Shown here one piece after another: positions 1-64,000 of a stretch of DNA of 64,000 nucleotides. The notes under the pieces were generated by a model. That model was not told where the DNA came from. It worked only from the letters and a program-made list of their open reading frames with translations, and made no database searches. A program made the position numbers and the translations under genes. Position 1 is the first letter of the stretch; the number at the start of each line of letters is the position of its first letter. Origin of the DNA: a virus; IMG/VR virus record IMGVR_UViG_3300045988_115474. One strand, 5' to 3'.

Positions 1-139
1 GAAGTCATTATCCATATTGTTGTTTTGAGAAGCATGAAAAATATTCAACTTTGCTTCTTCAACCTTTGCGAAAACACTCGTCATAAATTGAATTTTTTCT
101 GATTCAAGATAGTGAATGGCTATACATTTGCTTCCCATA
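1..139 (-). CDS. 5' part of a leftward-transcribed gene running off the left window edge (start codon at 139); the only clearly minus-strand gene, a possible divergent regulator
   Basis: Reverse complement of 1-139 reads ATG GGA AGC AAA TGT ATA GCC ... (MGSKCIAIHYLESEKIQFMTSVFAKVEEAKLNIFHASQNNNMDNDF...) with no stop to the edge. A GAAAGGAAG RBS sits 7 nt upstream of the ATG on the minus strand. Confidence 0.4.
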
Positions 140-318
140 GCAAGGACTTCCTTTCAAATTATGATGTCTTTATTCTAGCAGAACCGAATACTCACGTCAA
201 CAAACACCTTATGACCTAAAACTCATAGGGTGTTATTTTTATGCCCTAAAATGAATATTTATGCAAATGATATGCAAAATATGCAAGTCAGAAACACAAT
301 AAAAGAGGAGTTTTAACT

Positions 319-486
319 ATGTATAACATCAACAATAGCTTTACTTACAGCGATCTTTTCCCGGCAAAGGCAGCAAAGAAGGTCTTTGACGCTGGCGATT
401 TCACCAACGATGAATTCAGCTTTGCCTTCTTTAGTGGTAAGTGGTATTACCGTCAGAATGGAATTAACCGTTGGTTTGAGCTGTAA
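319..486 (+). CDS. hypothetical protein (55 aa)
   Basis: ATG 319 preceded by AAAAGAGGAG RBS; 56 codons to TAA 484-486. Preferred over the overlapping minus ORF 313-501 because all neighbours are + strand. Confidence 0.45.
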   Translation: MYNINNSFTYSDLFPAKAAKKVFDAGDFTNDEFSFAFFSGKWYYRQNGINRWFEL

Positions 487-605
487 GCGATAGAACCTCA
501 CTTTTATGCCGTGCGATTAGCGGTCACGGGGAAGATAGTATACCGCTACCAGCCCAATAGGGTGCGCAATAGCGTTGTGAATCAATCGTAAGAAAGGATG
601 ATTCC

Positions 606-743
606 ATGGCAATTTTAGCAATCGAAAGCGCATTGGATGTTGCAATCATGTTTAATGATACGGATATGATTGCAATTTATCAGGAAGCCCTGGCAGAAGC
701 CGGTGTTGAATATGTCAGCACCGCAAAATGCTGGATGGAATAA
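606..743 (+). CDS. hypothetical small protein (45 aa)
   Basis: ATG 606 after AAGAAAGGATG RBS-like stretch; codon count verified to TAA 741-743. Confidence 0.35.
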   Translation: MAILAIESALDVAIMFNDTDMIAIYQEALAEAGVEYVSTAKCWME

Positions 744-759
744 GAGAGGAGAATGTAAA

Positions 760-864
760 ATGGCTTGGTATTTCTGGATGGTTAAGTGGGTTCCGCTCAT
801 TGTGATTGTGCTTTGTGCGCTTGGTACGGCATACATGATTTACTCTATGTTTTCGGAGGTATAA
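760..864 (+). CDS. hypothetical small hydrophobic peptide (34 aa, one predicted TM segment)
   Basis: ATG 760 after AGAGAGGAGAATG; hydrophobic sequence MAWYFWMVKWVPLIVIVLCALGTAYMIY; same stop as the ORF-track 670-864 frame. Confidence 0.35.
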   Translation: MAWYFWMVKWVPLIVIVLCALGTAYMIYSMFSEV

Positions 865-891
865 CCTGATAAGAATTTTGAGTAAAGGAGA

Positions 892-1086
892 ATGAAAAGC
901 ATGAAGAAGATCGTTGTTTTCAACCACTTTGGTAGATGGAAAATGACCACTTACGAGAATTACAGCGCATACATCATGGATGAGCGCAAGTGCTGCAACC
1001 TCATTGTGGCAGATGCAAAAGAAGCTGTGGAGTGTGTAAAAATGTACTATCCTGATGCTGAAATCATCGTAAAAGATATGTTTTAA
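892..1086 (+). CDS. hypothetical protein
   Basis: ORF-track ORF with GTAAAGGAGAATG RBS; co-oriented and tightly packed. Confidence 0.5.
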   Translation: MKSMKKIVVFNHFGRWKMTTYENYSAYIMDERKCCNLIVADAKEAVECVKMYYPDAEIIVKDMF

Positions 1087-1098
1087 TGAGGATTTGAT

Positions 1099-1356
1099 AT
1101 GACCGCAAGAGAATATTGCAAGAGCCATCCTGTAACTGCTTATGATAGCAGCTACGGCAGATGTGGTGGTTTCCAGATTCATGGCGATATCGAATACGGC
1201 ATTGACGATTATCTCTATGGTATGTCTGGTGTGTTGTGTGATGATGAGAAGTATTTTCACTATCATCACCTGAAAATCATCTATGCACCGTCTGGCAGAG
1301 CATACGTCAAGTGTTTCGGTAAACGAATCTATCTTGATGAGTGCATGAGAGTGTAA
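1099..1356 (+). CDS. hypothetical protein
   Basis: ORF-track ORF; AATGAGGATTTGATATG RBS. Confidence 0.5.
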   Translation: MTAREYCKSHPVTAYDSSYGRCGGFQIHGDIEYGIDDYLYGMSGVLCDDEKYFHYHHLKIIYAPSGRAYVKCFGKRIYLDECMRV

Positions 1357-1369
1357 AGGAGAACACAAG

Positions 1370-1510
1370 ATGAAAAAAGGTCAATGGTTCATGAATGAGG
1401 AAACCGGTGTTATCACTAACATTCACCGGGAAGCTGTCGAGTGGTATCGGCAGGGAATTGATGTTTCTATCTGGATCAATGGCGTGGTTGTTTGCCGTTG
1501 GGGTCACTAA
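1370..1510 (+). CDS. hypothetical small protein (46 aa)
   Basis: ATG 1370 after AAAGGAGAACACAAG; 47 codons verified to TAA 1508-1510. Confidence 0.4.
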   Translation: MKKGQWFMNEETGVITNIHREAVEWYRQGIDVSIWINGVVVCRWGH

Positions 1511-1521
1511 GAAAGGAGAAA

Positions 1522-1851
1522 ATGAAAATGAGAGCAAGTGTTGAAGTGTATGAGGATAATGCAGGCGGCATTTATGCGGCAGTCTTTGGTCAAGAAGGAC
1601 TGAAAAATGTTCTTTCTGGTTTTGAATATGGTGGGCTATCTACATCAGCATTTTATGATGCTGCTATGTATGACTTTTACGATGCTGACGAGTACAACCC
1701 CTCAGAGCATAACGGAACAACTCTTGACGAAGAATATGCTTCGCTTGAGAGTTGTAACATGATTGCAGAATTTTACAGCGATCGTATTGTGAATCTGTAT
1801 CCGGCAGACATGGGTTTTGCCGGAATGAAGCTGTTTGGTTTGAAAGATTGA
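1522..1851 (+). CDS. hypothetical protein
   Basis: In frame with ORF-track 1492-1851; start refined to ATG 1522 (MKMRAS...) directly after GAAAGGAGAAA. Confidence 0.5.
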   Translation: MKMRASVEVYEDNAGGIYAAVFGQEGLKNVLSGFEYGGLSTSAFYDAAMYDFYDADEYNPSEHNGTTLDEEYASLESCNMIAEFYSDRIVNLYPADMGFAGMKLFGLKD

Positions 1852-1867
1852 AAAGGAGATACATAAA

Positions 1868-2227
1868 ATGAAACTTACTCAGAACAAGCTGTCCGTCATC
1901 CTGGCCACCGTTGTGGCTGGTGTTTCCATTCTGGCAAACTGTACGACTGCTAATGCAGCAGAACCTGTAAAAACTCGCTTAGAGAACCGTTATATCCTCG
2001 CTGGTCGTGTGGATGAAATCGAAGTATTTCGCAACGGAATCAAGACGATCCATGTTGTTGATGAGAACGGCGAGGAATGGTTGTATTCTTACGCAAGTAT
2101 GGAAGAAACCCCGACCGATAATCAGAATGTCACAATGATTATGAACAACAACGGAACAGACACCATCTATGATGACACCATTGAAGATGTTCTGTGGGTA
2201 CGGCCTGATGAAGTGGATGTTGATTGA
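1868..2227 (+). CDS. predicted secreted protein (N-terminal signal peptide)
   Basis: MKLTQNKLSVILATVVAGVSILANCTTANA has an n-h-c signal architecture with an AxA cleavage motif; AAAGGAGATACATAAAATG RBS. Confidence 0.5.
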   Translation: MKLTQNKLSVILATVVAGVSILANCTTANAAEPVKTRLENRYILAGRVDEIEVFRNGIKTIHVVDENGEEWLYSYASMEETPTDNQNVTMIMNNNGTDTIYDDTIEDVLWVRPDEVDVD

Positions 2228-2304
2228 CATTCACAAAACAGTCACAAATAAACAACGCATCAACGTATTAAAATGTAACGTTAATAAAATCTACATTTTA
2301 GTGC

Positions 2305-2333
2305 TTGACAAAATTACAAGTATCCTGTATTAT
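2305..2333 (+). promoter_or_regulatory. sigma-70/SigA-type promoter (TTGACA-17-TATTAT) containing the conserved GTATCCTGTAT element
   Basis: TTGACA 2305-2310, 17-nt spacer, TATTAT 2328-2333; lies in the 190-bp gap upstream of the 2422 gene. Confidence 0.65.
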
Positions 2334-2377
2334 GTAGCTAAGAAGGACGGTCCGTTAGAGGACTTTTATTTTTACCA

Positions 2378-2400
2378 TTAAGCTATATAACACAGGATAC
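2378..2400 (+). promoter_or_regulatory. conserved phage element, B orientation (TAGCTATATAACACAGGATAC), just upstream of an RBS
   Basis: Reverse complement of the element inside the 2305-2333 promoter; the same 21-mer recurs at about 10 intergenic sites. Confidence 0.5.
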
Positions 2401-2421
2401 ACAAGAAAAGGAGAATCAAAC

Positions 2422-2751
2422 ATGAAACGCACAAAATCTATGGTTTATCGTGAGACTTACGAAAGTGAAGATCTCTATATCACTACCATCAATGACGGCG
2501 ATTTGTATCGTCAGATGATTTTCCCATTTATTGACAAGCTGAAAAAGAAGTACAAGGCGGGGAAGTACGACAAAGAAAAAGCAATTGATTATTATTTCCA
2601 GATTGCAACGGAAGAAGCAAAGAGGTATCACAAGAAGTTTGGCAGTGCCGGAATTGAATTCAATCGTGTGTTTGATGTTCAGTGTCGTTTCACTGTAGCT
2701 GCGGACATGGAATTATATTACTTTGAAAATGATGTTTCTCGTGAGGAGTGA
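2422..2751 (+). CDS. hypothetical protein
   Basis: ORF-track ORF; AAAAGGAGAATCAAACATG RBS. Confidence 0.55.
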   Translation: MKRTKSMVYRETYESEDLYITTINDGDLYRQMIFPFIDKLKKKYKAGKYDKEKAIDYYFQIATEEAKRYHKKFGSAGIEFNRVFDVQCRFTVAADMELYYFENDVSREE

Positions 2752-2756
2752 TTTGT

Positions 2757-3008
2757 ATGAGTAAGAGTTTGATGCAGCGTTTGATTGATGCTGGTTATCC
2801 AAAAGAGGATATGGATCACCATAATAGTGATTTGTATGTTTACGTTACACCTTTGACCACAAAAATTATTTCTGAATGGTGTAATGAAAACAAATACACA
2901 ATGGATTGGCACTGCCCTAAATTCGTGGATCAGGTTACAGGAAGCGTGATGTATGACTGCGCTTTTCAATACGAGCCATACTGGTGTGAGATAGCAGGAA
3001 GAGTTTAA
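2757..3008 (+). CDS. hypothetical protein
   Basis: In frame with ORF-track 2748-3008; start refined to ATG 2757 after GTGAGGAGTG. Confidence 0.5.
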   Translation: MSKSLMQRLIDAGYPKEDMDHHNSDLYVYVTPLTTKIISEWCNENKYTMDWHCPKFVDQVTGSVMYDCAFQYEPYWCEIAGRV

Positions 3009-3034
3009 GACACGCCGATACATCAAAATTTTTG

Positions 3035-3060
3035 CTACATAACTACATAATATAGGATAC
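3035..3060 (+). promoter_or_regulatory. degenerate copy of the conserved element (CTACATAACTACATAATATAGGATAC) upstream of the 3077 gene
   Basis: Shares CTACATAAT..AGGATAC with the B-orientation copies; followed by AAAAGGAGAGAGTGATATG. Confidence 0.35.
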
Positions 3061-3076
3061 AAAAGGAGAGAGTGAT

Positions 3077-3811
3077 ATGAAAAAGGTCGTTAGTCCGTGT
3101 TTCTGCAAGGTCTACACCAGAAGCGGCAATGAAGCGACTGCGCGGGCATTCTGCGAAATCTGCTTTGAGGAGGGCAAACTCAGTATCCATGGCGTGATCG
3201 GCCCTCTGCGCAGCGGTAACTGCCGTGGCGGTGCTGGTCAGTGTGTTGATGCAATCCGTGAAGGCCGCCCCTGCGATGAATGGACTCAGGAAATGCTCGA
3301 CAAGTTCTGCTCCATCTGGGACGAGTGGCATTTGAACGATATGCGTCCGTACTGCAAGCACCAAAAGGAGCTTGGCTGGGATAAGCTGGCCGTCACTCCT
3401 GTCACTCTGTACCACTATCGGCTGAACAGCAAAACCCTCCGGCGGAAGAAATCCATTAAGAAAAGCTCGTGGAAGATGCTCTGCGATGGCATGACCGCAA
3501 CTCTTAGCGATGACCAGATCGAAGTTGCCAAACTGCCGTACAGTATCACGCTTCCGCATGAAATCTCCGGCGATGCGGCTCTGTACTATGAGCCGCAGAA
3601 ATCGCTCTATCCCGGAATGACCGGCGCGACCGAAACGAAGACCCTCGGCTGGCTATACCCCGATGAGCACCCCGATGGCATCCTCGGTAAGCCTTGCCCG
3701 GTCTGCGGCTACCAGTATGGCCACGCATGGCAGACCGAAGAAGTTCCGCAGGAAGTGATCGACTGGCTGTTTGCACTGCCTGACACACCTGTCAAGCCTG
3801 CGTGGGTGTGA
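3077..3811 (+). CDS. hypothetical Cys-rich protein with GC content clearly above its neighbours
   Basis: ORF-track ORF; strong RBS; N-terminus CFCKVYTRSGNEATARAFCEICFEEGK...CRGGAGQCVDAIREGRPCDEW; by-eye GC about 55% versus about 40% locally. Confidence 0.6.
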   Translation: MKKVVSPCFCKVYTRSGNEATARAFCEICFEEGKLSIHGVIGPLRSGNCRGGAGQCVDAIREGRPCDEWTQEMLDKFCSIWDEWHLNDMRPYCKHQKELGWDKLAVTPVTLYHYRLNSKTLRRKKSIKKSSWKMLCDGMTATLSDDQIEVAKLPYSITLPHEISGDAALYYEPQKSLYPGMTGATETKTLGWLYPDEHPDGILGKPCPVCGYQYGHAWQTEEVPQEVIDWLFALPDTPVKPAWV

Positions 3812-3845
3812 TTATAAGTTGTTGTTGTTGTAATGAGGTGAAAAG

Positions 3846-4085
3846 ATGATTATTGATTCAATTCTTGATCGCCGGAATGGCTATCCTTACAACGCTCACG
3901 AATTTTACAACGATATCAGAGATTATGAGCGTCTAGGTGTTGGTACGCACGGCGAAGATATTTCTATCGCGATGGACTACGGTGATAACCGTGATGTGCA
4001 GCGTGCGCTGTGTCAGTACATCCAGCGCAATGGATACCCGGCAGATATTGAGGACTACATAAGAAGTCAAGTCTGGGTGGTATAA
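3846..4085 (+). CDS. hypothetical protein
   Basis: ORF-track ORF; GAGGTGAAAAGATG RBS. Confidence 0.5.
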   Translation: MIIDSILDRRNGYPYNAHEFYNDIRDYERLGVGTHGEDISIAMDYGDNRDVQRALCQYIQRNGYPADIEDYIRSQVWVV

Positions 4086-4175
4086 GCAGCAGATGCTAGG
4101 TGATTAGCGGTACTAGGGCAGACATAACCGCTACCAGAATGCGAAAGCATAAAAATATAAAAAGGAGCGATTGAT

Positions 4176-4391
4176 ATGGAAACAATGTACGACCGCATCA
4201 AGCGAATGGATAAGCATGAGCTTGCTGAGTTTATCTATGTTGTTTATCAAGTTGGTGTTAAAGATGGTAAACAGAATCTTTGTGATTCTCCTATGGGATT
4301 TTTTGGTTGCTGTTACTTCCTTAATGATAACGTAAAAGTATGGATGCCGAATGATAAGCCTAAAGATTTTTGTGATGCTTGGAATATCTAA
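4176..4391 (+). CDS. hypothetical protein
   Basis: ORF-track ORF; AAAAGGAGCGATTGATATG RBS. Confidence 0.5.
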   Translation: METMYDRIKRMDKHELAEFIYVVYQVGVKDGKQNLCDSPMGFFGCCYFLNDNVKVWMPNDKPKDFCDAWNI

Positions 4392-4403
4392 ATATTAAAA
4401 GGA

Positions 4404-4703
4404 GTGTTTGACATGAAGAAGTTTAATTCGATCTTAAATAAAGGGTTCAATATGACTTTTGCAAATGGTATTACTGCAAGCGTCCAGTGGGGAGCTGGGA
4501 ATTATTGCGATAATCATTTTAGCAAAGACTTCTCTTTCTCAAAAGAAGCAAGTTCTAATACAGCAGAAGTGGCCGCATGGAATGAAAGCGGCGAATGGGT
4601 TACAAATAAGCTCTACGACACCTGGGATGATGTTGCTGGGTATCTTTCACCAAATGAAGTGTTACAGTTTTTGAATAACTGTGCGAATTACAAAACGGCT
4701 TAA
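4404..4703 (+). CDS. hypothetical protein
   Basis: ORF-track ORF; AAAAGGAGTGTTTGACATG RBS. Confidence 0.5.
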   Translation: MFDMKKFNSILNKGFNMTFANGITASVQWGAGNYCDNHFSKDFSFSKEASSNTAEVAAWNESGEWVTNKLYDTWDDVAGYLSPNEVLQFLNNCANYKTA

Positions 4704-4730
4704 AATCATGCTTTTATAGGAGATGAAAAT

Positions 4731-5033
4731 ATGAAAACTGTATACGTTATTGCCGTAAAGAATTTATTCTACTACAAAGGAAACACTCTTAATCGTTGGG
4801 AGTATGTTCAATTTGATGAGTATGGGTACACATTTTTTACTGAATCCGTTGATGGTGCGCGGCACTTTTATTCTGTTGATGAGGCTCAAAAATGGTTTGA
4901 TAAAATCGGCCATGAACTTATCTTTTACGGAAAATGTAAAGGTAAGTATGATTTAGAGTCTCTTTGTATTAAGAGCGTTGTTTTCCGAGACCCTATTGTA
5001 AATTTTGTAAGAGATTTGGATTTCAAAAACTGA
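4731..5033 (+). CDS. hypothetical protein
   Basis: ORF-track ORF; TAGGAGATGAAAATATG RBS. Confidence 0.5.
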   Translation: MKTVYVIAVKNLFYYKGNTLNRWEYVQFDEYGYTFFTESVDGARHFYSVDEAQKWFDKIGHELIFYGKCKGKYDLESLCIKSVVFRDPIVNFVRDLDFKN

Positions 5034-5069
5034 TAAAACAGATATTTTACAATGATTGAGGTGACAAAT

Positions 5070-5303
5070 ATGACTGAAAAAGATAAGCGTGTTTTGAAGT
5101 GCGCGATTGATAATTTGATTGCAAGAGAAAACAACTTGTGCGAAGGATTTTGCAAAAACAATCCCGCACATAGGGCAGAACGTGAGCGTGATAGGGATTT
5201 TATTATCATTGGTATTCGTAATGTTTTGTGTGAAGTTGAACGTCTTGAAGAACAAGAGAAAGAGATGCTGGAGAAAGCCAAACATGAAGTGGTTCAGTTT
5301 TGA
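5070..5303 (+). CDS. hypothetical protein
   Basis: In frame with ORF-track 5052-5303; start refined to ATG 5070 after the conserved GATTGAGGTGACAAAT initiation cassette. Confidence 0.5.
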   Translation: MTEKDKRVLKCAIDNLIARENNLCEGFCKNNPAHRAERERDRDFIIIGIRNVLCEVERLEEQEKEMLEKAKHEVVQF

Positions 5304-5317
5304 TTGAGGTGATAAAA

Positions 5318-5626
5318 ATGTATACTAGCGAAACTGTAAAACAGGTTAACGATTGGATGATTAACAGTATTTCCGATTGGATGGTCAAAAGTGGAACAAG
5401 AAGCACCACAGAAGGTAATTGGATTATTCATGTTTATGAAATCACTAGAAAATTCAATGTAACAAAAAACTGGATCACAGCATACCGTGATGAAATTATT
5501 GATGCTCTTTATAAGCACAATGCAGTTGCAGATGTGACTTATGGGTGGTCCCCTGATGGTGATGTGGAATGTTTCGATATTGATTTTTATTTGAGTTTTT
5601 GTCAGAACCTGAGCGATGAAGATTGA
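5318..5626 (+). CDS. hypothetical protein
   Basis: In frame with ORF-track 5300-5626; ATG 5318 after GATTGAGGTGATAAAA. Confidence 0.5.
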   Translation: MYTSETVKQVNDWMINSISDWMVKSGTRSTTEGNWIIHVYEITRKFNVTKNWITAYRDEIIDALYKHNAVADVTYGWSPDGDVECFDIDFYLSFCQNLSDED

Positions 5627-5682
5627 GGTGATAAAAATGGAATCTATGGTTACTTATAGCGTTTGTGGATGGTTAGATAAAC

Positions 5683-5913
5683 ATGGTTGGCCCACGTTTA
5701 GGAAAACTGGATACAAAACAAAAAAACGGCGCATTTCGTATGATGAAGCGGTTGATTGAAGATGGTTTCTATGAACGGGTGATTCTCAGAGAGAGGATTA
5801 TTTCGGATGAGCACCCTGATGTTTATATAAGTGGCGTGATTTATTCTTGGGATGATAAAAAAGGTTGGATTGTCTATGACGGAAAGGACGTGACAGAACA
5901 TGACCAACACTGA
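5683..5913 (+). CDS. hypothetical protein; may be the downstream half of a frameshifted gene initiating at ATG 5637
   Basis: The ORF-track ORF lacks its own strong RBS, whereas ATG 5637 has a perfect GATTGAGGTGATAAAA cassette in another frame. The two frames meet at an A7 run (5720-5726). Confidence 0.4.
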   Translation: MVGPRLGKLDTKQKNGAFRMMKRLIEDGFYERVILRERIISDEHPDVYISGVIYSWDDKKGWIVYDGKDVTEHDQH

Positions 5914-6085
5914 AAAGAATATCGTTCTCGCAGCTCTTTCTTTCTATCGGCGTAAGCTGATGGATCAGAGTGTTTCGTTCCTTAGAGCTGGTAATCACGA
6001 GGATGCAAAGCAGTCAACGATGGAAGCGGCCAACGTGAATGCGTTGGTGATTAAGTTTACAAGAGAAAAGGAGTTTGCAATATGA
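5900..6085 (+). CDS. hypothetical protein
   Basis: ORF-track ORF; its ATGA overlaps the upstream stop (translational coupling). Confidence 0.45.
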   Translation: MTNTEKNIVLAALSFYRRKLMDQSVSFLRAGNHEDAKQSTMEAANVNALVIKFTREKEFAI

Positions 6086-6315
6086 CCGATCCTTGCCGTT
6101 ACTGTGTGGCACCGGAGCGTTATCCTGGTTGTCATGACCATTGTGAAAAGCTGAAGGCTCATCGTGAAAGTGACGAGTATAAGAAGCTGTGTGAATACAA
6201 AGAAAAGTATTTCAGAAACAATATGCCGAAAAATACGGTAGCAATCTATTATGATATGCGTCGTAAGAAGCATAAAGGTTTACATATGATGGGCTATAAA
6301 GGAATGGGTGTTTAA
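6082..6315 (+). CDS. hypothetical Cys/His-rich small protein
   Basis: ORF-track ORF; AAAAGGAGTTTGCAATATG RBS; CRYCVAPERYPGCHDHCEK motif. Confidence 0.5.
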   Translation: MTDPCRYCVAPERYPGCHDHCEKLKAHRESDEYKKLCEYKEKYFRNNMPKNTVAIYYDMRRKKHKGLHMMGYKGMGV

Positions 6316-6586
6316 TGTGAAATATTGTATTTCTTGTGCAAATACTGGATGCCATTTTAATGGCGATAGAGGAATGGATATAAATCGTTGTCCTCAGTAC
6401 ATTGAAAACGACAAAGAATATAAGTGGGACGCTGGTTTATGCGCTGAAGATACGTGTGAAAGCACTGTCTTGCTTACTATGGCAGAAAAACGTGCTGTCG
6501 ATAAATTCATTTCCCAACTGCATCAGGAGGGATATTGCGGTTTCGTTTGGATTGATGACAAACCGATTGAATTTTATGGAGTGTGA
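6308..6586 (+). CDS. hypothetical Cys-rich protein
   Basis: ORF-track ORF overlapping the upstream stop; contains CISCANTGCHFNGD. Confidence 0.45.
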   Translation: MFNVKYCISCANTGCHFNGDRGMDINRCPQYIENDKEYKWDAGLCAEDTCESTVLLTMAEKRAVDKFISQLHQEGYCGFVWIDDKPIEFYGV

Positions 6587-6590
6587 TAAA

Positions 6591-6812
6591 ATGTGGGATT
6601 TAGTTGAAAATGAATATTCTAAAAAATATAGAATTGGGTGCGCAACCTTTTTTCGTGACAAACAATTAAAAACAGCAATGGTTATGTATAAATATAATGG
6701 CCGTAGCATTATGTTTTGCTATTCCGAGTACGATAATAAGATTCTATCTGACGGTGATAAAGACGAAATTGAGATGACAATCAAAAAGAAACTCAACTTT
6801 TGGAAGGATTAA
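6591..6812 (+). CDS. hypothetical protein, MWDL-family paralog 1
   Basis: In frame with ORF-track 6402-6812; ATG 6591 after GGAGTGTGATAAA; starts MWDLVENEYSKKYRIG. Confidence 0.5.
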   Translation: MWDLVENEYSKKYRIGCATFFRDKQLKTAMVMYKYNGRSIMFCYSEYDNKILSDGDKDEIEMTIKKKLNFWKD

Positions 6813-6814
6813 CT

Positions 6815-7051
6815 ATGTGGGATTTAATGGGTAACAATTATTCAGAAGTATACGGTATTGGATATGCTTTACTGAATGGAATTTCAGCTGGGTTTTATGT
6901 GAGTGTCATGTACAAGGATCTTGGAGATGAAATTTACTTCTATTATCTTGACAATGCTCCTTACGGAAAACTTGATGATAGTACCAAAAATAAAATTGAG
7001 GATATTATCCGTGATGACCTTAACAAGCGTCATATCTTTGGGGAGGACTGA
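6815..7051 (+). CDS. hypothetical protein, MWDL-family paralog 2
   Basis: In frame with ORF-track 6800-7051; ATG 6815 after TGGAAGGATTAACT; starts MWDLMGNNYSEVYGIG. Confidence 0.5.
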   Translation: MWDLMGNNYSEVYGIGYALLNGISAGFYVSVMYKDLGDEIYFYYLDNAPYGKLDDSTKNKIEDIIRDDLNKRHIFGED

Positions 7052-7053
7052 TT

Positions 7054-7302
7054 ATGTGGGATTTAAGAGAAGTTCATGCACTGCACGATGGTGATGGCTG
7101 GGTTTGGAATGAATCTTTCCATCACAAGAATGTGTTCGTAGAAGAGAATGAAGATCCAAAAGAAATCTTTTGGCAGGAATGTCAGCTGTTCTTCCTTCAG
7201 GATTATTTGAACAAGTGTGAGATTGTGGATGACAGTAATATTCTGGAACTTCAGCTGAAAGATTCCGGTGAATCAGTTCTCGCTATGATGATTGCAGAGT
7301 AA
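7054..7302 (+). CDS. hypothetical protein, MWDL-family paralog 3
   Basis: ORF-track ORF; GGGGAGGACTGATTATG; starts MWDLREVH. Confidence 0.5.
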   Translation: MWDLREVHALHDGDGWVWNESFHHKNVFVEENEDPKEIFWQECQLFFLQDYLNKCEIVDDSNILELQLKDSGESVLAMMIAE

Positions 7303-7320
7303 GAGTAAAGGAGAATGAAT

Positions 7321-7581
7321 ATGTTGCTTTTTAATGACGTTCTGGACGACTGTGCAGTAATTGTTAAGGATGATAATGGCAACAGTAGAGTTATTTCTGG
7401 CAGTGTTGATTCCATGCTTTATGACTGGTGGCACGAATGTAATTATGTGGCAAGTAATGACTCTTTGGTTGTTTATGCAGCTTGTTTTGGAGTGGAAGTG
7501 AAATGCAAAACATTCGGAGAGTATATGGAAATGATTGATAGAATTGCTGGAAGTTGCGACGGAATGGAAAGAGGAGAATGA
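7321..7581 (+). CDS. hypothetical protein; paralog of the 10647-10892 gene
   Basis: In frame with ORF-track 7315-7581; ATG 7321 after AAAGGAGAATGAAT. The C-terminus VKCKTFGEYMEMIDRIAGSCDG matches KMKCKTFKELMDMLEKIVADCC of the 10647 gene. Confidence 0.5.
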   Translation: MLLFNDVLDDCAVIVKDDNGNSRVISGSVDSMLYDWWHECNYVASNDSLVVYAACFGVEVKCKTFGEYMEMIDRIAGSCDGMERGE

Positions 7582-7584
7582 ATC

Positions 7585-7857
7585 ATGACACGGTTTTATC
7601 TTAATGCGGGTGCTCTTGGCCGTTGGATGCACCAGAATAAAGCACAATATACTGGTGCTTATGTTGAAGGTGTTTTGGTCGATAGCTTTGTTGTTGAAAC
7701 AAAGCGTGGTGTTGCAGCCATTTACGAACACGCTCTGAATGAGTGGACAAGCAACTATTATGTTGAGTTTACCGATTATAAGAAAGGCTTTAAGAATGGC
7801 GAGGTCGATAAGATTTGGTCTGATTGGTACGCTTTCGAAGAAAAGGAAAGTGCATAA
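7585..7857 (+). CDS. hypothetical protein
   Basis: ORF-track ORF; AGAGGAGAATGAATCATG RBS. Confidence 0.5.
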   Translation: MTRFYLNAGALGRWMHQNKAQYTGAYVEGVLVDSFVVETKRGVAAIYEHALNEWTSNYYVEFTDYKKGFKNGEVDKIWSDWYAFEEKESA

Positions 7858-7870
7858 GAGGTGAGTAAAT

Positions 7871-8128
7871 ATGGATAAAGATAAAAAGATTTTTGAAATT
7901 GATACGGCAATCGGAAAGCTAGTTATTCGTGAAAATTGGGACCCTGACTATCCTGGTGTGAGCGTTTATTTTAAGCGACCAGATGGGGCAGAGATTAACA
8001 TATCTGATACGGAAGTTGATAACGAAACAGGCGATGTAAATGTTTTTGTATGGGATGACCCTAACAACGAGGATTATTCAGAAATGACAACGATTAGCAG
8101 AGAAGAACTTCTTAATGAAGAAGATTGA
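7871..8128 (+). CDS. hypothetical acidic protein; paralog of the 11603-11848 gene
   Basis: ORF-track ORF. FEIDTAIGKLVIRENWDPDYPGVSVYFKRPDGAEINIS aligns with FEIDTPIGKIVAEGFAEPYPEIVIYLKRNDGETINLS of the 11603 gene. Confidence 0.5.
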   Translation: MDKDKKIFEIDTAIGKLVIRENWDPDYPGVSVYFKRPDGAEINISDTEVDNETGDVNVFVWDDPNNEDYSEMTTISREELLNEED

Positions 8129-8147
8129 TAAAAGGGAGATTTTAGAT

Positions 8148-9047
8148 ATGTTATATTGCTACGACAATGAAACTATAAAGTGGGAGAATGATGGTGTAAA
8201 TTACTGCTTGCATATTTGGGCAGATAATGATGGAGAGTGCAATCCTCGTGATTATGGGCATGATTCTATTATGGCTTGTTTTCATAAAAGATACTCTCTT
8301 GGTGATGATATTGGTTTTAGTGACCCTAAATATTTTTGGAATGATCTTGTTTGGAAGTATTGCAGTGACGAAGAGGTTCTTGATGCACTAGTGAATAAAA
8401 AACTTTTCGATACATGTGCAATCCAATATCATGACAGCGATGATGATAATGATTATTGGGCGATTTGTACTAACGATTCTGAGTCAAATGATTGGATTCC
8501 TAACAAAGATGAATACCGATGGATAAATCTGTTTTATGATGATCTTGTTCAGTACTCCAGAGAAGAGTTTTCTATTCGTGACTGTATGATGTTGCTTGAA
8601 AAAAGAGCAGTTTGGCTTCCTCTTTGGACTTACGAACATAGCGGAATCACAATGAGTTGCGGGGTACGCAAATATCCTTATAACGATATGTTTGATTCGA
8701 GTTATGTAGGATGGATTGTTACTATTCTTTCTGACTTTAACGAAAAGAATAAAGCAATTGCTGAAAAAAATATGGAACTTGAAGTTGAGGCGTATAACAA
8801 CTATCTGACTGGTGAAGTGTATGGGTATACGCTTTATGAACAGGATGGTTTTGTAGAAGATGATGTCGAAGAAAGCGCCGAACCTAATTGGACTGAAATC
8901 GATTCTTGTGGTGGTTTTCTTGGAGATGACCCTGTTCAAAATGGTATAGCCTACAATGCGGGCAATGGTTTAGAAGAAGCTATTAAAAACAACAAATACG
9001 AACAAGGCGAAGCAAAAAAGGTTGTTACAACTAGCTGGCGCTTTTGA
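8148..9047 (+). CDS. hypothetical acidic protein (about 300 aa)
   Basis: In frame with ORF-track 8115-9047; start refined to ATG 8148 after AAAGGGAGATTTTAGAT. Confidence 0.55.
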   Translation: MLYCYDNETIKWENDGVNYCLHIWADNDGECNPRDYGHDSIMACFHKRYSLGDDIGFSDPKYFWNDLVWKYCSDEEVLDALVNKKLFDTCAIQYHDSDDDNDYWAICTNDSESNDWIPNKDEYRWINLFYDDLVQYSREEFSIRDCMMLLEKRAVWLPLWTYEHSGITMSCGVRKYPYNDMFDSSYVGWIVTILSDFNEKNKAIAEKNMELEVEAYNNYLTGEVYGYTLYEQDGFVEDDVEESAEPNWTEIDSCGGFLGDDPVQNGIAYNAGNGLEEAIKNNKYEQGEAKKVVTTSWRF

Positions 9048-9075
9048 TAAATGTTGAATTTTAGGAGGAAGTATT

Positions 9076-9306
9076 ATGAAACGTTCTGTTTATCTCGAAG
9101 GGGAATACCTCGAATTTAATCCTCAGAGTGATTTAATCAAGTCTATGCGACAGCGGAAGATTATTCCTGATAATGTTCCAGACAATGAGATTTATATGAC
9201 CATCTGGGGCGCTGGCAGTTGGCAGATTCATTGGTATAAAGGTGAGGTATTATACACTTATAATCCCTGGACTGCGCTTATTACAGAAAAGGAGAACAAA
9301 AAATGA
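9076..9306 (+). CDS. hypothetical protein
   Basis: ORF-track ORF; TTTTAGGAGGAAGTATTATG RBS. Confidence 0.5.
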   Translation: MKRSVYLEGEYLEFNPQSDLIKSMRQRKIIPDNVPDNEIYMTIWGAGSWQIHWYKGEVLYTYNPWTALITEKENKK

Positions 9307-9533
9307 AAAATATGTGGGCAGTCTGCGATGTTGAAATAGACGGAAAATATTATGCTTATCCAATAAGGATTTCCGTAATGGATAATCTATTAAGCAAATT
9401 AGCCATTAAGGGTATTAAGGCTGCAAATCTCTGTGAGAGCAAAAAGAGGGCAAAAGAGGTTGCGGATATGTGGAATGAGTGCCATAAGACAAATAAACAA
9501 TATATGTTCACGACAGATGATCCAACGTTTTGA
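9303..9533 (+). CDS. hypothetical protein
   Basis: ORF-track ORF; ATGA overlap with upstream stop; GAAAAGGAGAACAAAAAATG. Confidence 0.5.
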   Translation: MKNMWAVCDVEIDGKYYAYPIRISVMDNLLSKLAIKGIKAANLCESKKRAKEVADMWNECHKTNKQYMFTTDDPTF

Positions 9534-9546
9534 AAGGGAAAATGAT

Positions 9547-9783
9547 ATGTGGTGTGTTATTGAATGTGGTTCCGAAGGTGAGATTTTTGAGCCTGAATTT
9601 TTCAAAACCAAAACGGAAGCAATAAAATACATTATGGACGATTCGGAAGAATGTTATGCAATGTATTCTGATTTTCCTGACGTCCAAACTGATTATGATG
9701 ACAATGAATTTGAGGCACAAGTTTGGACAGATAAATTCAGTTTCAAATGGAAAGCATTTGATGTTTCTGGTAAGTTAATGTAA
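9547..9783 (+). CDS. hypothetical acidic protein
   Basis: In frame with ORF-track 9433-9783; ATG 9547 after GAAAGGGAAAATGAT. Confidence 0.45.
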   Translation: MWCVIECGSEGEIFEPEFFKTKTEAIKYIMDDSEECYAMYSDFPDVQTDYDDNEFEAQVWTDKFSFKWKAFDVSGKLM

Positions 9784-9797
9784 AAGGAGAGTTCTAT

Positions 9798-9992
9798 TTG
9801 TATTACCATCTTGAATATTCTGTCAGACACTTTATGTACGGCGATACATACAGAGGGCATGAAATCTATCCCACAAAAGAGTTGCGTGATGCAGAGCTTG
9901 ACTGGATGAAAACGTATTACAGTAAGCCGACAGAGCTTATCTATGCAACGTATGAAACCGAAACGCTTAGTGAAGATAAGATAATAATATGA
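9798..9992 (+). CDS. hypothetical protein (TTG start)
   Basis: ORF-track ORF; TTG 9798 sits 5 nt after AAAGGAGAG. Confidence 0.4.
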   Translation: MYYHLEYSVRHFMYGDTYRGHEIYPTKELRDAELDWMKTYYSKPTELIYATYETETLSEDKIII

Positions 9993-10004
9993 AGGGAAAT
10001 AGAT

Positions 10005-10109
10005 ATGAGTGATTTGAAATATAGCTGGAAATACGGGGAAAACGAACATCAAAAATATTACGATGTTTATATTGGAAAAGATTATCTTTGTGTCTGGCAA
10101 AACAAATGA
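10005..10109 (+). CDS. hypothetical small protein (34 aa)
   Basis: ATG 10005 after GAAGGGAAATAGAT; 35 codons verified to TGA 10107-10109. Confidence 0.35.
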   Translation: MSDLKYSWKYGENEHQKYYDVYIGKDYLCVWQNK

Positions 10110-10124
10110 GAACCTGATATTTGG

Positions 10125-10319
10125 ATGGGAATGTCCCGTGATAAAATGATTCATAACAAAACAAAGAATAATAAATATCGTCGCAAAGAAAAACTTCCTT
10201 TGAATACACATTGGAGCGAACTGCGATGTGACACTATTCTTTGTAGTATTGATCCTGTTTATATGATGAAGAAAGTTGAGTATTGTTATCGTCATAATAT
10301 TGATGAGATTTCAGAATGA
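10125..10319 (+). CDS. hypothetical basic protein
   Basis: ORF-track ORF; weak RBS. Confidence 0.4.
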   Translation: MGMSRDKMIHNKTKNNKYRRKEKLPLNTHWSELRCDTILCSIDPVYMMKKVEYCYRHNIDEISE

Positions 10320-10330
10320 GGAGAATGAAT

Positions 10331-10627
10331 ATGACGGCACGAGAGATTGCAAAAGATTTTATCAAAACTATGAATCCATCTAGGTGGGCTGGTGTTGGTC
10401 AGAAACCTGATAACTTCGACACCAGAATTAAAACGTATATTGTTGATGGTTTTAATGAATATAAGCTTAATGTTTCATATGATAAAAAAGATAAGCTTGG
10501 TTACGTTGTTATGTTTGAAATAAGATGGATAGACAGTGGAGAGCGGATTTACCTTTATGATATTCGAAGAATCAATTCTGAAGATGCAATCGAACACTCA
10601 ATCGATTCTCTTTTTAGTTGTTTTTAA
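10331..10627 (+). CDS. hypothetical protein
   Basis: In frame with ORF-track 10316-10627; ATG 10331 after GAGGAGAATGAAT (same cassette as at 7321 and 7585). Confidence 0.5.
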   Translation: MTAREIAKDFIKTMNPSRWAGVGQKPDNFDTRIKTYIVDGFNEYKLNVSYDKKDKLGYVVMFEIRWIDSGERIYLYDIRRINSEDAIEHSIDSLFSCF

Positions 10628-10646
10628 TAGAATCGAGGTTTTAAAA

Positions 10647-10892
10647 ATGTGGACTTTTACTAGGTTTTATCTTCGGGAAAGTTGTATTTTGCTTGTTGAT
10701 GAGGACGGAGAAAAGAGTGCAATCACAACAAGTGCATATGACTTAATAAGAATGTACAATAACGGCGAGAGTGAATGTCCTAGTGATAACGCAAAGGTTA
10801 TTTATTGCTTGATTTTTAATGTAAAAATGAAATGTAAAACGTTCAAAGAACTTATGGATATGCTTGAGAAAATTGTAGCTGATTGTTGTTGA
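10647..10892 (+). CDS. hypothetical protein; paralog of the 7321-7581 gene
   Basis: In frame with ORF-track 10536-10892; ATG 10647; shared C-terminal CKTF...M..C motif. Confidence 0.45.
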   Translation: MWTFTRFYLRESCILLVDEDGEKSAITTSAYDLIRMYNNGESECPSDNAKVIYCLIFNVKMKCKTFKELMDMLEKIVADCC

Positions 10893-10903
10893 GGTTTTAG
10901 AAA

Positions 10904-11107
10904 ATGGAACGAACTATGAATGATAAACTTATGGAAGCGGCACAAGTTCTTATTGAAAATGGAATGAGTGCAGATGATGCGTATGTTGCTTTGCAGGCGC
11001 AGTGTTATATCCTTTTGGATATTGAAATCGACGATTATCTCACAGATGAAGATTATAAAGAACTCGAAGATTTTGAAAAGAAACTGAGTGAGACAGAGGA
11101 GAAATGA
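10904..11107 (+). CDS. hypothetical acidic protein
   Basis: ORF-track ORF; GAGGTTTTAGAAAATG. Confidence 0.45.
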   Translation: MERTMNDKLMEAAQVLIENGMSADDAYVALQAQCYILLDIEIDDYLTDEDYKELEDFEKKLSETEEK

Positions 11108-11109
11108 TT

Positions 11110-11316
11110 ATGAACATCAATGAGATTCGTTACTTTGAACGCAAAATGACCGACAGCGCATTTAACGATGCTGTGAAGTACGATCCAGCGATTGCAGTTC
11201 GTGCAAAGCGAGCATGGGTTATGAAGATACAAGGGCTGATTTCGTTCCGGGAGTACATTTCTTGCTTGCAAGATATTACCGGCAACGCACGAATCTTTTG
11301 GAAGTATCAGTTTTGA
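11110..11316 (+). CDS. hypothetical protein
   Basis: In frame with ORF-track 11104-11316; ATG 11110 sits 8 nt after GAGGAGAA. Confidence 0.45.
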   Translation: MNINEIRYFERKMTDSAFNDAVKYDPAIAVRAKRAWVMKIQGLISFREYISCLQDITGNARIFWKYQF

Positions 11317-11326
11317 GGTGACGATT

Positions 11327-11572
11327 ATGTATATGCTTTTGGATATTTTTATGCAGAAAAAAGATATTCCTAGTGTCATTAACAAGCAAACGTTTGATAC
11401 TTTTGAAGAAGCGAAAAATGATGCAATAAATCAAGCTGAAGCAGAGTTCCAGCATTATTATCAAGTAATGTATGGTGGACCTGGAAATGAACCGGAAATC
11501 ACAGAGCTTAGTGATAGCATATATATCTCTTCGCCTAAAGAAAGCGAATGGTGGACGATTATTGAAGTTTGA
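11327..11572 (+). CDS. hypothetical protein
   Basis: In frame with ORF-track 11318-11572; ATG 11327 after TTGAGGTGACGATT. Confidence 0.45.
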   Translation: MYMLLDIFMQKKDIPSVINKQTFDTFEEAKNDAINQAEAEFQHYYQVMYGGPGNEPEITELSDSIYISSPKESEWWTIIEV

Positions 11573-11602
11573 TAAAACAGTTCTTTTAGGAGGCAAATCA
11601 AT

Positions 11603-11848
11603 ATGAATGAAAAGCAATTTGAAATCGATACACCCATCGGGAAGATTGTTGCAGAGGGTTTTGCAGAGCCATATCCTGAGATTGTGATTTACCTTAAGAG
11701 AAATGATGGCGAAACAATCAACCTGTCTAGTATCAATTATGACAGTAGTGGTGATATTGAAAATTATCTTTGGATGGATGTACTCAGTGATGAGTATACA
11801 GACCATAAGAGCTGGCCGCTTGAAGAATTGACCGCAGATTTTTCTTAA
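11603..11848 (+). CDS. hypothetical acidic protein; paralog of the 7871-8128 gene
   Basis: ORF-track ORF; TTTTAGGAGGCAAATCAATATG RBS. Confidence 0.5.
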   Translation: MNEKQFEIDTPIGKIVAEGFAEPYPEIVIYLKRNDGETINLSSINYDSSGDIENYLWMDVLSDEYTDHKSWPLEELTADFS

Positions 11849-11871
11849 CAAACATAAAGGAGTAAAACAAA

Positions 11872-13176
11872 ATGACTACTAACAATTCTATGACCGTAAT
11901 AACATCTAAGCCTTTTGGTGCACTGAATGTGGATGTGTACGAGGATAATAAGCACCAGTATTACATGACCCGTGAACAGATTGGGCGAGCACTGGAATGT
12001 AAAGAACCTCGGAAGTACATTGCGAAGATTCATGAGCGTAATGCAGACCGTCTTGACCCGTTGAGCTCGGTCGTCAATTTGACGACTGAGGTCGGAAATT
12101 ATACGCAAGAACGTCAAACATATATGTACAGTTTGCGTGGCGTGATGGAAATCTGCCGCCTTTCTCGTCAGCCGAAAGCAGATGCGTTTATGGATTTCTG
12201 CTGGGACATCATGGAATCCTTGATGCGTGGTGACACCGTTCTAGCTACGCCTCAGATGGATGCTGCACTGAGTAAAGAGTTCATTGATGTTAGACTTCAC
12301 GCCTTGTTTGATAGTGTGAAGAACCTTCAGAGTGAACTTGATTCCACTCGCAAGGAGCTCGGTGACCAGATTGAGGAAGCGCGTGCTACCAGTAATGAGG
12401 CACTGAATGTGATTAGTAGCGTATCTCAGTGCGTCCATCAAATCAAGGACAAGCAGATGGATAACGCGATTCGTGCTAAGAGCTACACTCCTCGCAATGT
12501 GTTTAAGGATGAAATGAGTGACTGGCGTAAAGATTTGTATAGCAAGATTGGTGTGATTGCAAATACCAAAGGTTACACGAATAAAGAAACGCTTCACAAG
12601 ATTTATGAATATTTAAATCGTAATTATGGTTTCGTTTTGGAAGATGCTCGTGCAAAGTATATTAAGAGAACGAATCGTAGTGGGAAAATCTCTACGATTG
12701 ACATTATTGAAGATGATACTACTTGGAAATCAGTTATGGGTTCTGTCGTTGCAGATATGTATGCAGCATCTATTGAGCGTCTGCACCAGAATCAGAATGA
12801 GCTTCGTCCTGCTTTGAAGGCCATTGAAACAATTCCTGAAGTAAATGCGAATGATGCTCCCGTGGTTGAGGTGGAAGCCAAGGAAGTTGTTAATGAGAAG
12901 CCTAAGAAGCAGAGTGAGACAGCATTAAAACTGGTTCCAGTTGTTGAACCTCTGGCAAAGAAAATTGGAGACAATACAATTCATTATCATAAGACTTACC
13001 GTATGATTTATGACCAGATTGGTTATACAAAGATGGAAAGTATGTTGAAGGCATACAAACGTGCTCATGGCTGTATGCCTAAACCGAAAACTAAGGTTTT
13101 CCTGGAAAGTGATAATGCTATGCGAATGTTTAAAAAGGCTGTGAAGCAGCTGATGAAAGAGCAGGAGAAGAAGTAA
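11872..13176 (+). CDS. phage antirepressor-like protein (N-terminal Bro-N / ORF6N-type domain)
   Basis: The N-terminal 120 aa (FGALNVDVYEDNKHQYYMTREQIGRALECKEPRKYIAKIHERNADRLD...YSLRGVMEICRLSRQPKADAFMDFCWDIMESL) follow the Bro-N pattern; AAAGGAGTAAAACAAAATG RBS. Confidence 0.55.
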   Translation: MTTNNSMTVITSKPFGALNVDVYEDNKHQYYMTREQIGRALECKEPRKYIAKIHERNADRLDPLSSVVNLTTEVGNYTQERQTYMYSLRGVMEICRLSRQPKADAFMDFCWDIMESLMRGDTVLATPQMDAALSKEFIDVRLHALFDSVKNLQSELDSTRKELGDQIEEARATSNEALNVISSVSQCVHQIKDKQMDNAIRAKSYTPRNVFKDEMSDWRKDLYSKIGVIANTKGYTNKETLHKIYEYLNRNYGFVLEDARAKYIKRTNRSGKISTIDIIEDDTTWKSVMGSVVADMYAASIERLHQNQNELRPALKAIETIPEVNANDAPVVEVEAKEVVNEKPKKQSETALKLVPVVEPLAKKIGDNTIHYHKTYRMIYDQIGYTKMESMLKAYKRAHGCMPKPKTKVFLESDNAMRMFKKAVKQLMKEQEKK

Positions 13177-13797
13177 ATGTATGTGATATCAAATGGTCAT
13201 AACTACATTATGAAACGAAAGGGAGGTCGAATCTGTGCTACCTGTGATATCAATCTGGCATTGAAGTTTGAATCTAAGGGATTGGCAATTTGTGAAATCA
13301 ACAAACTTCCAGCCGGGTATAAGAACGGGCACTACGCACCGAAGTCTATGGACGAAGCCACCGTTGCAGGCAAGAGTCCGAATATAGCAGCTCCGGCTGA
13401 TAAGCCGAATACATACGCATTTCAGATGGAAGATTCCGAATGGCTTGCAAAACTTAAAAAGGATTTGGTTATTACGGATAGGACTATGTGCAATCTGAAT
13501 GAAATGTATTCAAAAGTGTATGGTGACCTGACTGCTGCAGGCGACGAGATTGATGATCTGGAACACGCTATTGAGTTCAAGACTGTAAACGCAGCGCAAG
13601 GTTATCAGCTTATGGCAGAACTTAAAAGGGCTCGCCGGAAGCGTAGGGAAGCTAAGGACGCAAAGTTTTTGCTTGAAATCATTATGAATGAAGAAGATAA
13701 GGGCTGGGTATATGGTAGGTTGGAAACTGCTATTGAACAACTTGGCAATCGTAAGTTTACTCCGAAGATTCGTAACGATTTGTTTGAAAAGAACTGA
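13177..13797 (+). CDS. hypothetical protein
   Basis: ORF-track ORF; its ATG overlaps the upstream stop (TAAATG). Confidence 0.5.
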   Translation: MYVISNGHNYIMKRKGGRICATCDINLALKFESKGLAICEINKLPAGYKNGHYAPKSMDEATVAGKSPNIAAPADKPNTYAFQMEDSEWLAKLKKDLVITDRTMCNLNEMYSKVYGDLTAAGDEIDDLEHAIEFKTVNAAQGYQLMAELKRARRKRREAKDAKFLLEIIMNEEDKGWVYGRLETAIEQLGNRKFTPKIRNDLFEKN

Positions 13798-13807
13798 GGT
13801 ACATATT

Positions 13808-14056
13808 ATGAGAATTTATGTTTTACATGACTGTTATGAAGAAACGGAATTCTATGCAGAGGCAAATGTAATTGAGGTTTCTTCTGACGAAAAGAAGCTA
13901 TATGAATTGATGAAGCTGGCTTATATGGAATGCAAAGAGAGCCATCCAGATGCAAGTGAAGAGTCCTATATTGATAGTTTTAGCGCTCTGGTAACAGAAG
14001 AGAGTGAAGGCTATTATTACAAGCATCAGTGGATGATTGATGAATTTGAGGTATAA
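13808..14056 (+). CDS. hypothetical acidic protein
   Basis: In frame with ORF-track 13688-14056; ATG 13808 after TGAGGTACATATT. Confidence 0.45.
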   Translation: MRIYVLHDCYEETEFYAEANVIEVSSDEKKLYELMKLAYMECKESHPDASEESYIDSFSALVTEESEGYYYKHQWMIDEFEV

Positions 14057-14059
14057 GGT

Positions 14060-14284
14060 ATGATGGTGTATGGAGATATAACGTGTAATCGCTGTGGTAT
14101 TACATGGTATGGACCAAAATGTGGCAGACTTTATTGTGATAAATGTCGTAAAATTATTAGAAACGAGGCATCTATTAGGTGTAAAAATAAAAAGAAGCAT
14201 AAGCCAACATTTGTTGAGATCACAAGATTAGCTGATGCAGAAGGATTGTCATATGGGAAATATTGTTTGAAATACGGAATCTAA
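14060..14284 (+). CDS. hypothetical zinc-ribbon protein
   Basis: CNRCG...CGRLYCDKC pairs of CxxC; ORF-track ORF. Confidence 0.45.
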   Translation: MMVYGDITCNRCGITWYGPKCGRLYCDKCRKIIRNEASIRCKNKKKHKPTFVEITRLADAEGLSYGKYCLKYGI

Positions 14285-14299
14285 AAGGAGATATAGTAT

Positions 14300-15178
14300 A
14301 TGGGAGCATTAGCACAGGAAGAGTATGAATCGAATTTTATAAGTATTGACGAATATTTAGATGAAGATGTTAATCAAGAAACAACTCAATATTCTAAAGG
14401 AAAAAATTACAACATCACTCGATATTCTGTGGCACGAAATGGTGAAGTTGAACCGATTCGTGACGTAAAAGATATTCAGGCTATTTCTGAATATTTCTAT
14501 AATAAAAAGAAGTATAGAGATTGGTGCTTGTTTAATCTTGGTATTGCCACAGGATTTCGTGCGAGTGACCTTCTTCGATTTAGAGTTGAAGATGTATCGC
14601 ACCTGGTTGATGGAAAACTTGTTGTTAATGAAACAGTCAAGGTTCGCTTTAAGGAGAAAAAGACAGGAAAATATCGCGATGTTGTAATTGGGCAGAACAC
14701 AATGCAGATTATAGCTGAATATATTCGGCTAACGAGGCCGTCGTATCATTCGTGGCTTTTCCCATCTCAGAAAGGAAGTAGCAAAAATTCATTAAGAACG
14801 AATGGGGGTATTTCTTCTTGGAAAGTTGGAGGGGGAAAATCAAATGCAGTGAAAGTTGTAAAATATGAAGCTGATCCAAAGAAGAAAGGTGACCCGATTG
14901 ATGTTGATACGTTTGGACAGATTATGAGAAAAGCTCAAAAAGACTTAGGGCTTTCTTATAAACTTGGGACGCATAGTTGTCGAAAGACTTTTGGTTATCA
15001 ATTCATGATGAATCATAAAGATGACCAGATGGCACTTGCGTGGTTGCAACATAGCCTGAATCACAGTAATCAGGCTATTACGCTTCACTACATTGGATTA
15101 AATGCAGACGTTGATAGAGAATATTATTCTAACATCGACTATGGCGTTGATTGTCATTGTTCAATTGTAGCAATGTGA
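14300..15178 (+). CDS. tyrosine site-specific recombinase (integrase / XerC-D family)
   Basis: Catalytic signature in canonical order and spacing: box I R (GIATGFRASDLLRFR), HxxR (GTHSCRKTFGYQ), a second H (WLQHSLNHSN), and Y (AITLHYIG) about 33 aa after HxxR. AAAAGGAGATATAGTATATG RBS. Confidence 0.7.
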   Translation: MGALAQEEYESNFISIDEYLDEDVNQETTQYSKGKNYNITRYSVARNGEVEPIRDVKDIQAISEYFYNKKKYRDWCLFNLGIATGFRASDLLRFRVEDVSHLVDGKLVVNETVKVRFKEKKTGKYRDVVIGQNTMQIIAEYIRLTRPSYHSWLFPSQKGSSKNSLRTNGGISSWKVGGGKSNAVKVVKYEADPKKKGDPIDVDTFGQIMRKAQKDLGLSYKLGTHSCRKTFGYQFMMNHKDDQMALAWLQHSLNHSNQAITLHYIGLNADVDREYYSNIDYGVDCHCSIVAM

Positions 15179-15183
15179 GGTGT

Positions 15184-15873
15184 ATGATGGCTGATACTTA
15201 TATTAAAATTTGGGATACTTATGAGAGCTACTTTGAACCCCTTAGTGCTGCTGAGGTGGGGCGTTTGGTACTGGCGATGATGAAATATAAATCGTCTGGA
15301 ACAGAGCCTGAACTCAACGGAAATGAGCGGTATGTGTGGCCTGCTATCAAGAGAGATTTAATTAAAGACGCCGAGTACATCGAAGGTAAGCGCATTTCTG
15401 GAAAGGCTGGCGGCGAAAGCAAGCGTAAGCAAAGCAAAGCAAACGCAAGCAAGAGCAAGCTAGAAAAAGAAAAAGAAAAAGAGAAAGAAAAAGAGAAGAT
15501 ATCGTCTTCGTCTAATGATGAGACGACAACGACGAAACCTGTCGAGGATGTTTTTCGAGAGAACATCGGGAAGCTTGGTACTACTGGGCAGAAAGCTTTG
15601 GCAGAATATGTTGAGCGCATGGGCGACGAACTTGTACTTGCTGTGATTGGTAAGTGTTCTGATCTCGGCGGTAGCACATGGGCTTATGTGCGAAAAGCTC
15701 TGGACGAAGCAGAGTCTCTTGGCTGTAAGACTGTTGATGATTACCGCCGAGTGCGTCCGATAGGGAGTGGTCGTAATCTTAGAGTGAGTAGGGACACTCA
15801 ATGTGGAACCGATTGGCTAAAAAACGCAGCTTTGGATAAAAGTCTTCGCAGAATGAAAATGATAAAAGAGTGA
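15184..15873 (+). CDS. DnaD-domain-like replication initiation / organiser protein with a (KE)n low-complexity linker
   Basis: In frame with ORF-track 15151-15873 (start at the MMADTY ATG). The C-terminal LAVIGKCSDLGGSTWAYVRKALDEAESLGCKTVDDYRRV resembles a DnaD/DnaB_2 C-terminal domain; linker KEKEKEKEKEKEK. Confidence 0.45.
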   Translation: MMADTYIKIWDTYESYFEPLSAAEVGRLVLAMMKYKSSGTEPELNGNERYVWPAIKRDLIKDAEYIEGKRISGKAGGESKRKQSKANASKSKLEKEKEKEKEKEKISSSSNDETTTTKPVEDVFRENIGKLGTTGQKALAEYVERMGDELVLAVIGKCSDLGGSTWAYVRKALDEAESLGCKTVDDYRRVRPIGSGRNLRVSRDTQCGTDWLKNAALDKSLRRMKMIKE

Positions 15874-15891
15874 TTTTAGGAGCGTGATTAT

Positions 15892-16077
15892 GTGAATGAA
15901 GATATCGTTTTGCGAGGCGATGAAGCAAAGCAGTTTGTGTATAATCTGCATCATCCCAATGTTGCTAAAATAGTGGAAGAGAATAGACGACGGGATAAGG
16001 CACTTGATGAAGTGAACTATCAGGAAACAGATGATGGTTTTACGTTTGACATTGATAAAAGTAAATTGGAGGTTTAA
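15892..16077 (+). CDS. hypothetical protein (GTG start)
   Basis: ORF-track ORF; TTTTAGGAGCGTGATTATGTG context. Confidence 0.4.
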   Translation: MNEDIVLRGDEAKQFVYNLHHPNVAKIVEENRRRDKALDEVNYQETDDGFTFDIDKSKLEV

Positions 16078-16080
16078 ACT

Positions 16081-16482
16081 ATGGGACTGTTACTTGGCTT
16101 GGGTTTGCTTGGAGCGGCATTTGGCATTGATGCAGCAAAGCAAGCACCGTTTGATAGAGCGTATCGTCATCTGGAAAATGAGTGGGGAACTTGTACATCG
16201 CAAGAGAGTAAGCGATGTGATGCTCTGAAATATGCCGTACAGAACGGTTTGTGCTTCGAGAATGAAAAAAAGCCTGTGATTGAGTGGCAGAAGCTGAGGG
16301 ATCTTCAGTGGAAATATCAGGTGGCTGGTATTTCTTGGCCGAGAGAATCCGCGATTCGAGATGTGTGTCGTCTAGCAGCTCGTGACCGTGGTTTTGAATA
16401 CAAAGGATATCTGCGAAACACATTGACGTTTGGTTATATCACTGATCCGAAAAATATTTGCAAACTTGGCATCGTAGATTGA
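16081..16482 (+). CDS. hypothetical protein
   Basis: ORF-track ORF; GGAGGTTTAAACTATG RBS. Confidence 0.5.
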   Translation: MGLLLGLGLLGAAFGIDAAKQAPFDRAYRHLENEWGTCTSQESKRCDALKYAVQNGLCFENEKKPVIEWQKLRDLQWKYQVAGISWPRESAIRDVCRLAARDRGFEYKGYLRNTLTFGYITDPKNICKLGIVD

Positions 16483-16496
16483 GAGGAGATTTGAAA

Positions 16497-16811
16497 ATGA
16501 ATAACGTTCGTAGAAAAGCTATTAAGCAGACCATTGACCGTTTTGATTCCATCCGTAAGAAGCTGGACGAGCTTGTGTCTGAGGTAGAAAGTGTAAAATC
16601 CGATGTTGAGGATATCCAGTGGGAAGAAGAAGATTATCGTGACAATATACCTGAGAACCTGCAGGGTAGTGAGCGATATGATAAAGCAGATAATGCTTGC
16701 ACGAATTTTTCTGATGCTGTAGATGCTCTGGATGATATGATTAGTGCTATGGGTGATGTGACTAGTGCTATGGGTGATGTGACTACCTCTCTGGAGGAAG
16801 CGATGGAATGA
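16497..16811 (+). CDS. hypothetical acidic protein with duplicated SAMGDVT motif
   Basis: In frame with ORF-track 16458-16811; ATG 16497 after GAGAGGAGATTTGAAA; internal repeat ISAMGDVTSAMGDVTTS. Confidence 0.5.
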   Translation: MNNVRRKAIKQTIDRFDSIRKKLDELVSEVESVKSDVEDIQWEEEDYRDNIPENLQGSERYDKADNACTNFSDAVDALDDMISAMGDVTSAMGDVTTSLEEAME

Positions 16812-16996
16812 TTGAGACTGCAAACCCATTGAGGAGAAACGCATGGGCTGTGTTCTTGTACAGAGGCAGACAAATTTATTCGTATCTTTTGCGTAATAGC
16901 AATCTTGGGGACAAGGAACGTATGGTAGAGTTGCTGGCACGAAGGTACATGACAGAGCCTGAGAATATTGTTGTAGATATTGAATTTAGAGATTGA
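16808..16996 (+). CDS. hypothetical protein
   Basis: ORF-track ORF; ATGA overlap with upstream stop. Confidence 0.45.
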   Translation: MIETANPLRRNAWAVFLYRGRQIYSYLLRNSNLGDKERMVELLARRYMTEPENIVVDIEFRD

Positions 16997-17007
16997 GGTG
17001 ATAGAGA

Positions 17008-17082
17008 ATGACCGCGTTTGTAATGTTTGCTTTTAATGTGGTACTTATAATAGCAGCGAATAGTAATCCATTTGCATTTTGA
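17008..17082 (+). CDS. hypothetical hydrophobic mini-ORF (24 aa)
   Basis: ATG 17008 after the conserved GATTGAGGTGATAGAGA cassette; MTAFVMFAFNVVLIIAANSNPFAF. Confidence 0.25.
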   Translation: MTAFVMFAFNVVLIIAANSNPFAF

Positions 17083-17097
17083 TTGAGAGGTGTGGAT

Positions 17098-17286
17098 ATG
17101 AGTATGTAGCAAGAAGAGTATAATTTGACTGATGAAGAACTTAAACAGTTGCTTTATGATATTCGACATCCGAGTATGGAAGCTGCTATACGTCTTGAAA
17201 AGATGTACAAAACATATTTATCGAATGTAGATGCTGAATATGATGGTGAATCAGAAGTGGTTGATTTTAAAGACTTGGATATTTGA
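17098..17286 (+). CDS. hypothetical protein whose best RBS-supported start (ATG 17098) is followed three codons later by an in-frame TAG (17107-17109); TTG 17125 is an alternative start
   Basis: GAGAGGTGTGGATATG AGT ATG TAG CAA GAA ...; the frame is then open to TGA 17284-17286. Confidence 0.3.
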
Positions 17287-17300
17287 CTGGAGTTGCAAAT

Positions 17301-17558
17301 ATGAATATTCTGAATTTTAATGGAAATGAAAATCAAAAAGGTAGAGATGGTAACGTTGTTATCAAATTAAATTATCAAGAACTGTTTAAGCTGAATAATA
17401 TTTTGTATCATGCTCAAAAAGGTGGTGAGATAAAGGACGCAGTAGACTTTGATATGCGAAGGAATTTCTACATGGCACTCAATTTGGTTCAATACGGAAG
17501 ACTTGATCTAATTTCTCTTGAAGCTATGTTAAAGCTTTATGAAAACAATAAAACCTAA
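17301..17558 (+). CDS. hypothetical protein
   Basis: In frame with ORF-track 17283-17558; ATG 17301 after CTGGAGTTGCAAAT. Confidence 0.45.
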   Translation: MNILNFNGNENQKGRDGNVVIKLNYQELFKLNNILYHAQKGGEIKDAVDFDMRRNFYMALNLVQYGRLDLISLEAMLKLYENNKT

Positions 17559-17579
17559 ATTCTTTGGAGGGAAAACTAA

Positions 17580-18065
17580 ATGATTGTTACTATGTATCGA
17601 AGAAAATGGAAATTTTCGGTGATGAGTGCAGAAGATGCAGAAGACTTTATCCGACAGCCACATTTTGAACGGATTCGATTTATCTCAATCACTGAAGCTA
17701 ATGGTCATCATATTGATTTCCATAAGTGTGAGGGTAATATTACTTTTCTGCCGTTAAAGTTTGATGATTGCACTACTGATTTAGAAGGTACATGTATTAC
17801 GGATGTTCAAGCTAGGAATATTGTGAAATTTGTCTTGGATAACCACGAAGCAGATAAGACCAATTGGTTCTGTGTGAATTGTGCTGCTGGCGTATCGAGA
17901 TCCGCAGCGGTGTGCGCTGCCATCATGAGAATTCTGTGTAATGACGATATGCCGGTGTTCACAAACAGCTACTTCTGCCCGAATATGACGGTGTACAGAG
18001 AGGTGTTGAATGCCTGGATTAACCGTCTGTCTGATGAAAATGGAAGTATTTCAACTGAGATATGA
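17580..18065 (+). CDS. Cys-based protein phosphatase-like protein (dual-specificity / PTP CX5R signature)
   Basis: VNCAAGVSRSAAVCAAI matches the C-x5-R-[ST] P-loop of PTP/DSP enzymes; GGAGGGAAAACTAAATG RBS. Confidence 0.5.
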   Translation: MIVTMYRRKWKFSVMSAEDAEDFIRQPHFERIRFISITEANGHHIDFHKCEGNITFLPLKFDDCTTDLEGTCITDVQARNIVKFVLDNHEADKTNWFCVNCAAGVSRSAAVCAAIMRILCNDDMPVFTNSYFCPNMTVYREVLNAWINRLSDENGSISTEI

Positions 18066-18203
18066 AATACTGTGGATGCAATGAACAAAGATTGATAGAA
18101 TCCGGGTTCTTATGAAAATGTTGGAAATTACTTGACTATGATTGGTTGTGCTGTTAAACTTTGCATAACCACAGAATGCGCAAGCATGGAATGAGGTGGA
18201 CTT

Positions 18204-18503
18204 ATGAATTTACAAGGACTTGAAAATAAAAAATGGGACTTTAATAAACAAGAGGAACTAGCTATCTCTTGGCTATTAAAACATGGCTTTGAGGTGAAAT
18301 TGAAAAAACAGTATACATCAAAGGATATTTATACGGTAACAAAAGATGGTATTTTAGATGAATTTATCTTTCCGAATAACCAGAAGAACATGAACGTTCG
18401 GGCTTTTATGGAAAGATATGAGAAAAATTTTGAAACAAAGAAAGAACTCATAAAATTAAGAGCAGAGGCATCGGCTAATGGTTTGATTAAAGAACGTAGT
18501 TGA
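18204..18503 (+). CDS. hypothetical protein
   Basis: ORF-track ORF; ATGAGGTGGACTTATG RBS. Confidence 0.5.
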   Translation: MNLQGLENKKWDFNKQEELAISWLLKHGFEVKLKKQYTSKDIYTVTKDGILDEFIFPNNQKNMNVRAFMERYEKNFETKKELIKLRAEASANGLIKERS

Positions 18504-18536
18504 TGTGATAAAAGTTAAGTTTTAGGAGAGTTTCAT

Positions 18537-18785
18537 ATGATTGCTACAGAGTTAATTAAGATTCTGGAAAAGCTACCAAGTGATGTTTTTATCGAAACGG
18601 ATAGCGGCTGGGAATGTGATGCAACAGAGGTGAATGCTGCTTATTATAGCAGTCAAAAAAATGTTTTGGTTTTAACATGGAAACCACAAGGAAACTATAA
18701 ATATTACGAGGAATCTCCAAAATGGGAGTGCGTGTTCTGTGATGTAGACAGTCATTCTCCGGTAGTGCTGCATTCTGATTTTTGA
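18537..18785 (+). CDS. hypothetical protein
   Basis: ORF-track ORF; TTTTAGGAGAGTTTCATATG. Confidence 0.5.
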   Translation: MIATELIKILEKLPSDVFIETDSGWECDATEVNAAYYSSQKNVLVLTWKPQGNYKYYEESPKWECVFCDVDSHSPVVLHSDF

Positions 18786-18813
18786 TAGAAGCTGAGTTCT
18801 AGGAGGGTTTTAT

Positions 18814-19062
18814 ATGCTGATATTTGAAAAGAATCTGTTTTATGACTGCACCAAAAAGGAGCTCGAAAAGATTTCAGAGGCCATCAAAGAAGACCAAAGC
18901 AATGGAGTGCTCACTTTTGGAATGGAGGCTATGAAAGTTCAGATTGAGCGAATCCGAGAACATTTCAGTGTTCCGGGGAAAGCATTTGATCGTGTATCTG
19001 CTTACAATCTTGCTAAAGAAGAATTATACGATGAAATTGCCGAACGATATTTTCAAATCTGA
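18814..19062 (+). CDS. hypothetical protein
   Basis: ORF-track ORF; TTCTAGGAGGGTTTTATATG. Confidence 0.5.
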   Translation: MLIFEKNLFYDCTKKELEKISEAIKEDQSNGVLTFGMEAMKVQIERIREHFSVPGKAFDRVSAYNLAKEELYDEIAERYFQI

Positions 19063-19088
19063 TAAAAACTAGGATTTGGGAGGACTAT

Positions 19089-19250
19089 ATGCAAGTTGGA
19101 GATAGAGTTTACGCTGAAGATTGGTGCGAAGGCATTATCGATGAAATCGACGGAGATACTGCCATTGTTGAGTTTACTACTTTTTGCGGAGGTGGCAGGC
19201 TCTCATTTTTATTGAAAGAACTTCAGTTAATCGAGTCTGATAAAAACTAA
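19089..19250 (+). CDS. hypothetical small protein (53 aa)
   Basis: ATG 19089 after TGATAAAAACTAGGATTTGGGAGGACTAT; 54 codons verified. Confidence 0.4.
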   Translation: MQVGDRVYAEDWCEGIIDEIDGDTAIVEFTTFCGGGRLSFLLKELQLIESDKN

Positions 19251-19269
19251 GATTTAGAAGGAGATAATA

Positions 19270-19422
19270 ATGGGCGTATTAGTAGACCGGGAAACGGCAA
19301 AGAAAGTCGAAAGAATCTTTGAACATCCAAACGAAATCTACTCTGTATATCTCAAATCGTCTGACGAAGCAGTCTGGCTCCAAGGAAAAGTTGAACTATA
19401 CAAATATTTAAGAAGCTTGTAA
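19270..19422 (+). CDS. hypothetical small protein (50 aa)
   Basis: ATG 19270 after TGATAAAAACTAAGATTTAGAAGGAGATAATA; 51 codons verified. Confidence 0.4.
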   Translation: MGVLVDRETAKKVERIFEHPNEIYSVYLKSSDEAVWLQGKVELYKYLRSL

Positions 19423-19449
19423 AACCAAGTTCTACGGAGGAGATACATT

Positions 19450-19647
19450 ATGAAAAAGTTCGTTGCTCTTTTTGAAGGTTGGAATGATAAACACGATCAT
19501 GAATGTATGTGCTATGTTATTGATGTGGATGATGACTTTGAAAGCATTTTGAGTGTTGAAGAACAGGCAGAGAGGATGGCTCGAAATGAATATCCTCATC
19601 TGAAAAGTTTTGAGACGCTTTACATCAAAGAACTGCTTAACAGATAA
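19450..19647 (+). CDS. hypothetical protein
   Basis: ORF-track ORF; CTACGGAGGAGATACATTATG. Confidence 0.5.
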   Translation: MKKFVALFEGWNDKHDHECMCYVIDVDDDFESILSVEEQAERMARNEYPHLKSFETLYIKELLNR

Positions 19648-19673
19648 AACTAATCTTTTAGGGAGACGATAAT

Positions 19674-19985
19674 ATGAAGAGAAGAGTTATAAAGGAAGTT
19701 AAATTTAGAGAGGTAAAGCGGTATATCGACAATAATCTTGGGCCAACTGAGTTCTTAGCTCTGTGTTATGACTTGTATGATTTTGAGCATGGAGTGAATA
19801 ATAAGCCGAATGGTCCATTCAATAAGACTCTGGATGTTCTTGGAATGTGGGATGAAACAGATTCTGTGGCCGCAGCAATCATGGACTCTGCGCACAAGAT
19901 GTTTGGAAAAATGGTGTTTATGCTGCTGGAAGACAATGTGACGGAATATCTGGATTATGATGCGGATTGTCTGCACCGTGATTGA
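19674..19985 (+). CDS. hypothetical protein
   Basis: ORF-track ORF; TTTTAGGGAGACGATAATATG. Confidence 0.5.
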   Translation: MKRRVIKEVKFREVKRYIDNNLGPTEFLALCYDLYDFEHGVNNKPNGPFNKTLDVLGMWDETDSVAAAIMDSAHKMFGKMVFMLLEDNVTEYLDYDADCLHRD

Positions 19986-20012
19986 TAAAACCAATATTTT
20001 AGGAGTGATATT

Positions 20013-20192
20013 ATGAAAACTTTTGATGTTTTAAAAGCTGGACAGACTATTGTGGCCGAAGACGGGGACGCAATGAAAGTTATTGATTATGATTTTTATG
20101 GGACAGGGCAGAAAATCATGTGCTTCATGTCGGATCATTGTGTGTATCCATCAACTGAGTTTAATGCAGGCGATTGGGAAATTGAAAGCTGA
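20013..20192 (+). CDS. hypothetical small protein (59 aa)
   Basis: ATG 20013 after TGATAAAACCAATATTTTAGGAGTGATATT; 60 codons verified. Confidence 0.4.
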   Translation: MKTFDVLKAGQTIVAEDGDAMKVIDYDFYGTGQKIMCFMSDHCVYPSTEFNAGDWEIES

Positions 20193-20219
20193 GAGGAGGT
20201 TTTATTTATTACTAATAAG

Positions 20220-20834
20220 TTGTTAATAAATCGTGAGCAAAGTGTTGCTATTGTATGTATAATGTGCTTGCTGGCAGGAAACCTAGTAGCGAAAACGTTA
20301 CCAAATGTTGGAACTGAAAGCGCGTATAGATATTATAAAGGTCAATTTACTTCAAATGTTGCACAAGCAACAAAAGAGGATGAGAATGACGAGCCTGTGA
20401 TCTTCGTAAAGGAAATCGTTGAGACGCGAGTTGTGAATTTCAGCCAGGGTAAACATGAACTCACAGATGACGAGCGTGCTCTTGCTGAACAGATTGTTGC
20501 TTGTGAAGCAGGTGCTGACAGCCTGGAAGGCCAGATGGCCGTAGCTCAATGCCTTTATAATTCTGCTGTGCTTGATGGCTTAACCATCCAACAGGTCTTC
20601 AAGAAGTATGGGTACAGTACCTTATATAATAGGAAGGTGACGGCAGAGAACGAACTGGCCGTGTCTATGGTGTTTGATTATGGCGCTAAAATTTCAGACA
20701 AGCCAATCCAATGGTTTGTGACCCCGGCAGCTGCTCCTAGCAGTTGGCACGAGCAAGGGGCAACGTTCGCGGGTAAATTTGGCGCACATAGGTTCTATTA
20801 TAATGCGAAGTTGGTTGTGGATGATGCCGAGTGA
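20220..20834 (+). CDS. SleB-type cell-wall hydrolase (Hydrolase_2 family) with an N-terminal hydrophobic segment; putative lysin
   Basis: ERALAEQIVACEAGADSLEGQMAVAQCLYNSAV matches the conserved core of SleB/CwlJ-type lytic enzymes. N-terminal VAIVCIMCLLAGNLVA is a TM or signal segment. Start ambiguous between TTG 20220 and ATG 20262. Confidence 0.5.
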   Translation: MLINREQSVAIVCIMCLLAGNLVAKTLPNVGTESAYRYYKGQFTSNVAQATKEDENDEPVIFVKEIVETRVVNFSQGKHELTDDERALAEQIVACEAGADSLEGQMAVAQCLYNSAVLDGLTIQQVFKKYGYSTLYNRKVTAENELAVSMVFDYGAKISDKPIQWFVTPAAAPSSWHEQGATFAGKFGAHRFYYNAKLVVDDAE

Positions 20835-20888
20835 ATGGTATCATCTAAAATTTTAAGCTCTTACAACAACAAAAAGATGTATAATATA

Positions 20889-20916
20889 TTGACTAAAACA
20901 AAATGGTGTGTATAAT
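20889..20916 (+). promoter_or_regulatory. sigma-70-type promoter (TTGACT-16-TATAAT)
   Basis: TTGACT 20889-20894 and TATAAT 20911-20916 in the gap upstream of ATG 20959. Confidence 0.5.
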
Positions 20917-20958
20917 ATATCTTGAAAGTTGTTTGTGCGAGCGGAAGGCGGTATTTCG

Positions 20959-21285
20959 ATGAGTGAAAAAAAGGTTTTAGGAGTTATACAGGCCGAGAGT
21001 TTTCTGAAATACATAAGAAAAAAGCGAGTGTGGGTCTGCTTTGCTTACAATGGTGTGGATGTTCACATGGTCTGCAAAAAGATGAACGACATTGGTGTAG
21101 AGACGCATGGGATTGTCAAAGGTATTGGTTTTTTTGGAAACGAAAGTCATGTTGAGTTGCGGAAAGAATGCCATGAAGTAAGGATGGTGGAGCTTAGGCC
21201 GGGCACTAAGGAAAAAGCCTACGAGATGATCTTCGATGATGCCAGTGTTTTTGTGTCAGAGAATCCTGAGTTGTACGGGCACTAA
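20959..21285 (+). CDS. hypothetical protein (109 aa), moron-like, with its own promoter
   Basis: In frame with ORF-track 20929-21285; ATG 20959 after GCGGAAGGCGGTATTTCG. Confidence 0.5.
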   Translation: MSEKKVLGVIQAESFLKYIRKKRVWVCFAYNGVDVHMVCKKMNDIGVETHGIVKGIGFFGNESHVELRKECHEVRMVELRPGTKEKAYEMIFDDASVFVSENPELYGH

Positions 21286-21304
21286 AAATATTTTCAAAAA
21301 CCTC

Positions 21305-21333
21305 TTGACTTCTGTGATGGTATCCTGTATAAT
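21305..21333 (+). promoter_or_regulatory. consensus promoter TTGACT-17-TATAAT containing the conserved GTATCCTGTATAATGTAGCTA element
   Basis: TTGACT 21305-21310, TATAAT 21328-21333; directly upstream of the MazF-like gene. Confidence 0.65.
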
Positions 21334-21376
21334 GTAGCTATGGAACGGAGCTACACCATCATAGAGGAGAAAGACT

Positions 21377-21796
21377 ATGGATAACAATATTGACCCGAAG
21401 GTCGGAGAGGTTTGGTTGGTTGATCTATCCAATGCGACAGGTCATCAGCAGCGCGGTATTCGACCGTTTGTTGTGACAAGCAACAATAAGCGTAACCTCT
21501 TCAGCCCAACAATCAAGGGGAATCCGTTATCTTCAAGAATATACAAGCGTTCTCCGGTTCATGTTCTACTCTCAAAGGAAGACTGTGATTTCCTAGAGGT
21601 TGACAGTATTGTTCTTTGTGAAGAGACTGATACCCTTAATAAAGGACAGTTCATCAAGAGACTTGGTGTCTTGTCGGAGCGTCAAATGAATATGATCGCA
21701 ATGGCAAGATGCAAGGATGAACCGTTTTTGCTCGCAGCATTCCTGAGCGGCGTACAACATACTATGGATTTTCAGAATTTTGCCGCATTTGCTTGA
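21377..21796 (+). CDS. MazF/PemK/Kid-family endoribonuclease-like toxin with a ~25-aa C-terminal extension
   Basis: KVGEVWLVDLSNATGHQQRGIRPFVVTSNNKRN...SIVLCEETDTLNKGQFIKRLGVLSERQMNMIAMA follows the MazF/PemK pattern (GxxxxVDxxPxxGxExxGxRPxVV...TxDKxRL). Strong RBS AGAGGAGAAAGACTATG. Confidence 0.65.
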   Translation: MDNNIDPKVGEVWLVDLSNATGHQQRGIRPFVVTSNNKRNLFSPTIKGNPLSSRIYKRSPVHVLLSKEDCDFLEVDSIVLCEETDTLNKGQFIKRLGVLSERQMNMIAMARCKDEPFLLAAFLSGVQHTMDFQNFAAFA

Positions 21797-21849
21797 TTTT
21801 TTATAAGGTTTAATGGTACACTACATATAATAAGAAGGAGTGTGCCACT

Positions 21850-22776
21850 ATGCTTACTGAAGAAAAAATCAAAGCTTTTGCCGAAAAGTATTCTGATAGA
21901 AGCGGTGAGTTTGTTATATCGACACTTAACCATGTCATGGATTACGAGTCCGAGTGTGGGTATAAGTTGTTTGACTTTACAAAAGATGATTTTGTAAAGA
22001 TGTTTGCCAAATACAATTGGGTGAACTCAAGTCGGTCGTTCAGAAATGTAAAGTCAATAATCACTGGCTACATCAAGAGTGAAAACTGTACAAGCATGTA
22101 CGACTTGGCTGAATTCTCAGAGGATGATGTGAGCTCAGACGACATGTACGAGGACAAGTATTTTGCGTCAGTTGATGAGTTTGTTGACTTCTTAGATAAA
22201 TACGAAAAGGCATATCAGATTCGTATGAACGTGATTGCTGCACTGTACTGGATTGGCCTTACTTCTGAAGAGGTTTCTAATCTGACGATTAACGATGTCG
22301 ATTTTGAATCTCGTACCGTTCTGGACAAAACTGATGTTGACGCAAGATTGATGGAGATCATCAAGCAGTGCTATGAAATGGAACAGTATGATGCCCCAAA
22401 CAAGAAGGGTTATAGAACATTTTGTGTCATGAATGGTGATTACATCCTTCGCAAAACAGAGGATAGAACTGATGCAGACAGTGATTCAAGAATATCTATA
22501 AACACAATTCACAGCTATTTTGTGCGGTTGAATGACATCCTCGAAAAAAGATCCAATTCAAAGACTTTGGATCGAAGACATTTGGTCAGAAATGGTGAGT
22601 ACGTGAAGGTCTACGACTACTGTAAGAACAATCCAGAATTTAATCTTGCAGAACTTAGTTTCGGAAATGGTAAAGACCCCCTTGCGAACATTATCGGAAG
22701 AAAGTGTAGCAAAGTAGCCTATGTTAGTTTCCGGCAAGGATACAAAGGTTGGGTTGAATACTTCCACAAAAATTAA
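21850..22776 (+). CDS. hypothetical protein (308 aa)
   Basis: ORF-track ORF; TAAGAAGGAGTGTGCCACTATG RBS; followed by a strong terminator. Confidence 0.55.
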   Translation: MLTEEKIKAFAEKYSDRSGEFVISTLNHVMDYESECGYKLFDFTKDDFVKMFAKYNWVNSSRSFRNVKSIITGYIKSENCTSMYDLAEFSEDDVSSDDMYEDKYFASVDEFVDFLDKYEKAYQIRMNVIAALYWIGLTSEEVSNLTINDVDFESRTVLDKTDVDARLMEIIKQCYEMEQYDAPNKKGYRTFCVMNGDYILRKTEDRTDADSDSRISINTIHSYFVRLNDILEKRSNSKTLDRRHLVRNGEYVKVYDYCKNNPEFNLAELSFGNGKDPLANIIGRKCSKVAYVSFRQGYKGWVEYFHKN

Positions 22777-22781
22777 AGATA

Positions 22782-22803
22782 GGGGCTTCGGCCCCTTAAT
22801 TTT
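22782..22803 (+). terminator. rho-independent terminator
   Basis: GGGGC-TTCG-GCCCC hairpin followed by TTAATTTT. Confidence 0.75.
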
Positions 22804-22810
22804 AACACGT

Positions 22811-22831
22811 TAGCTATATAACACAGGATAC
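22811..22831 (+). promoter_or_regulatory. conserved element, B orientation (TAGCTATATAACACAGGATAC)
   Basis: Exact 21-mer shared with 2380-2400; 33 nt upstream of ATG 22864. Confidence 0.5.
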
Positions 22832-22863
22832 AGAAAATAGTATTTGAATGGAGAATGATAACA

Positions 22864-23445
22864 ATGTCTGATTTCAAGAAATTTCGTGCACTGCTGCAGG
22901 ACCACTTCAATGAGATGGTGAAGGGCGAAAACCCTCTGTTTATCACCGATGCAGACGAGGATGAACTGTACAATCTGTATCTCGACAGCTTCCCGGCTGG
23001 CACGAATGAGTTGTTCCGCAAGCGCCGTGAATATGATTGCTCCTGCTGCCGCCGTTTTGTAAAGAATATCGGTAAGCTGGTGGCGTTTGATGCAAATCAC
23101 AATCTAGTTTCTATTTGGGATTTTGATGCCAAGTCCGACAAGTATCAGCCAGTCGTTGATGCGCTGGCCGATTACGTGAAGAGCCGTACAATTGTGAATC
23201 CGTACTTCGTCAGCCGCAATATGATCGGTTCTGGCAATATGTTCGGCACTGAGATGAACTTCGAGTACGACGAAAACCATAAAGATGTACGCACTTGGGA
23301 TCATTTCGCAGTCAAGATTCCGCAGCGTTTCATTATCAGCGGAGATGACCAGCTGTCCGGCGTTGGGTTCTCTGAGACGAAACATGATTCCTTTGTTGTC
23401 AAGGTTCAGGGCGCTACTGAGCGGGTTATGAAAGTTGTTGTTTAA
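22864..23445 (+). CDS. hypothetical protein
   Basis: In frame with ORF-track 22855-23445; ATG 22864 sits 9 nt after TGGAGAA. Confidence 0.5.
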   Translation: MSDFKKFRALLQDHFNEMVKGENPLFITDADEDELYNLYLDSFPAGTNELFRKRREYDCSCCRRFVKNIGKLVAFDANHNLVSIWDFDAKSDKYQPVVDALADYVKSRTIVNPYFVSRNMIGSGNMFGTEMNFEYDENHKDVRTWDHFAVKIPQRFIISGDDQLSGVGFSETKHDSFVVKVQGATERVMKVVV

Positions 23446-23459
23446 GAGGAGAAATTATT

Positions 23460-23843
23460 ATGGAAAAGAATCTGTTTGAAATTGCAACCCGTAATCGCTA
23501 TCGCTTCAACTATAAGGGTATTATGACTGTTGAAGATCTGTGGGATCTGAGTGTCGAGGCACTAGATGCGATTTTTAAGACCCTGAATCGTCAGAAGAAG
23601 ACCGCAGACGAAGACTCCTTGCTGGCTGTTAAGAGTGCCGAAGATACCGAACTGGCAAACAAGATTGAGCTGGTCAAGTATATCGTGTCTGTCAAGCTGG
23701 CTGAATCTGAGGCTCGTGTGGATGCAGCCGAGAAGAAGGCGCAGCGCGATAAGATTATGAAGATTGTGGCAAAGAAGAAGGACAAGGAGCTGGAAGATAT
23801 GGACGTAGACCAGCTGATGAAGAAGCTGGAAGAGTTGAACTAA
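23460..23843 (+). CDS. hypothetical protein with Lys/Glu-rich helical C-terminus
   Basis: ORF-track ORF; AGAGGAGAAATTATTATG RBS. Confidence 0.5.
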   Translation: MEKNLFEIATRNRYRFNYKGIMTVEDLWDLSVEALDAIFKTLNRQKKTADEDSLLAVKSAEDTELANKIELVKYIVSVKLAESEARVDAAEKKAQRDKIMKIVAKKKDKELEDMDVDQLMKKLEELN

Positions 23844-23914
23844 AATAGACATTTTTATAAAGAATTGGAAATGAATAAATAACGATAATGCGTTAAGTAA
23901 AAGGGGAGAAAACA

Positions 23915-26125
23915 ATGAGAACTTTGCTTCTTTTCCGTGGAGCACCCGGATGCGGGAAATCCACCTATATTAAAGAGCATGATCTGGAAAAGTATACGCT
24001 TAGTGCCGATACGATTCGCCTTATGTGTCAGGGTGGTCAGGAAACCCCAGCTGGCACAATGGAAATCTCTCCTCAGAACGATGATGTTGTCTGGGATATG
24101 CTCTTTAAACTGTTGGAGGTTCGGATGTCTCACGGTGAATTTACCGTGATTGATGCAACGAATTCCAAGACGGTCGAAATGAATCGTTATAAGAATCTTG
24201 CAAAACAGTATCGTTATCGGATGTATGTTATTAACATGACGGACCTTCCGATCGAGGAATGCAAACGAAGAAACGCTCAGAGAGAATGGCTGAAGCGAGT
24301 TCCTGAAGCGGCTATTGATAAGATGTACGCTCGGTTTGCTACTCAAAAAGTTCCTTCTGGCGTGACAGTTCTTCCTTCTACTACGGATGTGATGTCCGAT
24401 TTGAACTACTGTCCGAATGACTTCAACCAGTGGAAGAAGATTCATGTCATCGGTGATGTTCATGGCTGTTATACTTGTTTAAGTGAATACCTTGGTGAGA
24501 TGAAGGACGACGAACTTTATATCTTCGTTGGTGATTATCTCGATCGTGGCATTGAAAACGTTGAGGTATTCAAGTTCTTGTGTGATGTTGTAAATAACAA
24601 CCGCAAGAATGTGATCCTTTTGGAAGGGAATCACGAGCGTTGGCTGAACAAGTGGGGGCATGATGAACCGGTTCAGAGTGAAGAGTTTGCAAACTACACT
24701 CGTCCGCAGCTCTTTAAAGCCGGTATTGACAAGAACACTGCTCGTAAGATCTATTCCAGAGTTGGCCAATGTGCCTACTTTGAGTATGATGGGAAGCAGT
24801 ATTTCGTGAGCCACGGTGGTTTGAGTTATCTGCCTTATTTTCTTCCTTTTGTATCTGCTGACCAGATGATTAAAGGTGTGGGTCGCTATCCTGATATGCT
24901 AACCGTGGCTGAGTCTTGGGAAAAATCGATGCCGGATAGCTACATTCAGATCTTCGGTCATCGAAATGTGCAGGATGTTCCTATTGATATGGGGCATCGG
25001 TGTTACAACCTCGAAGGAAAAATCGAGTTTGGTGGATATCTCCGTTGCGTGGAACTTGAACACGGTCAGTCAATCAAATGTGTAGAAACAAAGAACGATG
25101 TGTTCCGAAAAGAGGAGCCAAAGACTGAAACTGCCGTTGAAATGAAAACTGAGTTCGATAACGCAGAACTTGTCAGTAAGATGCGTCAAAGCAAATATGT
25201 GTTTGAGAAGCGATTCGGAGATATTTCTTCTTTCAACTTCTCTCGTGAAGCATTTTATAAGAAGCACTGGGATGAGGTTTCTACCAAAGCAAGGGGATTG
25301 TTCATTAACACAAAGACGAATAAGATTGTAGCTCGAAGCTATGATAAGTTCTTTGCGGTCGATGAGCGGAATGAAACGAGAATTGGAAACCTACAGAACA
25401 CTTTGAAGTTCCCGGTGACTGCATATCTGAAGGAAAACGGATTTCTTGGCATTGTCTCATATGATGCAGAACAGGATGGTCTGTTCATTGCAAGTAAATC
25501 CACTCCTGAAGGGCCTTTTGCAGATATGTTCCGAAAGATTCTCATGGATACGACTTCTGATGAAGACCGTAAGAATCTGAAGGAAGTTGCAAAAGAGAAT
25601 GGTTCCATCATTTTTGAGGTGATTGATCCTATAAATGATGCTCATATCATCGAATACAAGAAACCGCACATTGTTTTGCTGGATATTGTTGCGAATGATA
25701 TGAACTTCAGTGTGATGGATTACGATGATCTGAAGCGTGTTGCTGAAAAGTGTCATTTGCAGATTAAGGAGAAGGTTAAGATCTTTGAGTGCTGGAGTGA
25801 ATTCTATCCTTGGTATGAAGAAGTCATGAATGAGAATTATCTGTACCATGGCATCGAGCATATTGAAGGCTTTGTTTTGAGAGATAACAACAATTTTATG
25901 TTTAAGCTGAAGCTTCCTTATTATAAGCACTGGAAGTTCTTGCGTGGTGTTATGCAGAGCGTTCAGAAGCGTGGCTATTATGAAAATACCGCAAAGTTGT
26001 TTACTGCTGAGGATAACCTGTTCTATGGTTGGATGCGTGAGCAACGAGAGAAAGATCAGGAATCTTTCTGCAAGAAGGGTATTATTCAGTTACGGAATGA
26101 ATTCTATGAGAATCGGCACGAATAA
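23915..26125 (+). CDS. polynucleotide kinase / phosphatase / ligase (bacterial Pnkp-like RNA end-healing and sealing enzyme)
   Basis: N-terminus: P-loop kinase FRGAPGCGKST. Middle: calcineurin-like phosphoesterase motifs HVIGDVHGC, GDYLDRG and GNHER. C-terminus: nucleotidyltransferase/ligase-like motifs KENGFLG (motif I, K-x-N-G), EGFVLRD (IV) and FKLKLP (V). RBS AAAAGGGGAGAAAACAATG. Confidence 0.75.
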   Translation: MRTLLLFRGAPGCGKSTYIKEHDLEKYTLSADTIRLMCQGGQETPAGTMEISPQNDDVVWDMLFKLLEVRMSHGEFTVIDATNSKTVEMNRYKNLAKQYRYRMYVINMTDLPIEECKRRNAQREWLKRVPEAAIDKMYARFATQKVPSGVTVLPSTTDVMSDLNYCPNDFNQWKKIHVIGDVHGCYTCLSEYLGEMKDDELYIFVGDYLDRGIENVEVFKFLCDVVNNNRKNVILLEGNHERWLNKWGHDEPVQSEEFANYTRPQLFKAGIDKNTARKIYSRVGQCAYFEYDGKQYFVSHGGLSYLPYFLPFVSADQMIKGVGRYPDMLTVAESWEKSMPDSYIQIFGHRNVQDVPIDMGHRCYNLEGKIEFGGYLRCVELEHGQSIKCVETKNDVFRKEEPKTETAVEMKTEFDNAELVSKMRQSKYVFEKRFGDISSFNFSREAFYKKHWDEVSTKARGLFINTKTNKIVARSYDKFFAVDERNETRIGNLQNTLKFPVTAYLKENGFLGIVSYDAEQDGLFIASKSTPEGPFADMFRKILMDTTSDEDRKNLKEVAKENGSIIFEVIDPINDAHIIEYKKPHIVLLDIVANDMNFSVMDYDDLKRVAEKCHLQIKEKVKIFECWSEFYPWYEEVMNENYLYHGIEHIEGFVLRDNNNFMFKLKLPYYKHWKFLRGVMQSVQKRGYYENTAKLFTAEDNLFYGWMREQREKDQESFCKKGIIQLRNEFYENRHE

Positions 26126-26190
26126 CTAAGATATTTTCTTCCTCCGAAATGCCCTGCGCGGGGCTGACAGCCGGGAAAGACCGGCGATAT

Positions 26191-26266
26191 GGCCCTATGG
26201 CGGAATTAGGCATACGCAACAAGCTCAAACCTTGTAAAATTCTCAGTTCAAATCTGAGTAGGGCTA
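26191..26266 (+). tRNA. tRNA with anticodon CAA in a class I (short variable arm) fold; isotype unclear (Leu-like anticodon without a long arm)
   Basis: Manual fold: acceptor GGCCCTA/TAGGGCT (G1-U72), D arm GCGG..ACGC, anticodon stem ACAAG/CTTGT, loop CTCAAAC, T arm CTCAG-TTCAAAT-CTGAG, A73 and encoded CCA. Confidence 0.5.
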
Positions 26267-26348
26267 CCAACCCATTTGCAGATGGGTAAGTGCTAGAATA
26301 TTGGCAAATTGGAAAGACGGTTGACTGCTGGACAGACAGCTTTGATAT

Positions 26349-26431
26349 GCTACCGTGGTGGAATGGCAGACACCGGAGACTTAAAATCTCCTGTCGGCAA
26401 CGACGTGCCCGTTCAAGTCGGGTCGGTAGCA
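26349..26431 (+). tRNA. tRNA-Leu (anticodon TAA), class II
   Basis: Acceptor GCTACCG/CGGTAGC, anticodon stem GGAGA/TCTCC with loop CTTAAAA, 15-nt variable arm with GTCG/CGAC stem, T arm GCCCG-TTCAAGT-CGGGT, A73. Confidence 0.75.
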
Positions 26432-26438
26432 CTAATAT

Positions 26439-26511
26439 CCGGGTGTAGCTCAGTTGGAAGAGCGCCTGCTTTGGGAGCAGGAGGCCGCAGGATCATGACC
26501 TGTCACTCGGA
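26439..26511 (+). tRNA. tRNA-Pro (anticodon TGG)
   Basis: C1-G72 acceptor (CCGGGTG/CACTCGG), D arm GCTC-AGTTGGAA-GAGC, anticodon stem CCTGC/GCAGG with loop TTTGGGA, T arm GCAGG-ATCATGA-CCTGT (A54/U58 variant), A73 and CCA. Confidence 0.65.
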
Positions 26512-26602
26512 CCAGCCCGAAAGGGTATGTAGAATTTTTCATTCACATTATTCCCAGCCCTCTGGAAACAGAGCAGTGTGGCATAGCAAGCTGGGTAGAT
26601 TA

Positions 26603-26674
26603 CGAGGATTAGCCAAGCGGATAAGGCAGTGGAATTTGACTCCACGACCGCAGGTTCGATTCCTGCACACTCGA
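26603..26674 (+). tRNA. tRNA-Gln-like (anticodon TTG) with two acceptor-stem mismatches
   Basis: D arm GCCAAGCGGATAAGGC, anticodon stem GTGGA/TCCAC with loop ATTTGAC, T arm GCAGG-TTCGATT-CCTGC. Acceptor CGAGGAT/ACACTCG pairs at only 5 of 7 positions. Confidence 0.5.
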
Positions 26675-26681
26675 TTTATAT

Positions 26682-26763
26682 GCGGGTATGGTGTAACTGG
26701 CAGCCACGCGGATTTTAGGTGTCCGTGCCGAAAGGCGTGAGGGATCGTGCCCCTCTACCCGTA
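26682..26763 (+). tRNA. tRNA-Leu (anticodon TAG), class II
   Basis: Acceptor GCGGGTA/TACCCGT, anticodon stem CGGAT/GTCCG with loop TTTAGGT, 13-nt variable arm (GCC-GAAA-GGC), T arm GAGGG-ATCGTGC-CCCTC, A73 and CCA. Confidence 0.7.
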
Positions 26764-26869
26764 CCACGGTCATAGAATGGTTGCGTACCGTTTGTTGATC
26801 TCCTTTGGCCACTATTATTCCCAGCTCGCTCGTAAGAGTGCAGTAGTGCTTTGTAAACTGGGTGATTGT

Positions 26870-26941
26870 GCAGTTATTGTGTAGTTGGTAAGCACGCTTG
26901 CTGATGAAGTAAGAGGACGAGTTCAAAACTCATTGACTGCA
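26870..26941 (+). tRNA. tRNA-like element (possible degenerate tRNA or pseudogene)
   Basis: Acceptor GCAGTTA/TGACTGC pairs fully and the D arm is good (GTGT..GCAC), but the anticodon loop TGATGAA lacks U33, the T stem has a mismatch and the variable region is 3 nt. Confidence 0.3.
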
Positions 26942-27144
26942 AAATATGAAATCAGTTGTTCTAGCTCGTTCGTGGATTGGCCGTACATTGGCGACCGGAA
27001 AGACGTCATACCGGTAAAGGACGTCAAGCCAGACAAGAAGAGAAATAAGGTGTAAGCCGACTAGCTATCGGATAAATACTCTTCGGTTCGCCAGAAAACT
27101 AGAATGTAAAACGAATGGTTGGCTGTTTCTGATTTCATTTATAT

Positions 27145-27217
27145 GCGACTGTAGTTCAATTGGCAGAGCGTCAGATTTCCAATCTGAATGTTGCGGGATC
27201 GTGCCCCGTCAGTCGCT
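27145..27217 (+). tRNA. tRNA-Gly (anticodon TCC)
   Basis: Perfect acceptor GCGACTG/CAGTCGC, D arm GTTC..GAGC, anticodon stem TCAGA/TCTGA with loop TTTCCAA, T arm GCGGG-ATCGTGC-CCCGT, U73 and CCA. Confidence 0.75.
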
Positions 27218-27351
27218 CCACACGCAGCCCCTTACGCTGCACCGGTTGCTCAGAGCCGAAAGAAACCTATATGTTACGACATGGTTGCCAAGAGTGATCA
27301 TATTGGAACGCGACGTAGCTTGGATAGTGAGAATTAAATTCTGAGGTATAC

Positions 27352-27420
27352 TGCTGGATAGCTTAATGGTAAAAGCGCTCGGAAACGCCGAGAGATAAGG
27401 TTCAATTCCTTCACTGGCAT
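27352..27420 (+). tRNA. degenerate tRNA-like element (anticodon loop of only 5 nt)
   Basis: Acceptor TGCTGGA/ACTGGCA (6 of 7 pairs including G-U), D arm GCTT-AATGGTAA-AAGC, T arm TAAGG-TTCAATT-CCTTC; the anticodon arm CTCGG-AAACG-CCGAG is too short to be functional. Confidence 0.25.
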
Positions 27421-27447
27421 CACGCCGATGAAAGTCGGCGTTTGCAT

Positions 27448-27521
27448 GGGATAGTAGCTCAGTTGGTCAGAGCTGGCGGCTCATAACCGCTTGGTCGCGA
27501 GTTCAAATCTTGCCTGTCCCA
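27448..27521 (+). tRNA. tRNA-Met (anticodon CAT), elongator or Ile2-like (G1-C72 paired, so not an initiator)
   Basis: Acceptor GGGATAG/CTGTCCC, D arm GCTC-AGTTGGTCA-GAGC, anticodon stem GGCGG/CCGCT with loop CTCATAA, T arm GCGAG-TTCAAAT-CTTGC, A73 and CCA. Confidence 0.8.
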
Positions 27522-27627
27522 CCAGCCCGATAGGGCATACATAAAATCTGCTAGAACTTTTGTTTTATAAGCGAATTTATAATATGACGTTAATACGTCT
27601 ATTATTTTTCGCTCATTTTTAAAGTTT

Positions 27628-27648
27628 TAGCTATATAATACAGGATAC
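27628..27648 (+). promoter_or_regulatory. conserved element, B orientation (TAGCTATATAATACAGGATAC), immediately upstream of the RBS of the methyltransferase operon
   Basis: 20 of 21 identity with the other copies; followed by AAAAGGAGG. Confidence 0.5.
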
Positions 27649-27723
27649 TAAAAGGAGGAATGTGTAATCTTACGAGTTTTAATTGCCTGTGAAGAATCAC
27701 AGGAAGTTTGTAAAGCATTTCGA

Positions 27724-28368
27724 TTGCTTGGTCATGAAGCGTATTCTTGCGATATTCAACCTCCGTCCGGTGGTCACCCAGAGTGGCATATTTTGGGTAA
27801 CGCACTGGCAGCTCTACAGGGTGGGCAGATAGTCACAATGGACGGCACACAACACTATGTTAAGCAGTGGGATCTATTGATTGCACATCCTCCGTGTACA
27901 TATTTATCAAACGCTGGCGCACGATGGTTATGGGCTGGACACAAATTGAATCAAGAACGGTATCAACGAGGATTGGAAGCTAAGGAATTTTTTATGGCGT
28001 TTTATAACGCACCGATCAAACACATTTGTGTTGAAAATCCAATTCCGAGTGCTGTTTATGAAATGCCAAAACCATCGCAGATGATTCAGCCATATGAATT
28101 TTATGGTAAGGACCACCCATGGACAAAGAAGACCTGTTTATGGCTGAAAGGTCTTCCTAATCTGGTTCCGGTTGAAGCGGTTGAACCGAAGGGTCCGTAT
28201 TGTCCTTGTGGAACTTCGGCCAATAAAGGCAATGTAAGAAATCGTGGCGCAGCCAAACGTGGTGAGGATGCGAAAAATAGAGCCAAGACTTTTCATGGCG
28301 TTGCTCGTGCCTTTGCAGAACAGTTCTCGGCTTACATCGAAAGTGAGGGCGAAAATGCCAGAAAATAA
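27724..28368 (+). CDS. C5-cytosine-methyltransferase-like protein (PC and ENV motifs); N-terminal boundary unresolved, with the reading frame open upstream to 27652 but no canonical start
   Basis: Motif IV-like LIAHPPCTYLSNAG and motif VI-like ICVENPIP. The upstream in-frame RVLIACEESQEVCKAF resembles a motif I strand but lacks FxGxGG. The nearest ATG (27660) is in another frame with 1-nt SD spacing. Confidence 0.45.
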   Translation: MLGHEAYSCDIQPPSGGHPEWHILGNALAALQGGQIVTMDGTQHYVKQWDLLIAHPPCTYLSNAGARWLWAGHKLNQERYQRGLEAKEFFMAFYNAPIKHICVENPIPSAVYEMPKPSQMIQPYEFYGKDHPWTKKTCLWLKGLPNLVPVEAVEPKGPYCPCGTSANKGNVRNRGAAKRGEDAKNRAKTFHGVARAFAEQFSAYIESEGENARK

Positions 28369-28891
28369 GGGTTATCTTACGGCAGACCGTTCATCTAATG
28401 GAGATGAGCGATACACGCCACGGTACGCAGTAACTCCGTTGCTTGAGTTCATCCCCCCATCGAGCCAAGTAGTGATTTGGTGTCCATTTGATAAGGATTG
28501 GTCTGAATTCGCAAAAGTATTTCGAGAAGCGGGATATCAAGTAGAGTGCAGCCACATTGATAATGGGCAAGATTTCTTTACATATGAACCTGAGTGCTGG
28601 GACATTATGATTTCAAATCCGCCGTTTAGTAAGAAAGATAGGGTGCTCCGCAGAGCGTATGAGCTTGGAAAACCATTTGCTTTATTACTTCCGGCAAACA
28701 GTATCCAAGGCAAGACGAGATTTGAAATCTTCAATAACGATGTTCAAATGCTCTGCTTTGACTCAAGAATCGGATTTATGGATGACAAGCATAAGGACAA
28801 GCCCGTCGAGGGAGTGTCATTTGGCAGTGCGTATTTCTGCCGAGACTTCTTACCAAGCAAGTTGGAGTTACGAAAACTTATAAAAGGCTAA
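28355..28891 (+). CDS. DNA N6-adenine methyltransferase-like (phage Dam, PF05869-like)
   Basis: In frame with ORF-track 28244-28891; ATG 28355 after GAGGGCGAAA. Contains ERYTPRYAV (W/Y-TP N-terminal motif) and catalytic NPPFS. Confidence 0.55.
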   Translation: MPENKGYLTADRSSNGDERYTPRYAVTPLLEFIPPSSQVVIWCPFDKDWSEFAKVFREAGYQVECSHIDNGQDFFTYEPECWDIMISNPPFSKKDRVLRRAYELGKPFALLLPANSIQGKTRFEIFNNDVQMLCFDSRIGFMDDKHKDKPVEGVSFGSAYFCRDFLPSKLELRKLIKG

Positions 28892-28911
28892 TTCAAATAA
28901 GAGGTGACCTG

Positions 28912-29118
28912 ATGAACAGCAAAATCTCAATCAATGCAACCATTGACCACGGTTCTTTGAGCCTTCCGGCTGGCCCTATTTTCCAGAAGGAAAAGAATAC
29001 ATATCTTTGTCCGTTTTGTGTGACGAAGTTGGAAAAGTTCGAGTGTGAGTGTTCTGATTGCCATCGTAAGATGGATTGGAGCAGGTTTACTGAAAAGAAG
29101 GAGGAGATGTTTAGTTGA
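28912..29118 (+). CDS. hypothetical zinc-ribbon protein
   Basis: CPFCVTK...CECSDCHRK; ATGA overlap with the upstream gene. Confidence 0.45.
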   Translation: MNSKISINATIDHGSLSLPAGPIFQKEKNTYLCPFCVTKLEKFECECSDCHRKMDWSRFTEKKEEMFS

Positions 29119-29393
29119 ATATAGATTTCTTCCAACGGCGCAAGACACAGCTTGAGGATACGCTTCTTTTGAAAAATCAAGCGGTCGATATGCTTGATTA
29201 TCTAAAGACGCATCGCATCAACAACGACCAGTATTGTGCCATTCGAGATTACATTGAAGAAGCTGCGAAGATTCTGGAGAGTGACCTCGAATACGCAAAC
29301 AACAAGTTGCAGTCCGCATTCAGACCTAAGTATGGTCGGAACAGTAGACTGACTCGTGCTCAATCTAAGATGTTCTGTGATAGAGAATATTAA
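29115..29393 (+). CDS. hypothetical protein
   Basis: ORF-track ORF; GAAGGAGGAGATGTTTAGTTGAATATAG context with overlap coupling. Confidence 0.4.
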   Translation: MNIDFFQRRKTQLEDTLLLKNQAVDMLDYLKTHRINNDQYCAIRDYIEEAAKILESDLEYANNKLQSAFRPKYGRNSRLTRAQSKMFCDREY

Positions 29394-29411
29394 AAATGGG
29401 GTGATGCCGAT

Positions 29412-29630
29412 ATGGTGATAAGTAAACATGTTTGTAACTGGTGTGGTAAGGAATATTCCAAGAATCCTTGTGGAGATACAATCTCTATGTATCACGAATT
29501 TGGTTATGAAAGCCCGACATGGGATGGTGCGAAGCTACAGTTCTCTTTGTGTCAGGAGTGCTCAGATAAGTTTGCAGGAGTGCTCCGAGCGATGTTTACA
29601 TACGATCCTATTGAAGATTCTCAGTGTTAA
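29412..29630 (+). CDS. hypothetical zinc-ribbon protein
   Basis: CNWCGKEYSKNPCGD...CQECSDKF. Confidence 0.45.
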   Translation: MVISKHVCNWCGKEYSKNPCGDTISMYHEFGYESPTWDGAKLQFSLCQECSDKFAGVLRAMFTYDPIEDSQC

Positions 29631-29776
29631 CGACCCGGAGGGTTGTTAAATATAAGCCATCAATAAGCCAGACGGAGGACAATACATAGAATGAATAGTG
29701 CATGAATTGATTTAAGACAGCAGAAAGAAACATAAGTGATTATCAATGAAACAAAATTACATAAAGGAGACTTGAT

Positions 29777-30877
29777 ATGGCAGATATAATTTTTAATCTT
29801 CCTCAGACCCGTGGCTCTTTTGAGATGGCTGGTAAGGTCACCGGCACTCAGCGTAGCAACTTCTATAATGAGAAGGAGACAAAGAGTGGTGCTATGCGTC
29901 GTGTCCTGAGCTTTGGCGTTCAGACTTCTAACGAAAACACTTTTTATATTGATCTGGCTGGTATGCCTCGCGACAAGGTTTACTTCTTCCGCCGTGCCGA
30001 TAAGGACAAGGGCATTGAGAAGGACAAGAAGGAAGTCGCTTGGAAGGATCGTCTGACTTATGTTGCACCGGAAGGCTATGACATGATTGGCGTTAAGGTT
30101 GGTGTTACCAAAAAGACGAATGAGTCCGGTAAGCTTGTCAACGATAACAAGACTCTGACCAACTTCGATGCAACCAAGGAGATTTCTGAGAACCTGCATG
30201 ACGGCGATAACGTGTATGTTCGTGGTAACATCGAGTACAGCACTTACAATGGTAAGCACCAGATTCGCTTTGTTCCTACTCAGGTGTCGCTGAGTTCTAA
30301 GGAAATCGACTTCGACGCAGAGGGTTTTGAGGAACTGGCTCTGTTCACTCAGACCATTGTGTACACTGGTTGCCGCAAGAGCGATGAGGATGATGAAGTA
30401 GTTGTTGATGCCAAGATTGTGAACTACAACACCATCGAAGATGCCGAGTTCTTTATTGACTATAAGGCAAACGCTCAGAATAAGGTTCTGGCAGACTCTA
30501 TTCGTAAGCGTCTGAAGCCTTATACCAGTTTTGAGTGCTTTGGCCCTATCGTTAATCAGCAGAAGGTTGAGGAAGTTGAGACCGAGAATATCTGGGGTGG
30601 TCCCAACAAGATGAAGCGCCAGAGCACTCCGGCGGTTCGCAAGCTGTATATTGAAGGTGTTAACCCTGATTCCTTTGATCCGAACCCAGGCGAGAAGGAT
30701 GCGGAGCCCACTTACACTGAGGACAATATCTCCGAGGCACGGGCAAAGATTGCTGCCAATGCTCAGGCAAAGAAGGACTTCGATGGCAAGGCTGCTGAGA
30801 ATGATACCTCTTGGTGGGGTGGTTCTAATAAGTCTACTGTAACTTCTGAAGATGAGGAAGATATCAACTGGGGCTAA
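29777..30877 (+). CDS. putative single-stranded DNA-binding protein (phage SSB-like, acidic C-terminal tail)
   Basis: Sits immediately upstream of a RecA-like (Sak4-type) ATPase, the typical ssb-sak4 arrangement; acidic C-terminus TSEDEEDINWG; strong RBS AAAGGAGACTTGATATG. No direct motif proof. Confidence 0.4.
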   Translation: MADIIFNLPQTRGSFEMAGKVTGTQRSNFYNEKETKSGAMRRVLSFGVQTSNENTFYIDLAGMPRDKVYFFRRADKDKGIEKDKKEVAWKDRLTYVAPEGYDMIGVKVGVTKKTNESGKLVNDNKTLTNFDATKEISENLHDGDNVYVRGNIEYSTYNGKHQIRFVPTQVSLSSKEIDFDAEGFEELALFTQTIVYTGCRKSDEDDEVVVDAKIVNYNTIEDAEFFIDYKANAQNKVLADSIRKRLKPYTSFECFGPIVNQQKVEEVETENIWGGPNKMKRQSTPAVRKLYIEGVNPDSFDPNPGEKDAEPTYTEDNISEARAKIAANAQAKKDFDGKAAENDTSWWGGSNKSTVTSEDEEDINWG

Positions 30878-30892
30878 AATTTTTTAGTCTTA

Positions 30893-30911
30893 GATGTGTA
30901 ATACAGGATAC
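30893..30911 (+). promoter_or_regulatory. partial copy of the conserved element (GTGTAATACAGGATAC)
   Basis: Shares TAATACAGGATAC with the B-orientation copies; 37 nt upstream of ATG 30948. Confidence 0.35.
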
Positions 30912-30947
30912 CAATAAAAGAAAAGATTTAGAGAGGAATTTACATAT

Positions 30948-32108
30948 ATGGCTATTGTTTGTGATGCATCTGCTATTCGTAAGAAGCTTCGTATGCTTGT
31001 GTATGGCGAGCAGGGAACTGGTAAGTCTCGATTTGCTATGCAGTTCTGCTACATGAAGACTCCTGAAGGTCGTCCGTTCCGTGTTCTGTATCTGGATACT
31101 GAGTCTGGTTCTATCGACGATTATCGTGAGGAACTGATGGATAATGGGCTCGACCCGATGAATCTCCGTATTGTTTACACTCAGTCTCTCGCAGAGGTAC
31201 AGGATTTCATCCATACCGTTGCTGACAATGAGGACTTCGAGGATGAGGATGGTAATGTTTGGCTGGATGCTGACGGTAAGCCTTTCCGTGCTGACGCTAT
31301 TGTTGTTGATTCCGCAACCATCCTTAATCTGACTACGAAACAGGGTTTGACTAATTTCTCGCAGAAGCGTGCAAAAGTTAAGGCTGCAGCACAGGGTCTG
31401 ACCGGTGATGAGAAGTCGGTGAAGATCGAGGGTGCTGGTATGGAGTTGAAGGATTATCAGCAGCTGAACTTTAAGGGTCAGTCCCTGATCCTGGATTTGA
31501 ATGCAACTGGCGTGAGCTACATCGTCATTTGCCGTGAGAAGGATGAGACTGAAACCAAGCTGGTGAATGGTTCTTCTGTGAGCGTTTCTACTGGCCGCAA
31601 GATTCCTGATGGCTTCAAGGGTCAGGAGTACAATGTCGGTACTGAGTTCCGTATGTATCATCCCAGCGACGATAAGTCTATCAACTTTGCTTACTTTGAT
31701 AAGGATCGTACCGGTGTTCATAATGGCGGTGAGGTTGTAGAAGATTTGACTCTGCTTGAGTATCAGGAATATCTCGACCGTTCCGCAAAGAATCGTGAGG
31801 TCATTATCAAGAATGGTCTGAACGATGCAGTTAAGACCGAGATGAAGCTTCGTGCTCGTGAACTTGGTCTTGATGACAATGATATCAGTGATGATACTCC
31901 TGCAGAGAACACCTCCGAATCCAAGGAGCCTTCTCTGGATGACATTAAGGCAAAGCTGAATGATCTGATTGCTTCCGCTTCTCCTGTGAAGAAGAGTGCA
32001 GCGCAGAAGGCAGTTAAGGCGGCTGGCCTGTCTACCGCATTCCGTTCCATGACTGACATCGAGGAACTGAAGAAGGTTGCCGCAATCATGGAGAAGGAAC
32101 TGGCTTAA
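30948..32108 (+). CDS. RecA-superfamily ATPase (Sak4-type recombinase candidate)
   Basis: Walker A VYGEQGTGKSRFAMQ near the N-terminus, followed by a hydrophobic strand plus Asp (Walker B-like) AIVVDSATIL. Size and position next to an SSB-like gene fit a Sak4-type recombinase. Confidence 0.5.
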   Translation: MAIVCDASAIRKKLRMLVYGEQGTGKSRFAMQFCYMKTPEGRPFRVLYLDTESGSIDDYREELMDNGLDPMNLRIVYTQSLAEVQDFIHTVADNEDFEDEDGNVWLDADGKPFRADAIVVDSATILNLTTKQGLTNFSQKRAKVKAAAQGLTGDEKSVKIEGAGMELKDYQQLNFKGQSLILDLNATGVSYIVICREKDETETKLVNGSSVSVSTGRKIPDGFKGQEYNVGTEFRMYHPSDDKSINFAYFDKDRTGVHNGGEVVEDLTLLEYQEYLDRSAKNREVIIKNGLNDAVKTEMKLRARELGLDDNDISDDTPAENTSESKEPSLDDIKAKLNDLIASASPVKKSAAQKAVKAAGLSTAFRSMTDIEELKKVAAIMEKELA

Positions 32109-32800
32109 TGGAACTAACCCGTAAATGCAAGATTTGCGGGAAGAACATTTTCATCGAGCGAGACCGTAGCACGTTTTTCTACGACAAGACTGGTTTTTAC
32201 CATAAGGATTGTTTTGTAGAAAAAAAGAAAAATCAAAAACGCCCTTGGACAGATGACCTGCTAAGGGCATTTTTTGACAAAGTGAAAGACACTACGGACA
32301 AAAAGGTCGATGATCTTCTTTCCAAAAAGAGAGAGCAAGACCACAATCGTGAGCTTGCACGTATCAAACAGGAAGAGAAAAAGATTCTTTTCGACCATAT
32401 TCGAGATATATACGCCCCGGCGGTTGTTCCGGGTAGCTTCTACTCGAAACTTACGCAGTTGATCTCCGGCAATTATTACAAATATAGAGGTTCTATTCCT
32501 CCGCTAGAACTTTACGATATGTGGGTTCTAGCGAAGCCCCGACTAGATAAGATAATTGCCGAGAAAGAAGCAAAGGGTTGTGATATGAGTCAGAGATGGA
32601 ATTACGACTTGGCTGTTTTGTTATCTCAATATCCTAGTTATCTCGAACGGAAAGAAAGACTAGCTTCGATTCGCAGTGAAAGCGAAGACAAAACGAAGGA
32701 AAATCTGACTGAAACGGTACTGAAACGGATGAGAACAGCACCGAAACAGAGTAAAAACGAGAATGAAATTGATATAAATGCAATTCTCGATGAGATATAA
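32108..32800 (+). CDS. hypothetical protein with N-terminal zinc-finger-like CxxC...HxxC
   Basis: CKICGKN...YHKDCF; ATG overlaps the upstream stop (TAATG). Confidence 0.5.
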   Translation: MELTRKCKICGKNIFIERDRSTFFYDKTGFYHKDCFVEKKKNQKRPWTDDLLRAFFDKVKDTTDKKVDDLLSKKREQDHNRELARIKQEEKKILFDHIRDIYAPAVVPGSFYSKLTQLISGNYYKYRGSIPPLELYDMWVLAKPRLDKIIAEKEAKGCDMSQRWNYDLAVLLSQYPSYLERKERLASIRSESEDKTKENLTETVLKRMRTAPKQSKNENEIDINAILDEI

Positions 32801-32817
32801 AAGAGGGAGGTGGATGA

Positions 32818-34341
32818 GTGGAACTCATTTCAAATATCCCGAACGAAATTCTATTTGTCGGCGCAATTTACAAGCATCCTGATTATTTGGTCGAGTATGG
32901 GCATTATGTCAAGAGCAAGTACGATTTTGCCGATGAAGCAACAAAATTTTTCTACGATGCAGCGTTGATTATTTATGAAACTCGAACTCAAGAATTTAAT
33001 AAAACGTCTGTTTTAACGTTTATGGCTGAAGACGAGTCCAGATTATCCCAATACAAGCGGCTGAAGGGCTGGTCAACCATCGAATACTACATGAGTCTTG
33101 CGAATGACGATGATATCAAGGGATATTTCAATATCCTGAAGAAATATTCGCTACTTCGTGAGTATCAGAGAAACGGATTTAACATTGAAGGAATCTTGAA
33201 GCATCGACAGTTTGAAATATTTGGTGCTCAGGACATTTACAAATTGATTCGCGGCAAGGCCGACAAGATCAATACGGTTATCATTACAAACGATGATGCT
33301 GAGATCTTAAATAATGGTCTGCTGCCAATGGTCAATGAACGTCTGAGCGTTCCTGATATGGGCTTGCCGTTCCAGTATCCTATCATGAATGATTTGTTCC
33401 GAGGATTGAAGTTGGGTACTGTGATGTTTAATGGTATGCCATCTAACGCTGGAAAGACTAGATATATGATGGCGATTGTTGCCTACGTCACATTGGTTCA
33501 AAAGCAAAAAGCTCTTCTGCTTCTGAACGAGATGGATCTTGAGTCCGTCCGGTATTGCTTACTGGTCACCGCCATCAATAATCCTGAGTTTCAAGAGCTG
33601 CATGGTCATCGTTTCCATAAGGATGAGCGAGAGATCACTCTTGGAATGTACCGGGATGCAAATGGAAACTTCATATTCCGAAAGCAAAACGAAGACGGAG
33701 AATACATAGAAAGCATTGATGAGTTTACCGCCCGTGTCTACGAGGAAAGCGAAGAGTACCGCAATGTGCTTGATGTTTGCCAGTGGATTGAGAGCGAATC
33801 ACAAGGATTGATTGTCGCAAAAGATGTTTCTGCTGATTATAGTGATAAGTCTCTGCGATTTGAAATCCAGAAGGCAGCTCTCACTCAGGGAGTTAAGTAT
33901 GTGTTCTATGATACTTTAAAGAACGATATTGCATCTATTGGCGAATGGGCAGCGTTCAAGGTCACGGCCACCGAGCTTGAAGAGATTGCGAAAAATCTAA
34001 AGATCTTTATCTACGGTAGTATCCAGTTGGCTGAAAATGCCCATGAGTATCTTCCTGATGAGCTGAATTCAAACAACATTGCTGAGTCAAAAATGATTAA
34101 GCATGTTGCTTGGACGATGGTGTTATTCAAGGAGATTCCAAAAGATAAGTTCGCGAAGTATCAGTATATCTCTCATGACCCTGAGTGGGGCGGTGACTGT
34201 GCCCATCGGTTGAATCCAGATAAACGGTATTACGTCGGAAACATCGATAAGAATCGTTTTGGCGAAAAGAAGAAAATAATGTTTGAAGTGAATTTGAACC
34301 AGAATGTCTGGAAAGAGGTCGGTATCTGCACCAGAAAGTAA
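32818..34341 (+). CDS. replicative DNA helicase (SF4, DnaB-like)
   Basis: Walker A FNGMPSNAGKTRYMMAIVAYV and a downstream Walker-B-like VKYVFYDTLK in a ~500-aa protein located immediately upstream of the primase; GAGGGAGGTGGATGAGTG context. Confidence 0.55.
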   Translation: MELISNIPNEILFVGAIYKHPDYLVEYGHYVKSKYDFADEATKFFYDAALIIYETRTQEFNKTSVLTFMAEDESRLSQYKRLKGWSTIEYYMSLANDDDIKGYFNILKKYSLLREYQRNGFNIEGILKHRQFEIFGAQDIYKLIRGKADKINTVIITNDDAEILNNGLLPMVNERLSVPDMGLPFQYPIMNDLFRGLKLGTVMFNGMPSNAGKTRYMMAIVAYVTLVQKQKALLLLNEMDLESVRYCLLVTAINNPEFQELHGHRFHKDEREITLGMYRDANGNFIFRKQNEDGEYIESIDEFTARVYEESEEYRNVLDVCQWIESESQGLIVAKDVSADYSDKSLRFEIQKAALTQGVKYVFYDTLKNDIASIGEWAAFKVTATELEEIAKNLKIFIYGSIQLAENAHEYLPDELNSNNIAESKMIKHVAWTMVLFKEIPKDKFAKYQYISHDPEWGGDCAHRLNPDKRYYVGNIDKNRFGEKKKIMFEVNLNQNVWKEVGICTRK

Positions 34342-34350
34342 GGAGGTGTC

Positions 34351-34665
34351 TTGATGGATTGCCACTACATAAAAGTTACAGAAGGCACTTTTAAACAAGA
34401 TAAAGAAACTATTCTCAGAAATTTAAAACGACAAGCAACAGATGAGAAGTGTAACAATACTGTTGTGACTGACATTTGCTGCGATGATGGTTCGTGTTGG
34501 GAAGGTAAGGTTGCATGGCTGACTGGTGAGTATGTTTCGCTCAAGAGTTTTTATCCTGATGACCCAGAGGGGCATGTGATTATCCCACTGAATAGAATTC
34601 AGTATGTCTGTTTAATGAGATCCATTGAGACGTGTATTGACGAGTGGGAATCTAAAGTATGGTAA
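34351..34665 (+). CDS. hypothetical protein
   Basis: ORF-track ORF; AAGGAGGTGTCTTGATG RBS. Confidence 0.5.
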   Translation: MMDCHYIKVTEGTFKQDKETILRNLKRQATDEKCNNTVVTDICCDDGSCWEGKVAWLTGEYVSLKSFYPDDPEGHVIIPLNRIQYVCLMRSIETCIDEWESKVW

Positions 34666-35681
34666 ATATCGCAGATCTGAAAAATTACATTCTTGAAGAA
34701 CAGCAGATTGAACCGATTCTGGAGGAGCTTGGTTGTCATCATATCAGTCACAAGACTGGTTATTACCAGTGTGCAAATCCAGATGGTGACAATAGAACGG
34801 CACTCTGTATCTACGAGAATGAAAATCTTACTGCGGTAGATTACACACGAGACATTGCCAATGGAAAGACCAGTTATGATTTGATTTCTGTCGTCCAGTT
34901 TTTTCTGGAACTGTCTTTCCCAAAAGCTATTAAGCAAATCTGTGAATGGGTTGGCCTTGACTACTATCACAATTTCGAGGAAGACCTTCCTAAAAGTATG
35001 TTGATTCTAAAAGAGCTCATCGCAATGCAAAACGAAGGTGAAGAACACGAGGATGACCGTCCGATAGTCCCCATCTCTGAAGCTATCCTCGGTTATTATA
35101 AACCTCATGTGAACCAGATTTTTGCTGACGATGGGATATCTTATGAGACACAGCAGGAGTTTGAGATTGGCTTTGATGAACTGACAAATAGAATCACGAT
35201 TCCAATCAGAGATGAAATTGGTACTCTGGTTGGTGTAAAGGGAAGATACTTTGGCAAGCCGCCTGAAGGCGAGATAAAGTACAAGTATATTGAACCGTGT
35301 GCCAGAAACCGCATTCTATATGGTCTGTTTAAGACAGAGCCGTACATTAAGAATGAAGGTCTGGTATATGTTGGTGAAGCTGAAAAGTCTGTCATGCAGA
35401 TGTGGAACATGGATGTCTGCAACTGTGTGGCGACTGGAGGTAAGAAGGTTTCACAGAATCAAATTGAAATTTTGACACGTCTTTGCGTTAATATTTGTTT
35501 CGTCTTTGATAAAGACGTTCAGCTTAGTGAGCTTATGGTTCTCGCCAATCGATTTGTCGATGGCGTAAGTGTGTATGCTGTAGTAGATGATAAAGGGATT
35601 CTGGATGAAAAGGAAGCCCCGACTGATAATCCTGAAAAATTTAAGGCATTGATTGAGAACTGTGTTAGGAGAATCAAATGA
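34659..35681 (+). CDS. DNA primase (DnaG-like: zinc-binding domain plus TOPRIM)
   Basis: Zn-finger-like CHHISHKTGYYQCANPDG...ALC, and TOPRIM motifs VYVGEAEKSV (catalytic E) and CFVFDKDVQ (DxD). Confidence 0.7.
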   Translation: MVNIADLKNYILEEQQIEPILEELGCHHISHKTGYYQCANPDGDNRTALCIYENENLTAVDYTRDIANGKTSYDLISVVQFFLELSFPKAIKQICEWVGLDYYHNFEEDLPKSMLILKELIAMQNEGEEHEDDRPIVPISEAILGYYKPHVNQIFADDGISYETQQEFEIGFDELTNRITIPIRDEIGTLVGVKGRYFGKPPEGEIKYKYIEPCARNRILYGLFKTEPYIKNEGLVYVGEAEKSVMQMWNMDVCNCVATGGKKVSQNQIEILTRLCVNICFVFDKDVQLSELMVLANRFVDGVSVYAVVDDKGILDEKEAPTDNPEKFKALIENCVRRIK

Positions 35682-37423
35682 ATGTAAAACTCTGGAAGGG
35701 GAGTAGGAACGACCTATCAGACCCGATTGGAACGATTATGGAGAACAGAGGGGTTGAGGATTATAAGACATACATGAATCTGGATGATTCTTGCTTAAAT
35801 TCTCCGTGGATGCTGGACAATATCGAGTATGCCGTCATGATGTTGAATAAACACCTTTGGAAAAAGTCTACAATCTCTATCCTTGTAGACTGTGATGTGG
35901 ATGGTTTCACAAGTGCTTCAATGATGTTTCAGTATTTGAAGGCGATTGGTTATTTTGGAAAAATCAATGTTCTGCATCATAGTGGTAAAGAACATGGACT
36001 CTCTAAAGAAATCGAAGTTCCACCTGAAACCACTCTGCTGATTATTCCTGATGCTGGTAGTAACGATGTTGAGCAATGTAAGGAACTTCGTGATAAGGGT
36101 ATCGATATTCTGATTCTTGACCATCACATCTGCGACAGAGAGAATCCTTACGCAGTAATCGTCAACAATCAGAATGGTACATATCCTAACAAGGAACTTT
36201 CTGGCGCTGGCGTGGTGTATAAATTCCTTCAGGCTGTTGATGAGGATAATTGGACTAATGTTGCAGACCGATATCTTGATTTGGTGGCTGTGGGAAACAT
36301 CGGTGATGTCATGGATATGCACTCGCATGAGACAAAGCGCCTTTGCACGAAAGGTCTGGCACGAATTGTAAATCCGATGATTTGTGCGTTGATTGAGGCA
36401 AACAGTTTCAATATCAAGGGTGACCCGACCATCAATGATGTTCAGTTCTACATCGTTCCGATGATGAACGCACTGATTCGTGTTGGTTCATCTGAGCAAA
36501 AGAAGCGGATGTTCCGTGCAATGGTCGGTGAGGAACAAACGTTCCAGTACACTCCGACTCGTGGCAAGAATGCTGGCGTTACGATTGATGAGACTCTGGC
36601 GCAGCATGTGGCTCGCGAGTGCTCCTCTTGTAAGTATCAGCAGAATAAAATCAAAGACAAGGCTGTTGGAGAGCTCCAGAACTGGATTTCTAAATATGGA
36701 GCTGATAGAAGTAAGATTCTATTCTGTAATTCCACTGGCATTCTGGACAGTAATCTAACTGGTGTTGTGGCAATTAAGTTGGCTGAAATGTATGCGAAAC
36801 CGTGCGTGCTACTCCGAGAGATGGCTTGTTCTGAAGAAGAACCGGACGAGAATCACGAGTATTTTGGTGGTTCGATGAGAAATCCTGATGGCTCTCCGAT
36901 TGAAAGCCTAAAGGAATTCTTGATGAGCACAGGAGATTTTGAATCGGTTCTTGGTCACGACAATGCTGCTGGTGTGAAAATCAAGAAAGAAAACGTGCCA
37001 AAGGCTATTGCAGACTGTGATGAGCTGCTTAAAGATGTCACGATGAGCAAGGCAATCGTGGTTGACTTTGATTTTGATTACAATAAATTGAACGTTGCAT
37101 TGCCGAAAACGATGTACGAGATGCACAAGGTCTGGGCGCAGGGTATTTCTGAGCCGTATTTCTACATTAGAAACATTCCGCTTGTTCATAGTGGATGTGC
37201 TCCGATGGGCAAGAACGGCAATATGTGGAAGTATTCTGATGAAGAAAAAGGCATTGATTTTGTGTGCTTTGCGGATAATGACCGGATGCTTGGTTGGATC
37301 AATAATGATTTCTATGGTGGTCAGGAAGAGAAATACGTCAATGCGGTATGCCGGTTGTCTTTGAATCAGTATGGAAATAAGGTGACTCCGCAAGCACAGA
37401 TTATTGATTTTGAGGTGATTTGA
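35678..37423 (+). CDS. DHH-family phosphoesterase (RecJ-like ssDNA exonuclease candidate)
   Basis: DHH motifs ILVDCDVDGFTS (motif I), IIPDAG and ILILDHHI (motif III), plus a Gly-rich DHHA1-like region. Confidence 0.6.
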   Translation: MNVKLWKGSRNDLSDPIGTIMENRGVEDYKTYMNLDDSCLNSPWMLDNIEYAVMMLNKHLWKKSTISILVDCDVDGFTSASMMFQYLKAIGYFGKINVLHHSGKEHGLSKEIEVPPETTLLIIPDAGSNDVEQCKELRDKGIDILILDHHICDRENPYAVIVNNQNGTYPNKELSGAGVVYKFLQAVDEDNWTNVADRYLDLVAVGNIGDVMDMHSHETKRLCTKGLARIVNPMICALIEANSFNIKGDPTINDVQFYIVPMMNALIRVGSSEQKKRMFRAMVGEEQTFQYTPTRGKNAGVTIDETLAQHVARECSSCKYQQNKIKDKAVGELQNWISKYGADRSKILFCNSTGILDSNLTGVVAIKLAEMYAKPCVLLREMACSEEEPDENHEYFGGSMRNPDGSPIESLKEFLMSTGDFESVLGHDNAAGVKIKKENVPKAIADCDELLKDVTMSKAIVVDFDFDYNKLNVALPKTMYEMHKVWAQGISEPYFYIRNIPLVHSGCAPMGKNGNMWKYSDEEKGIDFVCFADNDRMLGWINNDFYGGQEEKYVNAVCRLSLNQYGNKVTPQAQIIDFEVI

Positions 37424-37424
37424 T

Positions 37425-37766
37425 ATGGGAAATTGGAAACGTGCTATCGCCATCGACTTTGATGGAACTCTCTGTGAGAATAATTATCCTGATATTGGTG
37501 AGCCAAACTGGAATGTCATTTATCAAGCAATTCAGGAACAGAAGCACGGTGCTGGTCTGATTCTCTGGACTTGCCGTGAAGGAAAGCTTTTGTATGATGC
37601 AATGGAGGCTTGCTTTGATTGGGGTATTCAGTTTGATGCAATCAATGAGAGTCTTCCTGAGTGGAAAGAGCATTTTGGTACTGCTCCTAGAAAGGTTGGA
37701 GCTAATGAATATTGGGATGATAAGGCCAGAACTGTAAAGAATGGAGAGTTGGTTGACAATGACTAA
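37425..37766 (+). CDS. small HAD-like phosphatase (putative nucleotidase)
   Basis: HAD motif I AIAIDFDGTL at the N-terminus; ATG overlaps the upstream stop. Confidence 0.4.
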   Translation: MGNWKRAIAIDFDGTLCENNYPDIGEPNWNVIYQAIQEQKHGAGLILWTCREGKLLYDAMEACFDWGIQFDAINESLPEWKEHFGTAPRKVGANEYWDDKARTVKNGELVDND

Positions 37767-38064
37767 TGCGAATAATCACGATTTATCATTAAATCTATTG
37801 GATGGTGCATATCAATCACTCGCGAATGCTCTTAAAAACTTGGAATTGCTTCGAGAAGGAACTGTGTTTAATCAGGTTTTGAATGATGGTGCTCATATTA
37901 TTGAACCGGATGAATTGACTCATATTCTTGATAAATTTGCAGAGCAGCATCCAGATTGGGAGATTTGTATCGAAACTGACCACGGATCGGTTAGTGAGAA
38001 ATTTAAGATGGATCATGTTTTCTATGAAGGTATGGGAGATATGATTGTTCTTGATTTTGAATGA
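37759..38064 (+). CDS. hypothetical protein
   Basis: In frame with ORF-track 37741-38064; ATG 37759 sits 10 nt after GGAGAG. Confidence 0.45.
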   Translation: MTNANNHDLSLNLLDGAYQSLANALKNLELLREGTVFNQVLNDGAHIIEPDELTHILDKFAEQHPDWEICIETDHGSVSEKFKMDHVFYEGMGDMIVLDFE

Positions 38065-38067
38065 AAA

Positions 38068-38316
38068 ATGGAAAAACGACGATATAGATATTACAAAATT
38101 GATTACCGTACATATAATTATACGCTCAAGAAATATCACAACTTACACAGAGAAATCTACGCTGAAAATGCAAGAGATGCAGTTAAAATGCTAAAAAGCA
38201 AAGAGTGTAATCGTGAGTTTGAGATTGTTAAAGTCTGGTTTGTTGATATTTTTGGTGATAGAAACGATAGATTTTATCCACGAACTTATGTGATTGACAA
38301 AGAAGATTATGAGTGA
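38068..38316 (+). CDS. hypothetical basic protein
   Basis: ORF-track ORF. Confidence 0.45.
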   Translation: MEKRRYRYYKIDYRTYNYTLKKYHNLHREIYAENARDAVKMLKSKECNREFEIVKVWFVDIFGDRNDRFYPRTYVIDKEDYE

Positions 38317-38328
38317 GGTGAGGACGCA

Positions 38329-39093
38329 ATGGCGGTATACATCACGGGTGATATTCATGGTGATTTTAATCGGTTTTTAGAATTAGAGAAATTCTGTCGT
38401 GAACACAATCTTGGGGAGAACGACTGGATCATATGTCTTGGCGATGTCGGGTTAAACTACTACGGCAAGGATGACCCTCGTGAATGGAGTATCAAGACTA
38501 TCGCCGCAGATATTCCTGCGAATCTGTTTTGTATTCATGGCAACCACGAGCGCCGCCTGTCTCGTAAGGATGGTTATAGGACAAAGGAAATCAGTGAAGA
38601 TATTTGTGGTAAGGTGTGGTATGACTCACATTATCCCAATCAGTATTTCGCTATTGATGGTGAGGTTTATCAGATTCTTTCCGGTACAGAAATGTTAGAT
38701 TGTCTTGTTTGCGGCGGAGCCTATTCTGTGGATAAGTATTATCGGTTGGAGTGGGGATATAATTGGTGGCCGGATGAGCAGCCGAGTGAGAAGACTAAGA
38801 AAAAGATATGGAATATTACACATGACCCTCAAATCGATGATATTGATGTTATGCTCACGCATACCTGTCCATTCCGGTTCATTCCAACTGAATTGTTCAT
38901 CGGTGGTATTGATCAAAACACAATAGACCAGTCAACTGAAATATTCTTTGATAATATATACGAATGCTATCCTAACGATCGTAAACCATTCTGGTACTTC
39001 GGCCATTTTCATGGCAACAAGTATACCGATGACTATGTGATGCTTTTCGACGATATTATTAAGTTTGGAGATAAGGTGAAGAGTGATGAGTGA
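38329..39093 (+). CDS. calcineurin-like metallophosphoesterase
   Basis: ITGDIHGD, LGDVG and IHGNHE motifs; GAGGTGAGGACGCAATG RBS. Confidence 0.7.
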   Translation: MAVYITGDIHGDFNRFLELEKFCREHNLGENDWIICLGDVGLNYYGKDDPREWSIKTIAADIPANLFCIHGNHERRLSRKDGYRTKEISEDICGKVWYDSHYPNQYFAIDGEVYQILSGTEMLDCLVCGGAYSVDKYYRLEWGYNWWPDEQPSEKTKKKIWNITHDPQIDDIDVMLTHTCPFRFIPTELFIGGIDQNTIDQSTEIFFDNIYECYPNDRKPFWYFGHFHGNKYTDDYVMLFDDIIKFGDKVKSDE

Positions 39094-39328
39094 GTATCAT
39101 GTGAGCTGTGGTATGTTTGGTATTTACGCAGGAACTGTTAAAAAGAATGGAACCGAGTGGAAAGATAAAACTCGTGTCACAGATGAAGCTATCGAGGCAG
39201 TTCGTGATTGGCTTCTTTCTGAAGCTCAGTTCAACAATAGAACTTTTGGTGGATACACATGGACAACAAAGGACGGTAAGACTGTAACTTTGAGAGTGTC
39301 CATCGAAGATAAGGAGCAGACAGAATGA
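39083..39328 (+). CDS. hypothetical protein
   Basis: ORF-track ORF overlapping the upstream stop. Confidence 0.45.
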   Translation: MMSEYHVSCGMFGIYAGTVKKNGTEWKDKTRVTDEAIEAVRDWLLSEAQFNNRTFGGYTWTTKDGKTVTLRVSIEDKEQTE

Positions 39329-39648
39329 TTAAAGATAAAAATTTACGAGTGCTTGATTATATTGACGGCAAGGAAATCCTCATTCAGATGGGTGAGGAAG
39401 GTTCTGAGCTGTCGAAAGCTGCGATAAAGTTTTATCGCGCAATCGATATGAAGAACCCAACGCCTGTAAGCATTAACGAGGCTTATGAAAACCTCGTAGA
39501 AGAATTCGGTGATGTACTGAATTGTATCTACGCATATTTTGATGATGACGCGGAAAAAATTTGGAGTTTTACTGTAGAGGCAGACAAGATTGCTGATGAA
39601 AAGCGCAAGCGCTGGATTAAGCGCCTGAAGGAACGAGATCAGGTTTAA
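39325..39648 (+). CDS. MazG-like nucleotide pyrophosphohydrolase (all-alpha NTP-PPase fold)
   Basis: EEGSELSKAA...EAYENLVEEFGDVLNCI matches the MazG/HisE-type metal-binding E-x2-E ... E-x2-D helix pair. Confidence 0.45.
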   Translation: MIKDKNLRVLDYIDGKEILIQMGEEGSELSKAAIKFYRAIDMKNPTPVSINEAYENLVEEFGDVLNCIYAYFDDDAEKIWSFTVEADKIADEKRKRWIKRLKERDQV

Positions 39649-39665
39649 TAGCGGAAGGAGAATAG

Positions 39666-42600
39666 ATGTCAGATAATTTTGTAAATCTTCATGTACATAC
39701 AGCGCAGGGTTCGTTACTTGACTCTATTCTTACCGTCAAGGAACTTGTAGACTTTGCCAAAGAGAATGGTCAGAAGGCTATTGCTGTTACGGATCATGGC
39801 AAGATGCACTCTTTCGTTGACCAAGTTAAGGCTTGCAAAGCAGAAGGTATTAAGCCTATCATCGGCTGTGAAGTCTATGAAGTAGATAATCAGGCAGAGA
39901 AAGCCGATACAAAAGACTATAAGCAACCTCGTTACCATCTTGTTTTACTAGCAAAAAACGAGACCGGTTTAAAAAATCTATTTAAGATCGTTTCAAATGC
40001 TTGCGTTGATGGTATGTATAAAAAGCCTCGAACTTCTTTGAATATTATTGAACAGAATGAGTGGGGTAAAGGTATCATCTGTCTTACAGCCTGTCAAGTT
40101 GGTCGAATGAGTAGATTACTTGTTGATGGCAACGAGACTGAAGCATGGCAGCTATGGAATAGACTAAAATGGCTTTTTGACGATGTATTCATGGAAGTAC
40201 AGTCACATGATACGCCAGATCAAGCTGAGGCCAATGCAAAAATTGCGGCGTTTATTAGGAAATACGACTTGCCGTATACCATTACGACCGATGCTCACAT
40301 GCTTTCTAAAGAAGATATTGATGCACACTCTGTCTTTGTTGAGATTGGAGAAGGCCGAGAAGTTGGTGAAAACTACGTTGACTGCTATCTTCAGACTGAA
40401 AACGATGTTTTGAGAACGCTATCAAAGCAGTTTGATGAGGACTTTATCAAAAAAGGCTGTGAGATGTCTGTGAAAATCGCAGACGTGATTGATGATATCG
40501 ATATCGGTCTTGGACAGCCGAACCAGATGCCAGAAGTAAAAATTGAGGGAAAATTTGATTCTCATTTTGATTATCTTCGGCACCTTGTATATGCCACTTT
40601 TAATAAAAAATTCGGGTGGATGAGTGAAGTGGAACAGCAAACCCGGCGGAATCGTATTGAGATGGAACTGGATGTTTTGAAGTATGTTGATTATATTGAC
40701 TATTTCATTATGCTGTATATGCTTTGCGAAAAGGCTGATGAACGCAAAATTCCTCGTGGGTACTCTCGTGGTTCTGGCGCAAATTGTCTTTGCCTTTTTA
40801 TGGAGAATGTTACTCAGATTGACTCTGTTCGTTGGGATCTTGACTTCTCTCGCTTTGCAAACAAAGGTAGAAGGAGCCTGGCCGACTTCGACTTCGATGT
40901 CTCTAAACGTCGTCGAAAGGAACTTATTGCTATTGCAGAAGAACTTTTCGGCAAAGAAAATGTTGCTCCTATCGCTACGTTTAACTCTTTGTCTACAAAA
41001 GTTGCCATCAAAGATATTGGCAAAGTTCTGAACGAAGATCCAGAAAGCCCGTATTATATGCAGATTCCGTATGAATTACGTAATGAGGTCGCCAAGTTAA
41101 TTCCGACTGTAAAAACGCTGGATGACCTTGGCGAAGAAGTTGAAAAGGAAGTTCTACTAAAGGATATCCTCGGAAAGAGCGAACAGCTTTCTAATGTATA
41201 TGACAAGTTTCCTCTATGGTTCAAATACGTTATGCGTCTTGAGGGTCTGCCTAAGAGTATGGGTCGCCATGCTGCCGGTACATTGATTACGCCCAAGCCT
41301 GTCATTGAATATTGTCCTCTTTGTATGGACAGAGAAGGCAATCAGATGTGCCAACTTGAGATGCACAATGCCATGGATGATTTGTCGCTGGTCAAGATGG
41401 ACTTCCTTGGTCTTGAGAATCTGGACATTATTGACGATACGTTAAAGATGGCTGGATTAACATGGGAAGATGTCGATATCAACCATCTTGATCTAAGTGA
41501 TAAGGCTGTCTATGATACCGTCTACAAGTCGGGTAACACAATTGGCATTTTCCAGATGGAATCTGCAGAAGCACGAAAGATGTGTGTTGAAGCAAAGTGC
41601 GATAATGCTGAGGATATCATTGTTGTGAACGCAGCGAATCGTCCTGGTACTAAGGACAGCTTCCCGACGTATTGCTCCAATAAACTTCATCCAGAGACTA
41701 TCAAACTACTCCATCCTGACATCAAACAGCTTTTTGCTAAGACGCAATACATTCTTCTTTATCAGGAACAGGCACTAGCGGTATTCCGCTATGCAGGATT
41801 CCCTGAAACTGAGGTTGACAATGCTCGTCGTGCTATCGGCAAAAAAAAGAAAGATGTTATGGCATCCTTGGAAGTTCAGTTCCGAGATGGTCTTCACAAG
41901 AAAGGATGGAATGATTACCAGATTTCTGAGATGTGGGCACTAATCTTGAAGCAGGCTTCTTATTCCTTCAACCGGGGCCACGCAGTTGCTTATGGGCTTC
42001 TTTCTTACCTGACAGCATACCTGAAGACTCATTATACTGAGTATTTCATGGCTGCGTGTATGATTACTAAAGAAGATGATTCTGGCAAAATGGGTGTGTT
42101 CATCAATGAATGTGACCGTCTACATATTCGGGTCCTTCCTCCAAGTGTTAACAGGTCTGATATGGAATTTAAGGCCGATGCGGAAAAGCACACAATCCTG
42201 TTTGGTTTGAAAGCCATTAAGGGAATGGGCGAGAGTGTCGCATCAGGAGTGATTGCAGACCGTCCATATTCTGGATTGGCAGACTTTGTTCAGAGAGCAA
42301 ACGGTGGCAAGATTGGAACTTCAAACGTTGTCAAGTTGATTAAGGCTGGTGCTATCCCGACAAAAGACAAGAGAAAAATCTTAATCACTTTTGCAAATAT
42401 GGTTTTTGAGAACGAGTATAAAGAGAAGGATTTTCATGAGATGGCATCCCTTCCAAAAATCTCTGTTCTTAAAGACGAATATGGTATTGACACAAATTAT
42501 ATTAAAGATAAGCCTACTAGACTTGCTTTATATAATAAGGCAAGAAGGGTGCGCTGGGAGGCAGATGCAGAGAACCGCAAGAAGGAAAAAGACAAAAAGC

Positions 42601-43010
42601 GGAATGCCTTTATGCAGGCGTTTGCTGAAAAGTATATGCAAGACGAGCACATGTGGGAATTTGAAACTCTTTCAATGTTCTTGACTAGTAATCCCATTAA
42701 GGATGCTTGCACCTATATTGATGCTGGCCTTGATACTGTAGAGGATGGCGGTAAGGCAACTGCTATTTGTGTCATCGTAGATATCCAAAAAAAGAAGGAT
42801 AAACGTGGCAACCAGTTTGCGTACTTACATGTTTACACGACAGGTGGTATTGTCGAAATGATTTGTTGGGCATCTCAGTATGCACGATATTCAAGTCTGA
42901 TTTCAAAGGGTAGCGATCTTGCAATCCTTTGCAAGAGAAAAGAAAATTCGTACATTGTTGAGAAGATGAAGCCCTACAAGCAGTGGCTGCGTGATAGAGA
43001 GATAAAGTAA
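39666..43010 (+). CDS. dnaE: DNA polymerase III alpha subunit (DnaE-type, with PHP domain)
   Basis: 1114 aa; N-terminal PHP motif FVNLHVHTAQGSLLDS...AVTDHG; length and layout typical of DnaE; AGCGGAAGGAGAATAGATG RBS. Confidence 0.8.
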   Translation: MSDNFVNLHVHTAQGSLLDSILTVKELVDFAKENGQKAIAVTDHGKMHSFVDQVKACKAEGIKPIIGCEVYEVDNQAEKADTKDYKQPRYHLVLLAKNETGLKNLFKIVSNACVDGMYKKPRTSLNIIEQNEWGKGIICLTACQVGRMSRLLVDGNETEAWQLWNRLKWLFDDVFMEVQSHDTPDQAEANAKIAAFIRKYDLPYTITTDAHMLSKEDIDAHSVFVEIGEGREVGENYVDCYLQTENDVLRTLSKQFDEDFIKKGCEMSVKIADVIDDIDIGLGQPNQMPEVKIEGKFDSHFDYLRHLVYATFNKKFGWMSEVEQQTRRNRIEMELDVLKYVDYIDYFIMLYMLCEKADERKIPRGYSRGSGANCLCLFMENVTQIDSVRWDLDFSRFANKGRRSLADFDFDVSKRRRKELIAIAEELFGKENVAPIATFNSLSTKVAIKDIGKVLNEDPESPYYMQIPYELRNEVAKLIPTVKTLDDLGEEVEKEVLLKDILGKSEQLSNVYDKFPLWFKYVMRLEGLPKSMGRHAAGTLITPKPVIEYCPLCMDREGNQMCQLEMHNAMDDLSLVKMDFLGLENLDIIDDTLKMAGLTWEDVDINHLDLSDKAVYDTVYKSGNTIGIFQMESAEARKMCVEAKCDNAEDIIVVNAANRPGTKDSFPTYCSNKLHPETIKLLHPDIKQLFAKTQYILLYQEQALAVFRYAGFPETEVDNARRAIGKKKKDVMASLEVQFRDGLHKKGWNDYQISEMWALILKQASYSFNRGHAVAYGLLSYLTAYLKTHYTEYFMAACMITKEDDSGKMGVFINECDRLHIRVLPPSVNRSDMEFKADAEKHTILFGLKAIKGMGESVASGVIADRPYSGLADFVQRANGGKIGTSNVVKLIKAGAIPTKDKRKILITFANMVFENEYKEKDFHEMASLPKISVLKDEYGIDTNYIKDKPTRLALYNKARRVRWEADAENRKKEKDKKRNAFMQAFAEKYMQDEHMWEFETLSMFLTSNPIKDACTYIDAGLDTVEDGGKATAICVIVDIQKKKDKRGNQFAYLHVYTTGGIVEMICWASQYARYSSLISKGSDLAILCKRKENSYIVEKMKPYKQWLRDREIK

Positions 43011-43240
43011 TGAATGGTGTTTTATATACTATTGACGGAGAGGTTATTTGTGAGCTTCCTATGTTTAAAATTGATTGGTACAAAGATAAAACTGTAATTA
43101 AGATACATTGTACAAATTGTTGCGTCGTTAGAAAAGTTCAGAAGTGGAAGTTTGACCGCGCAGAACAATGCGAGCGTACCACAAAATGGTTTTATTGCAG
43201 AGTGTGCGGAGGACTGACAGAATTTAGATTAGGTGCATAA
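43010..43240 (+). CDS. hypothetical zinc-ribbon protein
   Basis: CTNCC...CRVCGG; TAATG overlap with dnaE. Confidence 0.45.
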   Translation: MNGVLYTIDGEVICELPMFKIDWYKDKTVIKIHCTNCCVVRKVQKWKFDRAEQCERTTKWFYCRVCGGLTEFRLGA

Positions 43241-43255
43241 TAAGAGGGTTATAAA

Positions 43256-45586
43256 GTGGCAGATAAGAAATTTAATGAAAATATGATCCGTTGTTACATC
43301 AGGATAAAACGAGTCTTTTATCCGAAAGATGGGAAGGAGGTGGAGCCCGGCGGCTTCGCCACTTTCTCTGCCGAGGTGGTAAAAGTCAAGCAGGGGAATC
43401 CTGTTATGAGTCGATACAGTGACCTCCGGCTAAAAGGCAACGTTCCTAGCCTTGATATGAATAAAACTTATTCGTTCTGTGGTGAATATGTTCACCATGA
43501 AAAGTTTGGTGATCAGTATAAAATCGTCTATATGAACGAGTTCCAAGAGATTACTGACCCAGAAGAACAGAAAAGCTTTCTCCATTTTATCTTGACAGAA
43601 CATCAGTTCGAGATGCTTTACGAAGCATTTGATAATCCGTATGAGATCATCAAGAACGGTGATATCAAGTCTCTTTGCACTGTTAGTGGAATTACGGAAG
43701 GTCGAGCCCAGAAAATTATCGATGCCTTTGAAAATAACATTGATAATAGCGAAGCATACACGAAGCTGATTGAGTATGGCTTAACTCCTAGTGCTATCGG
43801 AAAACTTGTTCATCAATATCACGGCGCAGACACTCTGGTGAGAAAGATTGAAGAGAACCCTTATGTTTTGATTGACGATGTATATGGTATCGGTTGGAAG
43901 AAGGCTGACGCTCTTGCTTTGAATATGGGATTGAAGCCAAACTCTCAGTTCCGAATTGAAGCTTACGTCATGCATTTTCTTGCTGACCGTGCCGAAGAAG
44001 GCAATTCTATCATCCCGGCAAACCAGACAATCAATAGCTGTATCAAGGAACTTGAATTGGATGAGGGAGACCAAGAGGTCATCAAGAGAGCACTTTTTCA
44101 TCTGCATGATGTACGTGAAACACTTTGGTGGAGCGATGACCGTCAGGAATTTGCTTTAACTAGAGTGTGGAATCTGGAAGATAGTATTGCGAAGGAAATC
44201 AAGCGTCTGGCGGATGCTCCTGTTGAGCCGATTGGTCGAAATATAGATGCAGCAATCAATGAGGCCGAAAATGCGCTTGGCATCGAGTATACCGAAGAGC
44301 AGAGAGATGCCATTAAAAAGGTATGCTCTAGTAACGTCTGTATCCTAACAGGCTACGGAGGAACCGGTAAAAGTACCGTTGTCGCTGGTGTCCTAAAGGT
44401 TCTTCGTGGTAAGTCGTTTGCCCAGACTGCACTCTCTGGTCGTGCTGCTGCTCGTATGCAGGAGATTACTGGTCAGGACGGCAAGACAATTCACCGCCTT
44501 CTTGGTTACGACATTGAGAATGGTGATTTTGCCCATAACAAAAACAATCCTTTAGAAGAGGATATCATCATTCTGGATGAAACCTCTATGGTTGGTGCTA
44601 AATTATTTTACGATTTGATTCAAGCAATCGAAACTGGTAAGCGATTTATCATGATTGGTGATGACGGCCAGCTTGAGAGTATTGGTATGTGCAACATCTT
44701 CAAGGATATGCTCGCCTCCAAAGTTGTTCCGGTTGCTCGCTTGACGAAGATTCACCGTCAGGCTGCTAAGTCAGCGATTGTCACAGAGAGCATCAAGGTT
44801 CGTAATGCCACGCAATTGGTTCCTTACGGTTGGGCTGGTAATGAGATTCGTGGTGAGCTGCGTGATTTGGAGCTAGATATCTACAAGGATGCAGGCGAGT
44901 CGTTTAACCACATCATCAATCAATACCGTACCTTATATAATAAGGTAGGGAATGACAGCGCAAAGATTCAGATTGTACTTCCGCAGAAGCTCCGTGGTAG
45001 TATTTGCACCTACGAGGTGAATAACGCTATTCAGGAAATTGTGAATCCGAGTCGTGGTCAGACCGAAGCGAAGATCTCCATCTATGGTGATGGCAAGGAT
45101 AGAGTGTACACTCTGCGCGAGGGCGATCAGGTCATTATCAACAAGAATAACTATGAACTTCATACATACAATCTCAAGACAAAGAAAAAAGAAGAGAAGT
45201 GTCCGGTGTTTAACGGCAACCGTGGCATCATTCGAAAGATCGAAAATAGTTTTATTCTGGTTGACTTTGACCAATGGGGCACAATCTTCATTCCTCATTA
45301 TTTTGGTGGGAACAACATCTGGGCAACACTTGAACTCGCTTATGCTTTGAGTTGTCATAAACTGCAAGGTAGCGAAGCTCCGTATGTGATTGTCGGCATG
45401 GATAACTCTGCATACTTGATGTTGACGAGAGAATGGCTCTATACGGCCATTACTCGTGCCAAGAAGTATTGTGTGATTTGCGCTGAAACTCATGCACTTG
45501 ACCGAGCGGTAAAGACTTCGAGAGTTCCATACAAGCGGACGTTCCTGAAGGAATTTTTACGGAAAGAATTTTCAGAAAAGCATTGA
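43256..45586 (+). CDS. RecD-like (RecD2/SF1B) ATP-dependent DNA helicase
   Basis: Walker A ILTGYGGTGKST, motif Ia KTIHRLLGY, Walker B IIILDETSMV, motif III IMIGDDGQLESIG, C-terminal SH3-like region; GTG start after TAAGAGGGTTATAAA. Confidence 0.8.
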   Translation: MADKKFNENMIRCYIRIKRVFYPKDGKEVEPGGFATFSAEVVKVKQGNPVMSRYSDLRLKGNVPSLDMNKTYSFCGEYVHHEKFGDQYKIVYMNEFQEITDPEEQKSFLHFILTEHQFEMLYEAFDNPYEIIKNGDIKSLCTVSGITEGRAQKIIDAFENNIDNSEAYTKLIEYGLTPSAIGKLVHQYHGADTLVRKIEENPYVLIDDVYGIGWKKADALALNMGLKPNSQFRIEAYVMHFLADRAEEGNSIIPANQTINSCIKELELDEGDQEVIKRALFHLHDVRETLWWSDDRQEFALTRVWNLEDSIAKEIKRLADAPVEPIGRNIDAAINEAENALGIEYTEEQRDAIKKVCSSNVCILTGYGGTGKSTVVAGVLKVLRGKSFAQTALSGRAAARMQEITGQDGKTIHRLLGYDIENGDFAHNKNNPLEEDIIILDETSMVGAKLFYDLIQAIETGKRFIMIGDDGQLESIGMCNIFKDMLASKVVPVARLTKIHRQAAKSAIVTESIKVRNATQLVPYGWAGNEIRGELRDLELDIYKDAGESFNHIINQYRTLYNKVGNDSAKIQIVLPQKLRGSICTYEVNNAIQEIVNPSRGQTEAKISIYGDGKDRVYTLREGDQVIINKNNYELHTYNLKTKKKEEKCPVFNGNRGIIRKIENSFILVDFDQWGTIFIPHYFGGNNIWATLELAYALSCHKLQGSEAPYVIVGMDNSAYLMLTREWLYTAITRAKKYCVICAETHALDRAVKTSRVPYKRTFLKEFLRKEFSEKH

Positions 45587-45611
45587 CAATTATATTGGTA
45601 TCCTGTATAAT
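45583..45611 (+). promoter_or_regulatory. consensus promoter TTGACA-17-TATAAT with embedded GTATCCTGTATAATATAGCTA element
   Basis: TTGACA 45583-45588 and TATAAT 45606-45611; overlaps the last codons of the RecD-like gene. Confidence 0.65.
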
Positions 45612-45657
45612 ATAGCTATAAAAAGTCTCCATCTCGGAGGCTTAAAATTCTCTCTTT

Positions 45658-45677
45658 AACTACATAATACAGGATAC
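45658..45677 (+). promoter_or_regulatory. conserved element, B orientation (AACTACATAATACAGGATAC)
   Basis: Second of three element copies within 180 bp. Confidence 0.45.
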
Positions 45678-45680
45678 GAG

Positions 45681-45717
45681 AAAGAAATGGCTTGCTCGTA
45701 ATGGCAAGCCTTTCTTT
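45681..45717 (+). terminator. rho-independent (possibly bidirectional) terminator
   Basis: AAAGAAA-T-GGCTTGC [TCGTAATG] GCAAGCC-TTTCTTT: a ~14-bp stem flanked by an A-tract and a T-tract. Confidence 0.7.
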
Positions 45718-45726
45718 ATTCATTAT

Positions 45727-45746
45727 AACTATATAACACAGGATGC
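45727..45746 (+). promoter_or_regulatory. conserved element, B orientation variant (AACTATATAACACAGGATGC), directly upstream of the ligase RBS
   Basis: Followed by GCAAGGAGGCTTTATG. Confidence 0.45.
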
Positions 45747-45759
45747 GCAAGGAGGCTTT

Positions 45760-47091
45760 ATGACAGATAAAGAGCTTATAGGTAAGCTCGATGCGATGGT
45801 AAAGGCATTGCAGAGCACGAAGAAAAAGACAGATAAGACCCGCATTTTGCTGGATGAACGAAAGGATTTTGGGGCTGAAGCTGACGAGTTGATGGCTTTC
45901 TTCCGATTCTTGCTTGATCCGGCAATCGTAACTGGACTGTCGGATGCAAAAATCAATAAACAGGTGAGTGCCAAACCTGAAATTGATATCCAGTATCTCA
46001 GTTGTGGATACCTTTATATTATGGGCGCTGGTCACAACACTGGTTCCGACACATCCATCGCAACAATCCAGAATTATTTACATAAAAATCCTGAGCACGA
46101 AGAGTTTCTAAAGCGGCTGTTTACCAAGAATTTGCCGATTGGTGTGGAAGCTGCTACCATCAATAAGGTGTATGGCGAGGAAATTATTCCTGTCTGGGAG
46201 GTTCAGCAGGGATATCCGATTGATAAGGTGAAGTTGAAACCCGGCATCTGGTTCAGTCTGAGCCAGAAGATGAACGGCAATAGGGGCACAATGTATCGTG
46301 GAGATTTAATTTCTCGTCAAGCGCAGAAGTTTGAAGGACTCGATCATATTAAGAATGATCTGCTCGCTCTATATGATGGAGGTGTGGAGAGGCGAGATTC
46401 TTTGGTGTTTGATGGCGAACTCATTTATAAGAACCCTGAAGGAATGTCGGACGGAGAGGCGTTTCGTTTCGGCACTGGCCTACTTAATTCTGACAGCAAG
46501 AACAAGACTGGAATTAAATTTGTGATTTTTGATGTAATTCCTGTTGTAGAGTTCGACTGTGGAAAGTGTGCTGTCCAGTATCAAACCCGCCGGAAATGGC
46601 TAAATTGTCTTCGTGCGGAGATTGCTCGTAAGAATCTTGAAAACATCGAAATTGTTCCAATGGTATACGAAGGTACTGACCAGAGTGTGATTCCGAAGTG
46701 GCTTGATTATGCTGTGGCACATGATTGGGAGGGTTTGATGTTGAACACCAATGTTCCTTATCAGCGTAAGCGTCATATCGGCTGTCTCAAAATTAAGCGT
46801 TTTTACACTGTTGACCTGCGAATCACCGCGATTGAAGAGGGTCAGAATCGTCTGGCTGGTACGATGGGCGCTCTGGTTGTGGACTACAAGGGCAACGAGC
46901 TTCGTGTCGGCTCTGGTTTTGATGATGCTACGAGAGCTGCTGTGTGGGCAAATCCTGATAATTACATCGGCAAGATCGTTGAATGTAAGTACAAAGAGGT
47001 CAGCTGTGATAAGAAAACTGGTGCGGAGTCCCTGCAGTTCCCGACCTTTGTGCGGTTCCGAAACGACAAGAACGAAGTGAGCTACGGCTAA
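45760..47091 (+). CDS. ATP-dependent DNA ligase
   Basis: Nucleotidyltransferase motifs I KMNGNRG (K-x-N-G variant), III LVFDGELIY, IV DWEGLMLN, V LKIKR, followed by an OB-like C-terminus. Confidence 0.8.
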   Translation: MTDKELIGKLDAMVKALQSTKKKTDKTRILLDERKDFGAEADELMAFFRFLLDPAIVTGLSDAKINKQVSAKPEIDIQYLSCGYLYIMGAGHNTGSDTSIATIQNYLHKNPEHEEFLKRLFTKNLPIGVEAATINKVYGEEIIPVWEVQQGYPIDKVKLKPGIWFSLSQKMNGNRGTMYRGDLISRQAQKFEGLDHIKNDLLALYDGGVERRDSLVFDGELIYKNPEGMSDGEAFRFGTGLLNSDSKNKTGIKFVIFDVIPVVEFDCGKCAVQYQTRRKWLNCLRAEIARKNLENIEIVPMVYEGTDQSVIPKWLDYAVAHDWEGLMLNTNVPYQRKRHIGCLKIKRFYTVDLRITAIEEGQNRLAGTMGALVVDYKGNELRVGSGFDDATRAAVWANPDNYIGKIVECKYKEVSCDKKTGAESLQFPTFVRFRNDKNEVSYG

Positions 47092-47101
47092 GGAGAAGAT
47101 T

Positions 47102-47485
47102 ATGAAAACTTATTATGCAGTAACCGAAGGCGAATACTCAGACTATCGGATTATTACTATTACTGAAGATAAAGAAAAAGCGGAAAGAATCGCTGCAGCC
47201 TACGACGGTGATGTCGAAGAGTACGAGGATTGTATTATAAATCCGATTGGGATCTGGAAGGTTTATCACTACGAAAAAAATGGAAACTGGCTCGTAATCC
47301 ATTCCAATAGAGATGTTGAAGATATTAAAGACAAAGAGTGGAAACCTGATTATTTTGATTCGGCTCCTTACGATAAGGGAATGGTGTGGACTATTTATGT
47401 GACCGCTGAGAATAGAGAACTTGCTCAGAAGATTGCTTATGATAAGTATGCTCAGTGGAAAGCTGAACGAGAGGGGCTGGCATGA
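47102..47485 (+). CDS. hypothetical protein
   Basis: ORF-track ORF; TAAGGAGAAGATTATG RBS. Confidence 0.5.
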   Translation: MKTYYAVTEGEYSDYRIITITEDKEKAERIAAAYDGDVEEYEDCIINPIGIWKVYHYEKNGNWLVIHSNRDVEDIKDKEWKPDYFDSAPYDKGMVWTIYVTAENRELAQKIAYDKYAQWKAEREGLA

Positions 47486-47754
47486 ATCTTTCTAAGAAGT
47501 CTATTAAACACATTCTTCGGATTCTGGATAACAAATGTGTCGAAGTTCCTACAAAGGCATCTGCTTATAGCAGTGGTGGACGTAGAATTTTAACTCGTGA
47601 TTTTGAGCCAAAGGTGTCACATGGCATGAATGGCTGGCAACGAATTGTCTATGTACCGTCCGAAGGATATTTTTACGGAATTTATAATGGGAAATCGGAA
47701 GAAGATTGGGATATTCCAGATATCTGGTCTCCTGCACAGTTTGCTGATTTGTGA
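47482..47754 (+). CDS. hypothetical protein
   Basis: ORF-track ORF; ATGA overlap. Confidence 0.45.
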   Translation: MNLSKKSIKHILRILDNKCVEVPTKASAYSSGGRRILTRDFEPKVSHGMNGWQRIVYVPSEGYFYGIYNGKSEEDWDIPDIWSPAQFADL

Positions 47755-47764
47755 GGTATTTAAA

Positions 47765-47986
47765 ATGCTACTTTTAACGCAAGGCGGGAATATTGTAAAC
47801 CTAGAACGTATGGCAACCATTGATACAATGGCACTTCAAATCTATGCAAGGCAGTGTATCAATGAACGTGGAATTATTCTTGGTAGTTATGATGACGAAG
47901 GAAGATGCTACGATATCATTTCTGAGATTTATGAGGAGTATTCAAAGGGAATGACTACGTACACGATGCCGAGGGATGGAGAATGA
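47765..47986 (+). CDS. hypothetical protein
   Basis: In frame with ORF-track 47630-47986; ATG 47765 after TGAGGTATTTAAA. Confidence 0.45.
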   Translation: MLLLTQGGNIVNLERMATIDTMALQIYARQCINERGIILGSYDDEGRCYDIISEIYEEYSKGMTTYTMPRDGE

Positions 47987-48222
47987 ACGACTTCCGCAAA
48001 CTAGCCATCCCAAAGAAAGAACGACTTGAAGTTCAACTTACGGATGACACAGAAGAACACAATATATTGTACATAATTACATCTCTAGCCACTATAAAAG
48101 GTGCTGAGATTTTTAAAAATTTTCGTTTGTATTCTGTAGGCTCCGCCGGGGAGCTCAACTTATTAGAGAAGCGAGACGGCGATCCCTACTTTGATAAGCT
48201 GAAAGGAACAGAATATGAGTAA
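47983..48222 (+). CDS. hypothetical protein
   Basis: ORF-track ORF; ATGA overlap. Confidence 0.45.
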   Translation: MNDFRKLAIPKKERLEVQLTDDTEEHNILYIITSLATIKGAEIFKNFRLYSVGSAGELNLLEKRDGDPYFDKLKGTEYE

Positions 48223-48562
48223 TTCGATGAATCGAGAAGACCGGCGCAGAGAGCAGCGTAAGGCACGAATCCTTGCCCGACGAATCAAGAAGGCCGGTGG
48301 CCCAGACTTTTTGGCTGGAATGCCAGTTGAAGAGTGGGAACCAAAGATTGGTGATGAGGTCACTATTAAGGTAAAGAGGATTCAGGGTAAGAAGGATTTC
48401 TTTAAGATGAGTCCGCAGTATCAGGACTTTATCAATAGCCTTGAGGATGGAAAACCTTATAAGATCACTAGCACCGGCATGAAGGGTCAGGTATACGGCA
48501 TCGACGCACATCCTTATTTCCAGATTTGGAAGGGTGATATGGAGCCCTATAAGGAGTCCTAA
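48215..48562 (+). CDS. hypothetical basic protein
   Basis: ORF-track ORF. Confidence 0.45.
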   Translation: MSNSMNREDRRREQRKARILARRIKKAGGPDFLAGMPVEEWEPKIGDEVTIKVKRIQGKKDFFKMSPQYQDFINSLEDGKPYKITSTGMKGQVYGIDAHPYFQIWKGDMEPYKES

Positions 48563-48813
48563 TGAGGATGTACTTCAGGACGGACTATTACAGTTATGTT
48601 GCTACAATAGATAGTTTTGTTCAACTTAAAAAGGGTAACGCATACGAAGTGCTCGCAGATTTGGATGAATATTACATTATTATGATGGATGGTATACCAC
48701 TTGAAAAAGAACTAGGCATTGTAGTTGTAATTCCAAAAGAAGACCTTGAAGATGATGTATATGTCGTGACTGGAAAGAGTGAAGAATTTGATGAAGGAGG
48801 TGGGGCGATATGA
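48562..48813 (+). CDS. hypothetical protein
   Basis: ORF-track ORF; TAATG overlap. Confidence 0.45.
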   Translation: MRMYFRTDYYSYVATIDSFVQLKKGNAYEVLADLDEYYIIMMDGIPLEKELGIVVVIPKEDLEDDVYVVTGKSEEFDEGGGAI

Positions 48814-49013
48814 TTGGTATTGACCATCGTGAGCAAGGTCGTAAGGAACGAGCCCTTGCAGAGTATTATAGAACCTTAGCTCGATATCCTGTCGAGTGTG
48901 GAGAGCCGATTACATATCAGTTGTCAGAAGAGCAACTTAAACAGGTTCTCTGTGGAGAGGTTACTGTTGATGAGTTGATTAAAAGAGGTGAGGTAAATGA
49001 GAGACAGGATTAA
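48810..49013 (+). CDS. hypothetical protein
   Basis: ORF-track ORF; ATGA overlap. Confidence 0.45.
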   Translation: MIGIDHREQGRKERALAEYYRTLARYPVECGEPITYQLSEEQLKQVLCGEVTVDELIKRGEVNERQD

Positions 49014-49015
49014 GA

Positions 49016-49162
49016 TGTGGATCGCTTTCGTTAAGATTTTTAAGGATTATCTTATTGCGGTCGGAATCATGATTGTGTTGTGGCTGCTGTCTTGCCTTAT
49101 CAAATATGGTATTTCAGTATCCAGTTTTCCAGATTGGTTTAAGTTTGCACTTCTAAAGTAAA
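49016..49162 (+). CDS. hypothetical small membrane protein (48 aa)
   Basis: ATG 49016; 49 codons verified; hydrophobic core IAVGIMIVLWLLSCLI. Confidence 0.3.
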
Positions 49163-49172
49163 GGAGGATTAA

Positions 49173-49397
49173 ATGGTAACCGATATTCTTAACAGAGAAA
49201 TTCATGTTGGCGACACAGTTCTTAGAGCTAGAACTCGAAAAGGTCGAGGAGTTCTTTGGAGTATTCATAAAGTTGTTGCCATTATGAACGTAATGATTAA
49301 AGTTCAAGATGGTCAGTACACTTTAAATGTCGCACCTAGAAATTGCATCGTAATTGGTGAGAACGACATTCCTGAAAACTGGCAGGACGAATATTAA
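49173..49397 (+). CDS. hypothetical protein
   Basis: ORF-track ORF; AAAGGAGGATTAAATG RBS. Confidence 0.5.
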   Translation: MVTDILNREIHVGDTVLRARTRKGRGVLWSIHKVVAIMNVMIKVQDGQYTLNVAPRNCIVIGENDIPENWQDEY

Positions 49398-49407
49398 GGA
49401 GAGTTGA

Positions 49408-50199
49408 ATGGTAGTTAAACTGATTACACATACTCCTGATCCTGAAAAGGTGGTAGCTGCCGCCGCAAAGTTGTGCTACTCCAATTCGAGTATTCAGGAT
49501 TTGATGAATGGACTGACCGATGAAAAGGTCGATGAGTTTCTGAATCGGCTTTCTAGCCTTGGCCACGCCAGTCCTACGGAGCATGTGACTTTTACTTTTG
49601 GGATTGAAGGTGTAAGCCGGGCTTTGCTTGCCCAGATTACCAGGCATCGCATTGCATCATTTAGTGTACAAAGTCAGCGCTATGTGCGAATGAATAATGC
49701 GGAAATCATCATTCCTGATGTTATCGACGATGATAGCGAAGCAAGAGAGGTATTTGAACAGGCAATTCAGACTGCTGAATACTCCTATAAGCACCTGTGC
49801 CAGATTCTTGAGGACAAGATTACTGAGGAGCTGATGATTGCTGATTCTCGTTTGACTGAGAAAAAGGCACGCGCAAAAGCATCCAAGATTGCAAACGAGA
49901 ATGCACGTTCTGTTCTTCCAAATGCTTGCTCTACAAAGATGATTGTTACAATGAACGCTCGTTCGTTGAATAATTTCTTTAACCTGCGTTGTTGTGAGCG
50001 AGCGCAGCCGGAAATCAGGGAACTTGCAACTGAGATGCTGAAGCTTGTCTATCCGATTGCTCCTCATCTGTTTAAGTGTGCTGGCCCCAACTGCTGTGGT
50101 AACGGTTGTACTGAGGGTATGATGTCTTGTGGTAAGTTCCACGAGATCCGTGATAAATACGACAAACTGAAACAGGAGGCATTAAATGCAAACACTTGA
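49408..50199 (+). CDS. thyX: flavin-dependent thymidylate synthase ThyX
   Basis: ThyX signature RHRxxSxxxxSQRY (ITRHRIASFSVQSQRY); 263 aa; TAAGGAGAGTTGAATG RBS. Confidence 0.8.
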   Translation: MVVKLITHTPDPEKVVAAAAKLCYSNSSIQDLMNGLTDEKVDEFLNRLSSLGHASPTEHVTFTFGIEGVSRALLAQITRHRIASFSVQSQRYVRMNNAEIIIPDVIDDDSEAREVFEQAIQTAEYSYKHLCQILEDKITEELMIADSRLTEKKARAKASKIANENARSVLPNACSTKMIVTMNARSLNNFFNLRCCERAQPEIRELATEMLKLVYPIAPHLFKCAGPNCCGNGCTEGMMSCGKFHEIRDKYDKLKQEALNANT

Positions 50200-50680
50200 C
50201 GAAATTAAGAAGAATGTCGAACACCCGTCCCATTACGGCGGTGCAGACAATCCCTACGAGGCCATCAAAGTACTGCGAGAGTGGCAACTGGACAAGGATG
50301 CTTATCTTTGGAATGTTGGTAAGTATCTGAGCCGGGCAGGGCACAAAGATGGTAATTCTCAGCTTCAAGATTTGACGAAGGCACGTTGGTATTTGGACTA
50401 TAAAATCCGACTTTTAGAGGAACAGCAGAAGATTACTGAAAGTGTCGTAGATACGCTAAAGAAGATTCATGATGAGGCCAATGATAAGCTGACTACGATG
50501 TCGGATTACGGAGATGTCTACATTCCTACTATTGGAAAGACAGTAAAAGAATGCGTTCAGTATGTTCTTCGTCATGCAAAGCCCGACTATACGGATGATT
50601 TGGTTTTCCGTCCAGAAATCCATACTCCAAACATCGAGACTGCCGTGGTTCCTGATTGTGCCGATGAGGTCAAGTTTTAA
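50186..50680 (+). CDS. DUF3310-like phage protein
   Basis: HPSHYGGADNPYEAIKV...NVGKYLSRAG...LTKARWYLDY follows the DUF3310 pattern (HY...IE..., KY..R.G.K, KA.wYL) seen in many phages. Confidence 0.5.
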   Translation: MQTLDEIKKNVEHPSHYGGADNPYEAIKVLREWQLDKDAYLWNVGKYLSRAGHKDGNSQLQDLTKARWYLDYKIRLLEEQQKITESVVDTLKKIHDEANDKLTTMSDYGDVYIPTIGKTVKECVQYVLRHAKPDYTDDLVFRPEIHTPNIETAVVPDCADEVKF

Positions 50681-50805
50681 GAGGTTTACATAAATGAGAA
50701 TGAGATACAACTGGGAAGAACCATTTGTGGCATTTGCCCTGTTTGTTGCAATGTTGATTTTTGGCTTTACTAAATTTGTTTTAAGATAATCAAGGAGAAA
50801 AATAC

Positions 50806-52329
50806 ATGAATATGATGTTTATTGCAATTCCTGTCGTTATTGTCCTTCTGGTCGCCTTTGCATTTACTTGCTACAAGAAGGCTCCTCCTACTCAGGCAAT
50901 CGTCGTGACAGGTTTTGGACTGTCTAAGCCGAAAGTTATCTGTGGCCGTGGCGTGTTCGTCCTTCCGATTATTCAGCGAGCTGACCGTCTGAATATGCGA
51001 CTGCTCAAGATTGATGTCAAGACTCCTGAAACCGGTGTCAAGACTAAAGAGGGTGTTTCTCTGTGGCTGGACTCTGTTGTTACTGTTCAGGTCTACTCTG
51101 AAAACTCTACTGTAACTGATGATGAGATTAAGAGCGCTGGTTGTGAGGATGCAAAGACTTATATTAGTGCTCGTCAGCAGGCTGCTATTTCCAACTTCCT
51201 TGGCATGAGTGAAGATGGCATTAACGAGAAGATTAACGATGTCCTTCAGGGCAATCTGCGAGAGATTGTTTCTGAGATGACTGTCAACGATATCCTGACC
51301 AATCGTAAACAGATGGCAATTTCTGTTGTTGAGAATGCTCGTCCTGATTTAGCAAAGATGGGTCTGGAAGTTGTTACTTTCAATGTTCAGGATATCAAGG
51401 ATGCTATTGATGCCCAGGGTCATAATCATGGTGTTATTGAGGCAATTGGTGTTCAGCAGGAAGAGCTGGTGAAGAAGCAGGCAGAGATTGCTAAGGCCGA
51501 AGCCGCTCGTGATATTGCTCGTGCTAAGGCAGATACTGCTCGTGAATCAAATGAAAAGGAAATCGAGTCCAAGACTGCTATTGCACAGCGCAACAATGAG
51601 TATCTTTTGACACAGGCTGCTCTGAAGGCAGAGGCTGATAAGGCAAATGCTGATGCAGAAGCTGCTGGTGAGATTCAAACGAATCTGCGTGATAAGGAAA
51701 TCAAGGAAGCTGAGGCTGACGCAGCTATTGCAAAGCAGAAGAAGATGGTTGAGTTGGCCGCTCAGGAAGCAGAAGTTCGTCAGCAGAAGCTGGATGCGGA
51801 GATTCGCAAGCAGGCAGATGCTGATCTGTATAAGCGTCAGAAAGAAGCTGAAGCAAAAAAGTACGAGGCAGAGCGTTTTGCAGAATCTGCGAAGTTTGCC
51901 AAGGAGCAAGAAGCCGAAGGTATTCGTATGGTTGGTATGGCCGAGGCAGATGCTATCAAGCAGAAAGGTCTTGCTGAGGCAGAAGCTATGCTGAAGAAAG
52001 CTGAGGCTTACAAGCAGTATAACGGTGCAGCCATGGGTGAGATGATTATCAAGATCCTGCCTAACATCGCAGAACAGATTGCAAAACCTCTGGCGTCTAT
52101 TGATAAGGTTTCTATCATTGGTAGCAATGCAAATGGTGTTTCTGAAATTTCCGCAAATGTCCCAGCAGTTATGGCACAGACCTTTGAAGCAGTCCATGAA
52201 GCAACTGGTATTGATATGAAGGAGATTGTCCGTGCCAATAGTTACGACGCAAAGGTCACAAAGAATGTGAATCTGGTGAGTGATTCTACTATTACATCCG
52301 ACAAGGGAGAGGCACAGGACGCAGAGTAA
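50806..52329 (+). CDS. flotillin / SPFH (band-7) domain membrane protein
   Basis: N-terminal TM helix (MNMMFIAIPVVIVLLVAFAFTCY) followed by an SPFH core (IVVTGFGLSKPKV...RLNMRLLKIDVK...) and a long Ala/Glu-rich coiled coil with EAEA/AEAEA repeats typical of flotillins; AAGGAGAAAAATACATG RBS. Confidence 0.75.
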   Translation: MNMMFIAIPVVIVLLVAFAFTCYKKAPPTQAIVVTGFGLSKPKVICGRGVFVLPIIQRADRLNMRLLKIDVKTPETGVKTKEGVSLWLDSVVTVQVYSENSTVTDDEIKSAGCEDAKTYISARQQAAISNFLGMSEDGINEKINDVLQGNLREIVSEMTVNDILTNRKQMAISVVENARPDLAKMGLEVVTFNVQDIKDAIDAQGHNHGVIEAIGVQQEELVKKQAEIAKAEAARDIARAKADTARESNEKEIESKTAIAQRNNEYLLTQAALKAEADKANADAEAAGEIQTNLRDKEIKEAEADAAIAKQKKMVELAAQEAEVRQQKLDAEIRKQADADLYKRQKEAEAKKYEAERFAESAKFAKEQEAEGIRMVGMAEADAIKQKGLAEAEAMLKKAEAYKQYNGAAMGEMIIKILPNIAEQIAKPLASIDKVSIIGSNANGVSEISANVPAVMAQTFEAVHEATGIDMKEIVRANSYDAKVTKNVNLVSDSTITSDKGEAQDAE

Positions 52330-52341
52330 AGGAGTGATTGC

Positions 52342-54537
52342 ATGGAATATGTGATTAAACGAGATGGAACGAAAGTTCCTTTTGACAAAAGTAAGATTGT
52401 AAATGCAATTGAGAAGGCGATGACGAATACGACTGGAGGAGTTGATTCTCGCGTGTCTAACGCTATTGCAGACTACATTGCCGACATCCCTGATACGATG
52501 TCTGTAGAGCAGATTCAGGATGTAGTTATTGACCAGTTGAAAAATAGCCCTCTTTCGGATGTGGCTGACGCTTATAGTCACTGGCGTATTCTTCGGCAGG
52601 AGATTCGTAAGAAGCAGCGAGCATATGGCGAAATTCTTTCCATCTGTGATGTAGATAATGAGAAGGTCAAGCAGGAGAACAGCAACAAAAATCCTGTTGT
52701 GAATAGTGTACAGCGTGACTATATGGCTGGCGAAGTCTCCAAAGATCTGAGCTTTAATCTGCTTCTTCCGAAAGATATTGTGGACACTCACTATGATGGT
52801 CGAATTCACTTCCACGATTCCGACTACTTTGCCCAGCACATGTTTAACTGCTCGTTAGTCAATCTGGAAGATATGCTGCAAAACGGCACTGTGATTTCTG
52901 GTACAGGAATCGACAAACCACATAGTTTCTCTACAGCGTGCAATATTGCAACCCAGATTATTGCACAGGTTGCTTCAAATCAGTATGGTGGTCAGAGTAT
53001 TACTCTATCTCATCTAGCTCCCTTCGTTGATGTCTCTCGAAAGAAGATTGCGAGTGAAGTCCATGAGGAGTTTTACGACATGATTCAAAACAATGAGATT
53101 GACAAGATGCCAAATCAGGAGACTATCAATCGAATTGTGGAGAAGCGTTTACATAAAGAAATCGTTGCAGGTGTTCAGACTATTCAGTATCAGGTTATTA
53201 CTTTGATGACCACCAACGGGCAGGCTCCTTTTATTACCATTTTTATGTACCTGGATGAAGTTCCTGAAGGCCAGACCCGTGATGACCTTGCAATTATCAT
53301 TGAAGAAGTCCTTCGTCAGCGCATTAAAGGCGTGAAGAATGAGACTGGTGCATGGATTACTCCGGCTTTCCCAAAGCTGATTTATGTGCTGGAAGAAGAC
53401 AACATTCGAGATAATTCTAAGTATTACTATCTGACTGAACTAGCAGCTAAATGTACGGCCAAGAGGTTTGTACCTGACTACATTTCTGAGAAGAAGATGT
53501 TGGAATACAAAGGTGCTTGCTACCCCTGTATGGGCTGCCGCAGCTTCCTGACTCCTGATCGAACCACCGAGAATATCTCTGGTGCAATGAATTGGGAGAA
53601 GGGCCACAAGTATTATGGTCGCTTTAATGCTGGTGTTGTCACCATAAATCTGGTAGATGTTGCTTGTAGCTCTAAGAAGGATATCTCTGAGTTTTGGAAA
53701 ATTTTTGATGAGCGTCTTGAACTGTGCCATCGAGCACTTCAGATTCGGTATAAGCGATTGATGGGTACGCCTTCTGATGTGAGTCCAATTCATTTTCAGC
53801 ATGGTGCAATCGCACGTTTGAAGAAGGGCGAGAAGATTGATAAATTGCTGTTTGACGGATATGCAACCATCAGTTTAGGTTACGCAGGGCTGTATGAATG
53901 TGTAAAGTACATGACTGGTAAGAGCCATACTGATGATGAAGCAAAACCTTTTGCTCTTGAGATTATGCAGCACATGAACGACAAGTGCAACGAGTGGAAA
54001 AAGGCCGAGAACATGGACTACTCCCTCTACGGCACCCCGCTGGAATCCACCACCTACAAGTTTGCCAAGTGCCTGCAAAAGCGGTTTGGCATCATTCCAG
54101 ATGTAACCGACCATGATTACATCACAAATAGCTATCATGTCGTGGTTCGTGAGCATATTGATGCATTCAAGAAGCTGAAGTTTGAGTCTGAGTTTCAGCA
54201 GTTGTCTCCCGGAGGAGCGATTTCTTATATTGAATGCCCGAACATGACCAACAACATCCCCGCTGTAATGAGTGTCATCAAATACATTTATGACACCATT
54301 ATTTATGCAGAGCTGAATATCAAGTCTGATTATTGTCAGGTTTGTGGCTATGATGGGGAAATCAAGATCGTTGAAGACAATGGCAAGCTTGTCTGGGAAT
54401 GCCCGAATTGTGGAAACCGTGACCAGAACAAGCTGAACGTTGCCCGCCGTACTTGCGGTTTTATTGGCACTCAGTTCTGGAATCAGGGACGCACCCAGGA
54501 GATTCGTGACCGAGTGGTTCATCTGAGCGACAACTAA
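52342..54537 (+). CDS. nrdD: anaerobic ribonucleoside-triphosphate reductase (class III RNR) NrdD
   Basis: 731 aa; N-terminal ATP-cone-like region; Zn ribbon CQVCGYDGE...CPNCG; C-terminal glycyl-radical motif RRTCGFIGTQ. Confidence 0.85.
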   Translation: MEYVIKRDGTKVPFDKSKIVNAIEKAMTNTTGGVDSRVSNAIADYIADIPDTMSVEQIQDVVIDQLKNSPLSDVADAYSHWRILRQEIRKKQRAYGEILSICDVDNEKVKQENSNKNPVVNSVQRDYMAGEVSKDLSFNLLLPKDIVDTHYDGRIHFHDSDYFAQHMFNCSLVNLEDMLQNGTVISGTGIDKPHSFSTACNIATQIIAQVASNQYGGQSITLSHLAPFVDVSRKKIASEVHEEFYDMIQNNEIDKMPNQETINRIVEKRLHKEIVAGVQTIQYQVITLMTTNGQAPFITIFMYLDEVPEGQTRDDLAIIIEEVLRQRIKGVKNETGAWITPAFPKLIYVLEEDNIRDNSKYYYLTELAAKCTAKRFVPDYISEKKMLEYKGACYPCMGCRSFLTPDRTTENISGAMNWEKGHKYYGRFNAGVVTINLVDVACSSKKDISEFWKIFDERLELCHRALQIRYKRLMGTPSDVSPIHFQHGAIARLKKGEKIDKLLFDGYATISLGYAGLYECVKYMTGKSHTDDEAKPFALEIMQHMNDKCNEWKKAENMDYSLYGTPLESTTYKFAKCLQKRFGIIPDVTDHDYITNSYHVVVREHIDAFKKLKFESEFQQLSPGGAISYIECPNMTNNIPAVMSVIKYIYDTIIYAELNIKSDYCQVCGYDGEIKIVEDNGKLVWECPNCGNRDQNKLNVARRTCGFIGTQFWNQGRTQEIRDRVVHLSDN

Positions 54538-54571
54538 ATAAAGTATAAGTGGTGGGTTGGTGGGATTACAT

Positions 54572-55045
54572 ATGGATAGACTTAGTAAGAAGTTGCAAGA
54601 AGAAAAGAAGAAAGAAACCAAGGTCACAAAATACTATCATTACAAGGATATACAAACACCTTATTGGTTTCTGTATCCGATTCTTATCATTATCTACTGG
54701 CTTGAGAGACTCTTTGTTGTCGCAGAGAGGCTCCGTCGCAAAAAGTTGAATAAATGGAGCGATAAGAGGACTGACCGTATCCTAAGATATGCGTTTCCAA
54801 AAGTGTGCAGCGTGTGTACTTTAGACAATAGTTTTTATCTTACTTGCCGTGATAATGCATATCTTCTTCACTGGTCGAAATGGAGTAGACCATGGGACTG
54901 GTATTATTGCGATTTACACAACCTTGAAATTCTAAATTATCTTGCGTGGAATTTTGAAATGCCCGGATATGTGAAAACAACAAAGGAAGAGGAGGATTAT
55001 CCAGATAGCTGGATTACGGTTATATTCAAAAAAGAGGAACTATAA
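54572..55045 (+). CDS. hypothetical membrane protein
   Basis: In frame with ORF-track 54557-55045; start at ATG 54572; TM segment YWFLYPILIIIYWL. Confidence 0.45.
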   Translation: MDRLSKKLQEEKKKETKVTKYYHYKDIQTPYWFLYPILIIIYWLERLFVVAERLRRKKLNKWSDKRTDRILRYAFPKVCSVCTLDNSFYLTCRDNAYLLHWSKWSRPWDWYYCDLHNLEILNYLAWNFEMPGYVKTTKEEEDYPDSWITVIFKKEEL

Positions 55046-55066
55046 AATGAAAATTTTTGAAAGAAG

Positions 55067-55294
55067 GTGATTGGAATAGAAGCGTGGAAGAATTTCTTTA
55101 AGGCGCTTGGTTCTTTTCTGGGAATCGTTCTGATTCTGGCAGCTACATATTTTACCTCGTGGATTATCACGATTGGTATTATTTGGCTGATTTTTAAGCT
55201 GCTGAATATCACTTTTACCGTTAAAGTGGCGACAGGCATCTGGCTGGCTCTAGTTTTTCTGGAACGATTCATTAAGGGTAGCCGAGGTAAGTAA
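55067..55294 (+). CDS. hypothetical membrane protein (two predicted TM segments)
   Basis: ORF-track ORF; hydrophobic segments LGSFLGIVLILAATYF and IITIGIIWLIF. Confidence 0.45.
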   Translation: MIGIEAWKNFFKALGSFLGIVLILAATYFTSWIITIGIIWLIFKLLNITFTVKVATGIWLALVFLERFIKGSRGK

Positions 55295-55474
55295 ATAAAC
55301 AAGCAGGGTGGGTGTGGTGGCATGAAAACATGGATGTGGAACGTATACGTCAGTTGATTCTCGAAATTATTCGAGTCATACAACAAGCGAACAATATTAG
55401 TCAAAATGAAATGGAAGATATTATTTCTGATGTTGAGTTTGATTTTTATAACGGTCGATAAAGAAAGGAGTCTT

Positions 55475-55651
55475 ATGGATTATTGGTCTGTTGAAGTAAT
55501 GTACTACGATGATGGGAATCAGGCATTCAATACATATATGGTAAAGGCACAGGATCAAAATGATGCTATGAACAAGGCGCATCATCGCTTTGAAAAGGCT
55601 CATCCTAACATGAGCTGTATGATTCAGAGCATTGAAAAGGCAGGTGGCTGA
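55475..55651 (+). CDS. hypothetical protein
   Basis: In frame with ORF-track 55406-55651; ATG 55475 after AAAGAAAGGAGTCTT. Confidence 0.45.
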   Translation: MDYWSVEVMYYDDGNQAFNTYMVKAQDQNDAMNKAHHRFEKAHPNMSCMIQSIEKAGG

Positions 55652-55652
55652 G

Positions 55653-55994
55653 ATGGACTTCAAATGTAAGTGTGGCAGTGAATCCTTCTTTATCCAGAGT
55701 AAAGGTAGCCAGATTGGTCTGTATTGCTCTGCTTGTGGTAAGTGGCAGAAATGGCTCACCAAGAATGAAGTGAAACAGTTTGAGTACGAGACGAATATGT
55801 TGGATTCGAAAGAAAACAATCCTGATGATGATTTTTATGAAAAATTCGCCTTAACTCCATGGGGCTGCCTACACTGTGCTTTTAGAGATTTTGGACTAGG
55901 TCTTCCTGAAATACATGGTAAGATGGCTGATGCCATTATGGAAGATTTCTTCGAGACTATGGAAAGGGCTGATATTATTGAGAAGAAGGAGTAA
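55653..55994 (+). CDS. hypothetical zinc-ribbon protein
   Basis: In frame with ORF-track 55632-55994; ATG 55653 after AGGTGGCTGAG; CKCGSE...CSACGKW. Confidence 0.45.
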   Translation: MDFKCKCGSESFFIQSKGSQIGLYCSACGKWQKWLTKNEVKQFEYETNMLDSKENNPDDDFYEKFALTPWGCLHCAFRDFGLGLPEIHGKMADAIMEDFFETMERADIIEKKE

Positions 55995-55996
55995 AG

Positions 55997-56149
55997 ATGA
56001 TTAAGTTCTTGAAACGTCTACTCCGTTGGTTCCTTCCAGAATGCAGTAGATGTGGCGGTGTTATGCTTTACGATAACACTCATAGCTGGCATGATAAATG
56101 GCACTTTGTATGTGATACATGTGGTAGAGAAAAGTGGGGTACATTATGA
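55997..56149 (+). CDS. hypothetical zinc-ribbon mini-protein (50 aa)
   Basis: ATG 55997 after AGAAGGAGTAAAG; CSRCGG...CDTCGRE; 51 codons verified. Confidence 0.35.
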   Translation: MIKFLKRLLRWFLPECSRCGGVMLYDNTHSWHDKWHFVCDTCGREKWGTL

Positions 56150-56415
56150 ATGTTGAATCAAAATGTTACTTCGATATTGACCCCATATTTAACCCATCAT
56201 ATAAGGAAGTGCTTATTATTGAAACCGATAACTGGGCGTCTTGTGAGATTGTAAACGAAAATACTCATTATGAAGTGGAGAGCACAATAAGATACGAATG
56301 CTGCAATAATGAGCGGCTTGAAATAAAACATCTTGAGGCAAAGAAGATAAATGGAATTCCGTTGAAGAATCTTTGGATGGAAATGTATTCCAGAGAAGAA
56401 TGGAGACTGTTATGA
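56146..56415 (+). CDS. hypothetical protein
   Basis: In frame with ORF-track 56134-56415; ATGA overlap with the upstream gene. Confidence 0.45.
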   Translation: MNVESKCYFDIDPIFNPSYKEVLIIETDNWASCEIVNENTHYEVESTIRYECCNNERLEIKHLEAKKINGIPLKNLWMEMYSREEWRLL

Positions 56416-56633
56416 ATTATGGCCAAACCTGTGTATACGGTGTAAGTCTATCATACATTATGGCTAACGGAGAACGCAATTTCTCATATTATGAGATCCC
56501 TGCTGACAGTGAGTATGAAGCAATCCAATATGTGCGCGGCCAATGGCACAGGGAGCATCTATTTGCTCCTTATGAGCCAGATGTAAGCGCTCGACTTTTG
56601 TACATTAACTATTGGAGCTATTTAAAGGCTTGA
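56412..56633 (+). CDS. hypothetical protein
   Basis: In frame with ORF-track 56373-56633; ATGA overlap. Confidence 0.45.
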   Translation: MNYGQTCVYGVSLSYIMANGERNFSYYEIPADSEYEAIQYVRGQWHREHLFAPYEPDVSARLLYINYWSYLKA

Positions 56634-56661
56634 TAAAAGTGCCGTTTTAGGAGGTGCCAAT

Positions 56662-57099
56662 ATGAAAAAGTGGACTAAAGACTTTCTTGAAGCTAATGGA
56701 TATGAGCTGAGAAACGCATACATTAAAAATGTATCTTTTGGAATAAAAGATTACGGATTTCTTTCTCTTGCACTCACTTTAGAAGGTGATGGATGGGGAG
56801 TAAATTACATAGGCCCTTCTATCGGTAGAAGATTCTACATCAATGGAGAGCTTATTAAAGATGGGAATGCCGCAAATTTTGAAGGTTACGAAGGCGGAGC
56901 TGAAGCTATCGTAAGAATTTTAGATGTTGTTGATTGTTCTGAACTTGAATCACTAAAAGGAAAATATATCCGTGCAGCTATCAAAAGAGGAGAGTCTGTG
57001 AAAATCATCGGTAACATCATCAAAGATCAGTGGTTTGATTATGGTTCGTTCTTCGATGACTATAAGACAAAACAGGAGTGTGATAGGGATGACTCTTGA
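56662..57099 (+). CDS. hypothetical protein
   Basis: ORF-track ORF; TTTTAGGAGGTGCCAATATG RBS. Confidence 0.5.
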   Translation: MKKWTKDFLEANGYELRNAYIKNVSFGIKDYGFLSLALTLEGDGWGVNYIGPSIGRRFYINGELIKDGNAANFEGYEGGAEAIVRILDVVDCSELESLKGKYIRAAIKRGESVKIIGNIIKDQWFDYGSFFDDYKTKQECDRDDS

Positions 57100-57427
57100 G
57101 CAAGCAATCGAGATTCTTGACCCAAAAAATCCCTATTACGAAGATTCATATACAGTCCACCGTGCTCGTTACATGGGAATGGAAGCACTTAAAATTCGAA
57201 TGCCTAAAAAGGTTAAAAATGCACCATTATGTGAAATGGTCTTATGTCCAAGTTGTGGATATAGTTATCTATACAAGAAACTTGAAAAACTAAAACCTCC
57301 GTTTGATAATTTTTGTCCAGAATGCGGGCAAGCGTTGGATTGGAGTAGTCTTAACTGGCCGGACGATAAGTACGAATACGAAAAACTGCTCAACAAGATT
57401 AAGAAAAACAAGGATTGTAGCAAATAA
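57089..57427 (+). CDS. hypothetical zinc-ribbon protein
   Basis: In frame with ORF-track 57035-57427; ATG 57089; CPSCGY...CPECGQ. Confidence 0.45.
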   Translation: MTLEQAIEILDPKNPYYEDSYTVHRARYMGMEALKIRMPKKVKNAPLCEMVLCPSCGYSYLYKKLEKLKPPFDNFCPECGQALDWSSLNWPDDKYEYEKLLNKIKKNKDCSK

Positions 57428-57457
57428 AATTCCGCTTTTATTAGAAAGGAAAAGACT

Positions 57458-57682
57458 ATGATTGATATTTCCAACTGGCGTACTGTTGCCGATAATCCAC
57501 CCGATAGAGTCCCACTGCTTTGCTATTGTGACGCAGATGATAGCGTGTTCCTTGGATTTGCTATTCATCCGTATTTGTCTCTTGATAGAACAGTGAGCCT
57601 TGTAAACTGGTACAAGCAGACTGGTTTACATGAGTGGCAGCGTGCAGAGCACATCGTAACGAGATGGAAGGAAGTGGCGTAA
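57458..57682 (+). CDS. hypothetical protein
   Basis: ORF-track ORF; AGAAAGGAAAAGACTATG RBS. Confidence 0.45.
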   Translation: MIDISNWRTVADNPPDRVPLLCYCDADDSVFLGFAIHPYLSLDRTVSLVNWYKQTGLHEWQRAEHIVTRWKEVA

Positions 57683-57683
57683 A

Positions 57684-57890
57684 ATGCTTGTTAATATTTC
57701 TTGGCTGCTTGTTAAATCGTATATAATTTTGATTCTTGCAGCGACAATCATCCGTTCTGAGGAAATTCTATATGATTTTTTACGTAATACTGTAATGTAC
57801 GACATCAAGCTTAAATATGTAAAGTGGACTATCGTCGCGTTGAATATTTTTATCATCGTATGTGTGAGTCTATTGACGAAGGTGTTTTGA
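57684..57890 (+). CDS. hypothetical membrane protein
   Basis: ORF-track ORF; two hydrophobic segments. Confidence 0.4.
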   Translation: MLVNISWLLVKSYIILILAATIIRSEEILYDFLRNTVMYDIKLKYVKWTIVALNIFIIVCVSLLTKVF

Positions 57891-57891
57891 T

Positions 57892-58194
57892 ATGAGATTG
57901 ATTGACGCGGATAAATTCAAGAAAAATGCCATAAAGCGATTCCATTGCGATCCGTTAGTCACAGGTTGGAGTGATAACGATAGTGATAATCTAAGTTTTG
58001 TAATTGATGAAGAACCAACAGTAGATTCTAAAGACTTACGAGAGACTACCACTTTTGATTTTGCTGATTGCTGCGAAAACTCTGCATGGGTATGCGACAG
58101 ATGTGGTGGTGGCATTAAAGGATTTACGAGTCCTGAAGTTATGGGCTATAATTTTTGCCCGTACTGCGGAGCAGAGATTGAGGTGGGCAAGTGA
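57892..58194 (+). CDS. hypothetical zinc-ribbon protein
   Basis: CDRCGGG...CPYCGAE. Confidence 0.45.
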   Translation: MRLIDADKFKKNAIKRFHCDPLVTGWSDNDSDNLSFVIDEEPTVDSKDLRETTTFDFADCCENSAWVCDRCGGGIKGFTSPEVMGYNFCPYCGAEIEVGK

Positions 58195-58352
58195 GAACAC
58201 TAGAACAAGTAGATCGCGACATCGAGATTGCAAGATACGATATGCACGAACTCATGAGGATGCGTCAGCCAATTTCTATCGTCGGAGATGACTTAGTAGA
58301 TCTTTATGAAGAACGAAATGAAATCTTGAAATCGATGGGTAATACAAAATGA
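58191..58352 (+). CDS. hypothetical small protein (53 aa, GTG start)
   Basis: GTG 58191 after GAGGTGGGCAA; its stop overlaps the nrdG start. Confidence 0.3.
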   Translation: MRTLEQVDRDIEIARYDMHELMRMRQPISIVGDDLVDLYEERNEILKSMGNTK

Positions 58353-58879
58353 ACTACGCTAAAATCGTTCCATGTGATATAGCGAATGGCGAAGGGGTGC
58401 GCGTTACATTGTTCGTACAGGGTTGTGACCATCACTGTCCCAGCTGTCAAAATCCTACTACATGGGAACCGAATGGTGGTCAACCATTCACAAATGAAAC
58501 GCTTGATAAAATTGTAGATTTACTTCGACCTGATTATATTCAGGGGCTTACGCTTACTGGTGGAGATCCGTTGTTTCCGGAGAATAGAGAAGTTATTGAG
58601 AAAATCGTTCATCGTGTGTGGACTGAATTTCTAAACAAAAAAGACGTCTGGCTCTGGACTGGATATAAGTGGGAAGAGTTATGGAACCAAGATGGCCTTG
58701 TGGCTGACATTCTTGCGGATATAAATGTTCTTGTAGATGGCCCTTTTATCGAAGCAGAAAAAGATATTTCGCTTCCATATATGGGAAGTAAGAACCAACG
58801 AGTAATAGACATTAAATGGAGTCTTGGATATAAAAAACCAACCCTTTGGTGGACTCCAGAAGATAAGAAAGGAAAATAA
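58349..58879 (+). CDS. nrdG: anaerobic RNR activating enzyme NrdG (radical-SAM)
   Basis: CX3CX2C cluster in LFVQGCDHHCPSCQN near the N-terminus; size (176 aa) and context with nrdD. Confidence 0.75.
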   Translation: MNYAKIVPCDIANGEGVRVTLFVQGCDHHCPSCQNPTTWEPNGGQPFTNETLDKIVDLLRPDYIQGLTLTGGDPLFPENREVIEKIVHRVWTEFLNKKDVWLWTGYKWEELWNQDGLVADILADINVLVDGPFIEAEKDISLPYMGSKNQRVIDIKWSLGYKKPTLWWTPEDKKGK

Positions 58880-58880
58880 T

Positions 58881-59429
58881 ATGGATTTAGGAAACGTAGC
58901 TAAGTATTTTTATGGGCGTCACGGGGCCGTAGAGTCTGTCACTCCAGTTTATCGTCCAAACATCAAAATCAATAAGATGCACGATGACGCCCATTTGCCG
59001 ACTTATGGCTCAAAAAACGCTGCTTGTGCAGACTTGTACGCCTATATCGGTTTTGATGACGCAACGATGGTAAACAAGAACGGTGATCGCTGCATTATGA
59101 TTCAGCCGCATGAAACCGTCAAGGTACATACTGGTTTACGGATGGCTCCGCCGGAAGGTTGGTATGTCGCTATTTATGCTCGCAGCGGTTTAGCAACAAA
59201 GCAAGGTTTGGCTCCTGCAAACAAAACTGGCATTTGTGATCAGGATTACCGTGGAGAATATATTGTGGCACTACACAATCATTCCTATCTTCCTCAAATG
59301 ATTACTCATGGCGACCGCATTGCTCAAATGGCAGTTGTTCCGTTCTGGCAGGCTGATTTTGAAGAAGTTTCCGAATTGGAGGAAACTGAACGCGGCGCTG
59401 GCGGCTTTGGATCTACGGGTGTGAAGTAA
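58881..59429 (+). CDS. dut: dUTP diphosphatase (dUTPase)
   Basis: In frame with ORF-track 58824-59429; start refined to ATG 58881 after AAAGGAAAATAAT. Motifs AACADL, ARSG, GICDQDYRGE and C-terminal RGAGGFGSTG. Confidence 0.8.
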   Translation: MDLGNVAKYFYGRHGAVESVTPVYRPNIKINKMHDDAHLPTYGSKNAACADLYAYIGFDDATMVNKNGDRCIMIQPHETVKVHTGLRMAPPEGWYVAIYARSGLATKQGLAPANKTGICDQDYRGEYIVALHNHSYLPQMITHGDRIAQMAVVPFWQADFEEVSELEETERGAGGFGSTGVK

Positions 59430-59440
59430 TGGAGGAAATT

Positions 59441-59902
59441 ATGGGAAAAACAATTGATACATCAGAGCTTCTGTATCGAATGGGCAAGTATTCTGAAATC
59501 AATGTTGGAGAAGAAGGACACGATGCGTTTATGCACTTCATGCTTCTTCTGACTCGCACGATTGAGAAGATGCCAAATGCTGCGTTGACTCATAAAAGTC
59601 CGATTGATGACGAGATTATGGAAAATCAGTACAAGCTGGCGAACGCAATCTCGTTGGCAACTGGTCGCACCAGAAATGACGGCTGGTATCCCACTTGGAT
59701 TGGCATGACCATGAAGATTGTACGTCTGAGGGGCGGAGAATCCGCTGGCTTTCGGTACATCAAAGATAATGAAGGGCATGATTATTCGGGTGCAATGCAC
59801 ACGTCTTGTGTCACAGACTACTATATCTCTGATGACAAAAAGAACGTTATCATTCAGACCGAGAACACGATTTATAAGTTTGAAAAAGTAGAGGAGGACT
59901 AA
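59441..59902 (+). CDS. hypothetical protein
   Basis: In frame with ORF-track 59429-59902; ATG 59441 after GGAGGAAATT. Confidence 0.45.
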   Translation: MGKTIDTSELLYRMGKYSEINVGEEGHDAFMHFMLLLTRTIEKMPNAALTHKSPIDDEIMENQYKLANAISLATGRTRNDGWYPTWIGMTMKIVRLRGGESAGFRYIKDNEGHDYSGAMHTSCVTDYYISDDKKNVIIQTENTIYKFEKVEED

Positions 59903-59905
59903 ATT

Positions 59906-60211
59906 ATGGCTAAGTATTTTTATGTGTACGATAATGGCGAAGAGACTACCGAGTGCATCGTGAAGATGTTCAATGGTGATAACGGCGCTGTAGTAGAAAA
60001 AGTTCTGCCAAAGGATAAGGCAGAGGGTTTCTGTGAAGGTCTGATCCTTAATGACTTTAACCGCAGTGACGAACTCGCAAATGCCGACATGAAGGAGGTT
60101 ATCGCAAAAGCGGAGCTGGTCGAAAAGATGAATGCTTATCATCTGGCAAAAGATGCCTACAACGAGGCAAATCATGCGCTAAAGAGAATTAAAGAGAACC
60201 TTGGCCTGTAA
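59906..60211 (+). CDS. hypothetical protein
   Basis: ORF-track ORF; GAGGAGGACTAAATTATG RBS. Confidence 0.5.
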   Translation: MAKYFYVYDNGEETTECIVKMFNGDNGAVVEKVLPKDKAEGFCEGLILNDFNRSDELANADMKEVIAKAELVEKMNAYHLAKDAYNEANHALKRIKENLGL

Positions 60212-60234
60212 AAGGTAAATTTTACGGAGGATTT

Positions 60235-60438
60235 ATGGAAGGAAATAAAATCGGTTTCCTGCAAGCGACAGACGGAATTTACAACGTAGATATTGGCGTA
60301 ATAGTCTCAAACGGTTCTGTTGAACTTGCATATTATAGTGATGCTCCAGATATGGGATTGAGTTCTGCAACGCTTACAAAAGAGAAGACAAAAACTTTAA
60401 TTTTGTATTTGATATATGCACTTGAACAATTAGAGTAA
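60235..60438 (+). CDS. hypothetical protein
   Basis: ORF-track ORF; TTTTACGGAGGATTTATG. Confidence 0.45.
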   Translation: MEGNKIGFLQATDGIYNVDIGVIVSNGSVELAYYSDAPDMGLSSATLTKEKTKTLILYLIYALEQLE

Positions 60439-60472
60439 ATATGTTTTATGGGTGGGTGGGAGGAATAAATAT

Positions 60473-60718
60473 ATGAAACGGAATATCACAATAAATCAGA
60501 CTCAAATTTGTAATAGCGATAACTGTACTCAAATTGGAATCATTCACAACGATGAAGTATATACCATGCAAACGAGTTACCCGAAAAGAGAAGGCCCCAC
60601 AGAATTTACATGCAGTATGCCCGAACAGAAACATTATTTAAAAGATATTCTTTATAAGATTGTAGAATTATTAAATGGTCTTATTGGATGGATTTTAGAT
60701 GAGATTAGTGATGATTGA
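60473..60718 (+). CDS. hypothetical protein
   Basis: In frame with ORF-track 60452-60718; ATG 60473 after GGGAGGAATAAATAT. Confidence 0.45.
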   Translation: MKRNITINQTQICNSDNCTQIGIIHNDEVYTMQTSYPKREGPTEFTCSMPEQKHYLKDILYKIVELLNGLIGWILDEISDD

Positions 60719-60727
60719 GGTGTAAAG

Positions 60728-60958
60728 ATGCACAAGACTGATAGTTTGAAGAATCCAGTAATCGTATTCCATTGTAAGAACTGCGGTTGCACAACCAAAA
60801 TTCGAGTAGCTTCTTTTAAAAATCCTGATTTGAATATTCCTGAGAACAGTGTGATTGCGTGCTATAGATGCAGAGCGGAAGTTGCTGGGGCTGAGTTTAT
60901 TTCTTGGAAAGAAGCAACCAAAAATATCTTTACCGTGGAGGTGCCAGATGGCGATTAA
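60728..60958 (+). CDS. hypothetical zinc-ribbon protein
   Basis: CKNCGC...CYRC. Confidence 0.45.
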   Translation: MHKTDSLKNPVIVFHCKNCGCTTKIRVASFKNPDLNIPENSVIACYRCRAEVAGAEFISWKEATKNIFTVEVPDGD

Positions 60959-61166
60959 AATTATTCAACATAAGCAGACTCCAAAAGAACTTGCATATCA
61001 TTTTAAATGTGGGTGTGGTTGTGAATTTTGGTCTGATTCGGAAGGTGTTTTGGCTGCGAGGTCATTGAATGTGATTTTATTTTATCAAACACAATGTCCA
61101 GAATGCAGCAGTCGTGTAGAGAGCCATGATAAACCGGTTCTGCGAGAAGAAATTTTTGACGATTAA
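60948..61166 (+). CDS. hypothetical zinc-ribbon protein
   Basis: In frame with ORF-track 60855-61166; ATG 60948 after GGAGGTGCCAG; CGCGCE...CPECSS. Confidence 0.4.
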   Translation: MAIKIIQHKQTPKELAYHFKCGCGCEFWSDSEGVLAARSLNVILFYQTQCPECSSRVESHDKPVLREEIFDD

Positions 61167-61184
61167 AATGTATGTTTTAGAGAG

Positions 61185-61592
61185 GTGAGAAAAACGGAAC
61201 TCTGGGAACTAAATCTTCTGCATGATGGAGACACAGAACGAATATGTATGTCTTCTGACGAGCAAGCATTGTTTGAAATGGCAGTTGATAAGGCATTTAA
61301 TTTATTCGCAAAAATAAATGAGTGGCCTCTTAAACAAGAAAATTGTCATGCTTCCGTAAGTGTAAACGACAAGCTTCATTCTATTTTAGTGAAGATTAGC
61401 ACACAAGACGATAATACAGTTGAACTCTGGGAGTATAAATGGGAATGTATTTATAAAGAACCTCATGAAGACAAGTCTAGTGACACCTTACTTCAGAAAG
61501 TTGTTTCTCGTGTACGAGACATTCCAAAACTATTTTATGATTGGGCAGAGAATTTCTGCTGGAAAGCGAGAAAAAATGGCTATTTGCAGTAA
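61185..61592 (+). CDS. hypothetical protein (GTG start)
   Basis: ORF-track ORF; AGAGAGGTGAGAAAA context. Confidence 0.4.
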   Translation: MRKTELWELNLLHDGDTERICMSSDEQALFEMAVDKAFNLFAKINEWPLKQENCHASVSVNDKLHSILVKISTQDDNTVELWEYKWECIYKEPHEDKSSDTLLQKVVSRVRDIPKLFYDWAENFCWKARKNGYLQ

Positions 61593-61959
61593 ATGTCTAC
61601 ATAAAGAAGTATGCGCTTTTAGGAAGCAGCCGGGAGATTGTTGCACCGAATCTTGCGAAAACTTCCTTGGTTGGGTAAAGGTCGGTGATGAACGACCGAT
61701 TCCTTTAAAAGACAACGTTGTAATAAGTGATTACGGTTTGTCGTTTATTGGATATTACGATTACAATAAGAGAGATCGAGAATACTTTTGCGATGCAAAC
61801 ACGCTTGAAAAAATTTACGAATGCCCATCTTACTGGTTGAAAGGACTTGAATTGCATGAGCAAGAACGAATCGCAAACAAAGAATATGAACAACGATTGG
61901 TGGCTCGCAAAGAAGCGGAGAGCGTACTTCAAATTGTTTCTAATGCAGACGAGAGTTGA
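61576..61959 (+). CDS. hypothetical Cys-rich protein
   Basis: In frame with ORF-track 61420-61959; start at ATG 61576 (MAICSKCLHKEVCAF...). Confidence 0.4.
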   Translation: MAICSKCLHKEVCAFRKQPGDCCTESCENFLGWVKVGDERPIPLKDNVVISDYGLSFIGYYDYNKRDREYFCDANTLEKIYECPSYWLKGLELHEQERIANKEYEQRLVARKEAESVLQIVSNADES

Positions 61960-62001
61960 CTTTTTTGACGCAATTTGTAGAGTATGTGAGAAAATCGAAG
62001 G

Positions 62002-62412
62002 ATGGTGCAAGAGATGAAAGCTCATATTAGTGATTGTCAATACGGAAAGCCGACCGACGCAAAAGAGAATAAAAGAATGAGTATGAGTCATGGTATGTTT
62101 GGATATATTCCTGATCTCATTGGATTCAATCCATATGAGTGCAGCCCTCTGGATATTCTTATCAAAATGATTCCGTGGCATAATGCAGAGTATGATATGC
62201 CAGACTTATTTGGAGTATACGGTTACACAACATGTGGTATTGTTGAGGTTTGGAGATGGCTTCATAAGGATTCTATTTCAGACAAAGCAAGAAAAGATGG
62301 ATGTAAGCCCATTGAGGAAGCGTCCGAGCTCGAATTATGGAAAATGATCGCGCTTATGTCTATTTTCGATGACAGAATGCGAATCAAAGAACTTATGGAA
62401 CATAAAAAGTAA
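62002..62412 (+). CDS. hypothetical protein
   Basis: ORF-track ORF. Confidence 0.45.
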   Translation: MVQEMKAHISDCQYGKPTDAKENKRMSMSHGMFGYIPDLIGFNPYECSPLDILIKMIPWHNAEYDMPDLFGVYGYTTCGIVEVWRWLHKDSISDKARKDGCKPIEEASELELWKMIALMSIFDDRMRIKELMEHKK

Positions 62413-62485
62413 AATAAATAACGTATTATCGTTACAAAAACAAGTAAAAAATACGGTAAAACTAGACTTTTATGAGGTAGATTGA

Positions 62486-62947
62486 ATGGACGATAGATTT
62501 TCAATCGAAAAGAATCACTGGGAAATACAAAATCCAGAATGGGAAAGCTATTCTCATTTCATCTGCACTAAAGACCATTATTGGACTGGTGTACACGGTA
62601 TCAGCAACTATTTTCTTCAATATAAGAATTTTAGCAGAAGTAAACCAGTCGAACGATTTTCTGTAGAATGGCCGAACTTCGTAGAGCACATGTGGTTTAT
62701 CCATTGGCGTGGCCCATGGGATTATATTTTTGCTTCATATAAATTATCCGAGATCAAACGATTTTTAGAACTTGATATTGAAACCATTAAAAAGAACCAT
62801 TGGCCGGATGGCCGTTGCACTTGCTACAGTATTTATGACTACGTGACGAAAAAATGGTACTATTTTAAAATCGAAAATTTGGGAACATTTTATGGATGCA
62901 CGTGGCCGTTGGGTGATGATACGTGGGAGGTAATTAGTTGTGACTAA
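62486..62947 (+). CDS. hypothetical Trp-rich protein
   Basis: ORF-track ORF; TATGAGGTAGATTGAATG RBS. Confidence 0.5.
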   Translation: MDDRFSIEKNHWEIQNPEWESYSHFICTKDHYWTGVHGISNYFLQYKNFSRSKPVERFSVEWPNFVEHMWFIHWRGPWDYIFASYKLSEIKRFLELDIETIKKNHWPDGRCTCYSIYDYVTKKWYYFKIENLGTFYGCTWPLGDDTWEVISCD

Positions 62948-63428
62948 ACAAATAGGCTATTATAAATCCGACTGGTACATTATGGGCATTGATGGAAAAT
63001 ATAACAATGCCTGTATCTCGCATACAGAATCGCAGCTTCGATATACAGTTCCAAGGTCGCCAGAATGGACTATCAATGGATTGAGTTTTACTTACCTTAG
63101 AGAACATGGATTTGAAGATTATCCTGAACTCTATGGTATTGTATTCTATGATATGGAGTGGTGGCGACGAAAACGCTATCCGGGTGACTTTTATGTAGAG
63201 ATACCAATTTGCGATTTGTGTGAAGATGCCTTTCATTTAAAATGGCGTTGTAAGGAATTTCGTGTACATCGGTGGTCTAACTTGAGGAAAGAAACAAAGT
63301 GGGTGAAAGGTAGAAGTAACTACACTATTTGTGAGCTCGCCCATAAGTTGCCACACGAAGAATTTATAGAATATCTTAAAGACAACGGCATCTATATTGT
63401 AAACGAAGGTGGTGTTGAACTTGGATGA
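62940..63428 (+). CDS. hypothetical protein
   Basis: ORF-track ORF overlapping the upstream stop. Confidence 0.45.
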   Translation: MTKQIGYYKSDWYIMGIDGKYNNACISHTESQLRYTVPRSPEWTINGLSFTYLREHGFEDYPELYGIVFYDMEWWRRKRYPGDFYVEIPICDLCEDAFHLKWRCKEFRVHRWSNLRKETKWVKGRSNYTICELAHKLPHEEFIEYLKDNGIYIVNEGGVELG

Positions 63429-63867
63429 TAAAATTTGTTTTGTGAACTACCGACCATACCTTACAATAGTAGATTATGGAGATTGGACTCCAAGATGGAA
63501 AATCGCATATTGGATTGATATAGATGGATTTAAGCCTGGATTTAGAATCTCAAGGAACTTCATTCATCCATATCTAAATAACGTCACGCGCCCATGTTTA
63601 AACGTAGTAGCCTATGTCGATATGTGTGATCCATTCGTTAAAACACTTTTGTTGAGTTGTATGACAACAGATAAGTCAAATCTAATTCCGGGTGATTTAT
63701 ATCTTGTGTGGAGATGCCCCGGTAATTTTTCATGGCCGGACTGCGAGCCACATTTTACATTAAGAAAGTTCAATCAGAAATATTTATTCAAAGATGGCGA
63801 CGTGAAATGTTGGGTGAACATGAAAAATATCGATTGGAGCAAACAATGGCTCCTTCATCGTATTTGA
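63409..63867 (+). CDS. hypothetical protein (non-ATG start)
   Basis: ORF-track ORF overlapping the upstream stop; start uncertain (GTG/TTG). Confidence 0.4.
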   Translation: MVLNLDDKICFVNYRPYLTIVDYGDWTPRWKIAYWIDIDGFKPGFRISRNFIHPYLNNVTRPCLNVVAYVDMCDPFVKTLLLSCMTTDKSNLIPGDLYLVWRCPGNFSWPDCEPHFTLRKFNQKYLFKDGDVKCWVNMKNIDWSKQWLLHRI

Positions 63868-63958
63868 GGTAATAAATGAGTAAAAATAATAGCGATAATG
63901 CGTTAAATATAAGCGACAAATTTACAGTAGAATTAGGGTTTTATGAAGGAGGTTCACA

Positions 63959-64000
63959 ATGATTATTGATTGCAAATCTATTGCACAAGATATCAAAAAC
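63959..64000 (+). CDS. 5' end of a gene running off the right window edge
   Basis: ATG 63959 after GAAGGAGGTTCACA; preceded by the conserved CGATAATGCGTTAA element. Confidence 0.4.
   Translation, partial: MIIDCKSIAQDIKN

Follow-up and report, generated by a model that had tools for sequence, protein, structure and literature searches.

The uncultured gut phage represented by IMG/VR record IMGVR_UViG_3300045988_115474 encodes what is, with near certainty, a true flotillin, complete in length and of the bacterial type, in which a transmembrane (TM) anchor, an SPFH domain, a helical region and the flotillin C-terminal (Flot) domain follow one another (Table 1). The gene is a bona fide, though optional, accessory of the phage: it is swapped in and out of a variable slot between a DUF3310 gene and nrdD, is under strong purifying selection, and has a composition fully ameliorated to the codon usage of the phage.

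The flotillin gene and its genomic setting

The window (the whole 64,000-nucleotide stretch of DNA that was analysed) corresponds to the replication and nucleotide-metabolism arm of a phage of ~125–140 kb, with almost all long ORFs on the + strand and a gene content comprising DNA polymerase, helicases, primase, RecJ, ligase, ThyX, NrdD, and 8 tRNAs; ThyX and DNA ligase lie further upstream of DUF3310. Nineteen contigs in IMG/VR, the longest of 141 kb, have the same gene at the same position, and these syntenic contigs, together with the profile matches, bear out the phage setting amid nucleotide-metabolism genes that an earlier note on this DNA had described. The flanking of flotillin by DUF3310 and nrdD and the strong ribosome-binding site (RBS) of its own, both also claimed there, are found as described (Table 1). 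Nucleotide searches of GenBank phages (50,697 records) with window segments 45–60 kb and 28–46 kb returned no meaningful match.

Table 1. Features of the flotillin gene and the surrounding slot (window coordinates).
Feature	Position	Strand	Basis
DUF3310 gene, left border of the slot	50186..50680	+	PF11753, 47.9 bits
Mini-ORF, 31 aa (29 aa from the second ATG), putative single-TM peptide	50694..50789	+	sequence, comparison of loci
Flotillin RBS AAGGAG, left edge of the flotillin cassette	50792..50797	+	sequence; 8 nt to the ATG
Flotillin gene, 507 aa	50806..52329	+	ATG start, TAA stop; Pfam, FloT model, flotillin-1 match
N-terminal TM anchor, residues 4–22, FIAIPVVIVLLVAFAFTCY, then KK	50815..50871	+	Kyte-Doolittle
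SPFH / Band_7 domain, residues 25–233	50878..51504	+	PF01145
Ala/Glu-rich helical region, residues 216–410	51451..52035	+	composition, AF2 helices
Flotillin C-terminal domain PF15975, residues 375–442	51928..52131	+	Pfam; aligned with the corresponding part of flotillin-1
nrdD RBS AGGAG (52330–52334) and NrdD gene (52342–54537), right border of the slot	52330..54537	+	PF13597, 631.7 bits

The N-terminal membrane helix expected from the earlier reading is present as a single hydrophobic segment (19-residue Kyte-Doolittle mean 2.83, the sole segment of the protein above 1.6) with YKK directly after it, and a hydrophobic N-terminus is found at the matching position in all bacterial and phage homologues compared. 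Both Pfam domains score over their gathering thresholds (Band_7, E 1.7e-19, 71 bits, cut-off 23.6; Flot, E 7.8e-08, 32.9 bits, cut-off 27), so that the profile search proposed in the earlier note as a check did return an SPFH core. The NCBIfam FloT model NF058507 aligns over positions 6–474 of 477 (E 2.6e-76); since its score of 257.6 bits compares with an equivalog cut-off of 700, the phage protein is not a FloT orthologue in the NCBI sense, and the architecture is nevertheless held in common with Bacillus subtilis FloT (YuaG). Relative to the bacterial homologues the protein is collinear, with no truncation and no extra domain.

Among PDB entries, the only matches at E <=0.01 are flotillin-1 and flotillin-2 chains, so stomatin, prohibitin and HflK/C do not match it better. 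Homology to the human flotillin-1/-2 complex (PDB 9l3g, 9bq2; E 8.9e-49 and 8.9e-42) covers residues 27–490, aligned with residues 6–435 of the flotillin-1 chain at the former E value, and so extends from the SPFH part through the long helices into the C-terminal domain, whereas the human proteins are devoid of an SPFH insertion of ~20 aa present in the phage protein. Eukaryotic flotillins attach to the membrane via acylation and a hairpin and not via an N-terminal TM helix.

The variable DUF3310–nrdD slot

A comparison of 57 syntenic sister phages revealed three states of the slot: a LemA gene together with a gene for a two-TM protein (X) in 35 of them, flotillin in 7, and, in the other 15, only a mini-ORF encoding a 29–31-aa TM peptide, a state referred to here as "empty". 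One further locus (L010), which came from the flotillin scan and lies outside the 57, carries LemA, X and flotillin together. All cargo proteins of the slot are predicted membrane proteins. Of 60 syntenic loci analysed, 57 have DUF3310 on the 5' side of the slot and the remaining three have a DUF3310 match below 55%; the slot states occur on several NrdD allele backgrounds. As most sister phages lack the gene, flotillin is dispensable for the basic cycle.

Junction sequences are shared between the states of the slot. At the nrdD side, the junction TAAAGGAGTGATTGCATGGAATATG differs by only 1–2 positions between the empty, LemA+X and flotillin states, and a junction AAGGAGAAAA(A/G)TACATG precedes flotillin both after the mini-ORF (in the window) and after X (in L010). 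The mini-ORF is intact at 17 of the 19 flotillin loci, with 1-nt indels at the other two, and empty slots hold a diverged allele of equal length and hydrophobicity. Its start (RBS and MRYNW) is common to the LemA gene that fills the slot in sister phages, where the LemA N-terminus reads MRYNWKLP.

Consensus scans, which are weak for this host type, gave 10 promoter-like sites between 48500 and 55500 vs. 13.0 expected from shuffles, and 7 terminator-like sites vs. an expectation of 4.5, i.e., not above chance, with no terminator found between DUF3310, flotillin and nrdD. A promoter and a terminator of its own are the classical definition of a moron, which does not appear to describe the flotillin gene.

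Origin, composition and selection

The closest cellular relatives of the phage flotillin, at 75–78% identity, are chromosomal flotillins of Subdoligranulum-type bacteria (Oscillospiraceae). The 78% match is a copy in a Subdoligranulum variabile MAG (SFKI01000016, L022), with ABC transporter, MatE, two-component system and TrkAH genes as its neighbours, a plain chromosomal setting; two further chromosomal copies show ~75% identity. This bacterial flotillin is collinear with the phage protein from the TM anchor to the C-terminal domain, and the two share a clade-specific insertion in the SPFH domain (~20 aa). Nevertheless, the S. variabile copy is chromosomal and housekeeping-like with a GC3 of 0.83, whereas the phage copy, residing in an accessory slot, has a GC3 of 0.42, equal to that of its neighbours (0.73–0.88 across the bacterial genes). 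The similarity is unevenly distributed, with 86% identity in the SPFH part (residues 25–215), 68% in the C-terminal region and 48% in the TM anchor, the anchor, the C-terminal region and the tail being the parts that differ most; all family-invariant residues are retained.

The best explanation of these similarities, offered tentatively as a whole, is that the gene may have been acquired by the gut-phage lineage from Subdoligranulum-like Oscillospiraceae or their relatives. In a neighbor-joining tree, phage types A, B and C form separate branches beside the bacterial cluster. Fourteen positions split all phage from all bacterial copies, and the outgroups mostly carry the phage state, which makes the bacterial cluster the derived one; none of these 14 positions could be polarised as a phage-specific derived substitution. 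The assignment of a host is based on the similarity of one protein, and the GC content of the phage is 41% vs. 54–61% in those bacteria.

The phage gene is under strong purifying selection: dN/dS among the 19 phage copies is 0.044 (143 pairs, dS up to 0.8), and each of the 18 copies of full length is intact at 507 aa. Across loci, flotillin is 94–98% conserved, while NrdD, DUF3310, ligase and ThyX form a mosaic (34–98%). These observations contradict the view of flotillin as a functionless passenger, host DNA taken up by accident and now being lost, for which its optional presence in the population might speak; taken with the complete amelioration of GC3 and the fact that several groups of viral contigs carry flotillin independently, they make that view scarcely credible.

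Flotillins in other phages and related bacterial systems

At least 201 viral stretches in IMG/VR encode relatives of this flotillin. They belong to several mutually unrelated groups, made up for the most part of large contigs and distinct from one another in GC, in contig size and in the identity of their flotillins, while in GenBank phages only 10 of 50,697 records have any flotillin match, all below 60% identity and several short and unannotated. Thus, phage copies are uncommon, as the earlier note had it, among the phage records of GenBank, and not so in gut viromes. The recurrence in many large gut phage contigs indicates an ecologically relevant trait and not a one-off.

Phage flotillins as such are already known, being annotated in other phages, and a function has been described for none. 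In csAssE-Sib, a "flotillin family protein" (WOZ57345.1) with both Band_7 and Flot domains is encoded directly downstream of an annotated TM protein and is surrounded by replication genes; its identity to the window protein is only 28% over the SPFH part. PHROG 200 (phrog_200, an SPFH "lipoprotein") matches residues 2–257 only, i.e., the SPFH part without the flotillin half, and Gibbsiella phage GIB1 carries an SPFH protein as well, for whose presence in a phage its authors found the reason unclear (PMC13239085). None of these three SPFH proteins has a described function.

Two contigs unrelated in their gene neighbourhoods to the replication arm, in that the neighbours of flotillin are not replication genes, are L023 and L027. 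We call them phage-like by their low GC and by called genes that lie nearly all on one strand and are without Pfam matches, and in the case of L027 also by the 90–92% identical flotillins of IMG/VR contigs; their PHROG matches are few and weak, and neither has a meaningful nucleotide match among the 50,697 GenBank phage records. The unrelated L023 carries, in a row, LemA (53% identity), X (39% identity), a hydrophobic 120-aa ORF with apparent TM segments, and flotillin.

The gene for B. subtilis FloT lies in the yuaF operon, whereas the phage flotillin has the TM mini-ORF upstream instead. No partner of the NfeD/YuaF type adjoins it: the DUF3310–flotillin gap holds only this 31-aa mini-ORF, and neither DUF3310 nor NrdD contains an NfeD domain. 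The S. variabile copy is likewise without an adjoining NfeD, and no such domain was found among the checked neighbours of the bacterial relatives L022, L026 and L029.

Possible role in infection

To our knowledge, the function of bacterial flotillins remains a matter of debate. The family is described as organising membrane microdomains and fluidity (PMC7360373, PMC4312047), with a control of fluidity by bacterial flotillins (PMC7360373), and certain proteins of the SPFH superfamily, one group of which also has the architecture of the phage protein, are functionally linked to membrane damage control (PMC8581546, PMC11237479). The tie of the phage flotillin to the latter systems would be one of analogy and not of membership; no PspA, YdjG/H or NfeD genes were found in the slot or among its adjoining genes. 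Our literature search found no experiment or expression data for any phage flotillin.

The reading that we favour, with a confidence just short of even, is that a host-derived SPFH scaffold, made together with the replication genes, keeps the host membrane stable, or rearranges it, while infection proceeds. Gut phages of ~125–140 kb would keep flotillin as optional cargo in the DUF3310–nrdD recombination slot, where it is probably co-transcribed with the replication and nucleotide-metabolism genes, since a promoter and a terminator of its own were not detected. The N-terminal helix would tether flotillin to the cytoplasmic membrane of the host, and the KK that follows it would, by the positive-inside rule, leave the bulk of the protein in the cytoplasm. 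As judged from other SPFH proteins, flotillin may then assemble on the inner leaflet into an oligomeric cage or scaffold, perhaps together with the flotillin of the host, to which it is 75–78% identical, and the outcome would be a supplemented or re-tuned microdomain organisation, fluidity and integrity, by which membrane functions might last until programmed lysis. A membrane theme is further supported by the alternation and linkage of flotillin with LemA and the two-TM protein. As a precedent, DynA, a membrane-stabilising protein of the host, measurably delays phage lysis (PMC8844932).

Features of the slot itself point in part elsewhere. Variable cargo at a fixed hotspot is also the classic mark of genes engaged in conflict, for instance those for superinfection exclusion or anti-defence, and in this respect the slot favours, over membrane stabilisation, the explanation that flotillin acts as a weapon of the moron type. 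The cages that it would form in the membrane would keep superinfecting phages out, with the membrane components required for the entry of their DNA blocked or sequestered, or would blunt membrane-targeting effectors of abortive infection, with LemA+X serving the same end by other means. Presence or absence at one site, alternative cargo shuffled over NrdD allele backgrounds, the predicted membrane nature of every cargo protein and the recurrence in several viral groups of differing GC and flotillin identity all fit such a weapon, and the earlier note had raised the idea as well. Nevertheless, we consider it rather unlikely: such genes usually evolve fast, whereas flotillin is the most conserved gene of its neighbourhood and is still close to the housekeeping version of the host. 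Moreover, no defence-system family of PADLOC-DB 2.0 matches it at E <=0.01, and the literature searched yielded no exclusion or anti-defence protein that is a flotillin.

A broader and distinctly doubtful version of this idea would make flotillin, LemA+X and the mini TM peptide interchangeable modules of an unrecognised phage toolkit controlling the host membrane, in which SPFH cages, together with host flotillin, may enclose specific host membrane proteins or membrane-damaging immune effectors and so protect from abortive infection or competing phages. If true, it would amount to a new class of counter-defence or exclusion that works by compartmentalising the membrane and is spread across large gut phages. 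We know of no established function for LemA, and the literature on LemA together with SPFH proteins yielded nothing useful.

The closeness to the presumed host flotillin, with all family-invariant residues kept, is also what would be expected if the phage protein co-assembled with that of the host and perturbed its microdomains by a dominant-negative or hijacking action, shutting down cell-wall synthesis, secretion, signalling or FtsH-type proteolysis. The concentration of divergence among structured parts in the C-terminal region and the TM anchor, as compared with the SPFH part, would suit this mode of action, and work by Mielich-Suss from 2013 reportedly found that an excess of flotillin is by itself enough to disturb the division and shape of B. 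subtilis. However, no phage-specific substitution could be polarised as derived at the 14 discriminating positions, and nothing separates such a takeover from simple supplementation; we regard it as improbable.

The position amid replication and nucleotide-metabolism genes, in the window phage as well as in csAssE-Sib, could suggest the main idea of the earlier note, a membrane-attached site of replication or assembly that flotillin scaffolds and to which its cages recruit replication or morphogenesis proteins. This appears very unlikely: most sister phages with matching replication genes have no flotillin, so that the replication machinery is independent of it, the neighbours in L023 and L027 are of another kind, and the alternating gene is LemA and not a replication factor. 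The status of flotillin as optional hotspot cargo alternating with LemA+X thus shifts the weight from a replication scaffold to a general membrane-directed accessory role.

Implications

Close gut phages that differ at one slot, holding flotillin, LemA with a two-TM protein, or nothing, represent a natural experiment on a gene that is under strong purifying selection and stays close to the host's own copy. Comparison of such sister phages could reveal the value of an extra SPFH scaffold, be it in membrane stability, lysis timing, exclusion or counter-defence, and would also inform on LemA proteins.

The Ala/Glu-rich region

Two ORFs overlapping the flotillin gene were considered as genes and rejected. 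The antisense ORF of 430 aa (51547..52839) and the 115-aa ORF in the +2 frame (51647..51994) both lie within the Ala/Glu-rich coding region, and the latter matches other loci only where flotillin matches too; the two look like by-products of GCN/GAR-rich codons.

The earlier description of a ~200-aa Ala/Glu-rich heptad region is accurate as to length (195 aa), composition and helicity, and not supported as to the heptads. In a crude Fourier test at periods of 3.5–3.67, the hydrophobic power observed in residues 216–410 was reached by 857–1993 of 2000 shuffles, a range that spans the different segments and residue sets tried, so no 3.5-residue periodicity above that of shuffles was found. Heptad periodicity is a feature not strictly required by the flotillin family. 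The region has 40.5% Ala+Glu, 29 EA/AE dipeptides and no proline, vs. 13.6% Ala+Glu in the SPFH part. An AF2 model, derived from a shallow alignment of 17 sequences (all >=69% identical) and of low overall confidence (mean pLDDT 50.4, pTM 0.21, below 50 in the SPFH part), predicts two long helices here, at residues 209–302 and 314–416, with a local pLDDT of 70–87.

Flotillin Gene and Product

The intact ORF with its own RBS described in the earlier note was recovered here (see the table), and by every sequence criterion tested its product is assigned to the flotillin family. The profile search proposed in that note placed Pfam Band_7/SPFH (residues 25–233, 71 bits vs. a cut-off of 23.6) and the Pfam flotillin domain PF15975 (residues 375–442, 32.9 bits vs. 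27) above threshold, and flotillin-1 (E 8.9e-49, residues 27–490) and flotillin-2 were the only matches among all PDB sequences. The NCBIfam FloT model aligned over positions 6–474 of 477 (E 2.6e-76) with a score of 257.6 bits; by the NCBI equivalog cut-off (700 bits) the protein is not classed as a FloT orthologue. The expected N-terminal membrane helix corresponds to residues 4–22 (FIAIPVVIVLLVAFAFTCY; Kyte-Doolittle mean 2.83), the sole strongly hydrophobic stretch, followed by KK. The proposed Ala/Glu-rich heptad region held up in part: residues 216–410 contain 40.5% Ala+Glu (vs. 13.6% in the SPFH part), 29 EA/AE dipeptides and no proline, and long helices (209–302 and 314–416) are predicted by an AlphaFold2 model that is poor overall (shallow alignment, pLDDT 50.4) and was used for these helices only. 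The region is helical and EA-rich, but a search for 3.5-residue hydrophobic periodicity within it found none. Two ORFs over the same part, a stop-free 430-aa antisense ORF (51547–52839, -) and a 115-aa ORF in another frame (51647–51994, +), look like by-products of repetitive GCN/GAR codons and were rejected as genes.

Coordinates of features in the window and in compared loci
Feature	Locus	Position	Strand	Remarks
196-aa ORF	window	22855–23445		no Pfam match
127-aa ORF	window	23460–23843		no Pfam match
PNK-phosphatase-RNA ligase-like fusion	window	23915–26125		736 aa; phrog_8238, E 7.7e-226
Eight tRNA genes	window	26191–27524		directly downstream of fusion
ThyX	window	49408–50199
Mini-ORF	window	50694–50789	+	single TM
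RBS (AAGGAG)	window	50792–50797	+	start codon 8 nt downstream
Flotillin	window	50806–52329	+	507 aa, ATG start, uninterrupted
LemA + X	L110	3708–4989		LemA at 3708–4265
LemA + X	L010	6692–7988
LemA + X	L023	6158–7489
Diverged mini-ORF	L108	4896–4988
Zinc-ribbon protein	L027	5971–7320		449 aa
Double-zinc-ribbon protein	L027	7422–7892		156 aa; PF18912, E 3.9e-07
Long NrdD	L010	9536–12610
Long NrdD	L170	5001–8063

Genomic Setting and the Variable Slot

The window covers the arm of a ~125–140-kb uncultured gut phage that is devoted to replication and nucleotide metabolism. Nearly all of its long ORFs lie on the + strand, including those for DNA polymerase (phrog_405), helicases, primase, RecJ-like exonuclease and DNA ligase; flotillin belongs to one unbroken same-strand run with these replication genes and with ThyX, a DUF3310 protein and NrdD, in agreement with its earlier placement among nucleotide-metabolism genes. 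The same position is occupied by flotillins 94–98% identical to the window's in 19 IMG/VR viral contigs (up to 141 kb); no nucleotide-level resemblance to the window was found among GenBank phage records.

An NrdD (not flotillin) search of viral contigs recovered many sister phages that share the ThyX-DUF3310-nrdD order. Among 57 loci of this kind, the slot between the DUF3310 gene and nrdD most commonly holds a LemA-family gene and X, a 268-aa protein bounded by TM segments at both termini (35 loci); a 29–31-aa single-TM mini-ORF stands alone in 15 loci and is accompanied by flotillin in seven. LemA (PF04011, 116.8 bits; phrog_1383, labelled “virion structural protein”) and the ~260-aa X (end-to-end match to phrog_3886) form a conserved phage gene pair, physically linked to flotillin in two contexts; one phage (L010) carries LemA, X and flotillin consecutively. 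Each slot state is found on different NrdD allele backgrounds, and the cargo has therefore been reshuffled by recombination. The junctions are common to the states: on the left, GAGGTTTACATAAATGAGATACAACTGG is the start of the mini-ORF and of LemA alike (both begin MRYNW), and on the right lie the nrdD RBS and start, the left edge of the flotillin cassette being flotillin’s own RBS. No promoter or terminator signals above chance were detected between slot genes. The mini-ORF before flotillin reads MRYNWEEPF.AFALFV.ML.FGF.KFVLR, apparently “empty” slots are filled by a diverged allele (MRYNWEYPLVALMLLAMIMTFWFSKVVLGI), and LemA of other sister phages has the same RBS and MRYNW start; the putative mini-ORF resembles a LemA membrane anchor that stands by itself or persists as a leftover. 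Flotillin is an optional gene, which alternates with or adjoins other small membrane proteins.

Origin and Selection

In a large protein database, near-identical flotillins (95–98%) are followed by many proteins at 73–79% identity, for several of which genomic context was checked. One from a Subdoligranulum variabile MAG (78%) is chromosomal, between an amino-acid ABC transporter, a MatE pump, a two-component system and TrkAH; two more chromosomal copies have glycoside hydrolase or thiamine genes as neighbors. These bacterial copies are 87–91% identical mutually, with flanks of 54–61% GC and GC3 of 0.73–0.88. Across the full alignment, the phage protein shares 73–75% identity with them; it is collinear with these proteins all the way from the anchor to the C-terminus and has the same clade-specific SPFH insertion (~20 aa), and the GC3 of its gene (0.42) is that of adjoining phage genes; therefore, this flotillin is of host-lineage type, yet a long-standing phage resident. 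The NfeD/YuaF partner of the FloT/YuaF system is absent beside it and, likewise, among the bacterial neighbors checked. A decaying passenger gene is excluded by a dN/dS of 0.044 over 19 phage copies (dS up to 0.8), by the length of 507 aa in every full-length phage copy, and by conservation (94–98%) that is the highest in a neighborhood where NrdD, DUF3310, ligase and ThyX are mosaic (34–98%).

Flotillins in Other Viral Contigs

The earlier view that a phage copy is uncommon holds for deposited records but not for large uncultured gut phages: any flotillin match was found in 10 of 50,697 GenBank phage records (all <60%, several of them short and unannotated), vs. at least 201 IMG/VR stretches encoding relatives in a profile-guided scan (groups spanning GC 0.28–0.49 and identity 34–98%). 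The gene is, therefore, rare in the former and recurrent in the latter. In the deposited 151-kb phage csAssE-Sib, a 566-aa protein annotated as flotillin family (Band_7 and Flot confirmed here) lies immediately downstream of an annotated transmembrane protein and is surrounded by a DnaB-like helicase, an exonuclease and a helicase; a relative in one IMG/VR group of ~160-kb contigs also passes Band_7 and Flot. A phage-like 108-kb contig (L023; GC 0.43, most genes without Pfam matches) encodes, in order, LemA (53% identical), X (39%), a 120-aa hydrophobic ORF with apparent TM segments, and flotillin (76% to the window’s). In a third phage-like context (L027), flotillin (75%) directly follows a double-zinc-ribbon protein, itself preceded by a zinc-ribbon protein, an arrangement reminiscent of the B. 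subtilis pspA-ydjGHI operon, where the zinc-ribbon protein YdjG is encoded with an SPFH protein (PMC11237479); flotillins 90–92% identical to that of L027 are on IMG/VR contigs of 68–389 kb. Two further, very large IMG/VR contigs classed as viral, 3300023499_000220 (345,980 bp; L065/L172) and 3300029615_000411 (240,696 bp; L060/L173), carry flotillin (76% to the window’s) and NrdD (66%) ~66 kb apart, and may be jumbo phages distantly related to the window’s phage or misclassified bacterial DNA.

Discussion

SPFH proteins form cages or scaffolds on membranes through oligomerization. In bacteria, flotillins modulate both the fluidity of the membrane and the working of its machineries (PMC7360373, PMC4312047), and DynA, a host membrane-stabilizing protein, delays phage lysis (PMC8844932). 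We tentatively propose that the phage would produce extra flotillin in its replication phase, anchored in the host membrane with most of the protein on the cytoplasmic side, and that the resulting scaffolds, possibly mixed with host flotillin, would maintain or re-tune membrane organization and integrity until lysis; taken as a whole, this reading falls somewhat short of probable. A role in conflict (superinfection exclusion, or shielding from membrane-acting abortive infection) would fit the hotspot pattern of the slot, but is unlikely given the very slow and host-like evolution of flotillin and the lack of any match to it among PADLOC defense models. Dominant interference with host microdomains appears quite improbable. 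We give very little credence to the replication or assembly scaffold suggested in the earlier note, since flotillin is missing from most sister phages that have these replication genes. A functionless passenger, contradicted by the selection analysis, is hardly credible.

Earlier annotations of phage SPFH/flotillin genes exist, including that in csAssE-Sib; the authors of one report (PMC13239085) called the purpose of such a gene unclear, and our literature search found no functional study of any phage flotillin. The gene by itself would not surprise a specialist; new here is the population-level picture of a host-derived, ameliorated and strongly constrained gene that is optional and resides in a slot alternating with LemA and X. 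The natural presence/absence series, together with the flotillin-LemA linkage, makes the function of phage-borne (perhaps also bacterial) flotillin directly testable.

Other Features of the Phage Genome

The PNK-phosphatase-RNA ligase-like fusion and the tRNA array suggest a tRNA-repair module adjoining the phage tRNAs; one tRNA (26869–26942) received an uncommon ARAGORN call, His with anticodon ATG, possibly in error. Homologues of the 196- and 127-aa ORFs (~67% and ~47% identity), which in the window lie 27 kb from flotillin, are found within 6 kb of it in a different phage contig group (L077–L106, e.g., L081; ~160 kb, GC 0.35). ThyX occurs among syntenic sister phages (L004/L013/L108 etc.) as two alleles, ~96–99% or ~34% identical to the window’s, which indicates whole-gene replacement at one position. 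NrdD is 1024 rather than 731 aa in some sister phages, and the ~290-aa insertion, beginning CFKSNTRF... after ...DTDYFVQHMHN and ending ...GGIVTGN before CDLVNLEDML, looks like a candidate intein.
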